This document shows, one piece after another, positions 1-64,000 of a stretch of 64,000 nucleotides of DNA. How positions within the stretch are numbered: position 1 is the first letter of the stretch; each line of letters begins with the position of its first letter. This DNA comes from Lama guanicoe. Taxonomy: Eukaryota. Under the pieces are notes generated by a model that was not told the DNA's origin, searched no databases, and saw only the letters and a program-made list of their open reading frames with translations. The DNA is taken from the NCBI GenBank assembly GCA_013239625.1, contig MU053216.1, positions 2,818,943 to 2,882,942 on the forward strand, read 5' to 3'. Position numbers and translations under genes: made by a program.

Positions 1-472
1 GTATGTTTAATTATTAATGACAAAAAAGTAAATAGCCACATTGTCATTAGGGAACACTTAACCTGGCTGCAGTTGGGTGAGTCACAGGTTTGCAGGCAAC
101 GCCTGCTTCTGCCACGCATACGTGGAAGGACAGGGAACCGTCTCTAAAACGGTGCACAGGACAAACGTGCTCGTTACTGACGTGAAGAGGTGCCGTACGC
201 ATCATTAGTCTACACAGACAAATCCTTTATGAATTATTTTATGAAATCAGCAATCTTTTAATAATTGAATCTTCTAATTTGAATTTAAGGAATTATATTT
301 TAATATGTTCTCCTGCACATGTGTTTGTTCAGACAACTGAAAATACAGTTTCTATGGAAAATGCATAGTTTAAACATTTAATAATTAAACATGCATATGA
401 ATGTAAAATAATAAAGCTTTGAAAATGCTAATATGTATTTAATATAAATATAATAGCCAAGCAATGACTTAC

Positions 473-533
473 AAGATGTCGTACGCGAAACACTTTCTGA
501 ATTACCACGATATTTCCCGTTGTGATAATAGAC
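473..533 (-). CDS. PTPRC: PTPRC exon 15 (61 nt): VYYHNGKYRGNSESVSRTTS, end of the membrane-proximal FN3 domain
   Basis: Acceptor aattcag|GTC, donor TCTT|gtaagt. Resembles human [21 protein letters not shown]. The ORF track shows a different frame here. Confidence 0.93.
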
Positions 534-1709
534 CTGAATTTCAGTAATAAAAGAGAAAATTGTTTTCTTAACATGAATTTATAAGTCAATATAACGCATA
601 TATTTTGCATACATTGCTGTTTAATTTCATAAAAAATATACTGGTCAGCTTTCATTTAAAGTTGAAGCTTCAAGATTATGTCAATATTTTACTAGCAAGA
701 TTCTTTTAAAGAAGGTATTTAACAATGGAAAAGATATAAAGACATCATAGCCCATTTACCAATAATATCTATTAAAAATAATTTACCAGTAATTACCTAT
801 GAATAGGCTAACATCACCACATTTTTTAAAAAAGGAAATTTTGCCATAATTATTTTACAAGAGTTACACATAAAATGTACAAAAAAATTTTTAAGGCTGA
901 GTGGAAACAGAATAATGTAAGAATCGCAATATTTATATTAAAGTGATATTTAGTTCACAAGGGTTAAAATGATAAAGACTGATGCGCTAAAGTGATACAG
1001 GGTAAAATTTACAGGATAGACATAAGTAGCATAAATACTTCCATCTCAAAATATTGAATTCAAATAAAGCAAAACAATTTAGATATACCAAGGAAACTGC
1101 ATGGATCCAGAAAGCATTAAGAATCTTTAGCAAAAAAAAAAAAATATATATATATATAAGCAAAAATAGATATGAATAATATCATTAAAAGAGATTAATG
1201 ATAAATATAATAAATCTGGAAAATACACACCTAAGCTTTAACACTATAGAGAATATATAATTTCCCCAGTACGCACAGAATATTCAAAGCATTTATCATG
1301 ATGTATGTATCATAAGCTGTAGAAAATATTATAAATTCCAAAAGGCAGAAATTGTAAAAGCCAATTATCTTTTATAAACTAATAATTAACAGCAATAAAA
1401 AATTTAAGAACCAGAAATATAGAAATTCTCTTAAAAAACAAATAAATTAAAAACTCTTCCAAATTACAATTCTATACTCTTTAGAAGTTATCAATAATAA
1501 GAATATTCTACTTTAAAAATCTACTCATTAAATTTTATGTCAGTCATTGAGAAATTAGTGATAAATAATACAGACATGGGACAGAGTCAAAATTTTACCA
1601 AAGGACAATCCATAGCTTTAATTTTTTTAGTTAATAAAAAAAGAGAAAGAAGTAAATGATCAAAAATCACTTTAAATCCCCAAACTAGCAGGACATCAAA
1701 ATAAACCTA

Positions 1710-1856
1710 TGGTGGGTGGGTAGTGTGTGTAGCTCAGTGGTACAGCGTGTGCTTAACAGGCATGAGGTCCTAGATTCAATCACCAGTACCTTCACTAAAA
1801 AAAAATAAACCTAATTGCCTCCCCCCAAAATAAATAAATAAATAATTTTTTAAAGA
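1710..1856 (+). mobile_element. tRNA-derived SINE (camelid Vic-1-like)
   Basis: A-box tagctcagtgg, B-box-like agattcaatc, A-rich tail. TSD aaaataaaccta at 1698-1709 and 1857-1868. Confidence 0.88.
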
Positions 1857-2917
1857 AAAATAAACCTACATTCAAGGAAAGTAACAAATCAACATTAATC
1901 AAAACAACTTAATGAATTTATTAAGCAGAGAGCACAATGATAAATGGAACTAAAACGATTGCTCCCTCATGAAGGTGTAAATGCAGCAGTGGCTTCTTAA
2001 ATAAAGACATAAACAAGTTATGGGAACTGCGGTGAAGAGCACAAGAGAAGTCCTCGAAGAGGGGAAGTCAGACAGTAACTGAGCAACTGGCTCCGAATTC
2101 GAATTCTAAGATTGTATCCCAGTATGATGTTTATCTATATTTTTCCAGAATACTTTATCATGATTAACAAATCAGAGAAGAAAAGTCTAGAAAGAAAGAA
2201 GAACATTGAGTAAAATGCCTAAAGAGAGTGAAGCCTGGGTGTTTTGAGAAATGGAGAGGAAGCCAGCGAGCGGGGGGCTCCCTGGGTGCGAGGAAGCCAC
2301 GGGGGGAGAAGCGGGTGCAGGGTGGTGGCTGATAGCAGAGGGGCTCTTTCACTCGGACTGTTCTGTGGAAAAACAGAGGTGGCACACTCACTCAAAAGGG
2401 CTAAAACACCTGAAAAGGACTGTGACACTGAAAGAAAACATAAATGGGTCTCAAACAACCCCTCTGCGGCAAAGGGCTAAAACACATTTTTTCAGTGAAT
2501 AAATCATTCCTGTATTATTTGAAGTTATAAAACACAGAAAAACAGGAAAATGTTTCCAAGGGGTCTCATCAGGTTAACAGAACTTTTATACCAAAAATAT
2601 AACAAGGATGACATGTGCCCCCCCATGCCAACATCACCTCTACACACTTACTGAAAGAACTTATTTATGAATGTCTTCATAAAGACTTAGGAAATTAAGT
2701 TATTGAGATCAAAAATACTTTTGAAAAATAATACACAATGACAGAGCAGAGTTTTTTCTTAGAATGTGACAATAGTTCAATATTAGAACATCAATCACTA
2801 TAATTTACCATATAAACAAGACACACCACAGCATCACAACCATGGTGTCATCTAATTTGGTACCACTAAAAAATTGATTAAAGCCCAACCTAATTTTCTG
2901 GCTAAAAATAAGAAATC

Positions 2918-2944
2918 ATATATATATACATATATACATGTGAA

Positions 2945-2978
<34 letters not shown>

Positions 2979-2999
2979 AAAACACATATATATGAAATC

Positions 3000-3032
<33 letters not shown>

Positions 3033-3041
3033 TACACACAC
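2918..3041. repeat. Interrupted (TA)n/(CA)n microsatellite
   Basis: Repeated gaaatca(ta)n blocks seen directly. Confidence 0.95.
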
Positions 3042-3864
3042 TTTTTTAAGCGATAAGACTATGAAGACTAGTTGTCAATATCACATTAAACAGTAGTCAA
3101 CTATGGAAATTCCCATTAAACAAGAAATGAAAGAGATAATCTGACTGAATAAAAATAAAAGGGACATTTGTGTATGGTTTAAAGTGCTATTAAGAAAATA
3201 AAAAGGCAAACTATACACTGAAAACAAAATTTGTGACTCACATGAGACAAAGAGTTTAATCCTATTAAGATTCGAGAAGCATCCCCAAAGAATACTGGAC
3301 AAAGGAGGTGAGGCGCATGTTATCACAAGGACAACAATGATAATAAAAAAAGTGTTTCTCCTCAACAGTAAATAAAGAAAACCCATGAAAACAATGAGAG
3401 ATGCCAATATCATATTTACCCACTAAACACCAAAGAAAAGGGGCGTGTTCAGAGTCAGGGAGACTCCAAAGCAATCATTTCACACACGACTACAGGACGG
3501 GTAATTTGGTAACGCGGAAAGGAAAAAAAAAGTTACATGAAAAATCTTAAATTAAATGGAAATTCCTTTTGACCTGATACATTCATTTCCAGGAATGTAT
3601 TCAAGCAGAAATGACAAAAGCCATAGTCAAAGATTTTGTTATTTGCCCAGTAAGAATGCTTACTGATGATTGTTTTTAATAGAGACCAAAACAGATATAG
3701 TTAGTAGAATGTGATAAAGCTGTAAGGTAGAATTTTATGCAACCCTTAAAAACTGCACAGTAGCAGAATAGTTAACATGGAAAAATGTTCATGACGTGGT
3801 GATTTATGAAACACGCAGCTTCTCAAACCGTGAGTTCATATTATGAAAGTCGTGAGAAAATGGA

Positions 3865-4660
3865 AAATAGATGTTGGTCTCCACCACTGGTTCCTGGCGC
3901 AGGACTCCTGAACTCTTGTGTTCTCTAAGTGCTAAGGGATCTAGAAGCATCTTGTGTCCTAATATTTGGTCTTTGATCCTGATTCCCGACACAGAGCTCC
4001 AGAAAAACTTGTAATTTCCTGGGTGACAGGAGTGTCTTATTCTACTGAGGTGACTGCCAGGCTCCTGGGTGGCTCCTGGATGGGGGCTGGTCACCAGAAA
4101 GACCAGGCCATGGGTAGAGTCTTGGAAGTTTCAGCACCCTCCTCCTCCTCATCCTCTTGAGAAAGGAGGGCTGAAAATGGATTTAACGGCTGATTAGGCC
4201 TACGTGATGATGCTTCCATAAAATCCCAAAAGGACAGGGCTCAGTGTGCTTCCGGGTTGGAGAGCTCAGCTGCACCAAGAAGTCGCCGCACTTCAAGTCC
4301 CCAGGGACAGAGGCCCCTGCTCCCGGGCCCGCCCCTCGCAGGCCTCACCAGAGCAGACAAACCCAAGGAAGGGGTCTAGGGAGCACCCCCTGGGTAGCCA
4401 AATCGAGCAGAACTGGTAGGGCCCTGCTTCTCGCGATTGTCACCTGAAGTGGGTGGGACCAGTCCTGTGAGACCGAGCCCTTAACCCATGGGACCTGACG
4501 CTACCTCTGGGCAGATGGTGTCAGAACTGAATTAAATGATGGGACACCCAGCTGGTGTCACAGACATTTGACGTGGGGAAAAAAATCCTCACACATTTGA
4601 TGACTGGAAATGAAGTGTTCCAGGTAAACAGTAGAGGAGACTTCCGGGGAAGAAACACAC
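3865..4660. mobile_element. Solo LTR, MER21-like (ERVL); boundaries approximate
   Basis: gggggctggtcaccagaaagaccaggccatg...ggaagtttcagc and gagcccttaacccatgggacctgacgctacct resemble the MER21 consensus as recalled. Confidence 0.7.
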
Positions 4661-5217
4661 AAGGGGTAGAACGACCGCAGGCTTTCCCTGCAACAGGAGG
4701 GAAGGCTGAGCGTCTCCATCTTAGACGTACGTGCAAAATACGGCTGGCAGACAGCGCGCTTACAGCTGCGCTTTATGCTTCTCTACATTCATCAGTCTTT
4801 CCTAATATTTATTTCTACTATTTTCTAATCTCAATGTACCTGTAAAAATTTTTTTTGTAATTAAAAAAGTCATACTAGTAAAGATAAAAAGCCAAGAGGA
4901 AAGAAAGAAGTGATAAAGTGACATCCAGTGCGCATAAAATGTTGTGTTACTTGACACCGGAGCAATAATTCAGGTATAAGTAAATCACGTTGAAGGTCAA
5001 AAATATCCCAACAAAATATTTGCTAAAAACCACTGTTTTTAGTACTAGAGGTGAAAAGTTTGCAGGCAAACTTTTCAAACGTTAGAAGTATGATCCCATC
5101 AGATATTCAAGCTTCTCAAGCCTACGTGAGCACTGGTCTCGACACTATTTAAAGGCTGCGTGGGAGGGGCTGTGATGCGTACCGGTTCTGCGCTGATTAT
5201 AGACATTGTAATCTTAC

Positions 5218-5429
5218 CTCAAATGTATATTGTGTTGAGTACTGAAGATCTTCTACCACGAAGCTGCACATTTTGCTTGAGTAAGTTTTAACCAGTTTAT
5301 CTTCAGTTTTGACTTCCAGATGGTAGTCCTCTGTATCAGGACCATTAAAATGAGCAGGAGGCTTGCAAGTCACAGTTGCACTGTTATCTGTCTTCCGCAG
5401 GACTTCTAAGCCCCTGACCGGGCTTGGGG
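5218..5429 (-). CDS. PTPRC: PTPRC exon 14 (212 nt): PPSPVRGLEVLRKTDNSATVTCKPPAHFNGPDTEDYHLEVKTEDKLVKTYSSKMCSFVVEDLQYSTQYTFE, FN3 domain
   Basis: Within ORF 5197..5553. Acceptor ccttttggtag|CC, donor GAG|gtaaga. DLQYSTxYTF motif as in CD45. Confidence 0.96.
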
Positions 5430-5908
5430 CTACCAAAAGGAAGAAGGATGTGTTGCTTTCATCATTTGGTAAATTCATATTTAAATTACTTGACTCTTTT
5501 TGGGTACAATATAAACTATGGGGGTTATGGGTTGGAAAGCTAGGACAGAGCATATGTGGAAAAGCTGTAACAAAACGTCCAAATTAAATCACGCATTCAT
5601 TCAGTAAATATTAGCACCTAAGTGGTACTTGAAATCATGAGAGTGTTTGCAGTTCCCTTAAGGGGCGTGTGTGGAAATAGAGAATAGAGAGAAAACAGGG
5701 GAGTGTGGGGAGGGGACAGAGAGAGGTTGGGAAACCCCAAAGGCCTGCAGACCGCCCAGGTCCTCCTTTCTGGAAGTGCTTACATGACCCTGGTGAACAG
5801 CTACCTGGCTGGATTCTTTAGCAGAAGCAATGAATTGTCTTTGCTTCTGTGATAGCACAGAAACTCAGGAACATAACAAAAGCATAGAGCTTGAAGACCT
5901 GGACTTTT

Positions 5909-6565
5909 TATTTATCTTTTTATTGGAGTAGACTTGATTTACAATGTTGTGTTAGTTTCAGGTACACAGCAAAGTGATTCAGTCATGTAGATACGTATAC
6001 AGATAGTCTTTTTCAGATTATTTTCCATTATGGTTTATTACAAGATACTGAATATAGTTCTCTGTGCTACACAGTAGGTCCTTGTTTATCGATTTGATAT
6101 CTAGTAGTGTGTATCTGTTAATCCGAAACTCCTAATTTACCCCTCCCCACCTTTCTCCTTTGGTAACCATACGTTTGTTTTCCATGCCTGTGAGTCTGTT
6201 TCTGTCTAGTAAATAAGTGCATTTGTATCATTTTTATAGATTTTACATATAAGTGATTAATGATATTTGTCTTTCTCTGTGTGACCGATCTCACTTAGTA
6301 TGATAATCTCTAGATGAAAACTCTAATTTGAAAAGATACATGGACCCCAATGCTCATAGTAGCACCACATACAATAGCCAAGACACAGGAGCAATCTAAA
6401 TGTCCATCAACAGATGACTGGATAAAGAAGATGTGGTAGGTATATATATATATAGGATATATATATAGGATATATATATATATAAATATATATATAGGAA
6501 TACTACTCAGCCATAAAAAAGAATGAAATAATGCCATTTGGAGCAATGTGGATGAACTGACAGAG
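5909..6565. mobile_element. 5'-inverted (twin-primed) LINE-1 3' end with TSD
   Basis: 5909-6313 is the L1 3' end on the minus strand; 6314-6558 is the ORF2 end/3'UTR on the plus strand. TSD gacct(g/a)gactttt at 5896-5908 and 6566-6578. Confidence 0.88.
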
Positions 6566-7284
6566 GACCTAGACTTTTGAAACCAGAACCTAAATGATAT
6601 TAAGAGCATTCAGTGCCCAGCCCTGCACAGGACAATTTTTCTTTGTGAGCTGGTGCCAGTTAGGGTCCCTGGAGCTGAAAGCTGCTGCCTTACTCAAGGG
6701 CGTTTCTTCTTCCCTGATCCAATTGAATTAACAACGACCTCAGAGACAGACCCACTTTTGGACCAAAAATCCACAGAGCCATCATACAGGTGGCAAGAGC
6801 CAAATGAATGTAAAAGATGACATAAAATAAAATAGTAGGTAGTTCACTGTAACAGAGCAGAAAGTGCCAACAAAATACTATAATTTATGAGGTGTTTTGC
6901 CAGGTGAGCAGACGTTAGCAAGGGGATGCTTTGTGAGTGAGACGTTATTAAGTTGACTGACAGCAGTCAATATTTCCAGACAATAAGGAAATAAAAATAG
7001 GTAATGTATTTTTATCTAACATGATTAGGTACTTAATTGCCTGAAATCTTATAAATTGTGCCAGTCCATAAACTTTTGTACTGCATGCTTACAGTGATTA
7101 CTTCTGAAGAATACAGAGAACCCAGCATGCGGGGTTTTAAATGGTTGTATTTTAAATGATCATAAACCCTGGATGTCAACCTATGTGCCAGATTAGTATG
7201 TTTCCCAAATGAAGCACGGAGGTGGACGTGCTGCGCGCTCCTCCTTGCCATTCACAGGAAAAAGCACCGACGCCTATAACTTAC

Positions 7285-7437
7285 GTGCGGAATCTGTTTT
7301 AAATGCACATTTCGCATCAGCTCCGGGACGAAACACGCATCCATTGACAAAGGCATGTACTGTTACATTATATTCTGTAAAAGGTTTCAGATTTCTCAGA
7401 GCGTATGTGTGTTTAGTCTCATTGAGGCATACTCGAT
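7285..7437 (-). CDS. PTPRC: PTPRC exon 13 (153 nt): DRVCLNETKHTYALRNLKPFTEYNVTVHAFVNGCVFRPGADAKCAFKTDSA, FN3 domain
   Basis: FN3 LKPFTEY motif; donor GCAC|gtaagt; long pyrimidine tract ending in a GAG acceptor. An alternative in-frame start lies at 7431. Confidence 0.9.
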
Positions 7438-8329
7438 CTCAAGGGAAGAAAAAGAAAACATTTATTAAGTCATCAAAAGTCAAGAAGACCACACACTTAA
7501 TTTCGTCGCTACGTTAAATCACTCCAAGCCAACTCCAAAACTGCATGATGGAGAAATAAAAACATCCTTGGTGCTCGGAAGTGCACACAATTATTAGCAA
7601 ATGGATCAAACACACGCGATTACTAGCAATAGACTCAAATGTACAACGATTATGGTTTCCTATAGTTAATTCGCTGCAAGACGTATTTAATAATTTTAGG
7701 CATATCTGAGAAGATGGTCTCCTTGCTTTCTGAGAAAACACAGCCCACAGTGCATATTGTGAAAGGCCTTTTTTTCTGGTACTTTGGTGAAATCTTTTTT
7801 TTCCATACTTAACCTCAAAACTTTGAGTATTGGTTTTAGCTCCTGTTGTGGACTTGAGACGCCAAATTCTTTTGATCGGCAATAGACTGGTCCACTCTGT
7901 CCTACGGCCTAAGCTCAATAGTAGCAAATGGGGGCTGAGACAATGCGGGAAAGCTTCACGCTGGCAGGAGGACCTGAGCTGTTCGTTGGAAGATGAGTGC
8001 GACTGAGCAGGTGTAAGGAGAAAAGAAAACTTTAGTGAAGGAAGGAGCATTTTGACTTTAGGCACAAACCCGACCAGGACAGCAGAGTCTGCCTGGGTGG
8101 GGATAGGAGAGAGGACACCTTGCTGAAATACGTTTAAACATTCAGGCAGATGACTGAGCATTTGTTAAGTTGAAAAGTCTCTAGGCACTGACTGTTTCCG
8201 AGTAGCCAACTGCCACCAAGAAAGACAGACTAAAGAAAGATGAGAGAGGCAGCGTGTCACTGAGTAGCAGCTACAGTGACGACACCGCTGCTAACAGCGC
8301 CAACCACGGTAAGAGCAATGCAGAGACGG

Positions 8330-8540
8330 TGCTCTGTGCCGAGCGCGGCTCTAGGTGGTCTACGTGAATCCGTGAGCCATCACCACAGCCCTACAGGCTG
8401 GCACTCTTGATGTCATCCAATTTTACGGATGAGAAAACTGAGCCTCAGAGACATTCGCAGTCTGCCTGTGATCTCACGGGGAAGGAGGAACAGAGCCAGG
8501 ATGAGGTCCGGACACTGAGGCTCTGCTCAAAGCTTCACTG
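8330..8540. mobile_element. MIR SINE
   Basis: Core ccaattttacggatgagaaaactgagcctcagaga. Similar MIR cores lie near 21890, 35710, 35945, 38225, 44960, 52985, 54570, 61550 and 61810. Confidence 0.75.
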
Positions 8541-11300
8541 TGCATCCCGGGACAGGAAAGGGCACCAACGACTGCACAGGGGCCAGCTCTTTCTTACTCT
8601 TGGACACTTGACTTCTCTGGTCCAGCTGGATGTGCCCAGGCACTTGCAGAAACAGCATGAGAAAAGATCTATCACGTGCTGATGTCTCGTCTCAGTTACT
8701 TAACCACGAAATGGAGGCTACAGGCGTCTCTCCACCTCACCGTGGGAGGCTGAACAGTGGATGGGACAGAGTGCCTGCTCCAGCCCAGTTAAGCGTCTGT
8801 TTTCTCAGAAATCCTCAAAGCTGGACTTAATCAACTTATATCTGCCACTCAGTTCTGCCCTGACCCTAGTGAGAGTTCTCTCTGGGGACAGGAAGAGGGG
8901 CAGTTCTACAGAGGGACAGGTGGCCCCCCGACTCCTAGCTTCTGCCAGCTCCTGATATGGGGTCTGGCTGCAAGGACAAGGACGAACTGCTAACTCAGCT
9001 GCAAGCCACAAGTCATTCTCAAGGTCCATCTGGCTTCCATTCAGTGACTCGATTTTGTATGTTTGTGGGTGTAACCTCACAACCTCACAATTCAGCTTCA
9101 AAATAAGGTTCATTTATGTTGCTCTGTGACGCTTTTAGCCAGCTTGACAAAAGTCAAATTGTTGATTGAATTTTGAACAATACATTTTTCAAAAGATATT
9201 GCCATTTGGGGAATGTAAGTGTACAGTGCTTAGAAAGCTGGTTCCCAGTGTTCATTTCCAATTGCCAAGGGTTCCAAGCTTTGGTAGAAAGGCCAGTATA
9301 CTTCATATGAGCCTCTCCGCCTCCTCCACGTGCTGGAACACTTGTCCTCAGGGCTCTGAAGTCAGAAGCACAGGCTGAGTGGGACAAGTGAAGGACTTAC
9401 TTGACTCAGTGCTTGAAATTTTGTTTTCTTTAGGGAAATAGGAACATGCCTCATTTCAAGTCATGCCTGTGGCTCTGGAAATGGCTAGAAAGGCACTGAC
9501 TGAGGACATTTGTCACCTCTTTGCTTTTTAGAAAACACCTCAGGAAATCCATGAACAACTTCCCAATCTGAGCTGCTCTTAAAAAAAATAAAAGAGGTAG
9601 TTTTACTCTTTAAAAAAAGGCATTACACAAAATCGTTTCCGGTAATGTCGCTGTGACCCTGAGGGGTGCACGTTGGTTTCAATGACTTCTGAAGAACAGC
9701 CCTCTGAGTGCAGCCGTGACTTGAGGTCTCGCCCCCGGTACCGAGAAGCCTTCGTTGTCCCTTGGCGTCGTTAAGTTCATACACGACACCGAAGTTGCCC
9801 AAAGGGTCTCGTGCTCAAAACATGAAAATACAGTAGCAAATAAAGCGCGGTTCAAGCTGTTGAACTTGAGCACTGATCTGAAGTCCTGTGACCCTCAGCC
9901 ACGTGGTCTGAGCTCTGAACATAAACACGGACCTCTCCTCCCAGAGTCATTACTGAAATGTTTAACAAAACCTTAAAATAGTCATAAAAACATAGAGGAA
10001 ACGAAAGAAATGTCAACTACATTTCTCTCCTCTTAATTTGCAGCTTTCAGTGACTGAAGTGATTGATGATGAAATCATGAAATGGAATTTAAGACCTAAT
10101 TAAAAGTAATAAAAACTACCAGAATAATATGTGAGTATTTTGTACGCCAGATACAAATGGGACAGCGAGTAGAAGATTCAGAGAAGAGAAAAGAAATTCA
10201 AAGGATGTGCTCATACAGAAATCAAACAGAGTTTGTACAGGAGGTGCCTAGTGAGGCAGACAACATCCAGTCGTCCCGCTGTTTTAACGTCCTGTAGTTT
10301 GCATTCTTCCTTTCTCATAGACGTAACTTTGTAAACACACTGCACAGATTTCTCCTCCACAGCACCTGAGTCCTCTTAGGGTAATATGAAAACCACACAT
10401 GTGTTGAATTTTGCTTTAGTTGTTCAATTATTAAGATTCAAGAAACCAGCAAAAACAAAATTTTATCAAAATACGAAATAACACGCTGAAGATAAAAGAT
10501 TTTCTACTTTTCAAAATTTGAAATTTAGGTCTGGCGCCTACCCACCCACCAAAGAGATGGACTTCGGGGAGATGCTAACATGAACCCTGCCTTAAGCTGT
10601 AGGAAAACGATTAGCAAGGGGCTCTCCCAGGTGCTGAGTCTGCTCAGAGACGGCCCACTGGTGCTCAGTGTTCTCTACAAGCATTTTGGATAAATTGTCC
10701 AGGACATGTTTATTCTCTAAACTGGCCTCTGATTTGGAGGAACCAGCCTGCTGGTTGAGCCAGTCATGGCACATTTTTTGGACCACCTTTATTTCTGGAG
10801 AAGTTTAACGCTAACTAGAACTACGCCCCCAAGATTCTACGTGTCATCAGACTGGCCTCCGTGGCTAAATGGGTGCATGTTCGTTCCTAGTCACTCAGTT
10901 TCCTATGTGTATCGGCTGAAGTGAGTGCTGGACGTGGTCTGTTCGTGGTCTTGAACTGTGAATTCAAACCAGTGTCGCTCACTTAAGGAACGTTTGGCAG
11001 ACAGGTGTGTGTGCCGTCTTCCCAGAGGTTCTCTTTCTCTGGGCCGCGGGGTGTAAGGATGAGAACTAAGAAAATCTAGAGAGACAAGCAAGCACCAGGG
11101 CGGCGCTGAGCTTCAGTCACTTCCGAGGCTGGGGGGCCCACAGCTGGGCAAGCAGCTCTGCCGTCTAGGCGCCGAGGACGCCCACCCCAGCTGCTGTGCA
11201 GGGAGGCCCGTGGCACCCGCTGCGGCTGAACCCGCGTGTCAGCACTTTCCCGCGTTTGACTCGTCTTTTCCTAGGTGGAATTAAATTCCATACAAGTTAC

Positions 11301-11420
11301 CTGAAGCATTCCGGTAACAGAGAGTGAACCCGTGAGAAGTCCTCTCAGGTGGTTCCCAGGAGAGCTGTGCATCAGTTGCACTTACATTAGAACAATTGAG
11401 AGGCTTAGGGACTCCTGGAT
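11301..11420 (-). CDS. PTPRC: PTPRC exon 12 (120 nt): DPGVPKPLNCSNVSATDAQLSWEPPERTSHGFTLCYRNAS
   Basis: Acceptor ttttaacag|AT, donor TCAG|gtaact. WxPP and FTLCY as in CD45. Confidence 0.95.
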
Positions 11421-11859
11421 CTGTTAAAAGAATAAGAATATAAAATATGAAAACCAAGGCATGGAGAAAACATCCTTCACATTATTAGCATGCATTATTA
11501 AATTGCCAGATTTTGATTTTAATTATGAATTAATAATGAAATTAAAAGAAAGAGAACTGGTCTTAATAGGGTTGCAGCAGAGGTCATTTAACAGAGTGAA
11601 TGTCGCTCCGGGTGGCACCGCGGAGCCCACGTGTTCCCCCGACTTGAAGAGACCTGAAAACGCTGTCTCCCTCCCATCATTACTGCATTGTTATGTTATT
11701 GCTGCTGTCCAGCTGTCTGGTCATTTCCAGATTTCACCGTGCTGAAAATCTGTCACTGGTAGTGTTGATGAATGGAACAGTCCTCATTTGGAGTAGCACT
11801 GGTCATCACTCCCAGTAGCCAGCCATCAGAACTTGAGATGAAGCATGTAATCAATGCTC

Positions 11860-14300
11860 ACGTCAAAATTGTGAGGTGTAATTTACACTGAAACATACTC
11901 GTTGGGGTGTAGTTTGATGAGTTTTGACAAATACATGCATCTCTATAACCACCATCATGATCAGACATGAAACATTCCTGTCATAGGAAGGAAGCTCTTT
12001 GCCCTTTCCCAGTCAACCCAGGCCCCTTGTCCAAACCCAAACACTCTCCGAACTGCCCTCCGTTACTACTGATGAAGTTAGTTGTTTCTTCCACTTCATA
12101 GACGTGAAACCAAACAATGAATGCTTTTCTGCGTCTAGCAGGTTGCACTCCACGTGATGGTCCAAAGAGCCATCCATGTTTTGCGTGTCAGTGGTCAGTC
12201 CTTTTACTTGTGAGCAGCATTCCGCCGTAAGGGCAGACCACATGTTCCGTATTCATCCAGCTTCGGTGGACGCTTGAGTGGCTTCCAGGTTTTTGGCCAC
12301 TGTGAGTGAGGCTACTATGCGTATCTGTGTGGAAGTCTTTCTAGGGACATGTCCTTTCCTTGTTGGTAAATACCTGGAGTGAAATTTCTGGCTTATTACT
12401 CTGCATTCTCACCAGCAGTATTGTCAGGTTTTGTTTGTGTTTTTTTTAATTTTAGCCATCTGAGTTGGTGTGCAGCGTCGCCATCTTACTGTTGCTTTCA
12501 TTTGCATTTCCTGGGTGACTAATGATATGGGGCCTATTTTTATGAGCTTATTGGCCGTTACAGTATATTCTGTGAAGCACGTGTTCAAACTGCTTGCCCA
12601 TTTTTAATTGTGTTACTTGATGGCTTATTTTGTTTTGGGGAGAGTTCTGTATACATTCTGGCAAAACTATCTTTGCTGAAAAAATTGTGGATATTTTTTA
12701 ATAATGTGTGGATTGCTTTCTTTATGTCCTTAATGGGTTTACTCAAAGAGCAAGAATGTTTAATTTTGATGAAGTCTGATTTCTAAATTTTTTTCTTTTA
12801 TGATTGTTGTTTTTTGTGTCCATCTAAGAAACCGTTGCCTACACTAAAACAGCAAAGATTTTCTCTAATGTCTTTGTCTAGACATTTTATAGTTTTAGCT
12901 TTAGTGTTTAGGCCTGCAATCCATTTTGAGTTAATTTTTGTGTTTGTTGAGATTTAAAGGCTGATTTTTTTTTTCCCCTAAAGGGATAACTGGATCATTT
13001 GTTTAAAAAAGAAATTCCTTCTTCCACTGAATTGCGTTTGTACTTTTATAAAAAATGAAAGATTTTTTTCCTGGGATTTCTACTTTGTCACAGTGATTTA
13101 TAAAGACTATACTAATTTTAGTACTTAATGTCCAAAAACCATTCAATTTTTCTAGTTATGCTGGGGACATAGTGTTTCTGTAGTTTTATTTTTTTTTCTC
13201 GTGGTTTTGAGTTTTTGGGGGTGACTGGGAGATGTGGATTTAGGAAGCCCTTTCATCACCAGCTCTCCATCCTTCCACATGAAATCAGAATCACTTTAGT
13301 ACGTTCTGTCAAAAGATCCTATGACGAACAAAGCTGCTGTAAACATCCATGTGAGGGTTTTTATGTGGACGTGAGATTTCAGCCCCTTTGGGTAAATACC
13401 AAGGAGTGTGGCGACTGGATTGCATGGTGAGATTATGCTGAGTTTAACAGGACCTGTCAAAATGTCTTCCAAAGTGACACACTCTTCTGCATTCCCACCA
13501 GCAATGAATGCGAGTGCTTGCTGTTCCCCATCCTCTCCAACATTTGCTGATGTCAGTGTTCTGGATTCTGGCCAGTCTAAAGGTGTGCAGTGATCCCTAA
13601 TTGTTATTTTAGTTTTAATTTTCCTGATTACACGTGACGTGGAGCATCTTCTCATATGCTTATTTGACATCTGTACATCTTCTTTGGCAACTATATACTT
13701 GATAATGTACTGAAGGGTCCACTTCATTAAATACAGATTTAGTATCTGTGTTCATAGAAAAGACTGCTCTATAGTTGCCCAAGTTTTGCATCCACATAGC
13801 ATTAACCTTAGGCCTATCCCAAATCGAACAGTAATCAACCGAGTTGATAGATTTCCATGTTTTCTGTACTGTGGGGTAGTTTGGATAAGATAGGAAGTAA
13901 CTGCTCTTTGAATATTGGCAAACTTGCTTTTATGGTTTTTCTTTTTTAAAGGGCAGGCGATACAAGCAGACAGGGAGTGTGAAGTGAGTGGAGAGGTACT
14001 GAACTATAATTTTAACTCCAATTTTCTAACGCTTTCTAGATAAATGTCCATAAATCATATGTTCTAGAAAGTTATCCATTTTATCTAACTTTTCAGATTG
14101 GATGCAAAGTTTCTTCCTAGTCTGTAAAATTTTTTCTGTATTTTTAATTTTCTTTTTTTTTTTCATCCTTGGAGGAGGGGTCATTTTGCTAGAGATCTAT
14201 TTTAGTATTCTTTTAATAAACAAGTCTTTAAATGTGTTAATAAATTATTGATATTTTTGTTTGTTCCTTCTTTCAATAATTTGTCCTCTAAACTTTGTTA
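11860..14300 (-). mobile_element. Old LINE-1 (L1M-type) fragments; boundaries approximate
   Basis: T-rich plus strand with L1 motifs (tttgcatttcctgggtgactaatgat, tgcattcccaccagcaatgaatg). ORF 13296..13727 resembles a decayed L1 ORF2 C-terminus. Confidence 0.8.
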
Positions 14301-14569
14301 TTCTCTCCTTTCTACTATCTTTGCATTTGTTTTTGGTTCTTTTCCAAGCACTCTCCACTGATTTTCATTCAATAAATAGCAAAGCGATAAAAAGTTCCCC
14401 TAAAATGTCACTTGATCTTCCTTAAAGCTACAAATTCCCTCCAAATAGGTCTTTACTCAAGCCTGAATATCTTTGTTTCAAAAGGTGAATTTAAGCCATT
14501 TATATTTATAGTGACCTTTGATACCCTGTGACCTGTTTCTGCTATCTTACATTCTGTTTCCTACTTAGT

Positions 14570-14715
14570 GTTCTCTCTCTCCTCCCTCCCTGCCACCTTT
14601 TTCTTCTTCCTCTCCTGTCCCCTTCCTCTCCTTTCTCTCTCTCTCCCTCTCTCTCCAACACACTCTCTCTCTCCCTCCTTTTCTTTCCTCTTCTTCTTTC
14701 TCCTTTTCCTCTTTT
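14570..14715. repeat. CT-rich low-complexity tract
   Basis: Near-pure polypyrimidine run. A GA-rich counterpart lies at about 16835-16950. Confidence 0.9.
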
Positions 14716-15442
14716 AACATGTAGAATTTTTTATGCCATAGCTTTCTTCTACTGCTTATAAACAACGCCATCTACTTACCTCTTTCTCTCACGTTTTATA
14801 GTAGTTACTTATAAATTGTCTTATGTACAAAGGACATATTTTCCTAGCAGATTGTAAATTTAACCAGATTCTCTAATTCTACTAAGTAAGACTGAAGCCT
14901 TAGCACTTTTCACTTTTCTCTCCCCTCACCTTCTAACTGCTGTTGTTTTCCAGAATTTTATTTTCCAATTGTTATCAGTAGTTTATATTGCTGGCATTTT
15001 AGTAACAATTATTATTTGCCATCGATCCTTAGCTTTACCACGGTGTTTTATTAGCTTATGTGCGCGCTGTGCTTCTATCAGAGGCAGGATTTGCTAGAGA
15101 GGCAGAGGGTGTGGGACACACCAACGAGAGAAGGATGCTACAGGAAGAGAGGAAATGAATCGAGAAATGAGTGAACAAGCATTTCACTCATCTCACAGTT
15201 TTGTTTCCACCACAACCTCACCACAGCCTTTAATTTGTGCGCGTGCACACACACACACACAACTTGATGGAGGTTTGGATCCTCTGTCATTTATTTCTAA
15301 ATTCTACTTTAAAGATTGATTCAAATCCATATTCTGAAACCCTTTCTCCAAATCCATAACAGCATTTTCTGTGATTCTCAAAGAATCATAAGAACATGAA
15401 AGGAAAAGAAATTTAACATATAAAAGTAAGTAATATACTCAC

Positions 15443-15601
15443 CTCCAAAATCTGTTGTAATAGTTTCAGTTTTGTTAGTAATAGTCAGGTTATTATAGTA
15501 TAGTTGTGAACTACAAGTGTAATTCCTTTCAGGTTCAAGGTCTTTGAATTCAAATTTGTTACTACTAATTTGTCCACTGCTATTTTGCGGAGTGTAGTCA
15601 C
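15443..15601 (-). CDS. PTPRC: PTPRC exon 11 (159 nt): GDYTPQNSSGQISSNKFEFKDLEPERNYTCSSQLYYNNLTITNKTETITTDFG
   Basis: Within ORF 15378..15644. Acceptor ttcttttag|GT, donor GGAG|gtgagt. LEPE...C...YNN...TDFG conserved. Confidence 0.94.
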
Positions 15602-15939
15602 CTAAAAGAAGTAAGGATTGCATGTGAGTACACGATTGTAACACATCACATTTGAATTTTATTTTGTACTTGTATCTATACTTATTATCTGTTAGATTAA
15701 AAACCTATGCAAAAGGCCAAAACAAGAAGTAAAAATTCTGAAACCTGCTATAACAGTGTATGCGTTTGCCATACTCAATTGTAAAGAAAATGTTAGGCAG
15801 TAAAACTAAATTTGACAGTGTCTCTCATTTACCTGATGGAATGAGGCGTCAGCTCACTACTCTCTGTTCAGAAACTGAGATTGCACTTGAGTTACTCTTT
15901 ACCTTGTAGATATCCTAGGTCGTTGGGTTTTTTTACATG

Positions 15940-16181
15940 TTTTAATTGAAGTACAGTTGATTTACAATGTTTCAGGTGTACAGCAAAGTGACATATTCTT
16001 TTTCAGATTCCCTTCCATTATAGGCTATTACAAGATATTGAACATAGTTCCGTGTGCTCTACAATAGGTCCTTGTTGTTAATCTATTTTATGTATAGTAG
16101 TGTGTGTCTATTAATCCCAAACTCCTAATTTATCTCTCCCCCACCTTCCCTTTTGGTAGCCATAAGTTTGTTTTCTACGTC
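15940..16181 (-). mobile_element. LINE-1 3' end fragment
   Basis: aattgaagtacagttgatttacaatg...caagatattgaacatagttcc; same family as 5909-6313. Confidence 0.85.
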
Positions 16182-17023
16182 TTAGATCAGTGTTTTCTCA
16201 TCAGTCTGTCATAAGTTTACTCGTGTTTGCCTCGTATTGCTTGCATCTAAGTGGAGCATCTTTCCCATAACATGACGATTACGACCAGCATCATACTCCA
16301 GCCTTTGTGTGAGAGTGTGTGTGTTTGTGTCCGTCTGTCCATCTTGCCAACTATGGCGTAGCAGATGGCTTTCTGCCAGGAGAGGGAGATTTCATCTCCA
16401 TAAATACAAATGAAAGGAAATTAAAAGTTATTAAATCAGTCATCATTAAAACGAAATGTTATCTCAATTGTCCCCCCTCCCATGAACCCAAATTCCCATT
16501 CCTAGAAGCACTTAGCACCCTTTTCCTACTCTTCTCTGATCCAAGTCTGCTGGCAGCTGCTCATGGTGGTGCTGAGGGAGGGCCAGCAAGGCAAGCCCTT
16601 GGGCCCACGGGTCTCAGGGCTTTCGCTCTAGCAGTACGCGTGTCACGATTTTTTATAACTCTTTCCCCTGATTTTCAACAATGCCCATGTATAACAGTTG
16701 CCAAGAAAATTCTTACAAATTATTTGATATTACTATTTCAAAAATCATTTTTCAGGGGGAGTATTTGTCTATTTGGTGAATGTGAAGGGTATAGAGAATA
16801 CAGTGATTTGATTCCAAACACATCATGGGCTATGAAGGAAAGAGAGAGAGACAGAGACAGACAGACAGAATGGAAAAAGGAAGAAAAATAGAAGAAATAA
16901 AGGTAAGAAGGAAGAGAGGGGAGGGGGAGGGAGGGAGGGAGAGAGGGAGGCCGGATTAGGTAACACCTAGAGAAACTTCCCACCATAGAGGAAAACCTCT
17001 TCTGGTCAACGCCAGACTCTTAC

Positions 17024-17155
17024 CGCACTGGAATTTGTATGTAATTTTATTTGCATCACAAGCGCTGCTTTCACTTTCTCTCCAAATTAAACAAAGAGAT
17101 GTATTTGCTTTTACAGGCTCCACACAATCGTGACGAAACTGAAAATGTTCAGGAT
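17024..17155 (-). CDS. PTPRC: PTPRC exon 10 (132 nt): DPEHFQFRHDCVEPVKANTSLCLIWRESESSACDANKITYKFQC
   Basis: Within ORF 16956..17162. Acceptor cttcttgacag|AT, donor TGCG|gtaaga. Four Cys and ITYxFQCG conserved. Confidence 0.95.
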
Positions 17156-18275
17156 CTGTCAAGAAGAAGATGTAAAAATAGGTGACGAGTACTTAGTGCT
17201 GTTCTGTAGGCTCCGAGATCGTCTTTGAAACTACATTCAGCACACACAGTTTGGCAAGAATCTAGGTTACTTTTGAAAAAGTCTAAGGCCTCTCAGGGTT
17301 TTGCATTTCTTGAATGTTTAGTTTATTCTTTTTGAACGTCACACATATTAGCAGCATTTCATTTAGAATTTATGCTACATTGAAGAAATGGTACTCAAGC
17401 AAACGTCCAGATAAAATTGCATTTTTTTTGCCCATTTTAAAACACTCATTCCATTTTGTTTTCTTACTTATATCTCCAAATTTTCACTTACACTTTGATT
17501 GTTTTATTGAATGATCATTACACAGAGCTTGCAGTCTTCCCTCTTGGGAAATGTTATTTTTTTAAGTAGTCATTTTCTATTTTTAATTGGTAATGTATTT
17601 CAGAAACATTTAGAAAAAGTGAATAAGTTAAGTGGCATTTTTTCAAAAACACCAGACTTTGACCTGTTCAAACATTAGCAAGCCAATCAGCGCTCTTGGA
17701 TTGTTCACAGAGGAGAGAGATTCAGCAAGTTCACGCAGTCCGCGGATCCCTCCTGGAAAGTGCGTGTCGTTGAGGCGGCCTCTGTGGAGCGGGCTCCGGG
17801 GGTCGCCCCTTCGTCCCCGGAAGCCGCCCTGAGCGCTCTGACGTGCCCGTGACTCAGCTTTGGGGGTGAGCGCACTTTTGCTCCTTCCACAAACATCAAA
17901 CCTTTGCCTTTCCGTTTCCCCTCCAAGATACTGCAGCCACACTTGGATTTAGAAGGGCTGCTGTGGGCACATCCGTGTCGAACAACTTGAATTAGGTAGA
18001 GGAGGAGAAAGCTGAGCACTCGCTCAGGAGGAGCCACATCTCATCGACGTGAGCTGCCCTCATGAAGCGCAGGGAGGCGGGTGTTCACTCGGTTGTTGGA
18101 TTAACGGGACAAACGCAGAGGCTTGTGGGCGGTTCTGTTGTCACTGGGTCAGGGGAGTGGGAAGTCCACCCCGCTGGCCTGTTCTCCCACCTACTGATTC
18201 CTGTGACCACTGGGAGGCGCCACACGCAAAACTGCCCTGTTGTAAATACACAGACAGAAATCAATGGACATTTAC

Positions 18276-18494
18276 CTGGTGGAACTTCTAATTGTAGAGA
18301 TTTAGGTGGATCACCACATGACTCATGTTTTATCTCTATAGTGCGATCTGTGCATGTCTCCAGACCAAACAGCTGGTTGTTCCTACACTCAAGGGGGTCA
18401 CATGTCACATTATCACCAACAGTAAGTGTTGCGTCGTATGTTTTGTTATCCTTGTTGTAAGAGTAACGCACATGGATGTCTTCATATTTATTTT
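18276..18494 (-). CDS. PTPRC: PTPRC exon 9 (219 nt): ENKYEDIHVRYSYNKDNKTYDATLTVGDNVTCDPLECRNNQLFGLETCTDRTIEIKHESCGDPPKSLQLEVPP, Cys-rich domain
   Basis: Within ORF 18085..18606. Acceptor ttttctttcag|AA, donor CCAG|gtaaat. Confidence 0.96.
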
Positions 18495-18719
18495 CTGAAA
18501 GAAAATTAAACCACGAAGATTGTCCTTTAGTTTTCAGAACGAATAAACCTACATTGCGTAATACAAAGTCAACACGTACTTTAAAAAAATAGCAAATCAC
18601 CAACAAAATATCCCCAGGAACATAAAAAAGGAAAAGGACACACCGGGGGCCTCCATGTCACTCTTTCATAATTCCGTCTATGTCACCGCCCTAGCAAGGA
18701 CCCCGGCTTGTAAGCTTGT

Positions 18720-18870
18720 ATTTATATGATTGCTGGATTCATGTCTGTCTGTCTTCCTAACTGGACTGTAAATCCCATGATAGCAAAGCCCTGTCTGTTT
18801 TGATCATCACCACAGATCCGGATCCCTGTGTCACACTTGTCATGAGCAGGGCCTCGGTGATTGTTGAATT
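18720..18870 (+). mobile_element. LINE-2 3' end fragment
   Basis: aactggactgtaaatcccatgatagcaaagccctgtctgttttgatcatcacc...ttgttgaat. Confidence 0.7.
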
Positions 18871-19140
18871 ACGCAGCAAAAAAATGCACAGTGCTCCTGA
18901 CACATTCCTTCTCCTGCTTTATCACCCCCTTGCTTTCTGAAACGGAGTACTGGATGGCCTCTTTCTCTTGACATGCAGAACATCGTACTTGGAGACCACA
19001 GGTGACATCATTCCTCCGCTTTTGTAAGATTATGGGTAACGATGCCTCCTTAGTGTGAAAATGAGAGTGTAGTCTCACGCTCCCCTTTATTTAAATAGAT
19101 GCACTGACTGGTGAATATATCTTTTCAACACCCATTAATA

Positions 19141-19800
19141 TATTCACTCATTTTTTTTTAGTGCAACAAAAATTACGAAGCCCTTACTTAGCTTAAGACA
19201 CTGTCCCAGGCACTAGGGATACAAATGCTAAGCTTTGGGGACCCTAGGATCCAACGTGGACACAGGCATAAGCAGGAACCACAGAAAACAGGAAAAACAC
19301 CTAAAATAAGATCATGCACAGAATAACACGGAGGAAAAGGACAGAGAAGTCAGTTCAGACTGTAGGCACAGGAGAGGTGTCCGGAGGAGGTGACTCTGTT
19401 TGCATCTTAACTTGGGAGCAGGGCATGGACAGACTGATGGAGGCGGCGGCGCCGGGTGAGGATGGCGTGGGATTCCAAGGGGAGAGGAAGGAGAGCAGGA
19501 GGGAAGATGGGGCCCGCAAGAAACGTGTGCTTGAAAAGCTGCGTATGCTGGCATGTTACTTAGTGAACAGTGCGAGGAAGCAGTAACACATGAGAAACCT
19601 GGTCACGCGGGGTCATATTAGTCAAGCAAACACACGAAGGTGGACGTTCACTCTGAATGTGCAGAGAGCCACCGAAGGCAGGGACCCCAGCGGTGAGATC
19701 TAGGAACACTTGGAGGCAGGAGCCCTGGCCATGAAGAAGGACCTTGCTTCCACTGAGAACACAGGAAGAATAATGGGAAAAGGATGGGCACAAGCTGTTC
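19141..19800 (-). mobile_element. LINE-2 fragment; boundaries approximate
   Basis: ttcactcatt...cactgtcccaggcactagggataca followed by a purine-rich L2-like body. Confidence 0.6.
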
Positions 19801-20223
19801 TCAAGCACCTGCTCTGAGCTGAACCCTGGCAAGACAGAGAGACAGAGACAGACAGACAGGAGGACCGTTCTCTTCTTGATTAGCTGTGAGGTATTATTCA
19901 CATTTCATATTTCTCATCACCCTGAATCCTCCCCCCAGCCCAAGACAAACTCGTTATCCTATCACTGTATAAAATCCCAAACTGAAGTGAACTGTTTCGC
20001 TAGTAACCATCAACCCGGGTCCTCAGAACCAGGTCCAAGTATGACGCCAAAGCTCCTTGCCCTGAAGGATCTTGGCTTTTAAGAACAGGAGACAACCACT
20101 GGCAAGGAACCAGAGTCAGGGAGTTTAGCTCGCTAGGGAGTGTTGGAAGCTTGGAATAAAGAAGGAAATAATTTAAGAGCTTTTCTAAAGTGATAGACAT
20201 TGCCTTTAATTAAACAAACTTAC

Positions 20224-20250
20224 CACATGCTGGCTTACGAGTAGTAGTAG
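20224..20250 (-). CDS. PTPRC: PTPRC exon 8 (27 nt): ATTTRKPAC
   Basis: T-rich tract then tattacag|CT, donor TGTG|gtaagt. Resembles human ATTPSKPTC. Confidence 0.93.
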
Positions 20251-21379
20251 CTGTAATAGACAAAAAAAAAAGAATTCAAATTATGAAAGCTGCATTTTAG
20301 AATATGTCCGCTCTGGTCATTTTGGGGAAGGGCGCTTTACAAAGGTTCATCTCCATAAACTGGAGAGGCGACTGAGCTAGGCTGAGCAGATTAACGCAGA
20401 GGTGGCGGTGCCTGGTCCCACGTCTTGATCTCAAAACTTCAAAGGTTGTAAACCAAGGAGCTAGTTCTATAAGACATTTTCATGAATTGACCCAATGAAC
20501 ACAACTGTGACTATGTCGCATTAAGACCTGGTGGACACACATTGATCACAGAATGGCAATAACGTGGCTGACTGTTCGTTTAAAAAGTCTTCATCCCCTT
20601 AATGAATCTCAAATACATTTATAGAATCACTACCCCTGGAGAGTTCAGTTCACACCTTTGTTTAAAAAAAAATCAGAGAGTAAGCAAGGGCTGCTTCACT
20701 CCCTGGTTTAACCTCTGTAAGCTTCACACAGATACTGGGTCCAGGGCACCAAACTGTGCTCTCCAGCCCCTGAGACATATCTTGTGTGAGTGCGTGTCTT
20801 TGACTGAAGAACTGAGTGGAAATGTGCTTTGTGGAGGCTGAAAGCTCTCCGCTAATCTGATTGTTGAGTTGGAGAAACTGGGGGGAGAATGGTACGCTTG
20901 CAGGCTCCGCGTGGCTGACCTTTGATGGACACCCACCAAGTGATGGCCGTTCACGCCCTGCCTTTGTCTCCACGCCCCGTGCACACGGCTGGGGCCCTGT
21001 GATCACTCCCCTGCTACTGACCTCGTGAAACAGAGATCCCCACTGACAGAACTGTCCTTTTCCATCCTAATACCAAAACCCGCTCTTAGAAGTCCTAGCC
21101 TAGCTGGTCATTTCTCCGTGCGTCTCATGAAGCACACAACTCTTGAGGGATGCTGCGACCGTGACGCTGTAGGTTGTCACCACAACGCCACGCCCTGAGC
21201 TCCTTAGCTGCCGCACTGCCGACACAGAGCAGTGGTTCTGACTAGTCCTCGGGATTAGAACCCTCAAGCGAACTTCTCCGGGGAAGAGCCCAGGGGGGAG
21301 CAAACGGAAGACCCTTCTGTGAGCGTGTCCCAAGCGCGTGGCGGTGGTGTGACTGCATGACTGGGGGTCAGGTTGTCAC

Positions 21380-21460
21380 CTATGGTTGTGGGAGCTGTTG
21401 CAGAGTAAGTGCTTGCTGCAGTGGTCAGAGAGGATGGTGCAGGGGATGTGGAGAGCGAAT
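21380..21460 (-). CDS. PTPRC: PTPRC exon 7 (81 nt): DSLSTSPAPSSLTTAASTYSATAPTTI
   Basis: Within ORF 21264..21536. Acceptor tttccttgcag|AT, donor ATAG|gtgaca. Ser/Thr-rich and ends TTI like human. Confidence 0.9.
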
Positions 21461-22236
21461 CTGCAAGGAAATGAACAGAGGAACACCGGTTAATGCGTCT
21501 GTCACGTTGCAGGGCGAGGCGGAAACGCTTCAGCAAAGACCAACTTAACCGAATCTCTTCCTAGTTTGAGTTGACACTCACTTGTTTTTTAAAATAAGAA
21601 AGTGAGTCAAAGGTTAATCTACACAAGGCTCTTTAAGATCACCAACAGTTCAAAGGATTGGAACTAAGCATCAGGTAAGTTGAGAGGAAGCCGTTCGTTC
21701 CTTGGTACAATTCTGCCTTGATGTGCAGTCCTGCCCAGGCTAGTCCTTACCCGATCAGTTACCACTCTCCTTATTTTAATTACTAACAAGGACACCGGTT
21801 ACACTTTTGTTCTATTCATTTCATACCAGGCTTTTTACAGATTCAGTGCTCACATTCATTGTGTGAAATGAATATCATTATATCCATTTCTCCAGAAGGG
21901 AAAACCGACACACAGAAAGCTAAGAGTCACTTGTCCCAAAGTCAGCTAGGAAATTAAAAGAGGCTGGATTTGCTCTCAGCTAGATGACACTAAAATCTGT
22001 TGTCTTTCTTCTTTGCCATAAACTTTTATAACATAAATAATAAAATAAAATATGCCCAGAAAAAGCTTCCTGGTAAATTGAGGAGTGTTTCGCCTAATTT
22101 AGTATCAATATGTGAAAATTGGTAAAATGGGAAAGCTGCAAGTAATATTTGGTGTGAAATAAAAGAGCTGCATGAAAGTTTCAAGTTTTTATCTCATCAT
22201 CCAGCACCTAAAACACCTAGAGCATCACGGTCAAAC

Positions 22237-22380
22237 CTGAGGTGGTATTTTTGGTGGTCGAGTTGGAGATGCGTGGAGGCAAGGCAGCGAGGCTGCTGTG
22301 TGCGGGGCTGAGGGTGGTTGCTGGTGAGGGAGCAGTGTCTGCGGGCAAGGTGCGGGCTGTCATCCTCTCTCCGGGAGCAC
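22237..22380 (-). CDS. PTPRC: PTPRC variable exon 6 (C) (144 nt): GAPGERMTARTLPADTAPSPATTLSPAHSSLAALPPRISNSTTKNTTS
   Basis: Within ORF 22217..22678. Acceptor ctgattgcag|GT, weak donor TCAG|gtttga. PGER...TTLS...AALP conserved. Confidence 0.94.
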
Positions 22381-24911
22381 CTGCAATCAGACAGGTCGTC
22401 AGCAGCGCCACGCACCCCTGCTGCCCGCGCCAGGGCAGGGGCCACGCAGCCAACGTCCGCATGCCCACTGCTGCTGCAGCCCTCGTGCTATGCCACAACG
22501 TATGTGCCTGCAAAACGGGGTGCAGAGCAGCACAGCTTGTGGGAGAGACGAGTTCACGGACAGACAGCTCAGATCCCGGGCAGTTTTCCAAACACGGCAC
22601 ACATTTGGAAATGGTCTGGGATGTCTGCCTGGAGGACTGCCCCGGGGAGGGCTGCTTTAGAGAACCCTGAAAACGCACAGAGTGGGTGCCGCTGGCTGGT
22701 GCCGAGACCGCAGGGCTGCAAGTGAGCTCGGAGGGCCAGAGGCTGCCGCCAGGTCTGCACGGGGGCCTGCGGCCCGCCCTGCCCAGCGCCTCGGGTGGGA
22801 CGCACCTCTCTGGGGAGGGACCCCTGGGTGCAGGCGCTTCACCTAATTTTCCTAAAGCAGAGCTGAAGGGGACGCTGCCCGTGCAGCTGCTGAGCTCGGG
22901 TTTTTTCCTTCCAGCTGAAGGTCCTAATTCTACTTTCTCTACGGAGACCAGGAAAACTCAGACGGGATTGGAGCCCAAGAGCCTCCACGTTACACAGACA
23001 ACATCCCCTCCTCTCCAATCTCATACGTGCTAGCGAGTGTAGACCATCAAGGGTGGCCACCCACGAGACGCCACCCTGTGTCTGGTCAGGACGTTCCATC
23101 ATCAAGGTCAGAGCACCTACAGCAGGTCGCACCTTCCTCCCAGCACAGGTGGGCCACGGGCGCTCACTGGGTGCCCACCACCTGCTCAGCACCTCACTAG
23201 TGGTCCCGACAAAGGCAAAAGAAACTCGGGCCAGCTCCTATTTGAGTTCATGTGGTTATTTCACCGTCACGATCCCTGGGGTCACTGGTTCAACCGTGTG
23301 AGCTTAGTCTGGGATTTGCAGTCGGATCCTCAGTATTCAAGCCCAGCGGCACGGGCACACGTGCTCTGATGCCAGCACACAGGCGGCCTCCAATCACACA
23401 TGTACACGCCGTGAGGCTTGAACGGGCATCTTCCAAAATTCTGAGTTTGGGTTCTCAGCTCAATCTTCAAAAACCACTAAACTTTCCAAATTTAACTCAA
23501 TCGTGGAATAGTATGAACAACAGAAACATCAATTTTTCAGCTCTGGCTTCTCAGAGGAAAGTTCCAACAGAGCAAGGAAAAGAGTAGAAAATGCATTTTT
23601 TTTTATCCTTTTAAAAAAATTGGAGGCACAGAACTGTCCCTCTGCAAATTTTGGAATCAGCCAGGCTTGCCTTCCTCCACGCTCTTTTCTTCTCCTCTTT
23701 TCGCTAACCCGTGTTCTCTCTGCCCCTCCCAGGTGTCCCCGGTAGTCAGGTGGTTCTGAGGGCCCCTCCCCCACTCGCTAAATCCCCCACCTCCCCTTTC
23801 ATATGAAAACCACTTCCTTGGAGCAGGTAATCTCGGGGATGGCTTAGGAGTGGTAATTACTACTTTAATTAGGTTAATTAATCTTAATCGATTTTTAATC
23901 AGTGGAATTCGCCCCTGTGAGAGGAAGAATTCTGTGTGACAGTCAGCCCCCAGGTCACGCCTCCTTCTCGGCCACACCCCGGGAATCCATGGATTTGCTA
24001 GCAGTGTCACATTTTTTTACTGCGGTTCCCACGGTAGTGGGAGCCAGGAAACCAGGCAGGGAGGTGAGGGCAGATCTTTTCCCAGATGTTCAAAGTCTGT
24101 GGATTGCCTGTCATGATTTTTCAGGCCAAGGGAAGCGTCTTAACGCTTCAAAATTATAATTACTCTACTTGATATATATTGCTTCCACGTGGGATTCATA
24201 CTGAAAGGAAAGTCACTGTGCTGGCAGGCTCCCCAGTCACACCTGTCACTTCCAGGCCCTCAGGTCACTAATGGCTACACGTGTCTGTGTGCATTTTTAA
24301 CCCGAGAAACATGCTTGTTTTTCAGGATAAAAAAGGGCACCGTGAACTGATTAGACAGTGATTTTGGAAAGACCAGGGAGGGGATAGTCTGCAGCTTCTA
24401 TAGACAGAGGTGCTTAACTGAAAGGATCTTGGTGTTCGAACGGAGAATGTAAGCATCTAATTTTTTTTCAGTCTTTTAATAAACAGTGTACTTGTGGTTA
24501 CAATTTCTCAGTGCGCTTCGGCGATAAGAGGCACGGCCTGCTTTTCATCTTTCTGTTACTGGCAGGAGGTCCTGAAGTAAAGAACCTGCGTACATATTCT
24601 TCATCTCTAACGAAAGGAGGTTTCCACTGCGCAGTAACACTTGTCCCAAACAGAAACAGAGGAAGCCCTGAAGAACCCCGTGAACAGGCTTTTCCAGCGC
24701 ACTCGTAATTCTCATTCTTCAGTATTTCATCTCCATTACAAGGACCTTTGTTACGCGGTCTCCTGGCGGGAGGGTAACTATGAAAGGATGAATTTCCAAA
24801 TTCATCAGCCAGCAAATGCGACCCGTGGACCAGCGCTTGGATTCCCTCCCCGCGTCGTTAAACGTTGTCCGTGCGCTCTTCGTAGCTGCACGAGTCTAGG
24901 GGGCCGGCAGC

Positions 24912-25045
24912 CCGGACTTGGCGCCGCCCGGGAGCGGGGCTGACGCTGCAGGGCAGGAGACCGGGGGCTACGGCCGGCAGAGGGCGCCAGCGGGCCCGCG
25001 GGCGCCAACAGGTGCGGCGTCCGCGCTGACGGCCGCCGACGGCCG
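24912..25045 (-). pseudogene. PTPRC: Degenerate remnant of PTPRC variable exon 5 (B); canonical splice sites not found
   Basis: Lies between exons A and C. PSARTPHLLAPAGPLAPSAG aligns to human exon B [20 protein letters not shown]. No AG at the codon-aligned acceptor; the probable donor position reads CCGG|GCTGCC. Confidence 0.7.
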
Positions 25046-26095
25046 GAAGGTGAGGTCATTGCATCACCACCTCCCCAGCGCAGGTGAAAATTTCAAATAC
25101 CGAGAGGTTATAAGCAGCAAACTGGTATTACAGTTTACCAACGTGGGAAATGGCTCCGTCTCTTCAAGGGCCAGTCGGCCCGTATTTCAGTTCACCTGGC
25201 GGGAGGGCAGCCAGAAACCTCCATCAAGATGGTGCTCAAAACACTGCACATACCCTGGGCCGCAAGTCCGGGCCGGAGCTCCCCACGCTTGTGCTCCAAG
25301 CCAAGACTGATGACCTTGCTGAACACAGAGCTCAGTCTCTGACCAGAGCATGTCTAGAAACTGTCTGCTTCACAAAGGACCAACAAGCAGATCAGGGGTG
25401 CCCCGGGATTCCAGGGGCATCCGGGGCTACGCCGGGCAGAAACACCTCCTACGGTAGCCTGATATTTTGCTATGAACTTGGCCACAGTACCTTTAATTCT
25501 ACCATTAGGATGCACAACCCTAATTTATTAATTTTTGAAAAATAATGCAACTATTCCTGGAGGAAATCCAAGTAACTAAACTGGATTATTAATCCTCAGT
25601 GTGGTTAAAAAAAATGAACTGTCTGTCTCTGATAATTTTCTGATACTGAGAATCTGAAACTGAACCAAGAAAGCTTCTACTCCGGGGTAAGAGCCAGGGA
25701 GGGCGGGGCCGACCCAGACCCGCAGCAGGGAGTTCTGACCTGTCGGGCCGACAGGAAACCTAGGTGAGCGGGACCAGGAGAATGATGTGGTTGGCAGAGA
25801 CAGATCAGGGAACACCGCAAACACCCCTAACCCGGATTTTGCCCAGGCGGACTTCCCTCGCCCCCTGCTCCCTGACAGCCCCAGGGCGTCACTTCAGTCA
25901 GCCAACGTTTCATTCACACCTGGATGTTCTGCGTTTTACACATTTTGTAAGATCACACACAAAGAACCTAAACACTTAACTTAAAGAAAAACTGTTCTGA
26001 TGGCTTTAAAATTTAAAAAAAGAAGAAGAAATAACGAAAAAACAGAGAGAGTGCCAAGTTTCCCTAACCCCATCTGAGTTAGGATGTCCGCCAAC

Positions 26096-26293
26096 CTGTG
26101 ACAGCAGAAGTACCATTATGAGCCGTGTGGTTCCAGGAGACTTCCGCGGTGGGACTGCCTGCGTTTAGAGGAGGCACGGTCTCTGAGGCAGCCTTGCCTG
26201 GTTCAGAGATGCTTGCGGGTGAGAATGCGGTGGTGCGAGCAGGAAAGGGGTCACTTGGAGGCAGACTTGTGGACGCCTCTGTTGTGTTCAGTC
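26096..26293 (-). CDS. PTPRC: PTPRC variable exon 4 (A) (198 nt): GLNTTEASTSLPPSDPFPARTTAFSPASISEPGKAASETVPPLNAGSPTAEVSWNHTAHNGTSAVT
   Basis: Within ORF 26079..26306. Acceptor ctgtggcag|GA, weak donor ACAG|gttggc. SDP..P..TTAFSPAS conserved. Confidence 0.95.
26206..26265 (-). promoter_or_regulatory. Exonic splicing silencer (ESS1/ARS-like) in exon 4
   Basis: Sense sequence CGCACCACCGCATTCTCACCCGCAAGCA with GCA repeats. Exon position 77 (window 26217) is C, matching the human C77 site. Confidence 0.7.
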
Positions 26294-26589
26294 CTGCCAC
26301 AGTCATGAGAGATGCAGGGAGGAGAAAATCAACAGGTGAGGTGAATCATATCCTGAAACGTCAGCCCATCTGAGGCTACTGACTCCCGTCCATGATGGTG
26401 TGTACTTAAATGTGCATACATGTACGTGTGTGCACATGCACACACCACACAGCTGTGAGTCATGGTGTATATGTGTATAGGCGTGTGCATTTGAAAGTGC
26501 ACACACGTATGTGCACCTGCATGGATACAGCTGTAGATGCCTTCAGAGGTGTAGATATAATAGATTTAGACCGAAAACAAACTCAGCAA

Positions 26590-26695
26590 TAGAGTGTGTG
26601 CCTCTCAAGCAGGAGATCCCGGGTTCAGTCCCCCGTCCCTCCATTAAGATAAATAAATAAATACAACTTAATTACCTCCCCTGCACCCCCCAAAA
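26590..26695 (+). mobile_element. 5'-truncated Vic-1-like SINE
   Basis: gggttcagtcccc, taaataaa and taattacctcccc segments shared with the other copies. Confidence 0.75.
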
Positions 26696-26768
26696 GTATA
26701 TAGCGCTATATGTCAGCTATAGCTCAATTTTTAAAAACTGGAAGAAAAATACTTTGAAAAAATGTCTA

Positions 26769-26855
26769 GGGGAAGGGTATAGCTCAGTGGCAGAGCACAT
26801 GCTCAGCATGCATGAGGTCCTGAGTTCAAGCCCCAGTATCTCTATTTAAAAAAAA
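26769..26855 (+). mobile_element. Vic-1-like SINE (short form)
   Basis: gggtatagctcagtggcagagc...gagttcaagcccc with A tail, flanked by aaa(t/a)gtcta. Confidence 0.88.
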
Positions 26856-29800
26856 GTCTAAAATAAATAAATAAAAATAGTAAAAGCCACAGAACAGTGG
26901 CTAAAGGTGAAAATGGGGAAAGGGAGCTAAAAGCAACTAGTCCCTGCCCTCTTCCCACTTAATTGCTAGATTCTCAATGTGCAAAGCAACTGGGTTCAGA
27001 AGGATAAAATCCAAGGCATAAAGACGATTCCAAGAAATTGTAAGAAAGAAAGGAAGGAAGGAAGGAAGAAAGAAAGAAAGAAAAATTGTAAAAGATGTAT
27101 CAATGAAGAAACGAATAAAGATAGAACTGGGATGTGATTATGCAGAGGGCTAGGGCTCCAGGAGAAAAAAATGAAAGACCAAACTTCTAAAAGGCACACA
27201 CTGATTTTTTTTTAATTGATCAAATTCAAACAAAACGAAGGCCAGGTAAAAGACTGGAAGCCAAATTTCGTAAACAAATAGACGAATGACCCAAGTCTAT
27301 AAAATTGGGTTTTTCTTCATGATATCGAAAGAAACACAATCTGAGATACTGATATACCATCTCCCACAGCCCCAGTGCACCTCAGAAAAAGACAGCTGAG
27401 AGGGGGCGGGGTGTGGTGGTGCTCGCACAGCTGGCCTGAGAGCAGAGCGGGCCAACGGGGCCGCGTGCTGAAGCCTCTGCGTTGCGCTCTCTTGCCCGGA
27501 AACAGTGCTCCTTTATCTCAGAGAGTGGGGAGTTCGCCAGTTGTTTTAAAAAGGCAAAAAAGCACTGTGATCGCTGAAGATTGGGATTATAGAGGCGCTT
27601 CCCTGATGTTCTGTGTTTGACATGTATTTACTTCTACGAATAGCACATTTTATGTTTTTCAACATCTAATTAGCGAAAAATGGAGCTATATGCCACTAGT
27701 AGTTTTGTTCGTTCAGCTCAACAAGGCTGGATGAGACAGCACAGCACAAATAGGGGAAGGGGGAGAAGTGGGGGGAGGCTAGAAAAGGGGCAGAAGTGCT
27801 AGGACAGGACAGAACCGAGAACAGGAGCGGAGGGCCGCTGACTAGGAACAGGAAGGTGACACAGGGAGGACCCAGCTTCACTCGTGAATGTCACAGGTGA
27901 CGTGAAATCCATGTTTGCTAAATGCAGATAAACCCTCTCTGAGCCCCGTCCACTCCCCTCCACCCCCCCGCGCCAGCGCCCAGGAAAGGCCGCAGAGCGG
28001 TCTGCGATTACAGAGCCTCAAAGGCTCGCATGGTTGTTCTGTGTGTTATTTTCCAAAGAAAATGTCCAACCCCTAAAATTTCACATCCTAACTCACAAAT
28101 ACATACTTTTACTAATACATTTTCACCCTTAATTACATGCCATCACATCCAACTAAGTAACAGGCAAGGAATGTCTTCCTGTCTTTGGTGTAAAATCATA
28201 AATCTAACCTGAGTGTTCGTTCTCTCATCGATATATGTTGGCTAAAAGGTGGGAATGACTGCCCTCTCCAAAAAGAATAAAAATTTAAAAATTAAAAAAA
28301 ATAAAAGTTCTCATCGCAAGAAAAAATTTATTAAAAAAAATGTCCGGGAGGTGGATGGGGGCAGAGAAGGTGGAAGAGAGGGAAGGAGGGGCTTGAAGTT
28401 CTGTCCAATAACATTAATTCACGTTCATCATTAGAGACTCGACCCATTATTTGTTCGCTGTGTTTAGGCTGAACTCACTTGGGAGTGGCAGGGTTCCGAT
28501 GATCCCTTTTGCTTTGAGGAAAATGTTGCAACCTTCTCCCTGTATCACCCACTCCATCCTTTTGTTAGATTTGAATTACAGAGAAGGAGAGTCACCCCAA
28601 ATACCCCACAGGACAGCGCTCTACCATTCTGAAGAGTCGCACCCCTAAGGCACTCTGGTCTAGAGCATATTTAGTCCCTGGTGTGTGAAGAAACAGTGTT
28701 CTGAGAACCACCCTCCCACCCAGAAGTCCTGTCACCCTTGCACACATTCTAAAGTTCCGTGCACACTCCCTGGGTTCATAAATAAGAGTTTAATTTAGGG
28801 TTAGGAAACGCGCTCCAGTTGCCAATCCCATGCAGTCCCCGCGCGCACGCTTTGCAGATGTGCTGGTTCCCATTGGTCTTCGTCCTGCTGGCGGAGTTTG
28901 GCAGGGGCCGTCCTGGATTGGCACCTGGGAATCACGGTTCTAACTCACCTGGCTCCATCCCCGGGAGGCTTGCGGTAACAGAGTCCATGCAGAGATCATG
29001 GAAGCTCTCCGCAAGGTGGGGGTCACCTATCGTTTCAAACATTCGCTCCCCTTTCCACCCCGTTCCCACCCCACCTGCAGAAGCAACCGGTCTCTGCGGT
29101 TGAGATGAACTTATTCTCCTGTAAAGGTGGAATGCCCAGCTGCGTCCCAGTAGGTGGCATAAACCAATCACAATCCGCTAAGCGGCAGTGACTTTCATGT
29201 ACAGATGGAACCACTCTGAGGCACTATAAAACTACAAAGTCCCAATATTATGCCTTTTAAAATTAAGACCGCACGCTTCTTACGCATATTCAGGAACATT
29301 TTGTTACAGTTCTTTGTTTCTGAAGTTCGGCATGAATTTTTCTTTAATTACTGAAATAGTTCCTTTAATAATCCAGTTCTCAGAACACTGTGAATGTGCC
29401 TCACGAGAACTCTGTCTTAGAATGGTTACATCGGGTTATCTTAATGGCTTTACCTACCATTGCATAATGTCAACGATATAACTGATCAGGAAATCAAATA
29501 ATATAATTTCATAACAATAGCACTTTAGCGATGTAATTAACTTTTAACCAGATGCAATCTAATTTCTCTCTCTCCTTTTGCACGTGATATATATGAATTT
29601 ATTGTCAGCATCTGCATTGCTTAAATTTATCTCAGGATTAGGACAACTTGTTAAAACTGAATTCAGTTGTGACAATAGAATTTGGAAATGATTATGACAA
29701 ACTATCTTAAATAATGTCAAAGCTTTTCTCTTGCAGGAATTTATATATATGTAATTATGTTTAGAATTCTCTCTAATTTCTCATATAACTCCTTCACTAT

Positions 29801-30136
29801 GAAGTTTTATGATCAAACTAAAATAAATAAATTTATTTACAATGTTAAAATTAAAAAAGAGGTTGGAAATCTACCATGTGATTTGCTGTCCATATAAGAA
29901 AGGCTATACTTTATACACAAAATACATTTACAAGTAATAATATATATGTTCAGGTAGTTACCAAAACTTACAAGCAGGCATATTATGATCAAGAGAAGGT
30001 CAAGGACCATTCATGATTATAAAGCTTGTCCTTAAAAATGATTTCACTAGATGATAATGGAAAATTCTATCAACATTAAGTATATAAAATTGGCAACAAA
30101 AAATAAAGTAAGTAAAATCCAAATATTAATTCCTAC

Positions 30137-30163
30137 CGTTAGTTGCAGTATCCACAACTTGTC
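30137..30163 (-). CDS. PTPRC: PTPRC exon 3 (27 nt): GQVVDTATN, mature N-terminus
   Basis: Poly-T tract then tacag|GA, donor AACG|gtagga. 27 nt, phase 1-1, starts GQ, about 3.8 kb upstream of exon 4. Confidence 0.88.
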
Positions 30164-31001
30164 CTGTAAAAAAAAAAAAAAGGCATCTCTTAGATTCAAA
30201 CTTCATACACACATGTGTAAATGTAAGTTAGATTTAGGTATATACATGCATATACATGCGTGTGTGTGTGTGTATGTATATATATACACCTCTGTTAGTT
30301 CACATTTACAAAGTGGCAACTTTCAGTACCTTTTACCCCAATGAAACCATATTCCTCCTATTGCTATCACGTTTACAAAGCCCAGGTATGTCAAAACTAT
30401 GCTGTTAGGTTTTGAAATCTCAGGTAAAATTTAGAAACATAATAGAATAAAGGAGAGCTACTGGAATTAATTTCTTGTCCGCAAAAGACTTTGAAAAGAC
30501 TTCTCAAAAGGTTTTCCCAAGTGCATTCATTTATTGAGATAATGATTACTGATTGATTGGATAGGTCGGACCCTCTCGTGTTTAAGACACCTGCCTGCCT
30601 TGGGATTCCATGCTCTGAGGACACACTGATGGGAAAAAACTTTCTCCCCCAGAAGCGCCATCAGAGGTGCATGATCCTGTATTCTTCAATTACACCCCCC
30701 TGGTTTGTTCCACGAAATAAAATGTTTCTTTTTATTATACGCACATATACGAAATATACAATATACAAATGTGCATAATTATTACAAGATATAGTTTAAA
30801 ATACATAGACCATATTCTTATTCTCTCACTATAATTGTCTACTTTTCCTGAATCATTCATACTTAAGTATTGTTTTAAGTTTACATTATTTGCATCTGCA
30901 TCCTTGCCCTGTTTACTCAGCGTTTACCCTTCTACCTGATATAAAATAACTTTCTTTTCATTTTTATCTTCCCATTAATAATCTTCCTTCTCCTCTCATT
31001 T

Positions 31002-31152
31002 TTTAAAATTTTATGTAGTCTCTCTTTTTCAGTTGGTTTGGGGGGGTGGTAATTAGGTTGATCTGTTTACTTTTAGAGGAGGTGCTGGGGGCTGAACCCA
31101 GGACCTCGTGTGTGCTGAGCACACGCTCTACCACTTGAGCTGTTCTCTGCCC
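31002..31152 (-). mobile_element. Vic-1-like SINE
   Basis: Reverse complement of the same SINE. TSD ctcctctcattt at 30990-31001 and 31153-31164. Confidence 0.88.
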
Positions 31153-33457
31153 CTCCTCTCATTTATTCTTATTTCCTCTAAATTAGGTTCTTAGAGTTGT
31201 GATTTGCAAAAGAAGGAATAAGGGAAATAAGATATCGGTGTAGCAGTAGCTAACATCGCTCATGTTTTAAGCAAAAGGAAGAAGAGCCATCATGGTAACG
31301 GCTTGGAAGGAATTTCCCGTATCGCCGCGTTCAAAATGTTCAGGTTGGTCTGCATGTGTGAACACACTTCATGTAATACCTGTCTCCTCTGTATCTGGGA
31401 AACAGAGAAGCTTTTAAACGTCTAAACCTGTTTGACGTGCTCCTTCTCAACAGAGACACTTAAATCCTTGGAGCTTCAGATGAGTTAATTTGATTCAGTT
31501 AGGTCCAAGGCAGATTTATGGTTTTGCTGGCACGCTGTTAGTGGCTCATTTCAAGCATGATGAAGGTTTCCTTTGCCCTGAAAAGCTCATAATCCGTAAG
31601 ACATATAGATAAACAGAGAGAGGTGGAGACGGCCGTAGCCTCCAGCAGTCTGCAGAGACACTTAGGTTATCCATGCACCTGACTATGACTAAAAACTAAA
31701 ATTCCTTCCATCTGAGATCAGCAAGAATCATACAATAAGATGAGGAGGCGGGGAGGAGGAACCAAGTAGCCTTGGTTACATAACAAAGAGACTTGCACAT
31801 AATAGGTGGTCGATAAGTCACTGTTGGATGATACGGAGCATGAGCAAACGCAAGGGAGAAATCCAGCAGACCTGAAAACAACAGCCTGGGGAGAAACGCC
31901 AAGAGCAAGTGTTAGAAACTCTGATACAGAGGCTGGGTATTTTTTTTCCTGCATGACGGAATCAATTAATATGGAGGAGAAATCAAAACATAGATCTGAT
32001 GACAGAGAAAAGAGGAATCTTAGCAGTGCCTGTGCTAGCTCCATCGCTGATTCCACAGATCGGACAGTCTACTGCTCCCACCCGCTCATCTGTGGCCACT
32101 GAAATATGTAGTACAAAGGACACGGAGCATTTTATAAAAAGGAATTATAATTTGTCACCTATTTATTGGGGACATGAGAAACACGATGGGGGGCTGATAA
32201 GGAAGCTGTTTCTTTTCTCACTTAAGCGCTATGAATCCTAGAGTCAATACGACAGAAATGTTTCTGACCCATTTATCAGGCCACATACATGTTAAGAGCT
32301 CCAGAGATATTCATTTAATTCCAATCGGTTCGAAAGCAATGCATGTTTTTAAAGGAAAACGATGATGTGTAGCGTTTTAATCTATGTTTTGAAAAGGACA
32401 GCAAACTCAGTTACCAAAATGAAGATGAAAGTTTGTAGAGATTTATCTTTTTTAAGAATGTTTCAAGAAATAATACTTTATTTTAATAATATTTTATTAT
32501 TATTCTAGAATATATTATCCTAACAGTATTTTATTGTTACTAACCACTAATATTCATTGTTTCCTGGGTGCCAGGCACTACGCTAAGCCCTCTGCTTGCA
32601 TTTTCCTTCCTAAGCATCACAGTGGCTCCCAGAAGCTCAGAGACGGCAGGGGCCGTGGCTAAGTTTTCGGGGCTGGTCTGTGCGAGCCCGGACTTGGCCT
32701 GAGCCCATCTGACTCCACAGGACCGGCTCTCCACCTTCAACTCGTCCTGTAAGCTTTTCCTCACATCCGACCTTTCAGCAAGGACATTATTCTAGCCAGT
32801 GCTACAGGTTCCATAGAGACTGGTGTTTGTTAACAGCTCATAAGCTAAGTAAAAACAAAAAAGCAGAGCAAGTGATCAGTCGTGCTACACCTGCTAAAGT
32901 GAACTTTACACTGAACACAGACTTTCAGATTAAATGCAGTGTGCTGAGTGAATGCTCTGTGTATGTCACAGACAAACAGAGAAAATGCGGCGGTGTGTCC
33001 ATCTACTGCAGGATGTTATTTCACCAGGAAAGTCAACCAAACAACAGTAACGTCCAATAATGTATTGCAGCTCCCCACACACCTCTTGTTTAGCTGTGAA
33101 GTGGCTTCCGGAGCTTGGAACAGAGTAATACCTCGTCTGTGTAACTACATACCTATCTGTGCTGCCATCTACGTATTCCTGATCTGATAAAGCCCTCACA
33201 GCCAACGTTTCCCCCGAACCCTTTAATCCTCAATACAAGAAAATCCAGCATCCATGGAAAACAGCGTAGTATCTAAAAACCGATCACTCTCCCCTTTCTT
33301 CTGCCTTCGTGCTGGCTTCCCACAAAGGATCCTCGAGTTGAATATGCATTTTTTTCTACCAGTCTATCTCAGAATCTGATCCTAAATTCTTCCACCGAGT
33401 GATAGTAAAACACAATAGCGTACCTCACGCTTTATTTCACCTTCTTTGTAGAGGACT

Positions 33458-33567
33458 ACACACACAGACACACGCAGACACACACAGACACACACGCAGA
33501 CACACGCAGACACACACAGACACACAGACACAGACAGACACACAGACACAGACACACGCAGAGACAC
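33458..33567. repeat. Compound (CA)n/(CAGA) microsatellite
   Basis: cacacagacacacgcaga units seen directly. Confidence 0.95.
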
Positions 33568-36392
33568 CAGCCTCCTGTCATTTTGAAAGACAACCGAGCC
33601 CTCGGCATCACAGTTGAGACTTGGGATGCGATTAAAATGACTTGTTTCACGGTCACAGAACCCCTATAGGCAGATACACCGTCTCTGTAACACACAGGTA
33701 ATATCTAAAGGACATTTTTCCCCCTCCCCCCAAAAATGATCCAGCGACTTTTACAGAAACATCAGCGGGACACCAGCAAGCATTCCCGCAGAGCCTGGCT
33801 CCCCCACGAGGAAAGGCAGCGGGTAGGCGAAGTTATGTGCATCCTCAGAGGGGGCCGCAGTAGCAGCCGTCTGCACAAGGTGTCAACATCTCACCCCATT
33901 TTGTAACTCTTCCTCAGTTCTCTGAGCAGTGATTTCAAGTGCCTGTTGCATTTCGCGAACCGGACATCATCAGAACAGGAGCAAAACCACAGCAGGAGGG
34001 ACCAGCGCTGAACAAGGCCTGGTAAGAATGCTTGTAGGAGTCGTTTAGTTGTGTCACGATCTACCCATTTGGCTGCTGGGTTTGGCCCCGGAGTGATCTG
34101 CCTGGCCAACCAGGTCACCTCCGCTGTCTGGAATAGGTGACAGCCCCGTGCTATTTATACCCTAGTTCGTGCATCACTTGAAAGCAACCATTTACAGTTA
34201 GTGGAGTCACATGAACCCAAAGCAAATGAAACATCTGCCTAAAGCATTCAATAACCAGTGCATAATAAATGCCCGCTTAACATTAGGAGGCTGTGTCCAT
34301 ATAAATAACGTTACAACGTACGTAAACATTATCTGTGAATAATGCTGGGAGGGTGTGGAACGCAGGGAAAGAAAAATATGTGAAACAGTAAGAATTAAGA
34401 GGGCACGTACTTCGGATGTGACAATGAAAGAAAAGCAGCATCAAACACCGCGTTTCTCTAAGCCTGAGCTGCGCCGAGTGTGCCCTTAAGCTCTGCGCCC
34501 ACGTCTGGCCAGGCGAGCACAATAAAGCTGAGCGCCGTCGTGCACCTGCGGCTTCTGTGTGTTACCCTTTGACTTGTACTCTTCCGGGGGCAACATTTTC
34601 TACACCTTTTTTTTCCTTCGTAAGTGCCTGTTTTCATCATTTGGACAAAGGAATATTTAGAAATATCCCAGTAGGTGGCGCCATAGCACCAGAAATCTGT
34701 AGATCATTTGTGCTTTAAACCTGTGCCCATGGAACTGACGAGGTACAAGAAACAGAGGAAAATGTAGATAACAGACCACTTGATCTTCAAAGCTGTGTTA
34801 TTCTAACACATGTATTGCTACTGAATTTACCTTTCCCAATATGTTTCCTTTACAACTCAAAATGTTTAAGTGATGGCAAATCAAAGTTACCTTGAAGTCA
34901 CACCCCTAAGTCCCCCATCAGAGATTTCAGCAAAAAACTGAGGAATTAATGGAATGAAAATGACATTTCAAAAGACGTACTCGGGCTTTACATAGCAACC
35001 ATTACCACCACCCCTCTCCCCCCACCCCAACCATTCCCATCTCCCCTACCCACTACCCCAGCCCTTCCCATCTCCCCTCCCCCCACCATCCCTCCCCTAC
35101 CTCTGCAAAAAGAATGGAATGCCATTTCCAAAGGGATTTAAACCTGTCTAGTTCAGTAAATCTGAGAAAAATACAAAGACAGAAGGGTGACACAGAAGAG
35201 ACGACATGCTTATTTTCAGCGTCCAGCCTAAAATGAATGATGGCATGTTTTAAAAGTTGAGAATGCAAACCTGACCTCCATAGATACAAAGGCCACCCGA
35301 AAATGGAAAAAAGCAAATCAGGACAAAAATAAGAGTCCACAAAAACGGATATGTACTGTTTTCCTTGCTCACTAAGGTATATAATAACAGTAAAGCAGAA
35401 AAATAAAAATGAAAGGATTGCACTTTTACTTATTCTGTAAATCTAATATAGAGTTCACAGACAGCAAACCCAAGGAGTCACAACAAATTAATAAGCGTCT
35501 CTGGAGTAAGCTCTCCATGCAAGTGACAAGCGAGGCATTATCTGGATTTCAGAGACCACAGGACAGTCTTCCTTCCCTCCATCAGTAAATACAATAATCA
35601 CAGGAACAGTTCACCAAAACAGTGTGTATCAGACAGTATGCAGACCGCTTTGCATGTTTTTGCCCTTAAATATCCCAGAAAGCTGATGAGTTGGCAATTA
35701 TTTTTCCTATTTCACAGGAAATGAAACTGAGACAATCATTCGCAGACACACTTAGGAAGCAGCAGATGGACAGAAGACTGTCCACGGCTCGTTTTCTTAT
35801 TATTTATGCAGACTTTGTGCTAAAGCATTGGGTCTATTGTTATCAGCGCCCAAAATCCCACAAACAAACCAGAAAATAATTTTAGACATCTCAGTGGGTA
35901 TAGAAACCTAAGATTTTAGTATCATTGACATGTAGCTCCTTTGATAGATAAGGAAACTAAGGCCCAGTGAGTTTAAATGCCTTTCTGACTTCATGCAATT
36001 TAGTTACAGTCGTAATGTACATGTTCCACCAATTACACAGAATTTCAACAGACTTTTTGGCGGCCTCACTCTTAAATGCAGTGGTCATCCAAGAAACACA
36101 GACAGAAGCCTTTAAGGACAGAGACCAAGAGAAACAGAAGGGAGACCTGAGAGAAACAAGACAGTACAAGACCCTGAAACCAACTGCAATTCATCTTCTC
36201 AGAAATGAGACAACATTGCATCTGTGGGCAAAACAAGGGGAGATAAAAACAATATTCCAAAATCAAGCAAGGAAGTCAATAGATGCTGGCTACAATTTTT
36301 GAAAAAAAAAGAAAAAAGAAACAGCAGGACAGCAGAAAATACCATTTAAAGGTGCTGAAATCGCCTAGTGTTTGCTTTGGCTTCTGGGAAAA

Positions 36393-36845
36393 TGGAGGAT
36401 GGGGAGGAGGATGGGGAAGACAATGGGGGGAGGATGGGGAGGAGGATGGGGAGGANNNNNNNNNNNNNNNNNNNNNNNNNNNNNNNNNNNNNNNNNNNNN
36501 NNNNNNNNNNNNNNNNNNNNNNNNNNNNNNNNNNNNNNNNNNNNNNNNNNNNNNNNNNNNNNNNNNNNNNNNNNNNNNNNNNNNNNNNNNNNNNNNNNNN
36601 NNNNNNNNNNNNNNNNNNNNNNNNNNNNNNNNNNNNNNNNNNNNNNNNNNNNNNNNNNNNNNNNNNNNNNNNNNNNNNNNNNNNNNNNNNNNNNNNNNNN
36701 NNNNNNNNNNNNNNNNNNNNNNNNNNNNNNNNNNNNGGGAGGAGGATTGGGAGGAGGTTGGGGAGGAGGATGGGAGGAGGATGGGAGGAGGATGGGGAGG
36801 AGGATGGGAGGAGGATGGGGGAGAACGGGGGGAGGAGGATGGGGG
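36393..36845. repeat. (GGAGGATGGG)n-type G-rich tandem repeat spanning an assembly gap (N 36456-36736)
   Basis: The same unit occurs on both sides of the N run. Confidence 0.92.
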
Positions 36846-38556
36846 CAAGGACCAATCCTACTTACTGTAGACCTTACAGAACTGTTTAAACATTCAGCTC
36901 ACATACACACACATGTGAATAAAAACACAAGTAAAAAGGAAACGTATCAGTCTGCAAAGCTGAGCTGACAATAAACAGGGCAACTACACAGGCCCCTGGG
37001 AGGAGACATAAAATTTTAAATTCATAATTTTTTAAATGCAGCAATCACACCCAGCTGTCTCGCAGCAGCCGTCACGTGCAACGACACAAACATTCCTGCT
37101 CGTCTGTAGGTGCACGCAAGTGTGCACTCACCCCTGAAAGCAGGCGTGCATTTGTATGTCTTTTATATTTGGCTTAAAGCATCATGTTATCAATTTCTGC
37201 CATTTCAATTAACTAAACAAATACCAAGAAAAAATTAATACACACAAGATGACCATCTATAAACGATTAGTCACTTTGCCTTACTTTCTATCTTAAAATA
37301 CTTATCTATAAATCACAGGGGGGAAAACAAGATTGTTACTTCCTGTGTGATGACAGCCAACCTGAGATCCTTGATTCAGATTCGCATGTCTTAAAATGGC
37401 CCACAGCCAAACTCTTTCTCAGAAGTGCATCTTGCTACGTGACCCTCGGAGAGATTTATACAGTGTGTTAATGCAGTAGAGGCAGAGAAATGCATGCAGC
37501 TCTGCTCAACCCAGAATCTCCCCCAAAGCATTTGCCACAAACCTGTTTCTTCCGTGGATATTTTGTAGACACTGTCGTGGACATGAGGACCAGGGGACCT
37601 CAGTGTCCTGAGATCCCAGCCTGTGATGTGCAACTGTACATATATATTAAACATAGAGATGAAATCAGATTAAAAATCCTGGGCTTCACCCCTGCAAATT
37701 CTACCGAGTGGATCTGAGGTGAGAGGTGGCTGGGGCAGTGGAATCGTCTTACAGCTCTGATGATTCTGGCGGTGAGAAGCAAGAGCTAAGGGTGATTGGT
37801 GAAAACACTTCCTCATGCGTGGCCTCGTTAAAAACATTTCTCAGAATAGGTTTATTTTTGTATTAAGTGTGTCTTTATTTCTTAAGAAAATGTCCATTTT
37901 CCTTTATAAAAATCCAGGGATAAATACCAAATTTATAAAATATACTCAGGATAGCAAAAACTATATTATATTATATTAATTTTTGGGAAGCATATGTTTT
38001 CATACCTCTTCACTTCCTCCAGGGTGGGGCACGAGCATAATCAAAGAAACGAAGAGTCACCAAAGGACGCTTGCCCAGGTGGTGACATTGTTTTATCAGT
38101 GTCTTCGGTGCTGTTAGTAGTTTTTGCTGTTTGTTAACCAACTACTGGGTGGGCGGTGCTATGGTAAACAAGGGCACGCATTTATCCAATCAGAAACCCC
38201 ACAAAGCAGATAGCATGGTCCTCTTTTTACAGATGAAGGCTCTATCTAATAAAGATATTCATCTATTTATTAATAAATAGATGAAGGCTAAAGAGCTCAG
38301 AGCAGAAAGAGTTTGGTTTTGAATGCAGATCCGTCTGACTCCAAAAAGGTCCAAGCTTGTTCAGCTAGACACTCCCACAAGGGGAACATGCTAAATTCTA
38401 AATCCAGTAGCTGCACTAAAGAGATCCAAGATGAGTAACGTGTCGAGTGTGAACCATCAAAGTGGGATTCGGAGTAAGTCACGCATCGAAATTAAGTTTT
38501 ACAGAGTGCAAATAGCTGAACAATGGCTATAAAAGAGGTAGATTCTTATTTTTTAG

Positions 38557-38600
38557 NNNNNNNNNNNNNNNNNNNNNNNNNNNNNNNNNNNNNNNNNNNN
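38557..38600. other. Assembly gap (44 N)
   Basis: Run of N. Confidence 1.
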
Positions 38601-38949
38601 GGGGTGAGGGGGCTGTGAACAGGCCTGTAAAAAACCCAACACCAAGCTATGAACTTAGCCTTCAGTGTTTTCACCCAAATCTTCAAAGAAGGAAAAAGAG
38701 AACATGCCGGAAAAGGGCTTGCTCTGATTGTGCCCATGCTTCAAAACGAAACAACGGAACAAAGAGCTTGCGCGGGACCAAACCTACGTCCCCTAATTTT
38801 TGGTGACCTAAATACAAGATAACAAGGAAAACGCAGATCAACACTAGGTTGCAGTGAGGAGTCTGCCCAACAACTGGTTTCCCGTCTCACAGAAGGGTCC
38901 GAGGGTCTGCTGAGGCCCCAGGAGTGCAGGGAAGTAAAAGCAAACGCTG

Positions 38950-39214
38950 GGGCGGGGGGTGGGGGACGACGGGGTGACGGAGGGATAAATGGGGAGTTGG
39001 GGATTCGCAGGCACTACTGCTGTGTACTAAACATATAAACAGCAAGGTCCTCCTGCACAGCACAGGGAACTGCAGTCAGTACCTTGCAATCAAACAGCTT
39101 ATAATGAAAACGAACACGAAAAGGAGTATGTATGGACACCTGAATCACCAGGCTGTGCACCAGAAACTAACACAACATTGCCAACCGACTAGACTCCAGT
39201 TAAAAAGAAAGAAA
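38950..39214 (+). mobile_element. LINE-1 3' end with TSD
   Basis: ggagggataaatggggagttgggg...cagcacagggaact...aactaacacaacattg and A tail. TSD aaaagcaaa(c/g)gctg at 38936-38949 and 39215-39228. Confidence 0.87.
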
Positions 39215-40857
39215 AAAAGCAAAGGCTGATAAACGCACTACTAACTTCTCATTTCCTGGTGCTGAAAGCTCCCGACAGAAACACTTGATTGACTTTCAGA
39301 ATCATTAAAGGAGCGGGGCCTAACGGGAGCAGCTTCCCGCTCAGATAGACGAGGTTTCAGCGGCTCTTGCCCCCGACGGCTCCTCGCACGGCCAGAGCAG
39401 CGGCAGCGGCGCTTCTGCGCCTGCGGTTTCTCCCCTTCGCTGCACTTCTGTTTTTCTGGTTCTGAGCCTTTATAGGAAAGGAAGAGGTGTAGCCTGTGCG
39501 GTTAGGGAGCGGGCCTCTGCAAATGGTGCAGCGCGTCACCATGGCGCCGGCATCCTCCGCCCCACGTCGGGGAGAAACCACAGCGACTCCAGCCGACGGT
39601 GGGGCTGGCTGATAAGGCCAGGAGCTGCTGCGAAGCTGGATGCAGGTTGCTGTGCTTTTGTTTCAATGAAGAGGTGGTTCCAAAACGCTGAGGACGAGGA
39701 AGAGGACTCGTTTCCCTTGGAAGCACTTCGTTTGGAAAAGCGCTTGCCAATGACATTTTAATGTGAAAAAAAGAGCTCGATCCAATCTTATCTCCAGTAA
39801 CATAAAAAGTCACCCCCTCCCAGGCCCGTGATGAAATCTGATTCATTAATTACGTAGTGCAACTTGGAGAAAAGAGATTGCCAGTAGAAGAGAGATGGCC
39901 TAGAGGCCAGTGAGGCAGCCGCCCTGTTTGTAAATAGAATGCGCACTCCTCTCACCTCAAGACGATGAAATGGCCAAGTAGAGTGGAGGCGAGGCTATTT
40001 TGAAAAGTGCAGAACCCTTCACCATCTCGTACAGCTGTTCCTCCCCCCACAACATACCACATCAACCCTACTGTCCCGAGCTGGAGGAGGGAGGTGACTT
40101 CCTTAGTGTCACACTTGGAGTCTCGTGAAAGGTCACGCCGGAGAAGCAGAAGCGTACGGAGGGGCTCGCTGCCTTTCCACGTCACCTGACACTCTTCAAT
40201 CAACAATTTTCCACGCTGAGTATTTCTACCGACTGTCTAGGTCGTTGCTAAAAGTAATAGTTTCAGGGCATAGAAAATACTAACCTAGTGTATGAACATC
40301 CAGAAATCACCCGTCCTGGAAAAGGTCAGGAGACCATTTTTATTTGACTTTTACAGAAAGGTTCATATTGGGTGAGTTTTTCATGCCTTTTTCTGTCAGG
40401 AAGGTTTTCCTCTGTCTTGAGTGAAAAAGGAACAGGTTTTTGAATGCCTGCTCCCCTCGGCCTACCTCTGCGTGATCAGCGGTGTTACTCTTGTTTTATA
40501 AACAAGGAAAGAAAGAGACGTGACGTTGAAATAAATTGCTCCAATACAGAGTGAGTGAGTAACTGCCAAAACTCAGTCACAAGTTTGCCAGACCCCAAAG
40601 CACCTGCGTTTTTCACCAACTGAACAAGGCCACCTTCTGGGAGTGGAGGACTCCACATTCACTTGATGTGATCTTTGCACTTTGAGTCCACGGTCGAGAA
40701 CACCTCCTCTCTGGGCTCTGGGCTCCTTTCCCTTCCCCCGCCTCCTCCCTGGTCCAAGCACCCATCCTGTCCTCATTCTCCAGCCTTTGTACTCAGTTCT
40801 GAACTGTGACTGCCCCGCCCCCCACACGCATGCCGGATACAGCCACTGCGTCCACCT

Positions 40858-40930
40858 TCTTTTTCTCAATGGAGGTCCTGGGGGTTGAACTCAAGACCTC
40901 ACGCATGCTCAGCACGCGCTCTGCCACCCC
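40858..40930 (-). mobile_element. Vic-1-like SINE fragment
   Basis: gggggttgaactcaagacctcacgcatgctcagcacgcgctctgccac. Confidence 0.8.
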
Positions 40931-43491
40931 ACGAGTCCACTCTTAGAAGGTGCTGACATGCGCTGTTTTCATTCAATTATTTTAGTAGCAGATTCTAAAA
41001 TCTTTACTATTATTACTGAAAACCCTTCCCAGTCCAGCTCTGACTTGCCTTCCCGATAACAGTATCAATGTGCTTAACTGAAATCACTCGTTTCACACTC
41101 AGCTCAAATGCAATTTATGGCAACCCAGCAGGATTTAAGCACTTGGCGCCTTTCTCCCTGTCAGTTTAACCTGACCCTAGCCTGCAGTATCTTTCCTTCT
41201 TTTAACAACCCTGGAGCCATCCTCCAGACTTGGTTCAAATTCCAACTTCATAGCAATTTCCTGGGCTCCCCAGGCCACTGAGGTCTTCTGACTTTTAGAA
41301 TAATAATTGTGTCGCACTCATGGGGATGTTGGTCATAAACTGACTTTAATTAGTTATCTTTTTACGCAGACTGGTCCAGTTAGCTCACAGACTGTGAAAA
41401 CAGCTCAAGGGAGTGTGACCTTGGACAGGTGACATACCCTCTCTGAACAGCAGTCCTTCTTCAGTTAATCTGTAATATCTACTCATCAGGCTCTATGCCT
41501 GTTCGATAAGATACTGTCTGTGAAGCTCTTAGTTAAGCGCTCAGCCCTTGAGTAAGCGCTGAGCACTTCCTCACTTAGGAAATCAAAAATGGTCCTAATC
41601 ACTGCTTTTGTCACCACCATCGCAGTGACCACCTCTGGGCACTGGACTTCTTAACTCTCTGTGTGTCTCCTACAGGCGCCGGTGAAACCGGCACCCCTCG
41701 CATTTCCGCAGCAAAGGCTCGTCTACGGAAGGTAAATAATAAATACCTCGGGTTTTGGTCTTAGTCGAGCTCCCGCACGCGTTCCCTCAGTGACACAACT
41801 TTGAGCAATGTGATTTTGAAACTCCCCGTAAGATATGGGATGTGTAATTCCTCATTTCACAAGACGGTATTGTGGTTCCTCTTGCCATTTTCATGTGCTT
41901 CTGAATTTTCATATACATCGATATTTATGGCCTGCGATGGAGAACAGAATGCAAAACAATGCCCAGAACGACCTGGGCTTTCCTTTGGGCTCAGCTGGCC
42001 TGGCTTTGAATCCTAGCTCAGCCCGTCAGGACATGGTGCAGGTTAAAGAATGCCTGTGGGCTTTGTTCTCCTTGTGCAGAGACAGAATCACACACCCAGT
42101 GTGTGTGTGAGTGAATGGGACGATGAGACGTAGTGGTGGCACAGGGCTTCTCGAAACAGACAGCAGGCACACAGGTGGTGTCAAATAAACATTCATTCCA
42201 GTCAACACCATCCATCCCTCTGCCTTTTCCTCCTGGTGGCCATCGATGGTGACCCTTTTGCAGTGGGCACCAGGGACCCAGTGGTAGTTAGAGCTCTTCT
42301 AAGAGGCTCTTGGGGCTGAGCCATGTATTCATTTACTTGGCCCGCCAGATCTCATTTTGTTTTTAATTATGAGGTAGGTAAAAATCTGTACCTGCTTACT
42401 GTCTTGAATTCTGAATTTCCGCATGATTTTTCCTATGGTTAATGCCACTTGTGCTGGGCAAGAAATTTGAGAGTCCAGAGTTCACAGGCAGAATGCGGTA
42501 TTCCGTGTGCCCTTGGCTTGGATGCTCTTAGCACAGGCAGTGCTGTGTTTTATGCATTCCTTGTGCACTCCCCTCACCGCGTGGAGGGCTTTAAAAACAT
42601 CTTATCGAGATCAAGGCTTATAAGTGACAGCAAAGATACCAGCCCTCAAACACACATGACTTCCCAATCACCTCTCACCCATGATTCTATCTCTGTAGCA
42701 GCAGTGGACACGGCTGGGCCCCACGGGCTCTGAGTCCCAGGCTGCCCCTCCCAAAGGCGCTCAGACACCAGGGCCGTGTCGTCTGGGTCCCAGACATCAG
42801 GCCATCACCTAGAAAACTACCCCAGAACCCCTCACTGACCGCACAGATGTTAAGTTTGACACATGCACCAAAAAAAGATTGTCACAGCTGGACGGAAGAA
42901 GACACAGCCTCTTGTCAGCCTCACGCTCAGTTCACTGTCCCTCCTCACTGACTGGCGGAGACACTCCCCAAAGGCAAAAGAACACCATAGGCTTTTAAAG
43001 CGGTGCTAAGATCATCGCCCTTTCAGACCCTCGGAGCACGGCTTCTCTCTGCCTGAGAGCTCGGTGGCCGGGGCCGGCCTGGGTGTCCACACAGCCCACC
43101 AGGCTCCATGCGCTGCACTGAGGCTGGTTCGACTGAATCAAGTTATTTAAAAAGCACAAAACAACAACTGCAAGCCCCTCAGTAACACTGGAGAGAGGAC
43201 ACGGAGGGGCCCAAGTAAAACTGCTCTTTGCGGGTCTGTTTCCCACGACAGCCGAGTCTTCTACTGCCTTTTTCACGTTAAGGCACAGTTTTAATCTCAC
43301 AGAGCACCCACAGCCTTGAGTTTGAGGCACAGCCCTCAGTTCTGAGGCAGGAATGGTATTCTGATCATCGGCAGAGCTCTGGACATGCTTATGGGACATC
43401 AGCAGGGAGAGCAGAAGTGAGCCCACCCGTTTCAGATCCAGGCACGCAGCCGCCGGTCAGATAAAGCTGGACTTTAAGAGTAAGGTTGCCT

Positions 43492-43598
43492 GGGGGAGGG
43501 GAGAGCTCAATGGTGGAGCTCATGCTTAGCATGCATGAGGTCCTGGGTTCAGTCCCCGTGCCTCCATGAAAAAAAAGGTAGAATAAAAAAAAATTGTT
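43492..43598 (+). mobile_element. Vic-1-like SINE
   Basis: agctcaatgg...catgcttagcatgcatgaggtcctgggttcagtcccc with A tail. Confidence 0.87.
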
Positions 43599-45099
43599 TA
43601 AAGACCGAGTTGAAGATTAACCTTTTAAGAAAAAGAATAGGGGCGCTGTCATCCTTTTGTAGTGATAAACCCTTCCAGAGAAAATGGACCACTTGGGATT
43701 GAATGATCAGTTCATTAACGTATTTTTATAACTTACACCAAATTCACAAAGATAGAAAAATAATTCTATGCCTGATCTATGAAAAGGAAAAAGATTTATT
43801 TTCATTTTGTGCATCACTTTGTCTGATTATGCTCATCTCCTCCAGTTGACCCTAATCAGGGGGGCGATGAGGCCCAGATCAAGTGGGTTCTTATTGTTAA
43901 CGAGATGTTGTCAATGGCATAGACTTTTTAAAAGAATAAAAGCTAAATGTGCTCACAGCTTTTCACAGATGTGGACAGCATCCTTCACCTAAGGCAGTGA
44001 CGGTGAACTTGAGATACTGGTCCAGACGCCCATAAAAAGCAGACACAGTCTTGAGGCCAAAGAGGCAGTGCCTTTTTTACCACATGTGAGGAGTAAGGAA
44101 ATGAGGGAAATAAAGGTCTTTGGTTTAAGAAGATAAATTTGGATTCAGTGGAAAGTGTGTAGATACAATTTTTTCCAAAAAAGTTGTAATTGCTCCTTTA
44201 CGGTATATCCAGTGAATACACAGAAGTCTGCTGACCAAAGAACCTTTCCTTTAAGGGTTTAGCCCCCATGTGTGCACGTAATTCATCCACAGTGTGAAAA
44301 ATCAGTGAATTAAATGTTTGGAGAGAAGTATCTGTGAATATTTAGTGACTCCAAAATTCTTAAATTTGGGTTTGCTTTTTAAAAGATACCAGCAAAGTGA
44401 AAAAAAAAAATCTATGTCTCACAAACCTTTCTGTCTCAAAAAATCTATGTCTCACAGAAGCTCATTTCTGGGGAAATTCTGTTTCATTTTGAGAATATAT
44501 TCTTCTGCATTCTTTCCTCCTACTTTGTTGATTTTCCATAAAAGACTGCATTCCTTAATACCACTGGGGGGTGAGAAGAACAAACTCTTCCATTCTTCAG
44601 AATAACAAACTGAGGGTGAGAGCGTGGACTTGGCCTCTGTCATGGAAACAGGCAAAACAGCGTCTGTTTGTTTATTGAAAACAAACAGTTCCCTCTTTAT
44701 TGACGCACCCGAAGTATTTTCAAGTTCATTTGATGTACATGAGTCCATGTTCGATGCTAAGGACACGCGGTCCTTGGCCTCAAGCAACCTACAGGCTATG
44801 AGACACACAGTCACAGTGATGCAGTCATAACAGCACTAACGCACCCAGCACGTACGTGCCAGGCGCCGCGCCAGGCGGCCCGTACCACCTGTGTGTGTGG
44901 ACCACGTGTGTGAGCATCCTCCATCACCGCAGTCACATGGGTATGTGTGACCATTATCCCGATTTCAGAGCCGAGGAGAACACAGCATCACACGGCTTGT
45001 CCAGGGCACTTCACCTGGTGCGCGGCAGAGACAGGGCTGAGACCAGACAGGACGGTGCCGAGTCCGTTCTCCCCATCACTGGGCTGCCACCACCTGGCG

Positions 45100-45560
45100 A
45101 CCTGCCAAGTGCTGCAGTGAGCCAGGTGCAGCGTGCTGGGGAAGGAGAAAGAGTGCCTAACCCGGCCTCGGGGTGCTCGTGGGTGATACCCCCCAAAAAA
45201 GCAATGTCTAAGTGGAGGGGGACCCGTGGGCGTCGGACAGGAAGGGAAGACAAGTCGTTCAGAGCAAGAGAAGAGCGTGGCCCACAGTGGAGAACCCAGC
45301 ACAGCTCAGAAAGTGAAAGTTGTTCTTCGTGGCTGGAAAGCCAGCAGCACGGTCGGTCAGAAGGCTAGCAACATTTCTGGAAGCGAAACGCACGGCCGCT
45401 GGCAAAGGGCCTCCTGTTACAGCCTCAGGAGTCTGAGCGTTATCCTCAGGCAGCAGGAGCCACGGCAGAGCCCTGAGCCGGCGAGTGGGCCCTCCTGGCT
45501 GTGCCGAGTGGAGTTCGGGGAGGGGAGAGGAGGCCGGGGCCAAGGAGGCTGCAAGAAGCT
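45100..45560 (-). mobile_element. LINE-2 fragment, probably continuing at about 46080 after a MaLR-like insert at about 45570-45980
   Basis: aggagtctgagcgttatcctcaggcagcaggagccacggcagagccctgagc matches the recalled L2 antisense segment aggagtttggactttatcctgagggcaatggggagccactgaagggttttaagc. Confidence 0.6.
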
Positions 45561-46079
45561 TCCAGAAGGCTGGCTGCTCGAACACTTTCAGTTGCAACTA
45601 ACAACAGCAAAACAAACCCAACTCAAACAGAATAAACACTAAGGGACTGATTATTTCACCAAAAAGGGCCAATTCAGTGGCTCAGCAACAGTGCCAGAGC
45701 CCAGGGTCCTCCTGTATTTTTTCTCTGACATTCACAGGCATCAACCTCAGTGCCCTCAAGGTCTCAAAGTGACGAGGTGTCACATTCTCACAAAATAGCA
45801 ACCAGAGACAGGAAAGGGGCCTCGCCGTCCTTTTGTTTCTTTTTAAGACCCAGGACGCAGCTTCCCCTAAACCTCTTAATGTCTCATTGGTCTAAATCGT
45901 ATCACTGTCAAAGGAAAAATGGTCACCTTGATTCACTTTGACCAACCAGGACCTAAGTGTAGGTCACATGGAAACAGCAAGATCTAACTAAACTTTAAAT
46001 CACTCGGAAAGGCATGAATAGCTAAATAATTAAATAAACACAAAGTGAATTTGTTTTTTTAAAAAGGAAGTTTTCATGA

Positions 46080-46930
46080 GCCAGAAAAACACAGAGGTGC
46101 GGGGGACGGCGATCTCAGGCCGTCCTGCCGGAGGAAGCCAAGCGGTCTGCGGCGGCGGCCGTGGGCAGAAGGGGGGATTTCAGGAGCTTTAAGGCTACGG
46201 TCTCGGGGATGTTTTATGACTAAATGCTGAGCTGCGGGAAATGGAGAGATTCAGCGCACATCCTAAGTCCCTGCCTTGGAGCCTAGCTGTGGGAAGGCCG
46301 ACAGCATTCACTGGGCCGGGGAGCGCGAGGGCCGAGTGGGCCAGTGGAGGAAGCCGCGGCGTCCGGCTTGGGGCGTGCGTGTCCGCGATGCCGGTGGCGC
46401 TCCAGCCGGGGGCGTCCGCCGCGCAGCTGCACCAGTGGGTCTCAAGGCAGAAGAGCAAGCAAAGCTGGGGAGACAGACGTGGCAGCCAGCACCCTGCACA
46501 AGGCGGGTTGGCGGCGGGATGGCCCCCGGGGAGACGCCGCCCCAGCGCTAACGGAGCCAGCAGGAGAGGCGCCGCCCGAGCGCTGCGGAGAGCGCGGCAG
46601 CCCCGCGAGGCCGGGGTCGCGCCCTGGGGCAACTAGGCGAGGCGGGCGTCCCAGCGGGAGGAAAGCTGGCGATGACGCCCGCGCGCCCGGAGAGGCGGAG
46701 GGAAGCGAGGCTCCCCTGGTCCAGGGCATCTAGCGTTTCAGAAGCCAGGCGGCCGGGTGGCGGTGCTTGGCTGTGAAAGCCAGCAGTTTCGGGGGCGGAT
46801 GGGGAGAAGCGGCCAGAAAGCAGTAAGCAGGTGGGTGGACGGGAAGCGAGAGGGCGCAGCCCACGAGGCTGGAAAAGGCCTGTGAAGGGAAAGGCAGAGC
46901 TCAAGAGTAACCGAGAGACACAGAGCGGGA
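46080..46930 (-). mobile_element. LINE-2 remnant that is now a CpG-island-like GC-rich patch
   Basis: Several collinear L2-like blocks (gagccagca, agcagtttc, ctgtgaaggg) in very CpG-dense sequence. Confidence 0.65.
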
Positions 46931-48084
46931 AGAGGGTTTTAATCTGTCAGCTATGCTGCCCTTACAGTGACTTCTCCGAAATTGTGTTTTGATGATATTA
47001 GTTACAAATTGTTTTGGAGCTTACGGGGGAAAAGATCCCTAGATTTAAAAATTGTAATGTAAATATTTCTGAAACATATTATGTACTAAATTCATTAGGA
47101 AATTATTTCAGCCTTTATTTTTCAGCCTTTGTTTTTAATTTTAAGTAGTCAGTGTGTCCAAAGCTATCTTATGTTTCACTTTTCAATGTATTTCTTCAAT
47201 AGGATTTTCTTTTATTACCAACCTTTAAACCCCAGACTGACCAGGTTTCACATAGGAAGGTGAATATAATTTTTATACCTAATGGGATTGTAGAACATTA
47301 TTAATCAGATATTATAAATATGTTATCATGAATTTGGGTTTCAATGTCTTTCCTTAAAAATGCTGATGAAAGGCAAAAATAGGAACATTCATATTCAGTA
47401 TTTAAGCTGGGTCTGTCATGTGGCCCCCCCAAGCTGTGCCAGAGGTGCACTTGTGTGACCACACTTGCAAAATGTCCAGATCACTACCAAAACTCCTGAG
47501 GTAAGTATAAAAATGAATTCAAAGCAGAAGCTAGGAAATACTTTTAGATTTCACTTAATGTCAAAAAAAAAAAAAAACCCCAGCATTTGTTCTCATAGTT
47601 GTGAAATCAGATGTTCACAACAGAAAAAAAATAAAAGGGGAACATATATTAGCTTTTCTTTATTAAGGTCCTTGGAGTGTTGCCAGAAAAGTATCTGATC
47701 AAATCCATCCTTTTCCAAGTGCACTTTTCAGGACGATGGGAGTGTGAGCAGATGTGGAGAAGAAGAGGGTGTAGTTTGGGAAAAAATGACTCCATCGTTT
47801 ACTGGACATTACAGCTCAGAGACTTGCTTATGAATTCAGTTAAAATAAAACTTGTTTTCAAAAAATTTCCCAGTAGTATCTTTGTACAAGAAACAGATTT
47901 TTCATCTGCTGATGGGGGAGAAAAGGGGTCTTGGAGTGTCTACAGGAAGCCCTGGATTTGACCCTGGCTCTGCTTCTGAAAGAACAGAGAAGTCAAGGGT
48001 CCATATCTGTAGGATTCAGCAAGGGGAGGCTTAGCAAAGGCAAAACATGGTGTGAAAGCAATGTAAAAATTTGAAAAATGAAGC

Positions 48085-48224
48085 GGGGAGGGTAGAGCTC
48101 AGTGGTCGAGTGTGTGCTTGCACGCAGGATGTCCTGGGTTCAGTCCCCAGTCCCTCCATTAAATAAAGAAGGAAATGAACCTAATTATCCCCCTAAATAA
48201 CCAAATAAATAAATGGCTCCAGAA
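48085..48224 (+). mobile_element. Vic-1-like SINE
   Basis: ggggagggtagagctcagtgg...gggttcagtcccc; imperfect TSD taaaaa(t/c)ttgaaaa(a)tgaag. Confidence 0.87.
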
Positions 48225-50899
48225 TAAAAACTTGAAAATGAAGGAACATATTTTAAAAGAAGTACTTAACTTTTAAATCTAATTCTATCATCTCTTTCCA
48301 AAGAAGTAAGTCATCTCTTATCTCAGACTTCATACTTTGAAAAAAATCTTGATCAAACAATTCAATTTTCTTCCAACCTCCTACCCAAAGGAAACCTATC
48401 AATAGACTTTCTAAGTCATCAAATGACTTCCTCGCAAATTAAAGGAGTTAACATTTTTTTCCTAATTGCCTAATAGCTTCTAGTTAGTGTCAGAAAATAT
48501 GCGCTAGCCTCTTCTCCAGAAACACACACACACACCCCCACCAGCAAACACAATCGTCATCTGCTAAACACAGTGATTCATTAATGATTGTCTAAATGTC
48601 ATCTTGAAGACTGGGGAAGGTGAAGAATGAGGATTGTCAAGGTTTAAAAACAAATCTCATTTTGTGAGCACACAGCAGGTGAAGGAGGGAGGCCCCCACA
48701 GTGGGAGCAGGAGGGCCAGAGGCTTGAAAGGACACTGGGTGCAGGTGGGTGGGTGTGAGCGTGGGAAAAGCTGGCAGATGTCCAGTGTGAGTACCACCCC
48801 TCAGAGAGGCAGAACCATGCACAGGATTTTGGCGACTGAGGTGACAACACTAAGAGTTACTCATTTCCACACCTACTCTCAGATCTATCATGATTTGAAT
48901 TCTGAAAATAAGTGTTCATTTTTTGTGGTTTACTATGCAACCATTTAGCTCCTTCTTTGTAATTCTGACCCAAAGTGCTAGCTGTGGGTACCAGTTCAAC
49001 CATGTTATTTGCACAGAAGTCACTCCTTTGAAACCACTGCCATTAGGCTGAATTATATAAAATGGTGTCTTCTGTAGACCAACCAGGACCCAAGATTGTC
49101 AACTCTATGGCTCAGACTACAGACCACGTGTCACCTACTGGACATATGAAGATACCCTTGGTGGTCTTGTTGCTGCTTGCTACATGGACGGGAGGCTTTT
49201 GTTAATCTCACTTAATCGCCCTTAAGTATATCGCTGTTCACCAAAGGGCTCTAATGCTTCCATTGGGAGAGATGGCCTCCCCAGTTCTGAAAAGCGAAAA
49301 CACCGACCTTGGCCTTTTGGAGTCTGAAAGCTCTGTGACCCCCAAGTGTTTGCCTCCACCTCTAGGACCCTCAGTCTTAGCCTTCTCGGATCCTTCCCTT
49401 TGGTTCCCATAGACCTTTCTCACCTCATGTAACAAAATCTTTCATTTTTCTCCTGGAATACGTTTTAGCTGCCGCCATATTCCTCGCTTCCCTTTTAAAT
49501 CACCTTTCCCGACACAGCACCCACCCAATACCTTACCATCCACTCGCACCTCAACCTCGACCACTTGTCTTTCCTCCAAACCACGCAACTGGAATGATCA
49601 CACTTACTTGGTGTTTACTTGCCAAATGCAAGCAGGAGCCTTTTTTGTGAGGACTCAGCCCCCTTCCTTCCTTCTTTTAAACACTGTCTATTCTGAGTAG
49701 CTGTACGGCAGGCGTCTGGCAAAGTTCAAGCGCTTGGTGTGCTTGCGGCCCGCACCTCAGACGTCTCAATGCCTCTGTCTCCCCTGGGTGCTGCGCCTTC
49801 CCCTCTTCTGCGTCCAGCTGACTCCTACAGGGGCTTTAAACTCCAAGTCAGCTGGCTTCACTTTTTGCTACTGTGTCACTCTGTGTGTATGTTCGCATGA
49901 AACTTATCACACTGTGTTTTCATCTTTGATCTGAGTACTGGGGATGCATTCCCCCAGAGAGACACATGGTCAACTCTCACCATTTCTGCTCTTTGTCCAA
50001 GGTCTCCGTCTGCGAGGCCACCCTGATCCCTCTGACAGTCAATATTCCACATCTATGAGAGCGCATTTTAACTCCGACTTCTGCTTTTGGGGTTGGCTAT
50101 GAGCTAAACCCTTGAGTAACTGTGTAACATTCCCTCGCTCTCTCTGCAAACAAACGTGGTGCCAGCCCCCTGTGTTTATTTTTATGACCATATTTGCTCA
50201 TGCTAGGCACTGCCTACAGTGCCTGGGACGCAGCAACTACGTAGCCAAGCCTTAGGATTTAAAATCTATCAACCACTTGAATATCTCTGAACATTCTAGC
50301 TTTCACCGATACATTTTCCATACTTCTGTGGCTCGTTGTGAATTACCAGTTTGCATGTATGTGTCATGCTGTGGCCCACAGATAGAGGCGATGTGTTTTT
50401 AAAGCAGAGACCATGACTCTTTTTTTTTCAGTCATGCTCTCCCTGGTGTGGAGCCCAGAGCTTTGCGGCTAGTAAGGATTCAACACCACGGCTACCGTGA
50501 CCCAGAGACTGGATGAATGCCCGTCAGTAAAGCCGCCAAGCCAGAATCTTGGCTTCCCAGACTCATCTGGCCAAAGAAGCTGGCCTCTTCTACCACTAAT
50601 GGAATTATCCCCATGTGAGGCAAGCTCACCATTTTCCTTTGATCTTTGCGCATCAGGAAGCTTGTCAGATAAAATGTCCTAGCAGACTCAATCACGTGAA
50701 GTGACTCCCAACTATGGCGGCGAGCAGACGCGATCAGTACTCAAGAGCTATGCCCAAGCCCGTTCTCCCTGGTCTAGTCCACAAGAGAGGCTGGAAAGCT
50801 AAAATAGTTTATTTCTTCAAGACTCCTTCCCACCTCTTTTTGCAGTGGGTACCCCAGGATTTATTTCTGGCCAATTCATGTAAACAGAGTCTCGGGGGA

Positions 50900-51220
50900 A
50901 GTTTTCCATCTCTGAAAAAAAAAGCAAAAGCTCACTAGGAAAAGTCTCCTCCACTTTGCCCTTCCTTTCCTTCTTGCCTGGAATGCAGATGAAAACTGTG
51001 GATGCACAGCAGCCACCGAGAGACATGAGATGGCAAGCATGAGGACAAAAGCCTATCACACAGAATGGTAGAGGAGACCCAAGGAAAGAGGTTAGTTGCT
51101 TAAGCCATCCCTATGCCTCTGTGCTGTCTGTGGATTAAATCCTCCAGATCTCTAGTTGTATATATTTGAACCACTGGTATCTTTTGTTTGCTAGCTTGAT
51201 ACAAAGCTGACTGATACAAT
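50900..51220. mobile_element. MaLR LTR fragment (MLT1-like)
   Basis: cttcttgcctggaatgcagatg...cagcagccac...catgaggacaaaagcc...ctgactgataca. Confidence 0.6.
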
Positions 51221-53224
51221 AACCTGCAGGACCATTATTGAGCTCTTTGCAGATATCTGTATTCAAGCGAGATATAGTTAACTTCTCAAGACAAATGAAA
51301 ATGAATCTACTCTTTTATAATGTATATTGATGGTGGGCGTATTCATAATCTACCTTGAAAATACTGTTATGTTACGATGACTTTGCTCTTGGAATATTTT
51401 ATGCCCTTGACCCTTGTGTCTGGTCTAAATAAAATCTGTCCGCATCCTCTCTGTCACAGCCTCTGCACAGTCAAAGGCTGTTCTTACTCCATCTTTTAAA
51501 ATCAGCGCGCGCTCCTGTGCGTGGGCCCTGCAGGGCCGGCCCTCCCGCGGCTTCGCTGACTCGGCTTCCTCCTGGCTCCCCCACCCTTGCACAGAACTTG
51601 ACTTCTTTGGCGCATTTTGATGTCAACTCATGTCCATCAAAATGATAATAAGTAGCAAAACATAGTCCCCTACAGAATATGATATTCAAATGGTTATTAA
51701 ACTGCTACAAAAGGCAGCAGGAATGATCCAAAGCTGCCCCCACCCCTTGTACTGGCTCCAAACCCATTCAGATTCAAGCTAACTCTCCAAATTGGAAGAC
51801 CTGGATTTTTCAGGCCTTAACAGGATAAGAGAGCGTTTTCCTTCCTCTTCTCATCTGCGTGGATACGAGTCTATCACGAAGCCAAAAGGAAAGCGCCCTG
51901 CCAGCCCTTTTCCTGGTGTTGGAATTCGCAGGGGCCAGAGGGAGGGGCCCAGGGCAGTGGGAAGACAAGTCCTCGACTGGCCACCTGGCAACCCCCGGGG
52001 CCGTAAGCAGCCGCCCGTGGGAGACGCGGCCTTCTTTCCCGGCAGCCGGCACCAGGGCTTCACACGCTGGCGGGAGTCGCCCTCGGAGGCCGAGATGGAA
52101 GCCGCTCTTGGCATGTATCTAAGCTGGCATTTTCCAGGTTTCCAAAGTGCATTCGTTCACCCAGTCTCACTAAGGGTCACTCTACTTGACTTTGTTTCCA
52201 AGTAACATGACTATTAAAAATTATTAGTTGATTTAAAAAAAAGAAAGAAAGAAAAGACCACCACGCTTCTCTACAGGGATACACCTTCTACACTGGGCCC
52301 CGATGAGGTAGTTCTAAGGGCACAGGAAAATTGCGTGTCCTCGGACACCTGTTCTCGGACAGGTGGGGCCCGGGCTTTTCTGTACACATGGCATCTTTGC
52401 ATTGTTTTCTTGCCAACCAAATAATCTACATTGCTGTTAAAACGCTTCACAACTGCAGCAGAATACACAGCCATTTTGAACCAATCATTCCCCATTGGTG
52501 TGCAGTTCCCTTTCAAATGTGGGAAGATGAGCTGTTCCGCATTTCTCATAGCCAGCTGCAGACACTGGGGGAAACAGAACGAAAACCCACGTTCCCGCCT
52601 CAATTATCCACAGTCCCATCTTCTTAGAGCAGCTAAACTTCCATGGATATACATGTAAAACCTAGAGTCGTACTGCCTTAAATTACATCACGGCCCTTCC
52701 TGCTCAGCCCCACGTGTTCTTGCTATTTGATGTTCTGCTCCTTAGAAGACCAAAGGCGTGGGGGTGGGGAGAGACGGATAGCCTGAAGCATCAGAAGCAT
52801 TTATTGCTGTGATGAACTCGTTTGTGTTCTGCTCTGTCGACAGGCAGGTAACCTGACATCAGGCATAAAGGAATGCTTATTAAAAGGATACTAGCCTAGC
52901 AATGATGATGGTGATTACTAATGTACAGTCAGTACTCTCTCTGTGTCAGCCATCTCGTCCTGAGTACCTGTGAAGGAGGCCGTTCACAGATGAGGAAACT
53001 GAGGCACACAGAGGTGAAGCAACTCTCCTAAAAAATACAGGACGGGGCGGAGCTGTGATTTAAATTGAGGAAGTCTAGGTATTAAAGTCCGCATCTAGCC
53101 AACCACAAAACTACTCTGTGGCCGATGCGACCCCGCAAGGCCCCAGGTCAGCCCTGGATTCGGAGGGAGGCTGCGTACCTCCAGTAGCCTGGTCAGGGCA
53201 TCAGTCATCGGATCGACTTCTGTC

Positions 53225-53422
53225 TTTTTTCAAATTGAAGTCTAGTGGATTTACAACGTTGTGTTAACTTCGGGTGTACAGCACAGTGGTCCAACTATAC
53301 ATACATATATTCATTTCCATGTTCTTTTTCACTATGGGTTATTATAAGATGTTGAATACAGTCCCCCTGCTGTACAGTAGGACCTTGCTGTTTATCTCTG
53401 TTGTATGTAGTAGTGTGTGTCT
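53225..53422 (-). mobile_element. LINE-1 3' end fragment
   Basis: aattgaagtctagtggatttacaacgttgtgtt...tacagtaggaccttg. Confidence 0.85.
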
Positions 53423-55181
53423 GGACCAGCCTCTGACTGAAGCCTCTTTCAACTGTTTCCAGAAGCTTGCAGTGTCTCCACTTATTCAGACCCAGGATAT
53501 TTTTCTTCTACTTCCACAGACCCGCCTGTGCCCCTTTATACTTCACAAGAAGTTTCAGCTTATTTCATTCGATAAAGGAACCTTACAGCTTAAGGTGCTC
53601 CTCAGAATGCTATTTTTTCAAGAAAAAGTTGAAGACCACTATTATTCAAATTGTTACCACTACCAGCTTGGTTTGGTTCCATTAAAGGACTGAGAAGAAT
53701 GAAATTCAGCAAGGGGTTAAGGGGAGCAGGTGTACCCAGCAGGGCTCAAGTCTAAGGAATTCAGAAGTACACAGAGGATGTGGTGATCAGTCCAGCCCTG
53801 CCTGCCGAGCCATTGTGCTGGGCGGGTGTGTCCGTTCTGCGGCAGCGTGATCACAGACTCAGGAGTGCGGGGCATCTCCTAGGCGCAGGGACCAGGGGGG
53901 CAGGACACAGATGCTCCATTTCTCCCGTGGCCCGTGCCCTGGCTGGGGACCGTGGCAGTTCAGCCCCTCCCCCCACATCTGTACAGGGGACACAGCAACT
54001 GCACAAAGGGAATGGTGAGTCTGGAGCAAGGGCTTGAAATGAAGTCCTAGGAGCTAAAGGAGGACCCATAACTTTCCTAATTGCTATGAAAACAGAGGCA
54101 GGCGTGTTAAAACAACAGACACATAACTGCCAAGCAGCTTAGAACACCTGCAGTGTCTGCAAGGCTGTCCTAGAAAAAGGAGAGTGTGACATGGTTGGGG
54201 TGTGGGAAGTCACTGGGTGGATTTACAGCTGACAAAAAGCAGGGGTCTCCCGAATAAGGAGAGGATGAATTTCAGAATTTTCAGTCTTCATAATTACTCT
54301 TCCCTTTCTTCTCTCTCTCTTCCCATCCTCTTCTGTGCCTCCCGTCGCTTCCAAGTCAACCACTCCTACCACGACATCCCAGTCTAAAACATATATTGAT
54401 ATGTGTGTTGATTCAAATACAGGCTTACATTTGCATTTTTATATGTTTATCTAAACACGCAGCTCCCAGAAAACCCCAAGTCAGAATGACTCTGGTGTGG
54501 GATCAGATCTTGGCTCTGCCTCCTATTGGCTCTGTAACCTCAAACAACTCCCCTAACTTCTCTATGCCTCCCACTCTTATCTATAAAATGGGGTTAATAA
54601 ATGTGGGTACCTCATAGGATTATTGTAAGAATTAGTGAGTGGATGCAAATACGCATGAAATACGGCGTCCAGCACATTTCGAGTGCTGAATAGCGTCAGC
54701 AGTTTTCATGATTATTCTGATGAATGTTACTATTAAAATAACCAGTGCTGCAGGGAAGAAAGGCCACCTGCGCGTGGCTGGGTGGGCTCTGAGTTCCCCG
54801 GGGCTGCACATGAGCAGCTGGCCTGCGACGTTGGATGTGGTGGTTTCTCGGTAGCCGTCCTTTGGAAGATGTATATTTGCTGAGTCAAAGTACGAAGTCC
54901 CTGAGGAGCTGGGTCCAGCCCAGGATAAATAACACACGTTAAGAGCAGAATTGAAATCCAGGAGTGTCCAGAAAAGACAAACTCGAGGGCAGAAGGGTGG
55001 GGAGGGTGTAAGACAGTACGCCAAGCATAGGAACTTAAGAAAATGCAGGACATTGTTCCCTAAGATTAAATAGTGTAGGTGGGGATACAAGAAATGCATT
55101 CAAATAGTTGAAATACCATTCTGTGGAAGAAGGTATTTTATGCTGATGTGAAGGAAAGAATTGTACCCAGTTGACTTAAGC

Positions 55182-55308
55182 CAGTGGTCATTAAAGTGTG
55201 TCCTGGAGGCCCAAGGGAGTCCCAAGAGCCTTCCGAAATGTCTTCAATAGCACAGGGAGCTAAGTTTAATACTTTGTAATAGCCTATATTGAAAAAGAAT
55301 ATGAAAAG

Positions 55309-55346
<38 letters not shown>

Positions 55347-55900
55347 ATGACTGAATCTCTAGGCTGTATGCCAGAAATTAGCACAGCACAGTAAACCAAC
55401 TGTACTTCACTAATTTAAAACAGTGTCTTGAGGTCTAAACTGTTTTCATAATACCAAGGTATTTTTGCTCCTCTTCTCTTTCATTAGTAGAAGATGGGTA
55501 TCCCAGATGCTATACTGTATCCACTACCACAACAGTTGAAATGGAAAAGCACACACAAGGATCGAGCTGTCTTCCACTAAGATGGACGTCATGGACACTT
55601 GTAAAAACGTCAAACAGTGCCACCATTCTTACTAAACCTTTCTTTTATAATATGTGGTCATTTTTCATGAAAAATGCCATTTATATTAATATAGATTGGG
55701 TTTATTCTTACTATTAAATTAATAATAAAGAAAAACTACAAAGTCTCACTCTTTATTTTCATTATGGTAAATTGAGATCTTAACCCACAGAAGGAACAGC
55801 TCTTTAGGGTCCATGATGAGGAAGAAGGGAGTTAATTTTAAGGAATGTTTAAGAGGGAGGACTGAGACTAAAAGGTGTGACAAGACTTGGAAACCACAGC
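55182..55900. mobile_element. hAT-Charlie-like DNA transposon relic with a nested L1 3' fragment (about 55246-55420)
   Basis: Begins cagtggtcattaaagtgtg, ends ttggaaaccacag, with internal cagctgtcttccactaag. The nested plus-strand L1 tail contains a (CA)n repeat. Confidence 0.6.
55311..55344. repeat. (CA)n microsatellite
   Basis: Seen directly. A (GT)n tract also lies at about 58333-58368. Confidence 0.97.
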
Positions 55901-57056
55901 TTTTTAATAATTGGGGCTGTTCACCACTCGACAAGGCTTTCCTTTTAAAACAGTAGTCTTAGAAAATATTCAGTCAGGGAGGGTGCTGGCCAGAGGGGCG
56001 AGGGCGCTGCCCTTGGTGGCCTCTGAGATGTCCCTCAGCTCAGATGCTGCAGTGCCCTGGCGAGAGAAAATGAAAAGGGAGGCTATGGGGAACACGGCTG
56101 TCACGAAGCTGCTGGGAGAGCCAGCAGATAGCACGCGGCTATGGGTGGGCGTGTGAAGGTGAAGCCAAATGAAGCGTCCCAGAGCCAGGGACGATGTTTT
56201 TTTGCTTGTTTGTTTTGGCCAATGCACTTTGGATCGCTGTGCGGCAGGTTCCTGAGAAGGCTCTCGTGAGCCTCTGGGCTCACTGCCAAAGTCACCTGCG
56301 TTCCCTAAGGGACCTGGTCCTGCGTGGATGGAGACTGGTTTCCTTGATGGCTGCACAAGTCTGCCCTGAACGTTCCAGCAACTACTTGTTAAGAATTTTT
56401 CAAAGAGGAAAATTGATCCAAACACATATGGTTTCTCCTCTAGACTAAGTCGCAGCTGATGACCTGGGTCCTGGTTCTAACATTTGAATCAGCTGCAAAA
56501 ATACATATACGTATATTTCTGTCCTCTTCCATGCAACTTTATATCAAAATTTAGACACAGCTGCACCAAAGACACATGTGCAAACCACATGAATGCAGTT
56601 CCCAGGAAGGAAATGCAAATCATGATAAGCAAATAAAAAAAAACACAATAAAAATCAAACCCAATGCAAAATAGACATTTTAAGGAATACCAGTTGCACC
56701 TATAAAATTAACACGTTTGAAAATGACACAAATAAACTCTGGCAAACGTCTGTGAAAGGAAACATGTACACGTTGCCAGGAGGAGCCTGGGGTAGAAAGT
56801 CTGCCTGAAAAGCAAAGTTGCTAATATGCTTGAAGAGACTGAACACCTCCCTGGCCCTTGACACAGAAATTCCAGGTCGCGAACTTTGTCTTGAAGAACT
56901 GATCGTATACTTATGGACAAGGGTTTCTGCATAATTATATGCATGTTAAAGAAAAGCTGCCCAAATGTTCTCCTTTGACAGCAAATTAATAAACTAGTTC
57001 CACAGGAAAAATTAAATGAAAAAATCCTTCAGGACCAAATGGGCTTGGTCATCAGG

Positions 57057-57351
57057 TACCCACTGCCCGTGTGCATCCTCAGACAGCACCTGTCTGATCT
57101 CAGAGTAAGCATGGGGTGCCTCTGCGCCTCCACCGCGCAGCACACAGGAAGCCTCTGTGGGGGGAGGCCACCCATCTCCCGTCACTGCTGTGTCTTCTGT
57201 CCCATACCCACTGCCCGTGTGCATCCTCAGACAGCACCTGTCTGGTCTCAGAGTAAGCATGGGGTGCCTCTGCGCCTCCACCGTGCAGCACACAGGAAGC
57301 CTCTGTGGGGGGAGGCCACCCATCTCCCGTCACTGCTGTGTCTTCTGTCCC
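57057..57351. repeat. Two-copy tandem duplication, period 148 bp
   Basis: tacccactgcccgtgtgcatcc...tcttctgtccc starts at 57057 and 57205; two mismatches seen. Confidence 0.95.
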
Positions 57352-57549
57352 CTGACATGGAGTGACATGTACATTTGTTGAGGATTTGTAGGAAATGTGA
57401 GCAAATGATGGCTCTGATATAGTACGTATCTCGTGATGACAGACGAGACAAGAAAGCAGAGGTCAAAGTATGAGGACACTGGTACTTCCTTCTCAGAGAT
57501 GGAGGACTTGTGTGGACCAGCCGTAGGCCCAGAGGTCTGTACTGGTCCA

Positions 57550-57864
57550 CCTTTTTTTCCAATTGAAGTGCATTTGGTTTACAATGTTGTGCTAATTTCT
57601 GGTGTACGGAATAGTGATTCAACTACACATAAGTATATATATATTTTTCATATTCTTCTGTATTACAGGTTATGTTCATAGCAGCACTATTTACAATGGC
57701 CAAGAAATGAAAGTAACCTGAATGTCCATCGACAGATGACTGGATAAAGAAGATGTGGTATATCTATACAATGGAAAACTACTCAGCCATAAAAAATGAA
57801 ATAATGCCATTTGCAGCAGCATGGATGGACTTAGAGAGATCACGCTAAGTGAAGTCAGTTGTCC
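57550..57864. mobile_element. Second 5'-inverted LINE-1 3' end with TSD
   Basis: 57551-57673 is a minus-strand L1 tail; 57674-57858 is a plus-strand L1 segment. TSD actggtcca at 57541-57549 and 57865-57873. Confidence 0.85.
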
Positions 57865-58824
57865 ACTGGTCCATATTAATCTGCCTCTGAGTTTCTAACC
57901 TTAAGAAAATACAATCTCACCTCTCCAAATGTGTATATTTTACTTGAAATAACTTGGTCCTTTATTTTCAGTTCACCATTAAGACTTGTAAAAAAATGTT
58001 ATGTTGTCAGCTCTTGTCTGGGAAGAATATCATTGTTCTCACTTATCACTGTGAAGGCAGAACACTCTCTACCAGGGCAGAAATTTCCCTGTAAGGTAGG
58101 ACCACATTGGTTCTTTGACTCGAACTTCTCAAATGGTTAGAGTGAAAAAAACACTTTTCCTTTGAGAGACTTTTATTCCAAAGGGAAGAGAGAGCTGGGT
58201 TTCTTTTCTGATTAGTATGAAAAACTTTCAGACAACTGTGCCGCGGTCTCTAACATCTCTGCAGGGGGCCTGAATTATCACAACTTTCTAGAAGCTTGCA
58301 TCAGGGCAGAAGGGCAATCCCACAGTCTGGCCGTGTGTGTGTGTGTGTGTGTGTGCTTGTGTATGTGTGAGATGGATATGTTTTATTTAGCATCCCCAGG
58401 TAACAGATAGTAAAGTGTTAAAGCATTGTTTTTTGGGGGCGGGCGGGTGGAGGGTGGTGAGAGGGACAGGAAAGGGTGGAAGAAGCACAGAAAACTCGCT
58501 ACTTTAATCTGTAAGAGATAAAGCCAGGATATGAACCACTTCGTGTGGAAGAAATATTTTTCTCATATACTGGGGATTGGTCAGTCACGGTAAACATTCC
58601 GGGGTCTGCACATCATTCTGTCTTGGGGATGTAAGGCGTCCATGTATTGTGGTTTTTTTCATGGGTACAGTTATTCAAAGTACACACTGCCATATTTCAT
58701 CCCCTCCTGATATAAGAAAATAACAGAATAAGATAATACACAAGCTCAGTAGTCGCCGTGTTCCTATCAGGATATCAGTCCTCAGTGTCAGTGTCTCTAC
58801 ACAAAACAGTCTGAAATGTTCACA

Positions 58825-58960
58825 GGGGAGGGTCCAGGTCAGTGGTAGAGCATGTACTCAGCACGCACGAGGTCCTGGGTTCAATCCCCAGCACCTCCAT
58901 TAAGTAATAAATAGATAAACCTAACTATCTTGCCACAAAAGAAAAAAATAGAAAGAAAAT
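58825..58960 (+). mobile_element. Vic-1-like SINE
   Basis: tcagtggtagagcatg...gaggtcctgggttcaatccccagcacctcca with A-rich tail. Confidence 0.87.
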
Positions 58961-61309
58961 AAAATATTCCCATGATAACAAGTTACCTCGAAGAGTTGTA
59001 AGGGTTCATGAGTTCATTCATTTGCTGCGATTTCGACAAATGTATGTTTGAAAGCAGTTCTCTAATGCTGGGCACTGAGGATACAGGTAAGGAGAAGTCC
59101 CTCCTTAGGGGACCTACAGTATTGAAGGGAGAAGGTAAAAAGTAGGTGAGGAGAGGCACTGAAGTGAGACAGGGGTCAGAAGGACGGGCCCCGGCACGTG
59201 GGGTGGCTGAAATCCACATGCTTATCAACCTCTTCCCTAAAAGTGAGAAAACTGGGCTTCCCCACAGGCTGGTTACCTGGATACAGTTTAGTGTAACGCA
59301 TTCATCAAGTATCTAAACATAATAAGACTATTTCTGGATAATTGTGGAAGAGATGCTACCAATGCATATTTTTATGGAGCACGGAGGGAGCCAGTGGCAA
59401 CAAGAGACCGACCAGAACGCGTTCCGGATGAGGGCAGGGAGGTGACAGCGTGCAATACTGAAGGGGTGGAGGGTGACCAAGGCCCTGCCACGGACAGGCA
59501 GAGCTGAAACGGGCATGTAGCAAGAACGGACTTTCCTCTCAGACTTCTGGTATTTCCATTTGACTGGAGATTGGAAAAAAAAAAAAAAACACAGAGCAAA
59601 AGTTTTCTCACAATGTTTTGCAACTTCTGCTTCCGGACTCAGTCAGAACCCGGAAGTAGCAAGACAGTTGAAAACGAAAACATTGCTTATTTTTCTTAAA
59701 TGACAATTGATTTTTTTAACCCACAAAACTGGGTATACGTCATTCAGATATGTTTGGGATTGGGGGTAAATATCTATAGTGAATCTATTTTTATTTTTTT
59801 TATTTTAATTTTTTAAATTTTAACCTAGGGAGAAATAAAATCTCGCTTGTTTGACTCCAACCTAAACAGAAAATAGTACAACTTATAAAAGTTGAATTTC
59901 TTTAATGGAAAAAAAATGAGACAACTGAGGAACCAGCAGTCTGTGAGAATATTCAGTATCAGGAAAAGTTTCTTCCTCCATTAGTAGACTTGGAAAAACT
60001 TAATTTTCTGGAAAACTGATTGTCAACACTATGATGAGGAATACAATCCACGTAATTTTTCTCTGTTCTAATAACCAAATGTTTTGGTTATCAGCCCAAA
60101 CTTTGCTTCCCTGGAAAAAGAGAGATCAAAATCTTGATTCTGGATATTCATATAGCTGTATACAGTAGGTGCAAAACGATCTCAATGCCAACATAGGCTG
60201 CATTTAAAATGCTCTATAAACAGAAGACACAATTTAAACAAAATTGGTTTTCCCCCTCTAATTGCATCTCCTTGTTTTGTGCATTTTGCTGTTCCTTCTC
60301 GACAGAAGTCTGCCTACTTAAACAATTTTTAGTCACAGGATGTGGCTGCCTCAATTTTTATCTCCATCTGGCACAGCATCACCAATCCATCCGAGCTCTC
60401 AGCTCCTACTTCACAGCACCTAAACTTTCCCTGTGAACCTGCCCCCCCTACCGCCACGATGCGCATTTCTTGCAAAACAGTTGGTATAAGTCAGGAAACT
60501 TGGCGGCAATGAATGGCCAACAAAGTGACCCCGGGGAGTGCAGTGGTGGGGTGGGGGGGCCCTCAGACGAGCACCCGGTGCTGAACAAGGGTCCGATGCC
60601 CCTTAGCAGTGACTGCACATGCGCTGCTCTGAATCAGATGCTCATGTTGTTCTGGCAGGTGTCTGGATTCGGGGGGGTGGGGGGTGGGATGAGGATGGAG
60701 GAGGCAAAGAAAGGGAAGCAACCATATCCTTCCATTAAAAACCTGAGGATAAGAGGTATCTCCTTCTTCCCTGCGCAAAAGATGAAACTCCGTCTGTGAC
60801 CCTTTTCCCTGTGAAACACTTAATGTTTGTTCTCACAGATCTTACCAGAAACGACTGCCCTACGTGGTCTAAGTGATTTTAGGAAGGAACCTGGCTGGTG
60901 GACATCTATGACTGAGCGTGGGTCCCTATTAATCTATGAAATAATGACCGACTTGTTGTGCCCTTTGGACACCTGGTAAAAGCACAGATAATTTTTACAT
61001 GAAAAGAACATTATGCCACGTCTGCTGAAGAAACTTTTGCATTGTTCGTTAAGCCTTCTTAAACCTTTCCAATACCTCAGATCTCATTGCTATGATAAGA
61101 TTCTCACCTGTGAGTATTTCTGAATATTTTAAGTTGCTAAAAAATATATGTCCCTTTTGGTCACTGTAAACTGTACCCAGCAAACTTCCTGGTGAATAAC
61201 GCTCTATGAGTCTTTCCTGGTGAAGCAGCATCCAAGAATTAGCCACATGTCCAGAATTGCACAACGTCAGTGCTGGGTGAGTCCCAAAGAGATGATTTCA
61301 ACTAAACCG

Positions 61310-61535
61310 CAACTTCTCAAGGAAGGTGGTGAGAACTGGCAATTTTGCCCTCAAGGGACATTTGGCAGTGCCGAAAGGCATTTTAAGTTGTCATGAACTG
61401 GCCAGGGAGGAGGGGTGGGGAAGGGGCATGACTGCGTCTGGTTTGTGAACGCCAAGGGTGCTACTAAACATTGTGCAGGGCACAGGACCACCCAGTTCTC
61501 CCGCCCCAAACCTCAATCATGCCCAGGCTGAGGAA
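61310..61535. mobile_element. MER20-like hAT MITE
   Basis: caattttgccctcaagggacatttggcagtg...ccaagggtgctactaaacattgtgcagggcacaggac...ccccaaa. Confidence 0.75.
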
Positions 61536-64000
61536 GTAAATGGGCAGTTCATTTCACTGAAAAGGGAACTGAGGCTTGAAGAAGTCAAGTGACTTATCCA
61601 ACACCACACCTCAGAGTCTCAGCCTAGAGCAAAGGAACTGGTGATTAAGTCAAGATTCAAAACTTGTCCTGGAACGTCTAATCTGATACTCATTCCGTTC
61701 TGTCAGGCAAATGGCTAAGGACCTCGTGATGTGGTCCAGGAGGAGCTCTGGACCAAGACCCCTCATTTTTGGTAAAACATAGGACAAATCACTAAATGTT
61801 CTTGAGTTTCAGTTTTTTCCCATGTGAAATAGAGGAGTTAACACGGATGATTTGGAAAGTCTTATCATTCCTTTAAAAGTTTATCAGTGTGTAAATAACA
61901 ATGCCTTACACTTAGAATAGCCTCCATATTCCCAAACTCCCTTTCTCTTTCTTCTTAAGCTCCTCTAGGAATCCCAGCCCGGAAAGGAGCAGGAAATATT
62001 GCTGCCAGTTCAACACAGAACAGTGTCTTGACCAATATTTGACTCTCAGGAAACAGCAAAGAGCATAATAAAATTCAAAGGCACTATCTCAAAACAAAGT
62101 GACAGGAATAGAAGGCATCCTCCTTGTCCATGATTTTAATAGGAAGACAAGTTCTCCTGGTCCTTTTATATCCTGACATAGTAACTTATTTTGACTACAT
62201 ACATGCAACATAAGGAAAATAAAAACAAAAGAAAATGAATGACATAAGCAGCAAGGTGTTGTTACTGAATTAATTGAATTTGTTTGACAGATGCAGGCCA
62301 TTGATGTATTTCCCGAGATGAAAAGTTCTCCAAAGCATTCGTGGGTCTATAATTTGTTCTTGGTAATTTTAATATTATAGATAAGAAACATTAACCAGTG
62401 TTTGACTGATTTTCATCTCCACACTCATACATTTAGCAGGAGAGAGGGACCAAAGTTGCTGGTTATGTGCTGTATTTTGAAGAATAAAAAGTTCAGTAGA
62501 TTAATGGCTACTTGTAAAAAAGAGCAATAGCTGAAAAGACAAAATGCATATAAATTTGGGGGGCACCAGGCAACCCCTAAGTTCTAATCCTAAATCCTCT
62601 TTCATTATAAAACCAGTATGAGAAATTTTAGAGGTCAGATGGTTGTTTCATTCCACAAGCTATTTTTTTTAATCAGAAGAAAATAAGCTAGCTTTTTTTT
62701 TTTTTTTTTTTAAAAAAGAATTTTAATCTCGCCCATGTGCCATCATTATCGTTAACCCCTGGACTTTTTAACATTTTGATGGATCTTAAATCCATTAACA
62801 CTCCCCAGGGAAACATCTGTGGCCCTAATCCCTTTCAGAGTGGCTCTTACTATTGCTTTCATAAGGAACTTAAAATGTATGTAATAAAAAAAGAGCCATT
62901 GAAGATTCTATAATGCACTGTGTGTTAAAACAGCAGATACGAAAACCATGTCAGCTTTATCAGCAAACGTGAAGCACGTGTATCTGCAAGAAAGGACGAT
63001 TAGGAAAGTCAGCGGAAGGAAGTGTTTTCTCGCCCATCAGATCCAGATGTTCAGCCCATGAAATGGAAGCCTGGAGTGAAAGGCGAGTTACGGTGTCTGA
63101 TACCCTTCAGAAGTGCTGCTTCTGAGAAAGTTCCTGGGCGAGGAAAGCCAGCATCGATTTTTAAATGAATTCCATCTTACACTTGTTTTAGAAGCCTCGT
63201 AGAACTATTTTCTACATTAAATAAGGAATGGAATAAAGGGTGAATTAAAGTAAAAGGCACATGAATTTTTTTCAGAGACAACATTATGCAAAGCCTTGGA
63301 TTTAAAATATAAATCTCTACTCTTTTAGCAAAAAGATAGGTCTATGACAAGCATGTTCTTTTCATAAACTGATAAAACAGATACCAGAGCGAAGACTCCA
63401 CAAAAGCACGGCTTAGTGGGCTGCACTGATTTTTTTTTCTTTTCTTTCGCCCATTGCTTTTTGGCAAATACAGATGTTTCTAGAATAGTTTAATTACAAA
63501 ACAGGAGTCCACGCTGGCAGTGGCTGAACATTCCTTATTTGTACATTTTGATTCAAAGATTAATATGCACACCATGTCTTGTTTTTTAAATCGAGATTTC
63601 AACTTTTCTTCCAGTTCTTCAAGGAGAAGCTAGCGGTAACAGCAACAGCAGAGCTGGGGCTCCTTTGTGGTTTTCCAAATGCTTGCGTGAAGGATCCCTG
63701 ATCTGACTGCATTCCATTACACTTTGTGAAGTGCTTTCCTACTCATTTCCTGCAATCACCCCGTCCTTGGAAATGTAAATATTAAAATTTAGTGTAAGAG
63801 AAGGCATTCTATGAAGGCTAACGGAAAGGTCATCCTGGACCCCTCAAGCACAGTGCATTTTTATTGTTGTTGTTTTGAAAATTGCCTAACTAAGATAGAT
63901 GGGGGAAATGTGTATAGTTAAATTGATGAGAACAGAACACATCTTTAGTCGTGCAATGCTCTTGAAACATAGAACGCAAGAAAATTGGCACCGTTTCCAC

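What the first reader, a model, noticed from the sequence alone, without database searches (positions are those of the whole stretch)
24900..25075. CD45 variable exon B appears dead: GC-saturated remnant without splice sites
Seen: the only exon-B-like sequence between exons A and C (PSARTPHLLAPAGPLAPSAG versus human [20 protein letters not shown]) has TC where the acceptor AG should be. A 10-nt near-duplication (CGGCCGTCGG CGGCCGTCAG, 25026-25045) covers that spot. There is no consensus GT donor, and the likely ancestral donor reads CCGG|GCTGCC. The 3' half looks frame-shifted against human, and most differences are A/T to G/C. Weak in-frame rescue is possible (AG at 25026-27 with C|GTCAGC at 24945, 81 nt). 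Inference: this species makes only RO, RA, RC and RAC isoforms. I recall pig isoforms also lacking B, so the loss may be shared or convergent. This would matter for anti-CD45RB reagents and ectodomain length in camelid lymphocytes.
Basis: partly seen in the sequence, partly recalled or inferred. Interest (0 to 1): 0.8.

Follow-up and report, generated by a model that had tools for sequence, protein, structure and literature searches.

The report
Decayed relic of CD45 exon B
In this alpaca-like camelid, the immune-cell gene CD45 keeps only a broken, GC-rich leftover of its variable exon B; gene models suggest that pigs, ruminants, hippos and whales lack the exon too, and the leftover still carries the exon's CTCF docking motif.

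Summary
The window is PTPRC (CD45) of a South American camelid, on the minus strand. Exon A is 26293-26096 and exon C is 22380-22237, with no assembly gap between them.

The stretch 25072-24912 is a real but decayed remnant of variable exon B:
- A 16-codon block matches exon B residues at 12 of 16 positions. This is unique in the window, and 0 of 5000 shuffles reach it.
- A second block (SPAPGR) lies in a different frame.
- An 11-mer identical to human exon 5 occurs once.
- A 10-nt tandem repeat is present.

Every candidate splice site is weaker than every real site in the window. None of the 18 camelid protein records contains B, and the 2.05-Gb assembly holds no intact copy.

An in-phase AG|GTG at 25072-25069 was missed.

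The loss is not camelid-specific. None of 132 artiodactyl records has B, against 82 of 96 from other mammals.

The GC enrichment fits a regional GC/CpG-rich regime. The best-kept part of the relic is the antisense CTCF core, which sits at the centre of a 500-bp CpG peak.

RNA junctions could not be tested because the read-laying run was lost. This is a new member of a known kind, of moderate interest.

The parts
26096..26293 (-). PTPRC variable exon 4 (A), 198 nt, phase 1-1
   Evidence: AG|GACTG...CACAG|GT. tblastn to Vicugna pacos X1 (P0125) residues 34-100 at 100% identity.
24912..25072 (-). Decayed remnant of variable exon 5 (B), taken from the candidate acceptor AG to the end of the last alignable codon
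   Evidence: Single copy in the 2.05-Gb assembly.
25071..25072 (-). AG of an AG|GTG junction, in phase with exon A. Possible ancestral acceptor, with G at -3 and GGGG at -6 to -3
   Evidence: Read. Rough acceptor score -4.2, against 2.3 to 14.2 for the ten real acceptors.
25045..25055 (-). 11-mer CCTCACCTTCC (PHLP codons), identical to the start of the human exon 5 probe primer
   Evidence: One match in the window; 0.03 expected, and 3 of 100 shuffles have any match. Primer taken from the supplement of PMC6699469.
25024..25045 (.). 10-nt tandem repeat, 2.2 copies
   Evidence: TRF score 37, 91% matches. Offset-10 self-match, 11 of 12.
24973..25020 (-). Block 1: TPHLLAPAGPLAPSAG, collinear with exon B columns 7-22
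   Evidence: 12 of 16 residues are seen in the same column of 29 distinct B exons. The other 4 are each one nucleotide step away. Unique in the window; 0 of 5000 shuffles reach it.
24974..24988 (+). CTCF-like core CCGGCAGAGGGCGCC, the antisense of the APSAG codons
   Evidence: One mismatch to the recalled consensus CCASYAGRKGGCRSY. Two such sites in 64 kb, 0.33 expected. 54 of 5000 core shuffles and 13 of 2000 island shuffles give one. The human exon 5 CTCF site is centred on the same codons.
24947..24953 (-). CCCTGCA, which matches the recalled ARS/hnRNP L-type heptamer MCYYGCA
   Evidence: One each in exon A, the relic and exon C. Two in the whole A-C intron. Background 0.48 per kb.
24924..24941 (-). 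Block 2: SPAPGR, matching exon B columns 38-43 but in a different frame from block 1
   Evidence: 6 of 6 residues seen in column. 31 nt separate the blocks, against 45 nt in intact exons.
24721..25220 (.). CpG-rich block (500 bp, GC 0.61, CpG o/e 0.97, 45 CpG) centred on the CTCF-like core
   Evidence: Both flanks are single copy in the genome.
22237..22380 (-). PTPRC variable exon 6 (C), 144 nt, phase 1-1
   Evidence: TTGCAG|GTGCTC...CCTCAG|GT. tblastn to P0125.

Best explanation
The stretch is the decayed remnant (a pseudo-exon) of PTPRC variable exon 5/B. It sits about 1 kb downstream of exon A and about 2.5 kb upstream of exon C, on the gene strand.

It no longer works as an exon:
- The ancestral reading frame is broken at least twice.
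- A 10-nt tandem repeat has been inserted.
- About 38 nt of extra sequence lie between a conserved PHLP 11-mer and the rest of the exon.
- About 14 nt are missing between the two recognisable blocks.
- No competent acceptor or donor remains.

The pre-mRNA is therefore spliced from A (or exon 3) straight to C or exon 7. This gives isoforms built only from A and C.

The exon was most likely lost before the radiation of Artiodactyla, not in camelids alone (inferred from gene models). After its death the relic evolved under the GC- and CpG-enriching regime that marks the whole 3-Mb contig, presumably GC-biased gene conversion (inferred).

Shown: anatomy, uniqueness, absence from gene models, and regional composition. 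Inferred: absence from mRNA, the timing of the loss, and the cause of the GC enrichment.
For: HOMOLOGY
- Block 1 scores 12/16, unique in the window, and 0 of 5000 shuffles reach it. Block 2 scores 6/6.
- The four non-matching codons of block 1 are each one step from the invariant residue.
- The human exon 5 11-mer occurs once, at 25055-25045.
- Strand, order and intron are the expected ones.

DECAY
- The blocks lie in different frames, 31 nt apart instead of 45.
- TRF finds the 10-nt repeat.
- Rough splice scores: acceptor candidates -4.2 and -4.6, against 2.3 to 14.2 for ten real acceptors. Ten GT sites score -3.1 to -8.1, against 0.0 to 7.5 for eleven real donors.

NO USE AS AN EXON
- None of 18 camelid records contains B, and nine join A directly to C.
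- The 50-aa relic peptide finds no protein of 89-2000 aa (692 candidates, none at E<=0.01).
- The 95-aa open frame finds nothing among 1.84 billion representatives.

NO INTACT COPY ELSEWHERE
- The relic is single copy.
- A horse exon B peptide gives only a chance hit in the 2.05-Gb assembly (E 2.8).
- There is no N run in the intron.

ORDER-WIDE LOSS
- The exon-B profile hits 0 of 132 artiodactyl records, from about 40 species by my hand count of names. It hits 82 of 96 other mammalian records.
- 47 artiodactyl records have A and C with constant spacing.

REGIONAL GC REGIME
- Ten 10-kb samples of the window's contig have GC 0.42-0.64 and CpG o/e 0.38-0.59.
- Ten samples of another contig have GC 0.30-0.40 and CpG o/e 0.07-0.25.
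Against: - No RNA reads were examined, so low-level inclusion is not excluded.
- Plain HMMER scoring of the relic is not significant: -5.9 bits; 43/1000 and 40/300 shuffles reach the observed score. A chaining score ranked it 12th of 2522 tiles.
- The decisive block statistic was chosen after seeing the alignment.
- The frame entered from AG 25072 is open through the whole relic, and three GT sites are in phase, giving exons of 99, 126 or 153 nt.
- The CTCF-like and ARS-like motifs persist.
- The splice yardstick uses recalled consensus frequencies, not a validated model.
- No DNA of another artiodactyl was available. A single shared loss therefore rests on gene models only.
- Some non-artiodactyl models also lack B (pangolin, kangaroo rat X1, some bats).
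Confidence: 0.72

Rival explanations
1. The relic is dead as coding sequence but is kept as a DNA element. The CTCF site that in human lies inside exon 5 is still bound. It holds a roughly 500-bp patch unmethylated in the germ line, which would explain the CpG peak, and it may still pause RNA polymerase II or act as a boundary that affects the choice between exons A and C. This adds to the best explanation and does not exclude it.
For: - The CTCF-like core at 24974-24988 has one mismatch to the recalled consensus. Only 2 such sites occur in 64 kb, with 0.33 expected. It appears in 54 of 5000 composition-matched core shuffles and 13 of 2000 island shuffles.
- It is the antisense of the APSAG codons, the only run of five consecutive majority-consensus residues in the relic.
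- The human exon 5 CTCF site is a strong-motif site. [quoted passage not shown]
- CpG density peaks in the two 150-nt bins around the motif (19 and 16 CpG, o/e 1.0 and 1.09). It falls to 0.25-0.6 beyond about 300 nt.
- Windows this CpG-rich are rare: 8 of 1886 in 200 kb of sampled genome, and 5 of 622 in the window, 4 of them this island.
Against: - The motif is inherited from the exon, and its codons helped me recognise the relic, so its survival is not an independent test.
- Five unchanged codons can survive by chance.
- The whole contig is CpG-enriched. A local hotspot of GC-biased gene conversion would give the same peak.
- The consensus is recalled and no position weight matrix was available.
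- No binding, methylation or cross-species data were available.
Confidence: 0.22
2. The stretch is still a working, strongly diverged cassette exon. It would use AG 25072-71 or AG 25027-26 with one of the in-phase GT sites, and would be included in some cell types that gene models have missed.
For: - The frame is open in phase with exon A from 25070 to beyond 24830.
- In-phase GT sites give exons of 99, 126, 153 nt from 25070, or 54, 81, 108 nt from 25025.
- The ARS-like and CTCF-like motifs are kept.
- Exon 13 of the same gene uses a GAG acceptor.
Against: - Both acceptor candidates and all ten GT sites score below every real site in the window.
- An open frame of about 80 codons is unremarkable at 77% GC (my estimate: probability about 0.4).
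- The encoded peptide is arginine-rich, unlike the Ser/Thr-rich mucin-type exon B.
- None of 18 camelid records includes it. No protein carrying it was found.
Confidence: 0.07
3. Chance resemblance: exon B was deleted outright, and this is an unrelated GC-rich intronic patch whose translation happens to resemble it.
For: - HMMER scores are not significant.
- A whole-genome search with the horse exon did not return the relic at E<=10.
- The chaining score is not distinctive.
- Identity to the 26-nt human primer is only 16 of 26, a level that 16 other positions on this strand also reach.
Against: Three separate signals fall within 150 nt, on the right strand, in the right intron and in the right order:
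- Block 1, unique at 12/16, with 0 of 5000 shuffles reaching it.
- Block 2, 6/6.
- The exact human 11-mer, 0.03 expected in the window.

In addition, the four mismatched codons of block 1 are all single-step changes.
Confidence: 0.04

Closest known systems
Human PTPRC (CD45) variable exon 5/B with its internal CTCF site. I saw the work of Shukla et al. 2011 only through passages of the review PMC8373115 and of PMC6699469.
   Same: Same gene, same position between exons A and C, same strand. The PHLP 11-mer and the (A/T)PSAG codons that carry the CTCF core are kept, and an ARS-like heptamer is present.
   Different: The human exon is a 47-codon cassette of the phase 1-1 series and appears in the ABC, AB, BC and B isoforms. 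Here the frame is broken, the splice sites are poor, the sequence is 77% GC, and no gene model uses it.
Pig CD45 isoform set without exon B (Schnitzlein and Zuckermann 1998, Vet Immunol Immunopathol). This is recalled only. It was not in the searched library and I did not read it.
   Same: An artiodactyl CD45 with only A and C as variable exons. The Sus scrofa and Phacochoerus records in hand join A directly to C.
   Different: That work, as I recall it, is about cDNAs and antibodies, not about a genomic relic. Camelids are a different suborder.
Sequences driven to high GC by local or regional GC-biased gene conversion, for example mouse Fxy/Mid1 after its move into the pseudoautosomal region (recalled, not read).
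   Same: Inferred changes are mostly from A/T to G/C. Small tandem duplications are present. The surrounding contig is GC- and CpG-rich.
   Different: Changes could not be polarised with an outgroup, and recombination rate is unknown. The CpG peak is narrow and centred on a CTCF-like motif, which biased conversion alone does not predict.

Membership tests
PTPRC variable exon 5 (B), functional cassette exon | Lies between exons A and C on the gene strand | tested here: met
   The relic is at 25072-24912. Exon A ends at 26096 and exon C starts at 22380.
PTPRC variable exon 5 (B), functional cassette exon | Sequence similarity to exon B of other mammals | tested here: inconclusive
   The block test is strong: 12/16, unique, 0 of 5000 shuffles. 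The human 11-mer is unique. But HMMER gives -5.9 to 3.2 bits, with 43/1000 and 40/300 shuffles reaching the score.
PTPRC variable exon 5 (B), functional cassette exon | Intact frame of about 47 codons, collinear with other B exons | tested here: not met
   The blocks are in different frames, 31 nt apart instead of 45. There is a 10-nt repeat, and a second PHLP lies 38 nt upstream.
PTPRC variable exon 5 (B), functional cassette exon | Usable AG acceptor and GT donor in phase 1 | tested here: not met
   In-phase AG and GT sites exist, but all score below every real site in the window on a rough, recalled yardstick.
PTPRC variable exon 5 (B), functional cassette exon | Included in mRNA | not testable with these tools
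Indirectly, none of 18 camelid models includes it, and searches found nothing.
Pseudo-exon (relic of a lost exon) | Recognisable homology together with disabling lesions, and absence from transcript models | tested here: met
Pseudo-exon (relic of a lost exon) | Orthologous intact exon in outgroups and the same loss in sister lineages, shown at DNA level | not testable with these tools
   Only protein records of other mammals were available. The one metagenome scan gave two CA-repeat false hits.
CTCF binding site | Match to the core motif | tested here: met
   14 of 15 positions of the recalled consensus, at 24974-24988. Rare in composition-matched shuffles.
CTCF binding site | Occupancy by CTCF; unmethylated CpGs | not testable with these tools
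   No ChIP or methylation data were available.
CpG island (Gardiner-Garden and Frommer criteria, recalled: 200 bp or more, GC 0.5 or more, o/e 0.6 or more) | Length, GC content and CpG observed/expected | tested here: met
   24721-25220: 500 bp, GC 0.61, o/e 0.97. The regional background is itself high, at 0.38-0.59.

The most novel reading that the evidence does not exclude
An exon can die while the protein-DNA switch inside it lives on. Selection would have kept the methylation-sensitive CTCF site of CD45 exon 5 in camelids, and perhaps in all artiodactyls, long after the exon stopped being spliced. It would hold a roughly 500-bp patch unmethylated in the germ line and would still shape polymerase pausing or chromatin looping, and so the choice between exons A and C. 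This would separate the splicing 'roadblock' role of the site from any other role it has.
Probability: 0.2. Interest if true: 0.65.

Novelty: new member of a known kind. Interest (0 to 1): 0.4.

Why it matters
REAGENTS AND NOMENCLATURE
- If camelids and other artiodactyls cannot make B-containing CD45, then 'CD45RB' reagents and the human/mouse ABC nomenclature do not transfer to them.
- Passages of two bovine papers (PMC9180881, PMC8300432) describe CD45 isoforms through the human exon 4/5/6 scheme, and none of these passages mentions a missing exon.
- The longest ectodomain would be about 47 residues shorter than in human.

A NATURAL EXPERIMENT
- The relic bears on the best-known case of CTCF-dependent splicing.
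- The exon is gone, but the CTCF core sits at the centre of a CpG peak.
- Binding and methylation assays in camelid cells, and a comparison of relics across artiodactyls, could show whether that site has a role beyond including exon 5.

Tried and rejected
RNA EVIDENCE
- The look-up of sequencing runs listed 24 runs. None was clearly lymphoid RNA. The shares were oddly uniform (0.26 and 0.74).
No reads were laid, so nothing about expression follows from this.

DNA OF OTHER MAMMALS
- The one metagenome scan, run with an alignment of eight exon B peptides, returned two loci. Both are CA-repeat translations (THTHTH), not exon B.
- The own-genome search does not accept alignments. I used a single horse peptide instead.

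SCORING
- A frameshift-tolerant DP alignment recovered only block 1, at 20.1 bits.
- A chaining score over many small segments was too permissive: 33 of 2000 shuffles reached it, and the relic ranked 12th of 2522 tiles.
- Identity to the human 26-nt primer (16 of 26 in two registers) is not significant by itself.
- A roughly 38-nt internal duplication was considered. By eye the two copies agree at about 18 of 38 positions, and no offset-38 match was among the eight best self-matches. I left this open.

YOUNG REPEAT AS THE CAUSE OF THE CpG RICHNESS
- Rejected: the relic and both flanks are single copy.

LITERATURE
- Ten searches found no paper in the library that states pig, cattle or camelid CD45 lacks exon B. 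The library lacks most subscription journals.
- Earlier scan notes held nothing relevant.
- One repeat finder failed on a strand rule. Two scripts failed on an hmmsearch option.
Full report
WHAT THE WINDOW IS

The finding lies in PTPRC (CD45), which is read on the minus strand. That search gave 2 clusters at E<=0.01 among 182 candidates.

The Vicugna pacos X1 protein (P0125) matches exon A at 100% and the other exons at 92-100%. The animal is therefore a South American camelid close to alpaca.

Exons on the minus strand:
- exon 3: about 30163-30137
- exon A: 26293-26096
- exon C: 22380-22237
- exon 7: about 21460-21380
- exon 8: about 20250-20224
- exon 9: from about 18494

The only N runs are 36456-36736 and 38557-38600, so no gap hides an exon between A and C. 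Exon 2 is not in the window.

IS THE EXON-B-LIKE STRETCH REAL?

I built a profile from 29 distinct exon B segments of other mammals.

Plain HMMER scoring is unimpressive:
- The relic is the only minus-strand hit in the six-frame window, at -5.9 bits. A plus-strand low-complexity hit scores higher.
- On the 221-nt core it scores 3.2 bits, and 43 of 1000 dinucleotide shuffles reach that. On the whole intron, 40 of 300 shuffles reach the observed score.
- A permissive chaining score did not single it out: it ranked 12th of 2522 tiles, and 33 of 2000 shuffles reached it.

A stricter, ungapped test does single it out. In the 16 codons 25020-24973 (TPHLLAPAGPLAPSAG), 12 residues are ones seen in the same column of real B exons. 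That score occurs once in the whole window on both strands. The next best is 9, and none of 5000 shuffles of the GC-rich core exceeds 10. I chose this statistic after seeing the alignment, which weakens it.

Three further signals agree with it:
- The four non-matching codons are each one nucleotide step from the invariant residue.
- A second block, SPAPGR (24941-24924), matches columns 38-43 at 6 of 6.
- The first 11 bases of the forward primer of a published human exon 5 probe (supplement passage of PMC6699469) occur exactly once in the window, at 25055-25045 on the minus strand. The chance expectation is 0.03.

All of this falls within 150 nt, on the right strand, in the right intron and in the right order. 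I take the homology as real.

HOW IT IS BROKEN

- Block 2 is in a different frame from block 1. Only 31 nt separate them, where intact exons have 45 nt.
- A 10-nt unit is repeated 2.2 times at 25024-25045.
- The conserved PHLP 11-mer lies 38 nt upstream of the PHL of block 1, and in yet another frame. The 5' part has therefore gained sequence or been partly duplicated. I could not resolve which.

- However, 15 nt upstream of the 11-mer there is an AG|GTG (25072-25069), in phase with exon A. All real B exons begin GV or GA.
- This may be the old acceptor. It has G at -3 and GGGG just before.

I scored splice sites on a rough yardstick built from recalled consensus frequencies:
- The ten real acceptors score 2.3 to 14.2. 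The two in-phase candidates score -4.2 and -4.6.
- The eleven real donors score 0.0 to 7.5. The ten GT sites between 25030 and 24822 score -3.1 to -8.1.

At the expected donor position the sequence reads CT, with GC one base earlier.

The frame entered from 25070 is open for about 90 codons. At 77% GC that is not remarkable. The peptide is arginine-rich, unlike the Ser/Thr-rich exon B.

IS IT USED?

I could not test RNA. The run search returned no clearly lymphoid RNA run.

The indirect evidence is as follows:
- Of 18 camelid PTPRC records (Vicugna pacos, Camelus dromedarius, C. bactrianus, C. ferus), nine have A joined directly to C, two have C only, four have neither, and three also lack exon 7. 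None has B, and none has A alone.
- The relic peptide finds no protein of 89-2000 residues in a collection of 5.8 billion.
- The 95-residue open frame finds nothing among 1.84 billion representatives.
- The relic is single copy in the 2.05-Gb assembly.
- A horse exon B peptide finds only a chance match there (E 2.8).

NOT A CAMELID PECULIARITY

I had 228 PTPRC records in hand.
- The exon B profile hits 82 of 96 non-artiodactyl records and 0 of 132 artiodactyl records. The artiodactyl records cover camelids, Sus and Phacochoerus, hippopotamus, about 20 cetaceans and about 14 ruminants.
- Forty-seven artiodactyl records carry both A and C at a constant spacing of 44-46 residues between the two search motifs. 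Where B is present, that spacing is 85-93.
- One unnamed record (P0105), which I counted as non-artiodactyl, looks like a buffalo short isoform.

The simplest reading is one loss before the artiodactyl radiation. This rests on gene models, not DNA. A few non-artiodactyl models also join A to C (pangolin, kangaroo rat X1, phyllostomid bats), so models alone can mislead.

The paper I recall for it (Schnitzlein and Zuckermann 1998) was not in the library, and I did not read it.

WHY SO GC-RICH?

- The relic is 77-78% GC with a CpG observed/expected ratio of 0.90-0.94.
- Inferred changes are mostly from A/T to G/C. From codons: 7.3 against 1.5 in the reverse direction. Against the 26-nt human primer: 7 against 2. 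The numbers are small and not polarised.
- The context matters. Ten 10-kb samples of the window's own 2.99-Mb contig have GC 0.42-0.64 and CpG o/e 0.38-0.59. Ten samples of a 21-Mb contig have GC 0.30-0.40 and o/e 0.07-0.25.

The gene therefore lies in a region with a strong GC- and CpG-enriching regime. The textbook cause would be GC-biased gene conversion (inference).

Neither the relic nor its flanks are repeated in the genome.

THE UNEXPECTED PART

- The relic sits at the centre of the sharpest CpG peak in the window: 24721-25220, 500 bp, o/e 0.97.
- The two 150-nt bins at the centre hold 19 and 16 CpGs. The ratio falls to 0.25-0.6 beyond about 300 nt.
- At the centre, at 24974-24988 on the plus strand, is CCGGCAGAGGGCGCC. 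It has one mismatch to the recalled CTCF consensus.
- Only two such sites occur in 64 kb, with 0.33 expected. It arises in 54 of 5000 core shuffles and 13 of 2000 island shuffles.
- It is the antisense of the APSAG codons, the best-kept run in the relic.

In human, a strong-motif, methylation-sensitive CTCF site inside exon 5 promotes inclusion of that exon (passages of PMC8373115 and PMC6699469). The 72-bp probe described as centred on that site runs from the PHLP codons to the GTDTQTFSGS codons. Its centre therefore falls on QTPSAG.

So the dead exon keeps the core of its CTCF site. This could be inheritance plus chance, because the motif helped me find the relic. It could also mean the site is still used. 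I put the second reading at about 0.2.

An ARS-like heptamer (recalled motif) also occurs once each in exon A, the relic and exon C.

VERDICT

The acceptor detail depends on the register, and an in-phase AG was missed.
- The interpretation 'dead exon, only A and C variable' is well supported indirectly but is unproven at RNA level.
- The loss is most likely order-wide, not camelid-specific.
- This is a new member of a known kind (exon loss leaving a pseudo-exon; the pig precedent is recalled), of moderate interest. It is raised somewhat by the retained CTCF core in a CpG peak, which is directly testable.

Noticed in passing
G000 contig C371 (loci L017-L026) against contig C5895 (loci L007-L016): The 2.99-Mb contig that holds PTPRC is GC- and CpG-rich along its length. 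GC is 0.58-0.64 over the first 1.4 Mb and falls to 0.42-0.43 near the gene. CpG o/e is 0.38-0.59. A 21-Mb contig has GC 0.30-0.40 and o/e 0.07-0.25. This suggests a high-recombination or chromosome-end setting for this gene in the camelid.
   Followed up: partly
window 46061-46980: A second CpG-island-like block (920 bp, GC 0.66, o/e 0.84) lies about 16 kb upstream of exon 3, within the long intron 2. It has no CTCF-consensus match. Its function is unknown.
   Followed up: no
window 34668-34682 (+): The only perfect match to the recalled CTCF consensus in the window, in the intron upstream of exon 3.
   Followed up: no
window 26773-26844 (+): A tRNA-Ala(AGC)-like sequence, antisense to PTPRC in the intron upstream of exon A (Rfam 45.8 bits; ARAGORN). 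It may be a tRNA gene or the head of a tRNA-derived SINE.
   Followed up: partly
window 7437 (acceptor of the exon at about 7437-7286): A constitutive PTPRC exon uses a GAG acceptor (G at -3) behind a strong pyrimidine tract.
   Followed up: no
proteins P0174 (Megaptera) and P0213/P0023 (Hippopotamus): These gene models carry MLTAFVIAG just before exon C. The alpaca intron immediately upstream of exon C translates to a similar LTTCLIAG. These models therefore read through intron sequence or use an alternative start there.
   Followed up: no
proteins P0093, P0057, P0197, P0228 and other ruminant records: Ruminant CD45 carries 3 to about 12 tandem copies of a unit of about 14 residues (SPPLTSNSTTQDNA-like) after exon C. 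The copy number differs between species and isoforms.
   Followed up: no
proteins P0030 (Manis), P0108 (Dipodomys X1), P0062 and P0111 (phyllostomid bats): These non-artiodactyl models also join exon A directly to exon C. This is either unannotated B exons or further independent losses.
   Followed up: no
(runs for window 22237-26293): Fourteen small runs are listed with a share of 0.25-0.26 of the sampled words (thirteen at 0.26, one at 0.25). Six other runs all hold exactly 0.74. The uniformity and the complementarity of the two values are unexplained, and no run could be laid.
   Followed up: no
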